From Dimargaris cristalligena (lineage: Eukaryota): a stretch of 36,708 nt of DNA. Positions 1 through 36,708 of this stretch are shown here, piece after piece. The stretch is taken from positions 1 to 36,708 of the forward strand of contig ML002371.1 of NCBI GenBank assembly GCA_003614675.1, read 5' to 3'. The notes beneath the pieces are model-generated. The model was not told where the DNA came from. It ran no database searches and saw nothing but the letters and a program-made list of their open reading frames with translations. Within the stretch, counting starts at the first letter, position 1. Every line of letters begins with the position of its first letter. The position numbers were made by a program, and so were the translations under genes.

Positions 1-900
1 TACGACCTATAGACTGGTATTTAATATCCAAGGGGTAGAGCGCTGGTATAGTGTCTTGTATTTGCAATATCGGCAGACGCACCCAAATATGCGAAGTCTG
101 ATAATTAGTCGTTGTTTTGAAAGCGACCGAGTGGGGCAGTTTGGGTAAGGGGCGGGTAAATATTGAATAGAGGGGCACACTTAATGTGAGAGCGAACGAG
201 TAGTTTATAAATTATTAAGGTGTACGGATCTATCACCAACCCACTTTCCCTTTGACCATGTTTGGTGAGAGCCATATGGGCAGAAGTTCCCAAATGAGGA
301 GTACCCGCCACTATTGTGTAGTCCAAGGTATGGCCATAGAATAAGGAGGCGGCAATGCTCCTCATTTTCCTGCACTATACGAAGCATTGGTATTATGCTG
401 CTGTATATCACATATTTGTCAACGACAGAAGAGTCGGATACGAGTTGCGGACCAAGCCTCTATAAAGTATGGATACTAAGGTGGGGGAGCGTTCCTTGTT
501 CTCAATCGCCCTGCTGGCTAGGACAGCGGGTGGGGATATGATTATTATATTGCTAGTTAGATGTAACTATTCCGCTATTAGTAGGATTCATTCACCGATG
601 AACATTGATCGAAAGTAGCTGACCCTAAAAAGGATTTGAGGGCAGTCATCGAGCAGACTAATCCCTCTCACCCAGTACATTCGGCAAATTTAGAGACAGG
701 TTTTATTTTACACTTATTATAGTACCAAAGAAAAAAGTATAGCCTTTTTTTGTTAAGTTCATATCTATAGATTCACGGCCCCAACAGGATGTGTAGGGTG
801 ACAAAGCAACCAACAAGCAAGTAAACCGCGGCTGATGGACCATCATCATTTAACGGGGGGTGGGGACACACCTCTATTCCACTGCCCAATCACCAGCCCA

Positions 901-2601
901 TCAGCTCAAATACTGGTCCCGGCAATACAGCACTGCCAGCATAGGGGGCCCACTAATCATGCCCAACCAGAAAAAGGCATTCCCGAGCAGGGGACGGGCC
1001 TTGACCCACGGTAGGCGACTCAAGTAAATGAGGGGAATTTGGGCCATTTGGAGCAGGAAAAGATACATCCGAATGCGGCCCACGACCATCGCCATCACCA
1101 GTTCGTGGAGGCACGACGACATAAAAAAAGTCAAAAACGTGGCACTGGTCCGCGAGAAGCGGTACATATCGATGGAGTAGAGGTAGACGTGGCGCAGTAG
1201 AAAGTAGTGGACGGGTTTGTTCCACTTGCGGGAGTACTCGTCAAACGACGTGCTGTTCCACCAGTCGTCGTAGAAATTCCGGTCCGCGAACCGGGTGATT
1301 TCGGCGAACACATTACAGATGCATTCAAATATAATGTAAAAGACGAGCAGGTACGCGATCATAACGGGTGTGATTAGTTCCAGGATAGTCATGGCCATGC
1401 TGATGTGGGGCAGTTCGCCGAGGATAGGGATAATGTAGTTTTCGAAGGTCACATGCAGTAGTGTAAACACTCCGAAAGTGGCGCAGATTTTCTCGGCCAG
1501 GTATTCAGGGCGGATCTTGTCGGTGCGCGGGTAATAAATTTCGTAAACGAGGGCCGGGACGAACAGGTAGTCAACGTAGTTGAGGAAGGTCACGTTGGCG
1601 GGGTACTTGGTATCGCCCAGCGCGAGTTCGGAGTTCAGCTCCGCGATTTCCTCCTGCCATTGGGCTAGCTGGGAGTAGTCGTCCAATAGGGTAGTGTCAT
1701 CGAAGCTGGAATGGCCGAGACTGTCGTCGTCTTCGCCACTGTCTTGCTTGCCGACGGTCCAGGTCCGGGCCCGCTGGCTAAGCCCGCCGGACGATGGTGG
1801 TGGTAGGGAAGTCGGCTGATCCGCCACGCCCTCGGAATTAGCGGTGACCGCCGATGGGACTGAAGGGGACGGGGGGGAACTGGAGAGGGTTTCCGGGCAA
1901 GAGTCCGAATCGGTCTCCCGGTAGGCCTGGCAAGCAACTATTAATTCATCGCGGCGCCGCAATTTGACGGCGAATTCCCGGTTGGTGGAGGTATAGGAGT
2001 GCATCTTCATCATAATCACTAAAGTATGCAGCAGGAGCACGCCCGTCTGCACCCAGGGCCATTCGATGTAAAACAGCCAACTCACGACCACCTGCAGGAG
2101 CAGGGTTTGCACGGTGTGTTGGATAATATACGAAGCCATGGAGTCAGGTTCCAGGGTACCCCGCACCACAGCGCGCTGGACGAGGAGGGGAATGAACGAA
2201 TAGGCCACGACAGCCAAGTCGGCCATGATCAATTCCGTGACCCCTTCGGACAGCCGCAGTACCCAGGTAGTTTTGATGGGGTATCCGGTTTCGATGAAAT
2301 TGATGGCGAACTGGCGGACCAAATAACATACCATGGCTATCCAAAAGAGCACAAACCACCCCCGCCCGGAATTGGCCGGGGTGAAGATCTGGCGCAGGTC
2401 CAGTTGGGAATTGCGCGGCCTGAAGGGGCTGGCGCGGGACTTACGAAGCAAAACCGTTTGCGGTGAAGGGAGGGGCTTGGACGGGAAGACCGCCGGGTTT
2501 TTGATGGTGCTGGTGACGGTCTCACTGGCGAACCGCCGCATGCGCTGCAGATTGGGCTCGCTGACAGTATGGACAGCCAAGCTGTCCTTGATTATGGGCA
2601 T
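901..2601 (-). CDS. ARE2: Sterol O-acyltransferase (ACAT/ARE family, MBOAT), ~566 aa, intronless
   Basis: Contains MKMHSY, YPANVT..YF..PALVY, the FYDDWWN acyl-CoA motif, RKWNKPVHYFL and the catalytic His in SSCLHEL, plus multiple TM segments. First in-frame ATG is at 2601 (the ORF track starts at an upstream GTG). ARE1 and ARE2 cannot be distinguished here. Confidence 0.93.
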   Translation of the reverse strand: MPIIKDSLAVHTVSEPNLQRMRRFASETVTSTIKNPAVFPSKPLPSPQTVLLRKSRASPFRPRNSQLDLRQIFTPANSGRGWFVLFWIAMVCYLVRQFAINFIETGYPIKTTWVLRLSEGVTELIMADLAVVAYSFIPLLVQRAVVRGTLEPDSMASYIIQHTVQTLLLQVVVSWLFYIEWPWVQTGVLLLHTLVIMMKMHSYTSTNREFAVKLRRRDELIVACQAYRETDSDSCPETLSSSPPSPSVPSAVTANSEGVADQPTSLPPPSSGGLSQRARTWTVGKQDSGEDDDSLGHSSFDDTTLLDDYSQLAQWQEEIAELNSELALGDTKYPANVTFLNYVDYLFVPALVYEIYYPRTDKIRPEYLAEKICATFGVFTLLHVTFENYIIPILGELPHISMAMTILELITPVMIAYLLVFYIIFECICNVFAEITRFADRNFYDDWWNSTSFDEYSRKWNKPVHYFLLRHVYLYSIDMYRFSRTSATFLTFFMSSCLHELVMAMVVGRIRMYLFLLQMAQIPLIYLSRLPWVKARPLLGNAFFWLGMISGPPMLAVLYCRDQYLS

Positions 2602-3350
2602 GGCTGGGAATGAGGTGAGGTGGAGGCGGGTGATACAGGGTAAACAGACGGTGGACTTGGCAGTCACGGGTTCGGCAGCCAGAGGTATATGGGAGAGGAG
2701 GGAGGGCGTTAGAGAATGGAGAGGCCAAGCCAGCGACGACCTGGTCTAGCGATCGGCGGGGGAAGTTAGGCCGGCGCTGCACCAGGGAAAAGACTACGGT
2801 AAACGAACCGAGCTAGAGCAAGGTTCGGCTCAGGGCGACTAGTGGCCGAAGGAGCTACGGGTTGAAACTCCGGAAGGTTGGAAACGCAGGAAGAAAAGGT
2901 GGAAACGAGGCCGGCTTGGGAAAGTAAGGCTTTGATATATATACTAAATCTAACTCGGCACCAAAAAAACCCCAATTATAGGAGAAGGGCGGGGCATGTC
3001 AAGATAAGCAGAGCTGTGATTAATGATCATTCACTAATCAACTGGCCCAGGAGGGCAGCAAGTAGCAAGTTCCACCTACGTTTGGTATATAGTTCACCAA
3101 CAAGCCGTCTAGGCAAAGCAAGGACTGGGGGGGCTCGGAAAGCGGCGTGCGGGTTTCACACTGGTCCCGCCCAGAGGTGGAAAGTATGTGAGTGAGTGCG
3201 CCCGGTTTCTTTCAACCGATTTATATTTAGCGTAGGTTTCACCCGAAGCAGTAGCAAACTGAAGCTTCGCATTCATCTCAGTCCAAAATCCCCATACCGA
3301 CTGATTGGTACATGCGAATATATAAGATATAAATATACATTTAACATTGA

Positions 3351-3384
3351 ATATATATATATATATATATATAGATAGATAGAT
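3351..3384. repeat. (AT)n followed by (AGAT)n microsatellite
   Basis: atatatatat...atagatagatagat read directly. Confidence 0.9.
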
Positions 3385-4151
3385 TGGTTGGTTTACCTAC
3401 CCTCACGCTGTAGAATGTGACCTGCAGTGCTTGCAGAAAACCGCCGCTGGCCAATATATTACCGACCAGCTGTTGGCAATGTGAGTGCAAAGCCCAAGTG
3501 CCACTGGGTCCGATAGTGGAGAGGATATCAATCGACGATAGGAAGGATTGCCTAGGCAAATCCCCCGCTTATATACCGTACGGGGTCAATGGAACCCTGC
3601 AAAAGAGCCAAAAATCAAAGGGGAGTGAGCTGTGTAAAAGATAGTACGGATGGATATGCCGCGGATCGTTCCTCGAGAATCGAAGGGCGGGTACGTCAAC
3701 GCCAAGACTTTTGAATAGTACAAACTGGGAATTCAATCTGCGAATAGGACGGGAAACTTGAAGCCGTAGTAAGGGAGGATAGCCGGGGAACTATATACTT
3801 GGACGAGAGTCTCCCCAACCCAACCCACCTCTTTCTTCTCGTTTCTCCTCTACTAAATTTTTACATGGACATTGGCCAATAAAATGGAGCCAATTCCCCC
3901 GATATTTTTTCTGTACAGTGGGCCTAATCCGAAAAGGCTTACGAGGCTTGGCAATAGGTTTAATTCCAGGCGAATAGCAAAGCGGATAGGGCCCAGGTAC
4001 GTATGGGGGGAATTCGTCAGTCGGCGAATGACTCAGGCCCCAAAATACCCGAATTTGGCCATTCCCTCCGGTGACTTACTATCGAGAGGCTAGGTCGGCT
4101 GCTAAATTAAGATAGAGGACTGGTTGCACGAGACTCGGCACGTAACCCATA

Positions 4152-5607
4152 GGTGGCGAAGTCGGAAACAGGGCAGGCGTATAGTAATAGTAATAGTAGT
4201 AGTAGTGGTAGTAGGTAAGATTGTGGGGAGTCCAAAAAATACGGGCAAGGACAACATCTCTACTAACTCGATATTAGATTACAGGGTATACCAGCAATCT
4301 GGGACTTTACCAGCCTATAACTTCGTAGCCTTAGCGCAGAGCGACGACTACAAGTAGACAGCCCGAAAGGGTTACGTCAGTCGTTTAGTCATACGCACTA
4401 CGTAAGCCCCGCATTATCTCTTGTTCACTATCGCCGGACTTCTCTTGATTGGAGGATAATTCCTTCCCAGTAGTCTAGTTTCCAGCTCTGCGTAATCCAC
4501 CGCCGTAGTCAGAGCTTCAACGCACCGAGCATAAGCCGACGGAGCTCCGGAGGATCTCGGCTAGATTTCTCCCAGTGCAAGCGCCTTCGTTTTTTGGAGT
4601 TGGTTGGACCGGTCCGTCTCACAACGGAGCTGCTGCTGTCCCTCCGTGTGGTTACGCCGCTTGTGACGACTCTTCGTATATACTACAACACACCATCAGG
4701 CAGCTGATGACGCCGAAATGCATGGCAAATGAGCACCCGACTCGGCGGCGCCTCGGGCAGCCGTGGGTTGTGAGATTAGCTGCAGGACCCTCTGCTGGTC
4801 GGCCTTTTATTGGTAGTTGAGATTGCCGCCAGGGTTAGTTTATAGGGCCTTCCACGATTAACTGATACATAAATCAAGCTACATTCAAAGGGATTCAACA
4901 CTGCATATTTGCAGTAAAAATGCTGAGAATTCCCGCACTATATAGTTAAATTACTATCTGTAATGTTTGGATTAGCAATCCTTTACCTAACTAGCATGGA
5001 GGCGTTCATTAATACATTGTTGTCAATCCCCCCCCTCTTTAAAAGATCATACTAAACTTGTTCGCAAGTGAAACCGGGAATGCTCACCACCACTGATCTC
5101 TCACCGATAGTGAGAATATCACCAAACCAGTGGCATACCCTTCAAAGCTTACAGGGACCCCTCTCCCAATTCGTTGAGTTTCCCTGGCAGTCTGGTTTGG
5201 GACGAGGGGCATACGAATGGCCGCAGTTGCAAATCACATCGTAATGATTATAAAGGAGGGGGGATTACGAAAGGTGTCTCTTAATATACCTATTTCGGCC
5301 TTCTCAAACATAGGCCCTGCTTTAACCCAAATATAATCAGCTAAAAGCCACGGAGGCAACGCCCCAGGCCCTGATAACGACGCCTGAATTATCTTGCCAT
5401 TTGGAGCATTCGTTACGTTTTTATTGCTATCGCCAATTATTTCACTGGGACCCATCATCCCCTTCTCGACGGCCCATAACCAGACCGGACGATCCAGCAC
5501 TAATTAACAACGACTCTTCCAGCTATATTGAGGACAGGCATCAGTTGTCCAGGCGGAAATTTTTGGGCATATCCGAGATTACTTATAGCCTCACTCGGTT
5601 ACTCTAA
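4152..5607 (+). pseudogene. Probable decayed leucine-rich-repeat (RNI/F-box-like) gene
   Basis: Intron-like signals remain: GTAAGA at 4215, TACTAAC at 4261, AG at 4277, and GTAAGC at 4402 to CAG/TAG at 4470-4473. One frame reads WDFTSL*LRSLS...LDFSQCKRLRFLELVGPVRLTTELLLSLRVVTPLVTTLRI with an in-frame TAA at 4318. Further fragments (WHTLQSLQ, WPQLQ, GLRKVSLNI) are broken by stops or frameshifts. Confidence 0.35.
4181..4214. repeat. (AGT/AAT)n trinucleotide microsatellite
   Basis: atagtaatagtaatagtagtagtagtggtagtag read directly. Confidence 0.8.
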
Positions 5608-5883
5608 TCCGGCGTCTATTCGAAACACACATCCTGGAGTAGGCCATTGAAACCCACAACCAAGGCGGAGTATCTTTTTTATTCACAAAAAGGCAGTCAG
5701 GCCGAACAGTATAGCGAAAATTTTCCATTAACTGGACCAAGGCAAGTGGACGTGTGTTCAACTAGAAAAAATATAAAAGTAAATTGTGAACCGCTGTGCT
5801 ACCCTCCCCCTCATTACACCTTCGTCGGCTTAAGATCCCACCCAGGGAGTGGGGGTGGTACTCCTTAACTAGATCTAATTGGT

Positions 5884-8130
5884 TTACATTTTAGTATAGA
5901 GACAGCCCACGGAGTCCAGCCACTGCGCCCCGGACCCGTAGATACCTGCCCACTGGTAACCCGGGGGAGGCTTCAGCACCTTGACGGTACCGCCGCGGGA
6001 ACCGCCGCACCAACCGGTTGACCGACCGTTCGTAGTGATGAATTCGAGGGAATCGATCCACCCCCCGCTGTTCACATTCATTTGCGACAAAGATTCGCCA
6101 GGCGCCAAGGGAAATTCCATGGGTTGGCCGGTGGTTTGGCCGCACTGTACGGAACTGCCGTCGGCCAAATAGGCAATGAACCCGTCCACGTACCAGCCGC
6201 TATAAATGCGGAGGTGCGTAATGGGAGGCAAGGACCGCCCACCCCGGCTTAGGGGGGCGAATCCCCCGGGTCCGACGGCCTCACGGGCATCGGCGGCCGG
6301 GACGGAGGCGAAACAGACCTGGAAGGGGACGGTGTTTTGCATCTGGCCACCGCCCAGCTGGGCGCTTTTCAGGACCAGCAAGTGTTCGTAGTGCGGAATG
6401 ACCAGGCTGTGTTTGGAGGTGAAGTCCTGGAAGTCTTCCACCTTGGTGTCCTGCTGACCGACCGAAACGGCGCAGAGGGTTACGTGGTCTTCACTGGACC
6501 AGCCCCCGCGCTGCTGCAGTTCGCTGTAGGGAAGAATGAGTTGGGTAGGAGTCGCGGCGTTGGACTCGTTCAGCTTAAGCGGATTACCCGGCGAGGGCAG
6601 GATAGCGGCGGGGGCTCGGGCCGGGCCATTCCGGGGGGCGGCGCTCTCGTCCGTATATTCGAGGTGGAATCGGTAGCGGTCATTGACCCAGACCTCGACC
6701 ATGGAGATACCCAGCGGGTTTTTGATAAACACCCCGTCCTCGAGGGCATACACTGTGGTATCGCGGGGGGTATTCGAGGCCGGCAAAGCCAGGGTATCGG
6801 TCGGCAAACGGAAACAAGGGTGGTAACGCAGACGGATGATATCTAAACGATGCCAGTGGGCGCCGGCTTCGTCGGTGGGGGTAATGGGCTGGAAGCCGGG
6901 TTCCTTGACCATGAAGGTGCGGTTAAAGTTGTTAAAGCCCCGGCTCATCAGGCCCGATGGGGTGTGGCCGAGTGTAAACAAATGGCCCACCTCGTGTAAA
7001 AAGGCGCCCATGCCCACATTGGCGGCCTTCCAGTACTGGCCACACTCCTGGGCATCGTTGGCCAGAATTTCTTCGTCAGTGGAGGTGGTATCCAGGAAAC
7101 TAGCGGGAACGTCCTCCAGGGACGCGGGCCAGGCGTGGGTACAGTGGGAACCAAACACCCCCGTACGACGGTGGCCACCTCCCCCTCCCAAAGCGGCGTG
7201 GGCCAGAATCAGGTGACGGGAGGCGTCCCAGTGGGAATCCAGGATTAGACCGGCCACGTAGCAATCGCGGTCAAAGGGGCCGCCGTAGTCGTCCAGGGCC
7301 TGCGCGAAGAGTTGGAACATCGACTCCTTGTTCGGGGCCGGAGTATCGGGCGTTTGTCGGTACTGCTGGGCCCGCTCCGGCTCGTGCATTTCCGCCAAAG
7401 TCAGTCGGGAACGCACGATAAAGACCTCCGCGGTGTTACGCAAAAAATCCGCCTGGTTCGTGAGGGTCTCGGGCAACCAGGCCTCTTCGAGGCGGAACGT
7501 CCGCCGACCGAACCCGTTGCGGAACATTTGTTCGGCCATAAAGGCCTGCCAAATATAAGCGGTACAGCGGAATTTGGCCACGGCGGCCTTGAGGTCATTC
7601 TTACCGGGACCTTGTTCGTTGGGCGGGGCGTCAAAAGTCAGGGGGGAGTCCTTGGCCACCATAATGGCCAGTCGCAGCGGGGGGTTCTGCAGGCGGGGCA
7701 AATAGTGGAGGGTGAGGAAGGTCCGACCCCCATTGTACTCGAACTGAATCAGGTTCTGGCCGGGCTCCAGGGGGACCAAACACTTGAAATGGGTGTCCAC
7801 GACGGGCCAGAACTGGGCGGGGAAGTTGGGCGGGTGCACGGTCAGGCGTCCCTCGAACTGGGTATGCGGGGGACCGGCCCGGCCGTAGACGAGCAGCAGG
7901 CGCTGGTACACGGTCTCGCCCTCCTGGACACTGAGAATGACCGGGCTGGGTTGGCTCGGGGGGGCCTGGGTCTGGGACTGCGGCGGGGGTTGGCCGTGGG
8001 GAGTGGACGGAGGTGCGTCCCGTAGGCTCAGGTTGGGAAAGGAGGGAAAGGGAGAAGGGTCCGTCCCTGGCATGTACTCGATGGGACCCGTATGGTCCTG
8101 CGGTTCGGTACCAGGCATGTAGTGTTCCAT
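5884..8130 (-). CDS. Putative zinc metallopeptidase (YIL108W-like) with C-terminal jacalin-like beta-prism domain, ~748 aa, intronless
   Basis: HEVGHLFTLGH zinc motif followed by Met-turn-like GLMSRG; FMAEQMFRNGFGRRTFRLEE and AHAALGGG family motifs. The C-terminus has repeated SGWYVDG/SGGWIDSL/GAQWLDSV jacalin-type strands. ATG at 8130 (gccATGG). Confidence 0.85.
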   Translation of the reverse strand: MEHYMPGTEPQDHTGPIEYMPGTDPSPFPSFPNLSLRDAPPSTPHGQPPPQSQTQAPPSQPSPVILSVQEGETVYQRLLLVYGRAGPPHTQFEGRLTVHPPNFPAQFWPVVDTHFKCLVPLEPGQNLIQFEYNGGRTFLTLHYLPRLQNPPLRLAIMVAKDSPLTFDAPPNEQGPGKNDLKAAVAKFRCTAYIWQAFMAEQMFRNGFGRRTFRLEEAWLPETLTNQADFLRNTAEVFIVRSRLTLAEMHEPERAQQYRQTPDTPAPNKESMFQLFAQALDDYGGPFDRDCYVAGLILDSHWDASRHLILAHAALGGGGGHRRTGVFGSHCTHAWPASLEDVPASFLDTTSTDEEILANDAQECGQYWKAANVGMGAFLHEVGHLFTLGHTPSGLMSRGFNNFNRTFMVKEPGFQPITPTDEAGAHWHRLDIIRLRYHPCFRLPTDTLALPASNTPRDTTVYALEDGVFIKNPLGISMVEVWVNDRYRFHLEYTDESAAPRNGPARAPAAILPSPGNPLKLNESNAATPTQLILPYSELQQRGGWSSEDHVTLCAVSVGQQDTKVEDFQDFTSKHSLVIPHYEHLLVLKSAQLGGGQMQNTVPFQVCFASVPAADAREAVGPGGFAPLSRGGRSLPPITHLRIYSGWYVDGFIAYLADGSSVQCGQTTGQPMEFPLAPGESLSQMNVNSGGWIDSLEFITTNGRSTGWCGGSRGGTVKVLKPPPGYQWAGIYGSGAQWLDSVGCLYTKM

Positions 8131-11100
8131 GGCGAGAATATAGTAGCAACAATAACAAGGAAGAGAGCAATACGCAGGTAGACTAGTTGAGATATAGTAT
8201 TGTGTACAATACGTCAACTGAAGCTGAGAGGGCGGGTAAGTACAATAGGAGACCGGAGGGCTTAAAGAGCGCTTAAATAGCAGTGACACGTAGCTGCCAC
8301 TATATACGTCATTAAATGTTGGAATAGCCGTCAGTGGTCCGTTTATCACCGCCGAAAATGTAGTAGGGGAGTTGTTAGCTATGGGAGTTGGAGGAGCTCC
8401 TTCTTATCAGGCGATAATTGCTTATGGTCCACCTGAGCTGTCCCGACTAACATAATCTAAAACATTGAAACCCGGCAGGTCTTGGCGACTCTTGGCAAAG
8501 CCCGTAAAGCCTCACTTTAGTAGGGGAAGAGCCCCTGTCACACCACAGTCTATAAATAACCCCAGCCTACCCACCATCAAACCCTCAGTCCTACCTTATC
8601 GATGTACATTATTGTTGTCCACTTCAGCGGCCTTTTTCTCCGAAGTTAATGACACACACACTCACTGATAAAATGGAGCACTGCTCCGCCCCCGCTTCCC
8701 CTGAATAACTCAATTAGCGTTACTTAGAATGCCCGACGTGGAATACTTCCCAAAACCCCCATAGAATACCCCGATATGAATAAGTCCAAAATGACTTTCT
8801 GTAAAGGCGGGATGTCATTGGTCTTCGCAAGCTCGGGTTCTATACCAGACCGAGTTAAATACCCTGTCCCTGAAAATCGAACAGCGACCATGTGACAGAT
8901 TCTTATAAGTTCCTATACCATATTACAATTTCTCTTTTTTTTTCACTGGGTCAATTCGGCAAATACCGGTGGCTTTCCAAAAAAAAATCGGGCTAGGGGA
9001 GGCGTAAATTTCGGGATTCGTCTTGTGTGTTCTGGGCCCCTTTACCCTTTCTGACCAGCAACGGGCCAGCAGACTAGGGTTATGCTGTCCCACAATGGTC
9101 GCTGCAAAGATCTATGGATACACATACCCGCAATGCATAGCTGGAGGGCCAGGTGAAGATGTAATTAAAGGAGACGGGCGTGACTGTAGGTGAAAGGCGG
9201 TATCCCCAGACATGGATAAAACTCGAAGGTACTGGAAAAAGGTGGGAAACGGAAGAAATTGATAGCCATCGGAGGCGTAATGGATCGAAAACGGTGGGGA
9301 ACATAATGCTATAAGGTTGGCGATATTGGGCTGGGCAGAACCGCCGGGTGATGTCAATATTGAGGCTTGGAAGGTACTCGCCCACCTACATCACAGTTCT
9401 CGGTGGAAGGTCGTTTGGGGCCTGCAATTAGGGCGGACTAAACCCCCTACCCCACCCCCACGCACTTTTCAATTTGTATTTTGTGTGTCTCCGTATCTAC
9501 CACAACCGGTCTCCTTGGCCCCCCACTATCATTATCCATCAGTCAAGAAGGGAGACCCGTCCGTCTTATTCGCCCCTGCTCGTTTCGACTGGGCTTCTAC
9601 TACCACAGCCCTTTGTGTATAAACAGTGATGGGTAGATGCCAAGGCCCGAGCGGAAAACTAGGAGAAGTGATCAGCATTATTCTAGCTCTTCAACTTCTC
9701 CAGGCTGCCCATTGATTTATCCCACTAGTCGATTTGGTGTGTACACTCGTTCCGGCCGGCACCGGATATATGCTGGAATGGTGGTCAGTTGTTCACTAGA
9801 AAACAGGGAGAAATGGTATCGGGAGGGGAGGCATCATACAAATCACCAATATATTTTTATCTCACAAGACATGCGGATGGGGTGTGTGAAAACATGCCTT
9901 GGAAATTGGTGGAATGCTTGACTGTCGGGCCTCTCAGGTGAAGGATACGCTCAAATAGGGCAAGAATATCAGCTGAAGCCCATATAATTAGCAGATATGA
10001 TTATTAATAAATGAATTCGCGAAGTGTATTAAAGTATACTATTGGGTGTAGATGGGGATTGGAATTACAATGAGTAAAAGCTGGCTCCAAATGATGTTAA
10101 GACCATCTATATAAATATATATATGGGAGAAGTTCATCCAATCTGTATAACGAAAAATCCATTAGATTCGGCCAATATTACTAGTTAAAAATACATTTCC
10201 CGTATATTTTCCCATACACGTATAATGGAAACCCTTATATAGCTGGGCCGAATTTCACCCATATATATCAGCAGATGTCAATTTTGTAGAACATTCATGG
10301 ATCTTATGATGGAGTAGTTTTACATAGTGAAATATGCTGACTGATACTGGTCATCATGGGTTGTTAAGGGGTACTAGTTAACATTTAAAATCTCAAATTT
10401 GGCCCATGAGAGACCCTCGAACGAATTCAGGGGTTACCATTGATGTTGTCCGTATATTGTTAACAAGTGTTTACTTTTAGTCAGTTCCCTTTTATCAATA
10501 TAAACGATCCTCTTTGACCCAACTATGTCCGATTTAAGTCGACATGTAAGTGTAAAATGTACCGGTCGCTAGTTATTATGCTCCTTTAATTTGGGCCTCG
10601 CCCATACACGTAAAAGCGAATCAAATCCTGGCCTGTCGATTACAGAGGGAAGCAGTCCAGGCTGTCTTTGGATTACAGGATTAGGTCTTTCGACACTTAA
10701 AAATGAAATCATTAAGTATTGATATATTCACTAAATATTAAATTGCACTTGAAAAAGTAAGTAATAATAGAAGGTCCTAGGACACCAGAGCATATAAATA
10801 TAAAAAAATGCATGCCAGGCACTACTAACAGAAGTATTATAAATAGTTGAAATCCACGCCTAGTTTTAACGATAATTTTAGAAGTCGGGCTAGAACAGAA
10901 TACACCCGATCAACTCGTGGTATCGCTCACCAACATGATTAACTGCCACAATTTGAGTGTAATTAGGTGAAGAGCAGTCTGTGTTACTCGCCCCGTTCGA
11001 CGCCTTTGGAGCTCGAAACTGCACCAAACTGCATCTGCCAGTTGTCCAACCCCAGACTGAAACGCGCCAGTGGTGGCATTCGGACTAGCCTCTTCCTTCC

Positions 11101-11241
11101 CTCTAACGCGACCGGGCTATGATTGAATAGTTCTCTCCACTGTTCATTGATTTCCCAACTCGGTCTACCCACCCTCTTCATTTAGGTTCCGACTTTGTAC
11201 ACCCCATCCGACCCACTGAACCAACTCCATTAGTACCCGGC

Positions 11242-13228
11242 ATGGCCCTCCAATTCCAACTTCAGAAGATCCCTGAGGCCTCGCTTCGTCTTGGCCGCCT
11301 AAGTCTACGTGAAAGGTAATGAAGTGAGAAGGAAACCCCGAACCACAGAGTGCCCAACTCATTCACTCTGCCCACTGGAAACAGCGGGAAGCCATAGCCA
11401 CCCTCATGGGTCATTCCCTTAAATTGAGTTGTTCGATACTCATTTCCACCCCACTCGACATTCCCATGCACACACTCCGCTACCTTACTCTACTACGCCT
11501 AGTGCCCCAAAAACCGGGGTAGCTCGGGTTCTCGAGACCCCCACGTTTGTCGTAACCACGCAGCGAGGCACCGTTCCCCATTTGACAGCCGACAACGCCG
11601 ACCAGGTCAGTCCGGGTATTGTCACTATATTTGCCGAGCATCTGTAAGTAGAATCCAACGCCATTCCCCACCCCGTCCCCTATATATTTTCGATCAACCC
11701 TCCCCTCTGACTAGCTAGTCAACTAGGTCCATCATTTACCCTGATCCCGCTAACCCATATTTATTTCCCTATTCCTATGACCAGACTGGAGTATGTGCCC
11801 ACCCCCATCCTGGAGTCCGATCTCGACGGCCGTCGTTTCTTCAACATTAAGGTACGGTAATTCTAGGCCGGAACTAAAGCGATTCGTTGGATAGAAGGTG
11901 GTCGGCGCCATTAGAACCCCCCTGAAACAGCTGGGCTAATGCCCTGCAATTATGTACTCATTTCACTCGCAATTTACACTCTATCCAATCCCTCTAGAAT
12001 GACTGGATTATATTTGATGTCCGCGATCCGTCCAAAGAGCACAAGGCGAAGGACCACTCTAAAAAGATCTACCGTGCTGAAACGAGCGGCGGCGTGCGCC
12101 AAGTAAGCTTATATAAACCACCATTAATGCACCTTTCTGATATTGCACTAGAGTTATTGCAAGGGATTTCATGCCTAGACATGTGTTTTTACAAGTCACT
12201 AAACCTACTGACTCATTGTACATGATCTATTTTTTTTTAGATGACCCTTGACCAATATGTCACCCTGGCTCGCAAAATCCGCCCCGATGTGCTGGTGGCC
12301 CTGAGCGACGATCTCAACGGGCCTATGGAGTCTAAGGACCGGGTTCAAAAGTCCGTTTCCTGTACCCTCCACTGGCTCGATCAAATTCGCGAGGCTGACA
12401 CAGTAAGTAAGCTTTTGCTTTATGTGGCTGATGAATTATATTGCCTCTCGCCTCAAACTCCATCCCAATAATACATTATTCCGCCCGACTATGGCCGAAT
12501 TGGCGCGACGTTCTTGGGAAACTTGCTTTTATGCACGGGTTCGTTAACCGCCTTTCCTTTTTTACTGGTGATTATTATGATCCTGGAATATTTAGGGTGA
12601 TATGGGTATTCTAGCGACTCTTAAAGGGGCCCACCTGCTCGACCAACGCAAACACTCGGCCGAACAAACAGCGACCCGGGAAGCCGTTGACGGGTTTGTC
12701 CTTGATGATCTTCATTTCGCACCTTCAGCTCAGGCCCAACTCGATTGGATTAGCGCTTCCGTCGGACCCCTCCCCTCCGCCAAACCCCGCCTAGCCTACC
12801 TCATTCCGGGGCCCAACCGGGTCCTCGACAGCATTGACAAAGGTATTGACTTGTTTGATTCCGCGTACCCGCTGCAAATGACGGATGCCGGCCAGGCCAT
12901 TGCTTTCCGGTTCTCCGGGCCACCGTCGACTTCGTCGGAAGCCAAGGTAACCCCCGCACCGGCGGGTCTGGATCTCCACGACACGGTCTTCAAAAGCGAC
13001 ATGACCCCGCTCCAGGCGGGCTGCAGCTGTTTGACGTGCCGTAAATATACCCGTGCTTACGTCCACCATCTGCTGGTGACCAAGGAAATGCTGGCCAGTG
13101 TTCTACTGATAGTCCACAATTTGCAGACGTGGGGCGATTTTTTCGCAAAAATTAGAGGGACTCTCCAGGAGGGCCACTTTAGCCAGGCCCGGGAGCAGTT
13201 TCGCCAGTCCTACCCGGACTTACTTTAA
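11242..13228 (+). CDS. QTRT2: Queuine tRNA-ribosyltransferase accessory subunit, 6 exons, ~393 aa
   Basis: Exons 11242-11315, 11503-11643, 11785-11851, 11998-12102, 12241-12402 and 12596-13228 join in frame through GT-AG introns. Motifs: RLGRL, ETPTFVVTTQRGTVPHLT, GIDLFDSAYP, Zn site CSCLTC...RAYVHHLL..KEML, HNL. TSGGV stands where the catalytic subunit has DSGGF, indicating the accessory subunit. Confidence 0.9.
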
Positions 13229-14325
13229 TTCAGGCCCTTTACTTATGAATAGGATTGTGGGCTGGCTCTGGCTACGGATGGGCCTCAAATGCACCCTGGT
13301 CTTTTTCAATAGTAGAAAATCCGAGACCCCATGTCCCGGTTGGGCTTGTCTTGCTGTTAATAAAAAGATTTTTGAAACCAAATATTTAGTATTGAAACAG
13401 CCTAGGGTGCCCATCATGACCTATTTACATTGCTGGATTAGCTTGGGTTTGTACTATGGAAGCAGCTTAGGTAGTGGCTTTATTATTGAAGATCTGGACT
13501 CGGTTGACTTTAATAGCTGCGAGGTTTGTCATATTTAAACTGAAGGGGTGGGGGTAGAATTCAGGCTAGTATACAACCGTCAATTAGACCTTGGCCAATA
13601 TAACTAGTACATGGCTGTTAAAAGCCTGTCTAAAGGGATACAGAGATGCCAACTATTTAGAGGTTACCATTCAACATAATGCTACAGGCTGAAGTCGGAG
13701 TATACAGTTGGAATAGGGCTTTGCATGCCCTTCAAATGCTTGGACGGATTTTTAAACACCATCTTTTGGCATCCTTTCTCACCCATTGAGCTGGATGGAT
13801 GGTAGGGCCTTGAATTACTGAGAACCATTCATTGATTAAATGTCCTATTGCTAACCCCTACTAGGGGGCAGAGTAACCTAAAAGTAGAGTGACGGAGGGA
13901 CACCTCCCCTGCATTGTTAGGAGGGAGTTGGGGGGGTGGATGGGAGAGAGTGTTCCCGCCCGCCCAGGCTCAGCCAGTCTCGGGGACACATTGGTCTAGT
14001 CAAATAAGCATCACCAATCTTACTCCACACAACCTTTCCCCCGCTCCACGTCTCGCTCAGTCAACACTCGGCGGGCTGCTATTGGGTATGTTCGACTGCC
14101 CCAAATCCCCGCCGCTCTTTCAATCTCCCCCCAGCTTTACTGTGCGTATGCCCTTTGAGCACTAAACCAGGGGAAACTCCTTTCATCTCGTTTCATCTCC
14201 GACTGCATTCTTGGTCTTTCTCATCTCTCCCCCCTATTCCTAATATTGGCCTTTGGTAGCTGCCGCACATTCCCACTTCGTTTCTTTTTACTATTGACTA
14301 CTCTAGCCCTGCCTTCATCTATATA

Positions 14326-14364
14326 GCCTAGCCTAGTCTAGCCCAGTCCAGTCCAGTCCAGTCC
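14326..14364. repeat. Pentamer microsatellite (GCCTA/CCAGT)n upstream of SEC23
   Basis: gcctagcctagtctagcccagtccagtccagtccagtcc read directly. Confidence 0.8.
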
Positions 14365-14410
14365 AACCCAATCTCTCCTTAACTGCTCTATCTCTCCCCT
14401 AGCGCTCACC

Positions 14411-16690
14411 ATGAATTTCGAGGAAATCGAGGATAGAGACGGAATCCGCTTCGCCTGGAATGTCTTCCCCAGCACCAAGGCCGAGGCCACCCGCATGGTC
14501 ATCCCCGTGTCTTGCCTGTACACTCCCCTGAAAGAACGCGAAGATGCCGCTCCCATCCACTACGAACCTGTCACCTGTCGCCCGCCCTGCAAGGCCATTC
14601 TGAATCCCTATTGCCAAATCGACGTGCGGAGTAAGGTCTGGATTTGCCCCTTCTGCCTCCAGCGCAACCAACTGCCACCCCAGTATAAGGACATCACCAA
14701 TACTAATCTGCCCGCCGAGCTCCTGCCCAAATACACCACCGTGGAATATACCCTGAACCGTACCTCCCCCGTGCCGCCCGTCTTCCTGTTCGTCGTCGAT
14801 ACCTGCCTCGATGAAGATAACCTAAAGGCCCTGAAGGACGCCCTCTTTGTCAGTCTGAGCCTTATTCCTAATAATGCCCTGGTGGGTCTAGTAACCTACG
14901 GACATAATGTGCAAGTGTTCGAGTTGGGCTATTCGGCCTGTCCCAAGTCGTATGTATTCGACGGTTCCAAGGATTATAGTTTGAAGCAGATCCAGGAAAT
15001 GTTCGGCCTGACCAGCCTAGTCAACCCGAGCCAGCAGCAACCCGGCCGCCCTCCCCTCCAGGCCGCCGGCGCCCTCAACCGGTTTATCCAGCCCTTCGAC
15101 CAGTGTGAATTTATGCTGACCTCCATTTTGGAACAGCTACAGCAGGACCCGTGGCCCACGGAGGCCGGCAAGCGCGCCAGTCGCTGTACCGGCTCGGCCC
15201 TCAATGTGGCTATTGGTCTGATGGAGAGTGCCTTCCCCAACCAGGGTGCCCGGATTACCTTGTTCACCGGGGGTGCCGCCACCAACGGTCCCGGCCAGGT
15301 AGTGGGTCTGGCCCTCCGCGAAACCATGCGTTCCCACCACGATATGGAGAAGGATGCCGCGCCCTACGTCAAAAAGGCCACCCGGTTCTACGAAGGCCTG
15401 GCCAAGCGGGCGGCTAATGCCTGCCACGCCATTGATGTTTTCGTGGGTAGTCTCGACCAGGTCGGGGCCCATGAAATGAAGAGCCTCACCAATTTTACGG
15501 GGGGCCATATGGTACTTTCCGATTCCTTCAATACGGCCATCTTCAAGCAGAGTTTCCACTTGACCCTCAACAAGGACGGCCAGGGTAAACTGGCCTCCGG
15601 ATTTAATGCCACCATGGACGTCCTCACGACCAAGGAACTAAAGATATGTGGTCTAATTGGTCACGCCGTGTCGGCTGAGCGCAAGTCGGCTAACATCAGT
15701 GATACGGAAATCGGTATCGGCAACACCTCGGCCTGGAAATTCTGCGGTCTAACCCCGCGGTCTTCGTACGCCGTCTATTTCGACGTGGCGAACCAACAGA
15801 GCCAGGCCCTACAGCCCGGCTCGCGGGCCGTGATTCAGTTTATCACCCACTACCAGGACTCCGTGAACCGCTACCGTCTGCGGGTGACCACCGTTGCCCG
15901 TAACTGGGCCGAAGGGCGTAGTCCGGAAATTCCTGCGTCGTTCGACCAGGAAGCGGCAGCGGTGCTCATGGCGCGCATCGCCACGTTCAAGTCTGAGATC
16001 GACGACGGCCCCGATGTGCTCCGCTGGTTGGATCGCACCCTTATTCGCCTGTGCCAGCGGTTCGCTGAATTCCGCAAGGACGATTCGGGGTCCTTCCGGT
16101 TGGCGCCCAACTTTTCCATTTACCCGCAGTTCATGTTCCACCTGCGGCGGAGTCAGTTCCTCCAGGTCTTCAACAACAGTCCGGACGAAACGGCCTTTTA
16201 CCGTCACGTCTTTAATACCGAGGACTGCAATAACACGCTGATTATGATCCAGCCCACGCTGATGTCCTACGGGTTCGATACTCCGCCGACGCCGGTGCTG
16301 CTGGACTCGGTATCGATTAAACCGGATGTGATTCTCCTGCTGGATACGTTCTTCCACATTCTCATCTGGCACGGTGAAACCATCGCCCAGTGGCGTAAGG
16401 CGGGGTTCCAAGACCAACCCGACTACGAGAACTTCAAACTGCTGCTGGAGGCGCCCCAGAGTGAGGCCCAGGAATTGTTGGTCGACCGCTTCCCCGTGCC
16501 CCGGTACATCGTCTGTGACCAAGGGGGTTCGCAGGCCCGGTTCTTGCTCACGAAACTCAACCCGTCCACGACCCACATGACCGGGAGCCAGTACGGAGTG
16601 CCGTCCGAACAGGCCGTGTTGACCGAAGACGTGAGTTTGCAGGTGTTTATGGAGCACCTTATCAAACTTACTGTAACGGGTTCATCTTAA
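14411..16690 (+). CDS. SEC23: COPII coat GTPase-activating subunit Sec23, 759 aa, no coding introns
   Basis: [21 protein letters not shown]-terminus, zinc finger ([17 protein letters not shown]), [11 protein letters not shown] trunk domain, [12 protein letters not shown], and QGGSQARFL with the GAP arginine. Confidence 0.99.
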
Positions 16691-16853
16691 AGGTTAAGTG
16701 TCTGCGTGTGTGTGTGTCTGTGTGTGTATAGCAACGGTTTTTTATTTCTTCTACGATTTTGAAAAGGACCTACGAACCATTACTGCGTGGCATTAAATGG
16801 TTTTCCGACCCATCCAACTCTCCCCTTTTTTGGCCAATATAAATAAAACATTG

Positions 16854-16858
16854 CTCTT

Positions 16859-16892
<34 letters not shown>
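16854..16892. repeat. Compound (CT)n(AT)n microsatellite
   Basis: ctctctctctctctctctatatatatatatata read directly; a (TG)n tract also lies at ~16706-16727. Confidence 0.85.
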
Positions 16893-18703
16893 CGTGAGTA
16901 TGTGTGCATTTATATGAATGCCCTACGAGACCATGGTTTTACAAAGTCCAACGTTTCCATAAATATTATCAAATACTCAATATCTCAGCTTGCATAAGCA
17001 TATTCGTATACTCTAAGGTTTGCTCTCGTGAAGGTTTTGCGCATGTTGGTGACAATGCCTACCCAGTTTTACAGCATTAATGGGCCACCAGATGCTATTT
17101 GGATGATTTGAGGTCCAAGGGGTATAATTAATTCATCGAAATGGGGTAAAGGTTGGCGGAAATTGCTGCATCACCCCTATTTGAAGAATTTTAAGCCACA
17201 TTGTTTTTGTGGGACACAAAGCCGACATCTACTTACCGGTTTACGTTGGTGCATTGTTCTCCGATCCGACGAGGTGTTTATTAGTAATATCTAAACATGG
17301 GGAATGTGCGACTTTTCGGCTATTCGACAGCAATACTGGCGTTAACAGACCAACTAGACAACCTAGTTCAGGACACCGCCCATCTCCATCTATTAATGCA
17401 TAAAAATAAACTCTAACTCATACCATTGTGGCGATTTTGCCTTATTGTTTACTAACCCTCTGAAAGGATTCACAATACACCACCAGATCTGAGCGAGTCT
17501 CGCCTATAAATACACAAAGGACAATACAATAAGGAGAGTGACCCACAAGCTTGAGTACACAGTCTCATGCTCACTGAGCCCATAGGGACAGGTCCGCTGA
17601 TGCCGGTTACAAGGTAGGATGGTCACAAGTAGCACCGTTGACATGCTTATGGAAATAAGAAGTAAACAATCCTCGGGTTGATGGACCAGAAGAACCCGTG
17701 GGTGGCCTATTGTATTCGGAATTCCGAAGGATTAGCTATATAGTCATGATGTTGCTAAATAGGAGGAAAATCTAATGATCAAATTGGGGGTGGATTATGT
17801 ATTAGATATGTGCTCATTGGTATTTACCGATATTCCCTAATATTCAGATATGACGATGGCCCGCCCCTAACTAACCGGTCTATTCATTACTTCCCCCCCC
17901 CCCCCCAATGTGCTTCCATCGGTGGATGGAGTTGGTAGGGGTGCCGTGGACTGTGGTGGCATTGCCGGTTCTCTAGCTGTCGATGTGATTATATTTACCT
18001 CTAAAACCCCCGTGTGTTTGGCCAACCTCTGGGTAAATCACAGTAGTTGCCATTCCAATGATGCGCACCACCACCACCCCTGTCGCCCTCGACACCTTCC
18101 CCCTTTTCAACTCCAAGAGCAGGCGTGAGGAGGACTTCAAGAGCTTCCCCCCAGGAACATCGGTGAATAGCGCAGTTTTTATTAGATGAGCCCATACTAG
18201 TTTCCCTAATGCCTGGCTGATGGGGTAAATACAAGTAAATAAGCGAGCATCAATCAATCTGGTGGATCGACCGGCGGAGTCGGCCTTCCGTACATGGGGT
18301 TGTACAGGGGGCTGGCTGCGTTGGTTTACTAGGTCAGAAGGCACAGTGTGCATTGTCCGCTCACTCGTCCTAACCCTTCTCCTTTATGCCACTTCGAGCC
18401 TAATCAGTGGGCCCGCCGGAACGAATGTAGGCCGTTTGGAATACTACTGAAAACAAATCCAGTCCTATTCACTCCTCGCCCGTCGATGTTTGGAAGCCGG
18501 CCCATAAATCTAGATATACGTATATATACTCGTCCCCGTCGCCGGCAGTCATTAACTTACCTTTTTCTACTATCATTTGTCGGCTTAGCTCCTTTCTTGT
18601 AACTCTTTCGAAGTCATTTACCACTTTATAGCGACGCTTAATCTGAGCCTGATTCAGCCCCTCCCCCCGAATTCCGACCCGCTTCGTCTTCCCAAAAATT
18701 ACG

Positions 18704-19345
18704 ATGCGGTTTACTTTGGCCACCGTGCTTGCCGTATGGGCAACTGCCCAGTCCATCGTTGCGGCGGCCCCGACATCATCGATCCACGAACTGACCGAAA
18801 CCCAGCTCCGCAACGCTGTCCCCAAGGCCTGTGTGGTCTCGGCCACCAAGGCCGAATGTTCCCCACCCAGCAAGGCGGTCGGCCTCCTCAACGCCTCCTT
18901 CAAGAAATACGACATTGCTTCCGTGGGCCAACAGGCCGCCCTCATCGCGCTGATGAATTTCGAGAGCGGCGGTTTCACCTACAAGACCAACCTCAACCCG
19001 GCCAACCACGGGCAGGGCACTTACAGCCAGATGCAATTCCCGGCCATCGACAGCTACGTCCAATCGATCCCGGCCCTAAAAACGGACTATGCCGCGCTCA
19101 AGGCGGCTAATATGCCCGAGGACCAGTTCAAGGATGCGGTGCTGAAATTGGCCAATCGCGACGAGTATGTGTTCGGGGCCGCGGCCTGGTACTTGAAGGA
19201 GTCGGGCAAATGCAAGCAGGATGTATGGGATGCGTTGAACCAGGCGACCGATGCCGGGTTCGTCAAGTATATTCAGTGCATTAATACCGACCCTGGCCCA
19301 CGCATGGACAACTGGCACTCCGCCATCCAAGCCCTCAAGGCGTAA
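18704..19345 (+). CDS. Secreted protein, lysozyme-like/GH19 chitinase-like fold (putative), 213 aa
   Basis: Signal peptide MRFTLATVLAVWATAQSIVAA. QAALIALMNFESGGF resembles the GH19 AAFLA..HESGG catalytic-Glu helix, followed by GQGTYSQMQ and AAAWY. Strong GC3 codon bias. The CDS is secure; the family call is tentative. Confidence 0.7.
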   Translation: MRFTLATVLAVWATAQSIVAAAPTSSIHELTETQLRNAVPKACVVSATKAECSPPSKAVGLLNASFKKYDIASVGQQAALIALMNFESGGFTYKTNLNPANHGQGTYSQMQFPAIDSYVQSIPALKTDYAALKAANMPEDQFKDAVLKLANRDEYVFGAAAWYLKESGKCKQDVWDALNQATDAGFVKYIQCINTDPGPRMDNWHSAIQALKA

Positions 19346-20306
19346 TAGGTGAAGGGGTGTGACTCTGCAGCCTTACTCCCCTTATTATATACCTCCCCCC
19401 CTCATTTCACAACTCTCCTCCTCAGATATGCACCTATATTCCTCTTTTAATTCTACTGTGTCTCCTAGGTGTATGGGGAACTCCACCCGCGACACTGTCC
19501 ACTACATCCATGAAAACGGCTGCCTTGTTTTTTATTTAGTCACCTGTAAAATTTTTAACCCTACCCATGCGCCACCCGGCGTTGTGTACCTCGTCAATAA
19601 ATCATTTCCAAGCCCTACATTGGGCGTATGTTATCCGAAATTGGCTGTATATCAGTCCAGAATTTCAGATAAATGAATGGATATTTCGACTACTGTCATC
19701 GCAGTGTTGGGAGCACCCAGACCAAGTCGTAGTCCCTTCCTGTATCCTATATAGCCATCTAATATTTCTGGGGAAGAGGTCTGTTCCAGCCGAATAATAG
19801 CAACTAGACATGTCTTGGTTGGGCCTAACTAGCCAAAGGATAATTGGCATTTGTGACCAGCCTTAGTTTTATTTCGTTTCATTTTGTTTAAAAGAATATT
19901 CAATTATATGAGTATGGCGGTGGCTTGACCAATTCCAAGGATGGCCAATTTTGTCTGTTGTGGTCCCCCTGTAGTACCCAGCCCGCCAAACCAGCGGTGT
20001 CTCTCGCAGTAGATGGTTGGCGACGATTGTTCAAGAAGGCCTATGGTATTCCCCAATTGGTAGCACCACAGTCCACTTGGACTGACAAAGGGAACCGAGC
20101 TGAGGCACCTGCCATTAATCCACGGGTTTCTCTCTCTGACAACCGGAAAATTGGGAGGTGCGCTGGTAGGTAATGGGCTGGCCTTACTTATTCACCAAGC
20201 CATTCCATAAATAGCCGAGTGCAATCATAGGCTCTCTAGTCTTGGTCAAATATTCTATATTAGCCTCCCTTTGCTCCCTCGTCCTTGGCACTGTTTGGCA
20301 TCCCCT

Positions 20307-20309
<3 letters not shown>

Positions 20310-20339
<30 letters not shown>
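20310..20339. repeat. (AT)n microsatellite
   Basis: About 15 AT units read directly. Confidence 0.9.
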
Positions 20340-20341
<2 letters not shown>

Positions 20342-20776
20342 CATGGGTCGGCTCCGTCTCTGCCATAGTCTATCGGTATTTTTCTTTTGGCTTTTGCAAT
20401 TCCCCGTTGAATTGCGATGGCTTTTGCAGATGGAATTTCACCCTTTTTAGCTCCCAATCTCGGACCATTTAGCGAGACTCGGCCGCTGAGTAACCGCATC
20501 CCAATATCGCACCCCTCCGTTTTCGCTATAGCTATAGAACTCCAAAGGGAAAGCAGTATTTTCCTACGCAACTGTGCCATCGGCATTTATAGGCAAGATT
20601 GGCGGCGGGGTGACTCTCTCCCCTCACAGTTCCTAGGCCTAGGCATTTTCCCAGTGAGTGAGTCAGTGAGAGAAACTGAGGGATTTTTTTGGGGGGGGCC
20701 ATCATTTTTCTATTCTATTCTATTCTGTTTTTGTCTTTATTGTCTCTCCCTCTCAGGTGCTCTTTTATTCACCCTA

Positions 20777-22954
20777 ATGATAGCCATACCTGGAGTGGGC
20801 GTGGGTCGCGGGGTCACTTCCCCACGTCTCCATAGAAACGTCCGTGGCTTGGCTGCCACTGCTGCTGCGTCGCCGGGGTTGCCATCACGCTTAGCTATCT
20901 TACTTTGGCTGAGTGTCCAGGTGGTATTCACCTCCTTAGTCCTTTGTTCAACTCCCCCGATTACTACTACTGCTACTACTCCATCTACTTTATCCTCCGC
21001 TGCGGCCATGTCCGAGTCTATCCCGGCCATTTACACCCCTCCTGATTCACCCCCCGAAGAAGGGGTCCCTTTCCCGACTCTCGCGTCTTATACCACCACC
21101 CAACCCAGTAGTGGCGGCGGCGGCAGCTCCGCCCGTTCGCTTAATCCCGAAGGCCAGGTGGCCGGCCACGGTGACACCATTTCGGTCAATGACGAGAACA
21201 GCCTCGTGAAGCGCACCTACCAACAGGAGAAGGCCTTCTACGAAAGCCTACACGAAGACCCCGAGCTCCGGGACTTTGTCCCGCGCCTCTACGATATTAG
21301 CACCTACCCCGGCCCACCACCCGGTACCAAAGTGTCCCTATGGAAAGCCATCAAGGCTGCCTATATCAAAAGGTTCCGCCCCAAACGCGACAAGAAGTAC
21401 GTTATAACTATTGAGAATTTGACGCGCCCTTTCCGTTCGCCGTCCGTGCTGGATTTAAAGCTGGGCAGCCGGCTGTACGAGGACGACGCCTCCCCGATTA
21501 AGAAATTACGCATGTCGGCTATTTCGCGCATCACCACATCGTTCAAACTAGGGATTGCTATCAGTGGTATGCGGGTAAGTAGTACCCTCTCTAAGTACTC
21601 TTTCCCCAACTGGGCCTGGCGGGGTATCGTTTATGCATTTATTTATTTTAAAAAAGGCTCTTATTACCCCTTACTTTCCTTGTGGGTCTGCTTAATTACT
21701 GTGGCCCCCCTGACCTGCGAACGGTCTGTGTCGATAATCGGCATCGGCTTGGATCCGCTATTTTCTATTATTGCCACTGAATTGTCGGCAGTTGTAACCA
21801 GTTTTCGTTCATTTCCAATTTCTCTGATGTCACCGCAACATGGCAGTGTTATCCATCCAAATATTACTGGTTGAACGATGATGTCATGGAAGCTGGATGG
21901 GATGAACTTTTCCCCCAATGGTCCCACCTCCGTCTAACCTATAGCCATTGCTTATTTATTAACTCAGTGCGCATCACCATTTACCCCTATATCCCGCCCA
22001 CACTACCTACTACCTCACTCCCACTCTCACTAATAGGTTTTCGACCCGAGTATCAATGATTTCCAAAAATACAGCAAGTCCTTCGGCAAGAAACAGACCA
22101 CCCGAACCCTGCCCGTCGCCTTTTCCCGATTCTTCCCGGCTGCTTTTCCTGTCGAATACCGGCGTTGGCTCGTCCAATGGTTTTTGACCCGAGTGGACCA
22201 ACTGGCGGCAGTCTTGGCCACCAAGGAACTCCGCATTGTGGGCGGGTCTTTGCTATTCGTTTACGAAGGCGATCTAGTGGCGTGGGCCAAATGGATGGGA
22301 TCCTCGCCATCGGGTGGACCTTGTGATACCGCCGCGTATGGTCCACCGACTCCGCCGTCGCTATCGAGGGCGACCTCGCTGACGTCATCCTTGTCATCGC
22401 TGGATAGCGGCGTCTCAGTCAATCAGCCCAGCCTGGGCCAGCGGAGTTTTAATACAGTGGAGTCGTTATCATTCTGGCCCGACCTTGAAGGTCGCCCTTA
22501 CGATCGGCCAACCTCGCCCACGTTTACCTTCCCCAAGGCCAAATCACCGGAGCGCCACTCTTTTCCCGCCTCCGTGAACAGCCGCCATCCGATGAATACC
22601 CCCCCTCACCCGGCCTATCCATCGGGTTCGGAGTACCTGGACCCCCGGAGTGCCGCTGCTCGACAGACCCAGCTGCGGAGATCCTTAAGCGACAGTGTTT
22701 ACTCCATGCGATCCCCCGGTCGTCGGCGGTTAAATACGAACCTGGATCCCGCCTCGGGGGATTCTTACAAAGTGTGTGCTGACGATGTACTGCCCGAAGA
22801 CCTATTCGACATTCGCCTGATCGATTTTGCCCATGCCAAATGGACGCCAGGTCAAGGACCCGATACCCGACTGTTGGATGGGCTTCAAAGCGCCCGGGAA
22901 TTATTGGCCGATTATTTCGAATCCATCAGTGAGCCTCCCGTGAGCAAATACTGA
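20777..22954 (+). CDS. Inositol polyphosphate kinase (IPK family, IPMK/Arg82-like), 2 coding exons
   Basis: Exon 20777-21574 (or starting at ATG 21008) joins exon 22037-22954 in frame; the intron runs GTAAGT...CTAATAG. Motifs: QVAGH, EKAFYE, IENLT..F..PSVLDLKLG (PxxxDxKxG), TSFKLGIAISGMRV, GGSLLFVYEGD, IRLIDFAHA, D..LLDGL. Length is 571 aa, or 494 aa from the downstream ATG. Confidence 0.9.
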
Positions 22955-24310
22955 GAGAATGCGTGGCCGGCCAATGTGTAGAACGGGCCGTCAAGTGAAC
23001 AGGGCCACTGCCCGAAAACGGGACAGCTTTGTTAACATTATATGTTATTGGCCCCAAGCAGTCATATCATTATTATTTTCGGACCCAGTTTTGGGTTCAA
23101 TTATTCAGAATCAGTACTTTTTGGCTGACCTTTTTTATTTTTTTTTCATAGCTACCGAGTGGTTTTCCCCACTTATTATTAAGTGTTTAACTGTACAATT
23201 CTCGCTCATAGTAGTAATATCAATTTTGATGATTGATACGCGATTCCTTTACTTTTATTTGGCTTGTAATATTAATACGACGAATCAGGGAGGGCACTAT
23301 GCCACTCTTTCATGCTCTTTTTATTTTTGTTTGCAGGTAATTAGCGACTTGAATTTTTATTATTATCTTATTATTTACCCTCCTGGACAGTTACGTGGAT
23401 ATCAACAGTGTTTACCACATACCACTTTGTTAGTTTGCCCATTTATTTTTATACTATAGATTAGGGCCAACTCAGCTTTACAATAAACAATCTTACCCCT
23501 TTTTCCTATTTCATCGAGGTCGAAATATCATATATACTTGGAGTACCGTTCTCACCCACGGACCCCAATAGCTTAATCACCCTCACGAATTCCCCCAATT
23601 ACTGATATCATCAACATTTACATTGCTGAGTTGCTCTTTAACTGGGATTACAGCACTATGTTCCTGAAGCATTGGTTTGAACAATACGCTGTCGCTGCTA
23701 GCTTTTATAATGGTGATGTTTAGATTATGCCATTCATTAGACATTCCGTAAATTCACCTGCAGTTTATCTTGGTCCTTTTTGGTGTTCATGGTAATGCAT
23801 ATTGGCTTACCGGTTAAGGGTGTGGAATTACTGCCGGGAATGCAGTTATATCCAGCTTTGGACATTTATCGGGTAATCTGCATCACTGCAACCGTGCTCC
23901 AGCATTACATCTAAAACATAGACGTTTAGTTATGTAAATGTACTTTATTACAAGTTACTGAATCGCTAAAGGTAAAGTTCGTAGGAGAAAAAACATTCCT
24001 GGGTCACCATAAAAAATAGAACAAATAAAGCCAAAGGCGACGGTATGGATTGGTGATGGTCAGCCCTAATAGAGTGAAACGCTGGCTTGTAGCCAAAGGG
24101 GCGATTTCATCCTGCCGTGGTGCCAGATCACCGCCCGCATGTAAGGTCCACGAGAATGGATATTGGCCGAAATAGTGCGCGTATGGTTGCGCTCATTCAC
24201 GCCGTTTTGAAAGCTTGATCACCTGGCGCAGTAGCGGAACCGTACTGGCCGAAATTACGCAGGAAAGGGGGAGCCTGAGCAGTCGCGGGATCGGCCATTA
24301 TACCGGGGAA

Positions 24311-25669
24311 TCAGTTGGGCATGGATGGGCCATTGTCATCATCGGCCGAGCGGTATTGTCCACCCCCGGATTGAGGAAAATAGCCCGGCTGGTTCATGGG
24401 TTGTTGGGAATTAGGGCCATTGTAGTACGGGCGTGGGGGTCCCTGGTTGCCGCCGTTGTTACTCTGTACATTTCCAATAATCAACCAATACGATAGATTA
24501 GTGAATTATAATATTAATACCCATGGAATCTATGGGCAGGCGGATTCCAGTATCAAATATTCGAGCGACTGCCCCTAATTGATTCGCGTGGCCGAATGAA
24601 TAGAGTAGGGGCGGTGTTTTGTTAGTTAATTGCTTACATTGTTCTGGAAATTGGGTGCGGGGTAGGCGCCATGTTGGGGAGGGCCGTAGTTGAAATTGGA
24701 CTGTCCCGAGGGAAACGAGGGGGGTCCTGACTGAAACTGGTTAGGAGGTCCGCCGCCTTGGGGGAAATTGGGGGGTCCCGAAGGGAAGTTAGGGGGACCG
24801 CCCCCACCTTGGGGGTAATTATTCGAGGGCCCCTGGGGAAAACTAGGGGGACCGGGAGACGGGAAACCGGGGGCACCTTGGGAGAAGTTAGGGGGGCCCG
24901 AGGGGAAGTTGGGGTTGGGACCACTTCCACCACCATAGGGACGGGGAGGCTGATTCTGATGCTGATTTTGGGGCTGGAATTGCGGCTGATAGTTGGGCTG
25001 TTGCTGATGCTGTTGCGGGGGATAGTTCGGCCCCGACGGTCCGCCCATAGGGGGTCGATTATATCCGCCCGTGGATGACTGCGACGGCGGCCCGGAGAAG
25101 TTGGGTTTCGATGATGTCGAAGCAGACGAAGAAGGGGGTTGTTGGTTCGGTTTAGATGAGAACGCACCCATCATTGTCGCAAGCGAGGCGCCACCGAGGA
25201 CACCGCCAGCAATTCCCAGACTGCTGCTGGGTGCTGACGACGAGGGCTTCGAAGAGGTCGGGAGTTTACCGCCGAGTTGACCCATTAACGAACCGACCAC
25301 CGGGAGGGCCGTGAGTTTAGCGAGTGGGTCGTTGCTGCTTGGCTTATGCTTATCCTTTTTGTCCTTCTTGTCTTTTTTGTCCTTCTTATCCTTCTTGTCT
25401 TTTTTGCCCTTCTTGTCCTTTTTGTCCTTATGGTCTTTATGGTCGTGGCCGCGGGTTTGGTCGTGGCCGTCGTATTCGCTGTCGTCACTGCTGTCATCGC
25501 TACTACCGTCGCTGCCACGACTATGCGAAGACGGATGCGAGTGGTTCTTCTCGTGACCGGGGAAATGGCCACCGGAGTTGGGATGCATGCCACGGTTGGA
25601 CACATCCGCGCCTTCGGCGTAGTAGTCGGCGGCAGCTCCGCCGGTCGAGGAGTAATTATAGTGGGACAT
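24311..25669 (-). CDS. Low-complexity P/G/Q/N-rich (prion-like) protein with a KKD repeat, 2 exons, ~394 aa
   Basis: ATG at 25669. Exon 25669-24638, then intron GTAAGC...CTAAT...TACAG, then exon 24463-24311, which continues the same composition (SNNGGNQGPPRPYYNGPNSQQPMNQPGYFPQSGGGQY...MPN*). Confidence 0.75.
25346..25444 (-). repeat. 9-bp coding tandem repeat encoding (K/H-K-D)n
   Basis: DHKDHKDKKDKKGKKDKKDKKDKKDKKDKKDKHK in the translation. Confidence 0.9.
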
Positions 25670-26773
25670 GGAGGGAGGGGGTGGGCCTAGTGAATGCACG
25701 AAACGAAGCAAAAGAGGGGGTGTAGTTATAAAGAGTAAAAAACAGGAATGGTTCGGTTTATATAACTACTCAAAAGCAGCTAGAAAAGTATAAAGGCGTG
25801 TCCTCAGGTAGCTGGGAAAATACGTAGATATAGTCAGGTGGGGGGACAACTCAATAGGGCCATCACAATGACAACGTCAGGCCACCGGAATAACATACAG
25901 CCAAGGATTCTCGATATTCCACGGTCAGAGCAGTGTGTGTCATGGGGTCATTAGGCAACTCTCTAGTCTACACTCCAAAGAAGAAATACTAGACCTACTG
26001 CCAAATCCCGCCAATTGGCACAGTCAAGCTAGGAATGGACGCGTTCTATTTAGCATGTTCCTTTGGTGTGCCATTTCTGGAACTAAGGCGGATGATGGGC
26101 TCAAGATAGATTTATAGGGCGGTATTGTAACCAATGCCTGGATGGGGGCCAATGTAGCGGCAAATGCATAAGTGTATTGAACCCCCTTCCCTGTAATCCC
26201 CGGTGACTGCGGAGAAGGGGTGGATTGTTTAGCCAAAGCCGAGGCCCACCACCCAACAGATATGCACCTCACCTGCCAAGGACGAAACGAACCTCCTTGC
26301 TTATTTTACCGTTGCGAGACGATAGCCAGGTCTTACAATGGATAATGTAGATCATAGCACAGGGATCCAGATCGGTAAAAGGGGTAGTGTCATAATTAAT
26401 CAGCCATGCGGCCCAAACCCCCACATTGTACCAGACATTTCTAATAGAAGGGACAGTAGAATGGCTAGGTATTCCACTGTAGGTAGAATTATAACCATCT
26501 CCCAGCCACAAAGCCCGCTCGGCAATTATCATCCATTTCAACAAGTCAATTAGACAAAATGTAGAACCAAATAGATTAAAACCTACATAATATTACAGAG
26601 AACAGGATGGCTTGGCAAGTAAAGTCCGAACACATCCAATCTCAGGAAGCATTCTCTGAGTGGACATTTCCCGGGCCTGGGAAGGAGAGGGAAGGACACA
26701 ACTGGTTAAACACTCATTACTTACTGTAGTTATTACCCATAAAAGTAATTAATTTAAAACATTTTTATAGTGT

Positions 26774-26846
26774 GGTTCCATAGTGTAGTTGGTTATCACA
26801 TGGGGTTTTGATCCCCGCAACCCGAGTTCGAATCTCGGTGGGACCT
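26774..26846 (+). tRNA. tRNA-Gln (anticodon TTG), intronless
   Basis: Acceptor stem GGTTCCA/TGGGACC, A-box TAGTGTAGTTGG, anticodon arm TGGGG-TTTTGAT-CCCCG, T arm CCGAG-TTCGAAT-CTCGG, discriminator T. Confidence 0.96.
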
Positions 26847-26850
26847 GTTA

Positions 26851-26855
26851 TTTTT
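26851..26855 (+). terminator. RNA polymerase III oligo-T terminator
   Basis: TTTTT begins 5 nt after the tRNA end; a T7 run follows at 26860. Confidence 0.75.
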
Positions 26856-27236
26856 AGGCTTTTTTTAATCATAAAGCCATAATTAGCGCTAGTCATCAAC
26901 AAGTAAGGTGTAGTTTACTAATTGAAAAACATTGAACATAATATTAGACCCCAATAGTTCTGTGTCCTCTGGCTTTCCAAATAGAACCTAGTCTTATTTT
27001 ACACAGCCCTAAGACCAATAAAAAGGTGCGGCGTCGGTAATTGGGAAGTGTAAAACATATTTGCCCCCAGTGAGAGAAAAATAGTTGGGGCAATTCATAC
27101 AAACGAGCCGTGTATTTTGATGAGGGGGCGCAAGACATAAGTCTACCACCCCCAGTCCAATGGGTTTTCATGTTCATGGGGTTGACAATGGCAGGTGAGA
27201 AAAACGAAATGCACGGGGTGAGAATTCTTTAGTGGT

Positions 27237-28400
27237 TTAAGCAGTGGGGTTTATTTCGTAAATAATTTTTATCCGTAGCGAGCAAGTTGAACAGAACGCA
27301 ATATCAGCCCCCAGCTCCAAATCTGCGTCTGTGATTGTATATTCTCCGCTGCATCGGCAAGCCAGAGTGTATATGCCCTCTAAAATACGATCATGAATTG
27401 GGTGAGTGCGGTTTAGAAAAAAAAAATCGTCGGTTCAAAGTAATGTAAAGAAATATAGTTAGAATACGATAAATCCCGAGTGAGAGATCAGAAAGTAAAT
27501 ACGCAAACCTCCGAAAATCAAGTGATAGAAACGCCTGTCCAAGTAGTAGCCACTAAATATATAAATGGTACGCAGTTGGGTTGCGATAATACCAATAATA
27601 ATAATAATACATGGCGAATATACTTAGGCGACAAATTATATAGTTGCGTTTACCTTCAGCTTCCATCTCGTCCAAGTCTACCTCTTCTTGAACAATACCA
27701 TGTTCGGCTGTGCGCAATTCTACATGACCCAGGGTTCCATACCAGCGTGTCAGCAAACCGGGCATACAAGTTAGTTAGTTTGCTTAAAATGTATCGTATA
27801 TTGCTTCACCTTCGGCATAACCACTGCAGAGAGATGACAAAACACGCGCACTCATTTATATCGCTATTTCCTACCTGCAAGGTAAAGGTCGTAATCCTTC
27901 CGTTTAACGGGGTCACGTAGGACCTGCCAGGCCAGCTGTATTTTGCCGAACAATTCGGCCGTTTGGCGTTGGGTTACTACATTATTTGACCGGACCTTAT
28001 CGGGGTGAACCTACATGGTTGTTGTTTTTTAACCAATAAATTGGATAAGGTTGGTCGCGGGAATGGTTAATAATGAATACAATTACGGCAGCCGGACATC
28101 CAACGTATTGCTTTGATAGTAAAGCCCGGGAAGGTTGGGAACAGCTGGGTTTCAATACAGAGGAAAGTCCATACTTCATAACGAAGATACTTTCGGTGGA
28201 CCTGTCCGCCCATCGGTTCTTTTTTATATGCGCATATTCCCTGGGGTTTAACCGGATTCATAGCTCCCATGGAAAAAGGTGTGCATTCCACCTGAACCTA
28301 CCTTGAGTACTTTGGTTTGATAGGCTTGCTTAATTTCGTCCTTCGAAGCGACGGAGTCGATGTCTAAATAGTCGTAATGGGTATAGTAGGAGGTGGTCAT
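27237..28400 (-). CDS. DPH4: Diphthamide biosynthesis protein 4 (J-domain + CSL zinc finger; DNAJC24/Jjj3), 4 exons, 147 aa
   Basis: Exons 28400-28302, 28010-27875, 27719-27654 and 27379-27237 total 444 nt in frame. Translation: THYDYLDI..AS.DEIKQAY..VLKVHPDK...AWQVLRDPVKRKDYD...EEVDLDEM...CRCSGEY...CSTCSLRIKI. Confidence 0.93.
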
Positions 28401-29107
28401 TTTGGTCGGGGAGGGTATGGTAGAATAGGAGTGGTAGAAAAGTAATTAAGAGAACAAGCACAGGCGCAATGCAACAGTGCGGGGCCGCCAGGAGTACTGA
28501 CGGTCGGGAAATTATAAAAGCTACCAAAGAAATGAAGAAAATAAAAAGAGCGAACTGTCGCACTAAACAAGTAAAGCGATATCGCTGGCCTATCCGTAAA
28601 GTTTAACCAAAAAGGAAGGCTTGGAGACACCAGTGTTAAAGCTGGCGGGTGTCAATGGGCGGGTGGCTCTCCTCGCCTCCTTTCTTCTAAGGATTACTTC
28701 TTTGTTAACCCCCTCCAAACCTCTTTTAAATTGCCGGGACCATTGGAAGACTGCTTTGCTCCTCTTTTTACCTCGCAGGCGTTCTCCTGCTTGAATTCCT
28801 CAGACCATTGTTGACTCAGTTGCGAAACAATCGCATTCCCTTGTTTTCACACCCTGTTATGTGCCACTATTATACGGCAATTCGTATATACTGCTGACCT
28901 TGACTTGACTTGATGCGAGTTATCATTTCCGTTCCTCTGTCGTTCTTCTATTAGACTGCATACCTATTCGGCCATACATTTAGGCGTCGTCGCATTCGAC
29001 CTATAATACCGTGAAGCATTAGCCCCTCCTTCTGAATCCTGTTCCAACCTTCACCTATATCCTCCCGCCAGTATTATTCATAGCTTCAACTTACGTACCG
29101 ACCCGCC
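28401..29107. promoter_or_regulatory. Divergent intergenic region between DPH4 and TFA1 (candidate bidirectional promoter)
   Basis: Head-to-head ATGs are separated by 707 bp. Pyrimidine-rich tracts switch strand around 28650. Confidence 0.5.
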
Positions 29108-32100
29108 ATGGACGTTGTCAAGGCGCTTGTTTCGTGTGTGGCCCGTGCCTTCTACGATACCCGACTCGTCCTTGCGCTCGACTATATTAACTACCGGGAA
29201 AGCGTTCGCGACGATGAGCTGGCGCGATTCCTACGCATTACCCCTCGCGAAGCCCATCGAGTCGGCGGCAAGCTGAAGGAGAGCAGCCTTATTAAAGTGT
29301 AGGTGGACTTGTATTCACGTATATACATATATATATATAGATAGATAGCTAGATAAACATGTGGGAAGTTATTCATAGACCCCCCCCCTTAATATAGACA
29401 ACGTTTACCCTGGATGGAATTTCCCTTGACAGGCAGCCGTTTCAAAGAATACTATAATAGTATATTGACCACCCCGACTAACTAGACCTCTGAATTCTAC
29501 TATACGGTGCTTTCCAATCCACAGAGCTACTCGTATGGAGGCCCGTCGACCCGAAGTACGGGCCCTGGCGAAGACATACTACTACATGGACTATAAACAT
29601 TTCGTCGATGTTATCAAATGGAAAATGTGGAAACTACAGAAAACAATCACCGAGCGAATGCAAAGTGTAGGTAGATTATTAGCTCACCTGACCTATGTTG
29701 GAATTTAGACGACGGTGTATCCTACCATCCCATGTATTATCCCGCCTTAGGTTTCGCCCTACTCCTCGTGGGACCTGCGACTTTTTTTATCGTTGACTAC
29801 AGGTGCATGCATCAATTCTATTAGGGGGATTCGGAATCTTACTGAATGTTAATCGAATCGACATCCCTGTGGATTAGGGTTGACTATGTATTTGTTGTTG
29901 TATATCTATTTTTTTTAGGAGGTGGACAAGAAGGGCTATGCCTGTCCCAACTGCCAGGCCTCGTACGACCCGCTCGAAATTTTACACCTGCTCGATGCAA
30001 CGACTGGGCTATTCTACTGCGAGCTATGTCGGACAGAACTTATCGAAAACGAGAACGCCGACCAATCCACTCATAGCAAAGAAACTCTATCAAGGTATGT
30101 ATTTGCGTGCCAGGCATTCATAGTGCCTTTTTGAGGTTTTCAAAAGACGGGATGGTCCTCAAATGGCTTATTACTGATAAGAAATTTGGCCAACGGGCAT
30201 ATCAGATATCCGCCAATTCAGCCATGTATTTAATACAGCTTAACCCATCCCCCCCTTAAATGGCATTTGCCTTGCGGATCTTTGTACTTATCCCTACGCA
30301 TAACTGATACTATAATACCATGCTAATGGTGTCTGCTGCTGTCGATTCGATACTATAGATTGATGGACGACTGTCGGCCGATAATCGACCTACTTAAGAA
30401 GACCGATTCCCTGATTATTCCAGCGTAAGTACTAAAACCTTGTGTATAACCTCCTAGCTGTGTGATGACACCTTTATTGGCCATATGGTTGTGACTGGTA
30501 TATTGTTTTACTTTCTAACCCTAGCAAACCACTATTTTCCTACCCTCATCACCACCTTGCTATCTCTTTATCTCTATATAGAACCAATTTTGTTTCTACC
30601 CTACAGGCGTCTGAAGATGCCGAGGCCGCAACGGAGAAGGCCAAAAATGGTAAGTATATATTCTCTTCTCTCTGGATTAGTCGATACCCGGTCTTTGCGA
30701 CGTTTATAGTTGGGGTTTTCCCTGTGGAATTTCGTGCCTCTAGCCAACTCTTGCTCATATGCAAATTATATATCTCTCTAATTTCGCTTTCTTCTTAACC
30801 CCCCCCCTCCACTTATATATATGTATGTATTCTTCAGATAATCCCGATTATGAACTCAGCGTGGCTAGGGATACCGGTGCAGGGTCTAGTATTATTAAAG
30901 TCGTTTTCGAAAACGAGGAAACTACGGAGGCGGCCCGAAAAGCGCACGAGGCCGAACTTGATAAGAAGCGGTAAGTACAGTCAATCAGATATTTACCCTC
31001 ACTTAACTACATACTGTTATATTCATGGCTTGCTTTATTTTACATTGCGGTCTAACTCTTGATATTGTATTTTCTACTTTGTCAACTTCTTGTCACATTG
31101 GTATACCTTTTATCGGAAATGACGGGCTTCCCAGTCAACAAAACGCCTTACCTGCGTGGCACATGTACAGCACGGTATCCGGGGTGAAAACCGAGTTGGG
31201 CCGGAGATCGGGCGAGAATAACTCCAACAGCTCATATTCAACCGGACTGATATCAGCCAACGAGGGTCGTGGCGCAGATCACCAAGAACGTGAGTGAATC
31301 TACTGTATATGGTCGTCCTTTTGTAGTGACATTTTGTTGGAAATTTTAACGAAATGCACTTCGAACCCTAACTCCCTTAATTTATATACAAACTGGCATT
31401 CCTACCCTCGCTTTCTTTTTTTTTGTGCCTTCCAATAGACATCGCTGAATACTACGCGGACCTTGAAAGGGCCACGCCTGCCTCATCCCAAGCCACTCCA
31501 GTTAATGGCTCCGATACTAATGGCTCCCTGAGTCGCGATGACAGGTAAGTCTCCAAAAGCCATTATCCAGTCGCTCCATATAGATATTCAGGCCTAAATT
31601 TGGACGTATGGCGCTTGTTACTCCCACTGCCCTAGTCTGCTCGCGTATTTAACTTACAGGGAGTGTACCAGGTCCGCTTAACATTATATTTATATATATA
31701 TATATATAAATATGTATGTATACTCCTTTAGCGTGCCTAAATTTAGTCTGGATGGCTCAACCACAACCAATTCAAGATCTCCAAGCGGAGACCTATCCTC
31801 GAACAATGCTTATACGCCCATGAACGGAATAGAAACCCCTGCGGACCAGTCTCAAATACCCGCCGATTACTTTGACGACGACGAGCCTTTCGATATGGAT
31901 GATGTACCTATGGTTAGAGGTAAGTAGTCCGGCCCCACTAATTGACGCAGAATTATGGTCTATGCTGTCACTTTTATTTATTTAATTAATATTTTTGCAC
32001 AGAAAAGGATCGTCGCCGACCATCTCCTACATCGTGAGGCTATTAGGCCAACTTTATTAACTGTTATTCCAACCCTTCCGCCTACTATCATGATTCCTCT

Positions 32101-32420
32101 TGATGTGTAGTTAATGGCCACGATGTATCCCTAGACCTAATCACTGACGAGCATCGCGCCCAAATGACACCGGAGGAGTACGAGGTAAGAAGAAACTAGT
32201 TATTTGGTTTTGAGATTATCCTTCATGGGTCCACGGCCCAAGTGGGAATTTTCTGAAGGATTTATTCACAGATGGCCAGTCGATGTAGCCTTCCAGCCTG
32301 AATAACATCACATCAAACATTACACCTAATCACTACCGATGCCATTGTTGAACTTTGATATATCAACCAAAATATCCATCATTCTAGGAATACTGGAAAA
32401 TCCTCCAAACGCTTATTTGA
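29108..32420 (+). CDS. TFA1: Transcription factor TFIIE alpha subunit, 11 exons, ~443 aa
   Basis: Exons 29108-29298, 29525-29666, 29919-30094, 30359-30424, 30582-30649, 30838-30970, 31135-31289, 31439-31544, 31732-31919, 32111-32184 and 32388-32420 total 1332 nt in frame. Motifs: VARAFY, TYYYMDYKHFVDVIKWK, zinc ribbon CPNC...CELC, QQNALPAWH..STV, C-terminal V.VNG....QMTPEEYEEY. Confidence 0.94.
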
Positions 32421-33734
32421 AAGGAAGCGTGGTGCTATGCCCACGCCCCGCTCGAACCCACTCACCATTTATAATCAATGTAAATAGGGGTTCCATTATA
32501 GGAATAGTGGGGTAATACCTGCTGCTTGGTCCCTTGGTTATCCACCAATCAAGGAAATCCTTCTTTTTAAATTCACGACAGGTATATAGTAGGCGAATTC
32601 TCCTACCACCACCGAATAAAAATAGGCTTGGCCATCAACGTATACCGCTTTCTAGCCCAAGTTAAAAGGGTGCATAGTTCTGGATGACTAAGTGGGGAGG
32701 TCCAATCTGTTTATATAGCTGCGTAATTAATGAGGGGGAGGGGGGAAGAACATGGGAAAAGATGGGACCAATAAATAGTGCAGGGAGGAGGATAGCTATT
32801 AATAATAGACATGGGAGAGAAGGTGATGTGCATCCACATTTATGGGGTCAAGCTATTATTATTATTGGTCTGGTGGGAAAAGGTTGGTAGTATTATTGGC
32901 ATATTATGTGGGTGTGTGTAGGTAGACCAGTGAAAAAGCGGGTCAAGAACAACCACCACCAACTACTATTTAGTATAGAACCAACCACACAGGCCTGCAT
33001 GTATTTTATATATGTGTCCAACAAAGTGGCTTCTTTAAACTTCTCTCATTCCTTCAAGTTTCCAGTCTCTCGGTGCAGATCAATTCAACATAGTGTTCCG
33101 CTTCGCCTTATTCTTATTCTTGGCAGTGTTCCGCGTTCCTTTTATTTACAGCCAATCTACTATATTCAATCGTCTACTTTATCCATTTCGCCTTAGTTGT
33201 TTCGCGTCGGGGCCATTGGTATCCAACTACCGCAGAAGGTCCACTACCTCAAACCTTGAAATTTCAACGCCGCCAATAATTGGCCAGGCCATGTAACACC
33301 ACCACCCCCTTTTTTCTCCCCAAATTGAGACCAACCTTCCTGTGCCTACGCTCGACTGCCTTGTACATTTGTCAACTTTTACTTATCTTTATCTAGCTCC
33401 CTCCCCATTACGTCTACACTAGTCAAACCCGCAGCAGTGCTTTCGGTCTCGTCTTAAGGCGCACCTGTTATTATAGCTAAACCGCTACCGTGTTGACTTT
33501 CTCTTGCTCCACCACGCACCCACCCACACCCACACACGCATACGCATACACACCCAAGTCGGGGATACCAGTTCCATGCGGCGGTCGACTTATCCCCCCG
33601 CCAGTCCCCCCGACTTCAGTTCCAGTCTCTCCGAACCCGATTCCAACGGCGGCTTTGTGAATCATACCCCGTCACCTCCCCTCTCCCCTCTTTCTGATTC
33701 TATTACCGACCCCCCTTCGACCTCCCCCGCCACC

Positions 33735-36708
33735 ATGGTGGAACGCCGAGCGCTTCGCCACAATAATAGTCGACCCCGGCTGCGCAACAACAAATATATC
33801 GAGGACTCCTCCAGTGCTGCGGAAGATGGGTACGACCATAATGATGATGACGTAAATCCCGACTTTGATGCCTTCGTAGATACTAATACCCCTATAAAAC
33901 GACCCCGCTTTTCGGGAATTATCACATACCGGTCTAGGAATCGGGCCGGGCCGACCCCGTCAAACGGCAGTTTCTCCCGGGGGTCTCCGGCGGTGGTACG
34001 CCCCACCCGCTACGGTCGTTCGACTACTCTACCCGCCAGTTCACCAGCCTATGACCCCCATCCAGCGGAGCCCATTGAAGTGGAATCAGATACTCCCCCT
34101 CCTCCTCCTCGTAAACAACGCCGTACTTCTCGGTCATCGGGTGCCTCTGCTTCCGCTCTTATTACGGAATTATCAACCCCTGCCGTGCGTCGGTCACCTC
34201 GCATTGGGCCACCCAGTAACGAGCGCAACTCCAATGGTTATCACCCTACCGACCCCCAACCTGTCGCTTCTACCACCACCCGGCGACCCCTCTCTGGCCA
34301 GGAGTCACCCCAGCCGATGACCCTTCGCCGGTCCCGAAAGCGGACTTCGACTATCATGTCGGATCCACCCTCCGACAGTGATAATATTGGGAAGGTGACC
34401 CCCACCCGTGCTAATATTGATGATAAGAACAAGGGCGGAGATAGTGACCAGGTGGACGCCGAATTGGATGGCCTTGATGGCGAAGGAAGGTCGGCCCGAG
34501 ATATGTCCCCTAAACCTCCATCCACGGTCTCACTCGACGATGGCCATCAGTTGGAGAGCACCGGCCCCTCATTACGGCCCCGGCGCAAGGTCGCCTTTTA
34601 CCGCGACACCGTAGCTGGCGAATCCCCAACCAATGGACAGGGATCAGGAAGTTTCCAAAGTCCGAATGTCGATCCCCAACCACCGCGCCGACGACCAATA
34701 TCCAGAGGCCGATCCACCCGCCCGGGACGCCCTGTACATAAAGCCACCCCCACCAATACAGTCGGCGTACAACCAGTGAAGCGCGGTTCCAAGTCCAATG
34801 CACCTGATACTAAAAGCGTACCTAGGTCTTCCGCACCCTACCAATTCCGAGTGCGCGATCGCCCCGTTAATTACGCCATTCCTGACTTAACTTTATCGAA
34901 CGACCCGCCTACCAGGCGATTTTCCTCCCGGTTGGATGGCGGTTCCCTTTCAGAGAGCCGTTATGAGGCCTACCTCTCTGACGAAAGTGACATCCGACCC
35001 ACCAGACCCGGCCGGCCCGCTCGGTCCTCCCGACCTGCACCCAATCACGCAAGGGCTCGGGCAGCCGGGATAACCGTTAATGGGCGCCACTCCGAAACCC
35101 AACCGGCCAATGAATACGCGGCTTTACTCGGCGAATATAACCAACTCAACCGAGGCCGTGGTCCATCAGTCGGAGGGAGTGCTGCTCGCCGTCGACGGCC
35201 CTCGGATGCCCGAATAGGAGAACGGCCGCGATTAGCAGGTGATCCCTCCGAGTCTGAGTCCGAACGCCCGGGGGAGGGATCGTCCGGTGCCCCCTTACCA
35301 CTCAATTTGCACTCCCTGGCCGGAAGCCGGGCCAATGGTTCGGATGCCACGGCCGACCGGGGGCTACCGCTACGATCACCGGGTCGCCGGGCCAACCTCT
35401 TTTCCCCATTTAAAGGCAGCGGTGGCGTTACCGGTGGACCAATGGATAGCCTGCTGCCCCAGTCGACCGCCCCCACCTCTACCCTCGAAAGTGCCGATAT
35501 TGACCCCCTCCTAGGCCAGACCCCCACCACCTTTGCCGATATCGGCGGGCTCGATCACTGTGTCCAGTCCCTCAAGGAAATGGTCATGCTGCCCCTACTG
35601 TACCCAGAGCTGTACGAACGGTTCGCCATTGCCCCACCCCGGGGAATTCTCTTCTACGGTCCGCCGGGTACGGGCAAAACCCTCATGGCCCGGGCGCTAG
35701 CCCAGAGTTGTTCCAATGAACAACAGAAAGTGGCCTTCTTTATGCGTAAGGGGGCCGACTGCCTCAGCAAGTGGGTGGGCGAAACCGAACGGCAACTGCG
35801 ACTCCTGTTTGAACAAGCGCGGGCCTGGCAACCCAGCATTATTTTCTTCGACGAAATCGATGGGATTGCGCCCGTGCGGTCGAGTAAACAGGATCAGATT
35901 CATTCGTCGATTGTGGCCACCCTGCTGGCCCTCATGGACGGCTTGGATACGCGGGGCCAGGTCGTGGTGATTGGGGCCACGAACCGCATCGACGCGGTAG
36001 ACCCCGCCCTTCGACGCCCCGGCCGGTTCGACCGCGAATTCTTCTTTCCCCTGCCCAACGCGGCCGCTCGCCAGCAAATTTTGACCATCGCTACGAAACA
36101 CTGGAAACCGCCGGTTGACCCGGCCCAACTAGCCACCCTGGTTCAGCGTACCAAGGGTTACTGCGGAGCCGACCTCAAAGCCCTCTGCACCGAAACCGCC
36201 CTACATGCCATTCGGCGCCGTTACCCGCAGGTCTACGCTAGTGCGGATAAACTGGTGGTGGACCCCCAGCAGGTGGTGGTGGCAGCCGTCGATTTCGCCC
36301 ACGCTCTGCGCCAAATTGTTCCCGCAGCTAATCGGCAGGTGAGCTCAGTCGCTTGTGAACTACCCCCTCGGTTACGGCCCCTGCTGCAGCCTTGCTTGGA
36401 GCAGGCCTCCGCCTTGATTAAAAAACAGACAGCTTGTGTTTATACGCGCCAGGCGGCACTCGCTCTGCCCGCCCTACCACCGCCGCCACCGCCAACGGCA
36501 GCAGCTACCTCTGCGTCTACGTCCAATACCGGGGCTGATTTGCACTCCATGGGGCTTGGCGACCTGGGGAACACGGATCCCCCCGTGTTCCGACCCCGCC
36601 TTCTTATCACTGGGGAACCGGGGGCGGGTCAGGCGATTATAGCTACAGCGGTACTCAGCCAATTGGACGACTGGCACGCTGTCACACTCGATCTGGCCAA
36701 ATTGCACG
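33735..36708 (+). CDS. YTA7: Yta7/ATAD2-like chromatin AAA+ ATPase (5' part, runs off the window)
   Basis: gccaccATGG start, then a long disordered N-terminus. Motifs: ADIDPL, IGGLD..SLKEMVMLPLLYPE, Walker A GPPGTGKT, FFMRKGADCLSKWVGE.ERQLRLLF, Walker B FFDEIDG, RSSKQDQIHSSIVATLLALMDG, RRPGRFDREF, and the start of a degenerate second AAA domain RLLITGEPGAGQ. It is absent from the ORF track because no stop falls in the window. Confidence 0.96.
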   Translation, partial: MVERRALRHNNSRPRLRNNKYIEDSSSAAEDGYDHNDDDVNPDFDAFVDTNTPIKRPRFSGIITYRSRNRAGPTPSNGSFSRGSPAVVRPTRYGRSTTLPASSPAYDPHPAEPIEVESDTPPPPPRKQRRTSRSSGASASALITELSTPAVRRSPRIGPPSNERNSNGYHPTDPQPVASTTTRRPLSGQESPQPMTLRRSRKRTSTIMSDPPSDSDNIGKVTPTRANIDDKNKGGDSDQVDAELDGLDGEGRSARDMSPKPPSTVSLDDGHQLESTGPSLRPRRKVAFYRDTVAGESPTNGQGSGSFQSPNVDPQPPRRRPISRGRSTRPGRPVHKATPTNTVGVQPVKRGSKSNAPDTKSVPRSSAPYQFRVRDRPVNYAIPDLTLSNDPPTRRFSSRLDGGSLSESRYEAYLSDESDIRPTRPGRPARSSRPAPNHARARAAGITVNGRHSETQPANEYAALLGEYNQLNRGRGPSVGGSAARRRRPSDARIGERPRLAGDPSESESERPGEGSSGAPLPLNLHSLAGSRANGSDATADRGLPLRSPGRRANLFSPFKGSGGVTGGPMDSLLPQSTAPTSTLESADIDPLLGQTPTTFADIGGLDHCVQSLKEMVMLPLLYPELYERFAIAPPRGILFYGPPGTGKTLMARALAQSCSNEQQKVAFFMRKGADCLSKWVGETERQLRLLFEQARAWQPSIIFFDEIDGIAPVRSSKQDQIHSSIVATLLALMDGLDTRGQVVVIGATNRIDAVDPALRRPGRFDREFFFPLPNAAARQQILTIATKHWKPPVDPAQLATLVQRTKGYCGADLKALCTETALHAIRRRYPQVYASADKLVVDPQQVVVAAVDFAHALRQIVPAANRQVSSVACELPPRLRPLLQPCLEQASALIKKQTACVYTRQAALALPALPPPPPPTAAATSASTSNTGADLHSMGLGDLGNTDPPVFRPRLLITGEPGAGQAIIATAVLSQLDDWHAVTLDLAKLH

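Follow-up and report, generated by a model that had tools for sequence, protein, structure and literature searches.

The closest described relatives of the kinase that we analyze here are yeast Arg82/Ipk2 and other IPMKs (2iew/2if8, and 5w2g from human). They belong to the same Pfam family, and a profile of the clade that contains our kinase covers almost all of Ipk2. The family of inositol polyphosphate kinases (IPKs) is defined by the motif PxxxDxKxG, and its ATP-site residues include the N-lobe lysine, SLL-x-x-Y-E/D-G-D, and the aspartate of IDF-x-H. Between the last two of these motifs lies a variable insertion, which carries an acidic stretch in Arg82. We know of no membrane-bound or secreted kinase of the kind considered below in this otherwise soluble enzyme family. 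Among the matches listed in our literature searches, there was neither an IPMK with a signal peptide or a transmembrane segment nor an IPK effector.

The DNA that we analyzed (the window) is a contig of 36,708 bp from Dimargaris cristalligena. A first-pass annotation, made from the letters alone, had proposed that an IPK gene in the window begins at an upstream ATG, so that its product might be secreted or tethered to a membrane, and perhaps be an effector if the fungus is parasitic. As to the last point, PMC6784888 lists D. cristalligena among biotrophic mycoparasites, and among those that were sequenced by single-cell methods.

Structure and identity of the kinase gene

The gene consists of two exons on the forward strand:

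21008-21574, + strand: exon 1 of the IPMK-like kinase, with GCC-ATG as the most likely start; QVAGH, the N-lobe lysine, and PSVLDLKLG lie inside
21575-22036, + strand: intron of the kinase gene (GTAAGT...AG, 462 nt, phase 0)
22037-22954, + strand: exon 2 and the stop codon; GSLLFVYEGD, a Ser/Pro-rich insertion (22325-22771), and LIDFAHAKW lie inside

Joining 21008-21574 to 22037-22951 gives 494 amino acids without a stop. The last residues of exon 1 are GMR and the first of exon 2 are VFD, and they line up with GMRVYD, which is unbroken in the relatives. Homologs align without gaps over this proposed junction, as well as over a 13-residue piece that is absent from the public model. The public protein (BJ085DRAFT_24035, or P0001 in our numbering) is a JGI model of 333 amino acids, which was made independently and also starts at 21008. 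It splices out the Ser/Pro-rich region at 22325-22771, yet the codon use of this region is coding-like, and relatives have a corresponding region. The public model looks mis-spliced, and ~494 amino acids looks like the correct length. The 571 amino acids given by the first-pass annotation equal this length plus the 77 upstream residues and are consistent with our exon model.

The assignment to the IPK family is borne out by Pfam (PF03770, with a cut-off of 22.2 bits), which recognizes both exon 1 (53.1 bits) and exon 2 (63.6 bits). The inositol-phosphate-binding motif PxxxDxKxG is present in exon 1 as PSVLDLKLG, and its D, K, and G are invariant in an alignment of 13 sequences. More broadly, QVAGH, the N-lobe lysine, DxKxG, SLL-YEGD, and IDxxH are invariant alignment columns, and the invariant columns of the ATP site (K101, S303, L305, Y308-D311, I532, D533, and H536, in the numbering of P0005) are all present in the window kinase. 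It shares QVAGH, the N-lobe lysine, PxxxDxKxG, SLLxxYEGD, and IDFxH with Arg82 and other IPMKs, and it too has a variable insertion between SLLxxYEGD and IDFxH. On the other hand, the IKPC of canonical fungal IPMKs is replaced by KRTY, and in the tree described below it lies on a long stem, apart from the canonical IPMK of its order. The gene encodes a real inositol polyphosphate kinase of the IPMK/Arg82 type, with its motifs intact. It adds a new and divergent protein to a known enzyme family, and public records describe it as a hypothetical protein or as "Kinase."

We searched 1.84 billion representatives with P0003 as the query (using the best 150 of 2197 matches) and also searched with a profile (using the best 120 of 552). 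Our phylogenetic tree included 26 hand-chosen rows and 316 of 823 columns. The window kinase is in a clade with 100/100 support on a long stem (1.39 changes per column), and all of the clade's members in the tree are models from the Dimargaritales. Besides the window kinase, these are two pairs of paralogs from Tieghemiomyces parasiticus and two paralogous lineages from D. verticillata/D. xerosporica. The clade sits among fungal IPMK-like proteins, and the canonical IPMK of the Dimargaritales is elsewhere in the tree. The tree suggests that the window gene belongs to a fast-evolving clade of paralogs that is found only in the Dimargaritales. Among the best 120 of 552 profile matches, P0001 was the only IPK from D. 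cristalligena. When we ranked PDB entries with the clade profile, Ipk2 (2iew) came first (E = 4e-51), followed by human IPMK (3e-32), IP6K (7e-27), and IP3K (1e-12). This ranking and the tree, which was built with IP6K and IP3K left out, both favor the IPMK/Arg82 subtype over IP6K or IP3K.

The nearest relatives of the window kinase are P0005 and P0153 from Tieghemiomyces parasiticus (KAJ1925756.1 and KAJ1930438.1), which form its sister group (support 91/89) and are 46% identical to it over 314 columns. They are of similar length (570 and 572 amino acids), and both have a long Ser/Pro-rich insertion. We also looked for the clade profile in metagenome contigs and found 223 pattern matches, none of which was confirmed. 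Rfam and tRNA scans of the window yielded a single find, a tRNA-Gln at 26774-26846, and nothing in the kinase intron or leader.

The open frame upstream of ATG 21008

The region upstream of exon 1 contains these features:

20310-20340, + strand: (AT)n microsatellite, read directly, in the 1.66-kb non-coding gap 5' of the kinase gene; may be a promoter-region element
20411-21007, + strand: 199 codons without a stop in the frame of the kinase, including ATGs of that frame at 20417 and 20777; most plausibly a 5' leader or promoter rich in pyrimidines
20777-20779, + strand: upstream in-frame ATG, the start proposed by the first-pass annotation; context CTA-ATG-A
20891-20947, + strand: T-rich stretch (42% T) that would encode a hydrophobic segment of 19 residues; synonymous score -0.18 per codon
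20948-21007, + strand: CT-rich tract (72% C+T, 10% G) that includes an (ACT)n repeat, immediately 5' of the start codon at 21008

The sequence features that had been described are all present at the stated positions. The ATG at 20777 is in the frame of the kinase with no stop before 21008, and it would add 77 residues. The n-region was called Arg-rich, and there are indeed five arginines and no acidic residues ahead of the hydrophobic stretch (residues 1-38). The hydrophobic stretch of 19 residues is where it was said to be, at 20891-20947, with a mean Kyte-Doolittle (KD) score of 2.34 for the 19-mer, and there is a second ATG at 21008 in the context gccATG. What had been described as a Thr/Ser-rich linker is present at 20948-21007; it is the translation of CT-rich DNA that contains an (ACT)n repeat. 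It was overlooked that the kinase frame stays open much further, back to a stop at 20408. These 199 codons include another in-frame ATG (20417) and a second hydrophobic stretch. In 19400-20410, all six frames score as non-coding.

The 19-mer is hydrophobic enough for a core that is recognized by SRP or inserted into a membrane. This core would begin only at residue 39 of the model that starts at 20777 (residues 39-57). In cleaved signal peptides, the core is usually within ~30 residues of the N-terminus. A core at residue 39 is late for a signal peptide and is compatible only with a signal anchor.

To ask whether the extension looks like coding sequence, we scored its choice of synonymous codons by their log-likelihood given the amino acids, so that an unusual composition has no effect on the result. 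The score of the extension is -0.224 per codon. Windows of 77 codons from coding sequence have a mean of +0.33 (standard deviation 0.20), and just 1 of 159 goes this low, while non-coding windows have a mean of -0.32 (standard deviation 0.14). Parts of 20411-21007 score between -0.10 and -0.42 per codon. In contrast, exon 1 scores +0.31 (and +0.27 for its first 49 codons, which are poorly conserved), exon 2 scores +0.13 to +0.19, and the disordered insertion scores +0.18. In windows of 30 codons, the score crosses into positive values between the window at 20957 and that at 21002. GC3 gives a similar picture: it is 0.48 in the extension, 0.68 and 0.62 in exons 1 and 2, and 0.60-0.73 in five neighboring genes. 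One (ACT)n repeat accounts for a share of the codon signal. Of the 10 threonine codons of the extension, 9 are ACT, versus 39 of 243 (16%) in neighboring genes. When the linker is left out, the score of the other 55 codons is about -0.15 per codon, which argues only moderately against coding. Overall, the synonymous codon use of the extension looks non-coding, and it looks coding from about 21008 onwards.

The start codons tell a similar story, with the caveat that all of the starts that we compared are ab initio predictions. (PMC9866270 describes gene models made ab initio with Funannotate, and the words "transcriptome" and "RNA-seq" are absent from the accessible text of PMC6784888.) Five of 6 neighboring genes have CC at positions -2/-1 of their first in-frame ATG, and in all six the 120 nt before the first ATG are 58-72% C+T. 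ATG 21008 has this local start signature (GCC-ATG, with 68% C+T upstream), whereas ATG 20777 (CTA-ATG) and ATG 20417 (GCG-ATG) do not. Because the neighboring leaders share this richness in C+T, we take the "Thr/Ser linker" to be the CT-rich tract that this fungus usually has before a start. The neighboring leaders are also stop-free for 17-91 codons 5' of the ATG, and the 199 codons of the kinase gene are far longer than that.

How surprising are these features? The 77-codon frame was open in 605 of 5000 dinucleotide shuffles of the whole region and in 600-955 of 4000 block shuffles (12-24%). Among mononucleotide shuffles of the extension that remained open, 870 of 4358 had a 19-mer with a KD score of at least 1.6, and 49 of 4358 had one of at least 2.3. 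We also considered the 232 stop-to-stop segments of 60-200 amino acids in all six frames of the window, which are mostly not genes: 13% of them reach a KD of 1.6 and 3.9% reach 2.3. At these rates, the 77-codon extension and its hydrophobic stretch are within what chance would produce in a scan of many genes.

Vakirlis et al. 2020 (PMC7005711) and Tassios et al. 2023 (PMC10063215) describe how T-rich non-genic DNA reads as hydrophobic segments, in free-standing new ORFs of yeast. The stretch at 20891-20947 is similar in that a sequence with 42% T would give a segment that resembles a membrane helix. It differs in being in frame with an old gene.

The full 199-codon frame is another matter. It was open in 1 of 5000 shuffles of the whole region and in 8-10 of 4000 block shuffles (0.02-0.25%), so a frame of this length is beyond chance. 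ATGs are also scarce: there is one in 20433-21007, versus 4.9-5.8 expected, and at most one was found in 34 of 4000 whole-region shuffles and in 61-85 of 4000 block shuffles. The shortage extends over 575 nt on this strand only, as CAT, which is ATG on the other strand, shows no depletion in the same region. Such a scarcity would be compatible with a long leader that ribosomes scan and that includes ATG 20777; some initiation at that ATG would then be expected. The oddness of both features is softened by other frames and gaps within the window. It has two further open frames that score as non-coding, one of 153 and one of 171 codons, and one of these two (22944-23456) holds a 19-mer with a KD of 2.42. 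Gaps of 340-790 nt with no ATG are also seen in other parts of the window, some of them opposite the reading frame of a metallopeptidase (5887-8403, minus strand), so we view the depletion of ATGs as weak evidence.

N-termini of the related kinases

To compare N-termini, we considered 254 proteins. Both AGH and DxKxG could be located in 198 of these, and the other 56 are outside the count. A hydrophobic 19-mer (KD of 1.5 or above) precedes AGH in 5 of 9 models from the clade and in 0 of the 189 other IPKs, so IPKs normally lack a hydrophobic N-terminus. The five, all of them ab initio models, are P0002, P0005, P0153, P0010, and P0157. P0004/P0152, which represent one sister paralog, and P0003 have no hydrophobic segment at their N-termini. 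P0002, a predicted model, begins with what looks like a textbook signal peptide. We asked whether this part of P0002 could be a neighboring gene that has been fused to it: for its residues 1-155, we found no shorter stand-alone homolog, nothing usable in Atlas, and no match in the window.

It seems that these hydrophobic N-termini are not just the result of gene finders extending the models too far. In P0005 and P0153, a stretch with a KD of 2.35 is followed by no methionine before the kinase core, and P0010 and P0157 also lack a later methionine before the kinase core. The first 82 residues of P0005 and P0153 are identical, and beyond these there are 25 differences, including 8 at 248 core positions and 15 at 195 insertion positions. 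P0010 and P0157, which are from two species, differ by substitutions at 12 of 40 N-terminal positions, mostly of one hydrophobic residue for another and with no indel. Because of these patterns of differences and the missing methionines, over-extension does not appear to be a sufficient explanation. In P0005 and P0153, then, the hydrophobic segment is hard to avoid, whereas the window gene has a well-placed methionine (ATG 21008) after the segment.

Several close relatives are thus predicted to have hydrophobic or signal-like N-termini, but none of these is similar in sequence to the extension at 20777. Neither BLASTP nor local alignment found similarity to any relative's N-terminus, and the local alignment scores were matched by 14-79% of shuffles. 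The BLASTP alignment to P0005, the nearest homolog, begins just two residues before QVAGH. The N-termini within the clade are also dissimilar to each other and lie at differing distances from QVAGH, and their flanking charges would lead to differing topologies, all of which speaks against a common origin.

The length of the N-terminus is informative as well. In the 189 IPKs from outside the clade, the length before AGH has a median of 20 residues and a 90th percentile of 49. The window kinase has 51 residues before AGH if it starts at 21008. If it starts at 20777, it has 128, which is reached by 1 of the 189.

Where translation starts

Because of the codon use, the start contexts, the lack of conservation, and the typical length of IPK N-termini, we think it likely that the gene encodes a soluble IPMK/Arg82-type kinase of 494 residues from ATG 21008 and that the 77-codon "extension" is a 5' leader or core promoter. 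The actual start sites of transcription and translation are ones that we infer. Translation would begin mainly at ATG 21008 and would yield a soluble multikinase of ~494 residues, and the 77 codons would be part of a pyrimidine-rich 5' leader or of the core promoter. Pyrimidine-rich tracts are poor in stop codons because they are poor in purines. Their T-rich parts would read as Leu, Phe, Val, or Ile and their CT-rich parts as Ser, Thr, or Pro, so that the tract could look like an n-region followed by a hydrophobic core and a linker while being translated little, if at all. The extension is probably not a real feature of the protein, and the claim that this locus encodes a secreted or membrane-tethered kinase is not supported: the codons resemble non-coding DNA, the context of ATG 20777 is poor, the core begins at residue 39, and the extension is unlike the N-terminus of any relative in sequence.

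The same caution may apply to other genes. Pyrimidine-rich leaders in this fungus stay free of stops and read as Ser/Thr/Pro linkers and hydrophobic helices, so any in-frame "signal anchor" upstream of a gene calls for a look at its codon use and at the context of its start. The part that is worth following up is the lineage-specific clade of IPMK-like proteins with its recurrent hydrophobic N-termini. If these N-termini are real, the proteins would be the first IPKs to be secreted or anchored in a membrane, and they would be candidates for interference by mycoparasites with phosphate or inositol-phosphate signaling.

Three observations are awkward for the view that the upstream region is an untranslated leader: the 199-codon frame is rare in shuffles and far exceeds the 17-91 codons of the neighbors, ATGs are scarce in 20433-21007, and close relatives have predicted hydrophobic N-termini. 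They bring us to a dual start, which we consider unlikely. In this scenario, a long mRNA leader includes ATG 20777, whose weak context is mostly bypassed in favor of ATG 21008, and a minor isoform of 571 residues carries a signal anchor. If the Arg-rich side faced the cytosol, the anchor would be of type II and the kinase domain would lie in the lumen. Such an isoform would continue a trait of the clade. The open frame without any out-of-frame ATG from 20777 to 21008, the depletion of ATGs over 575 nt on this strand only, the 199 stop-free codons, the 19-mer with a KD of 2.34, and the hydrophobic N-termini in 5 of 9 clade models (versus 0 of 189 other IPKs) are all consistent with it. But the non-coding-like codons and the poor start context argue against it, the ATG-free gaps of 340-790 nt elsewhere weaken the argument from depletion, and the hydrophobic core starts only at residue 39. 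Also, P0004/P0152 and P0003 lack such a segment, and the relatives' N-termini resemble neither the extension nor each other and differ in their distance from QVAGH. We have similar doubts about the broader idea that the Dimargaritales, which are haustorial mycoparasites, have their own clade of IPMK-like proteins that N-terminal hydrophobic or signal sequences send to membranes or into the secretory pathway, with the window gene taking part via a minor isoform of 571 residues from 20777. If this were true, the inositol phosphates on which the kinase works could be those at a membrane or at the interface with the host.

Still further upstream, ATG 20417 has G at both -3 and +4, and the 199-codon frame that it nearly spans is the only statistically odd feature. 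A true start there would give an N-terminal region of 197 residues with two hydrophobic segments, possibly with the removal of an in-frame intron of 99 nt at 20658-20756, whose ends form a GTGAGT...CAG pair and which contains a T7G8 run and a pentanucleotide repeat. We consider this start very improbable. The synonymous scores are -0.10 and -0.18 per codon and GC3 is 0.43, there are homopolymer and microsatellite runs within the stretch, and the next ATG, at 20430, is out of frame. The protein would have ~248 residues before AGH, when even 128 is reached by only 1 of 189 IPKs from outside the clade. As for the intron itself, we did not adopt it: it lacks a good branch site, and its own sequence contains no stop, which would not be needed if it were spliced out.

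We give equally little credence to the idea that the extension, if translated, is a bipartite mitochondrial presequence instead of an ER signal, with an Arg-rich start of 38 residues followed by a hydrophobic stop-transfer segment. Residues 1-38 do have five arginines, one histidine, and no aspartate or glutamate before the hydrophobic stretch, and 38 residues is long for the n-region of a signal peptide. Yet all of the evidence against translation of the extension applies here too, and the strings of Arg, Ala, Ser, and Gly come from DNA that is 64% G+C and poor in A, in any frame.

ATG depletion and a stop-free frame beside the kinase gene

Just upstream of the probable start codon of the kinase gene (ATG 21008), the plus strand is depleted in ATG: positions 20433-21007 contain 1 ATG, versus 4.9-5.8 expected. 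CAT is found at a normal count in this stretch, and the depletion is confined to the plus strand.

At the other end of the gene, we found another long frame:

22944-23456, plus strand: stop-free frame of 171 codons that opens just upstream of the kinase stop codon and extends downstream

This frame has a codon score (synonymous log-likelihood per codon) of -0.55, which is strongly non-coding, and it contains a hydrophobic stretch with a Kyte-Doolittle mean over 19 residues of 2.42. It is a second case of T-rich DNA that reads as a membrane protein.

The public model of the kinase

For 21008-22954, the public protein model P0001 (BJ085DRAFT_24035; 333 aa) disagrees with the homology-supported model (494 aa). 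Protein alignment shows that P0001 lacks 13 residues that can be aligned to relatives; because its intron borders differ, the conserved VFDPS after GMR is lost. P0001 also removes, as an intron, a Ser/Pro-rich insertion of 149 codons whose codon use is coding-like.

Neighboring genes and paralogs in a relative

Other features of the window include:

5887-8403, minus strand: frame of 839 codons with a putative metallopeptidase domain (PF12044) and a C-terminal jacalin-like lectin domain
18653-19342, plus strand: open frame of 230 codons, clearly coding-like (codon score +0.44)
26774-26846, plus strand: tRNA-Gln (TTG) gene, from Rfam and ARAGORN

The 230-codon frame, which has no match in Pfam, is the upstream neighbor of the kinase gene, at a distance of 1.66 kb. 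Given the mycoparasitic lifestyle of D. cristalligena, the product of 5887-8403 could be a sugar-binding secreted protease. Scans of the whole window with Rfam and ARAGORN identified nothing besides the tRNA.

In Tieghemiomyces parasiticus, the two divergent IPK paralogs (P0004/P0152 and P0005/P0153) lie on the same contig about 12-14 genes apart, as judged from locus tags. This two-paralog arrangement is found twice, on contigs of 151,359 and 56,077 bp. PMC9866270 describes the T. parasiticus assembly as being in a duplicated state, and the twofold arrangement is consistent with this.
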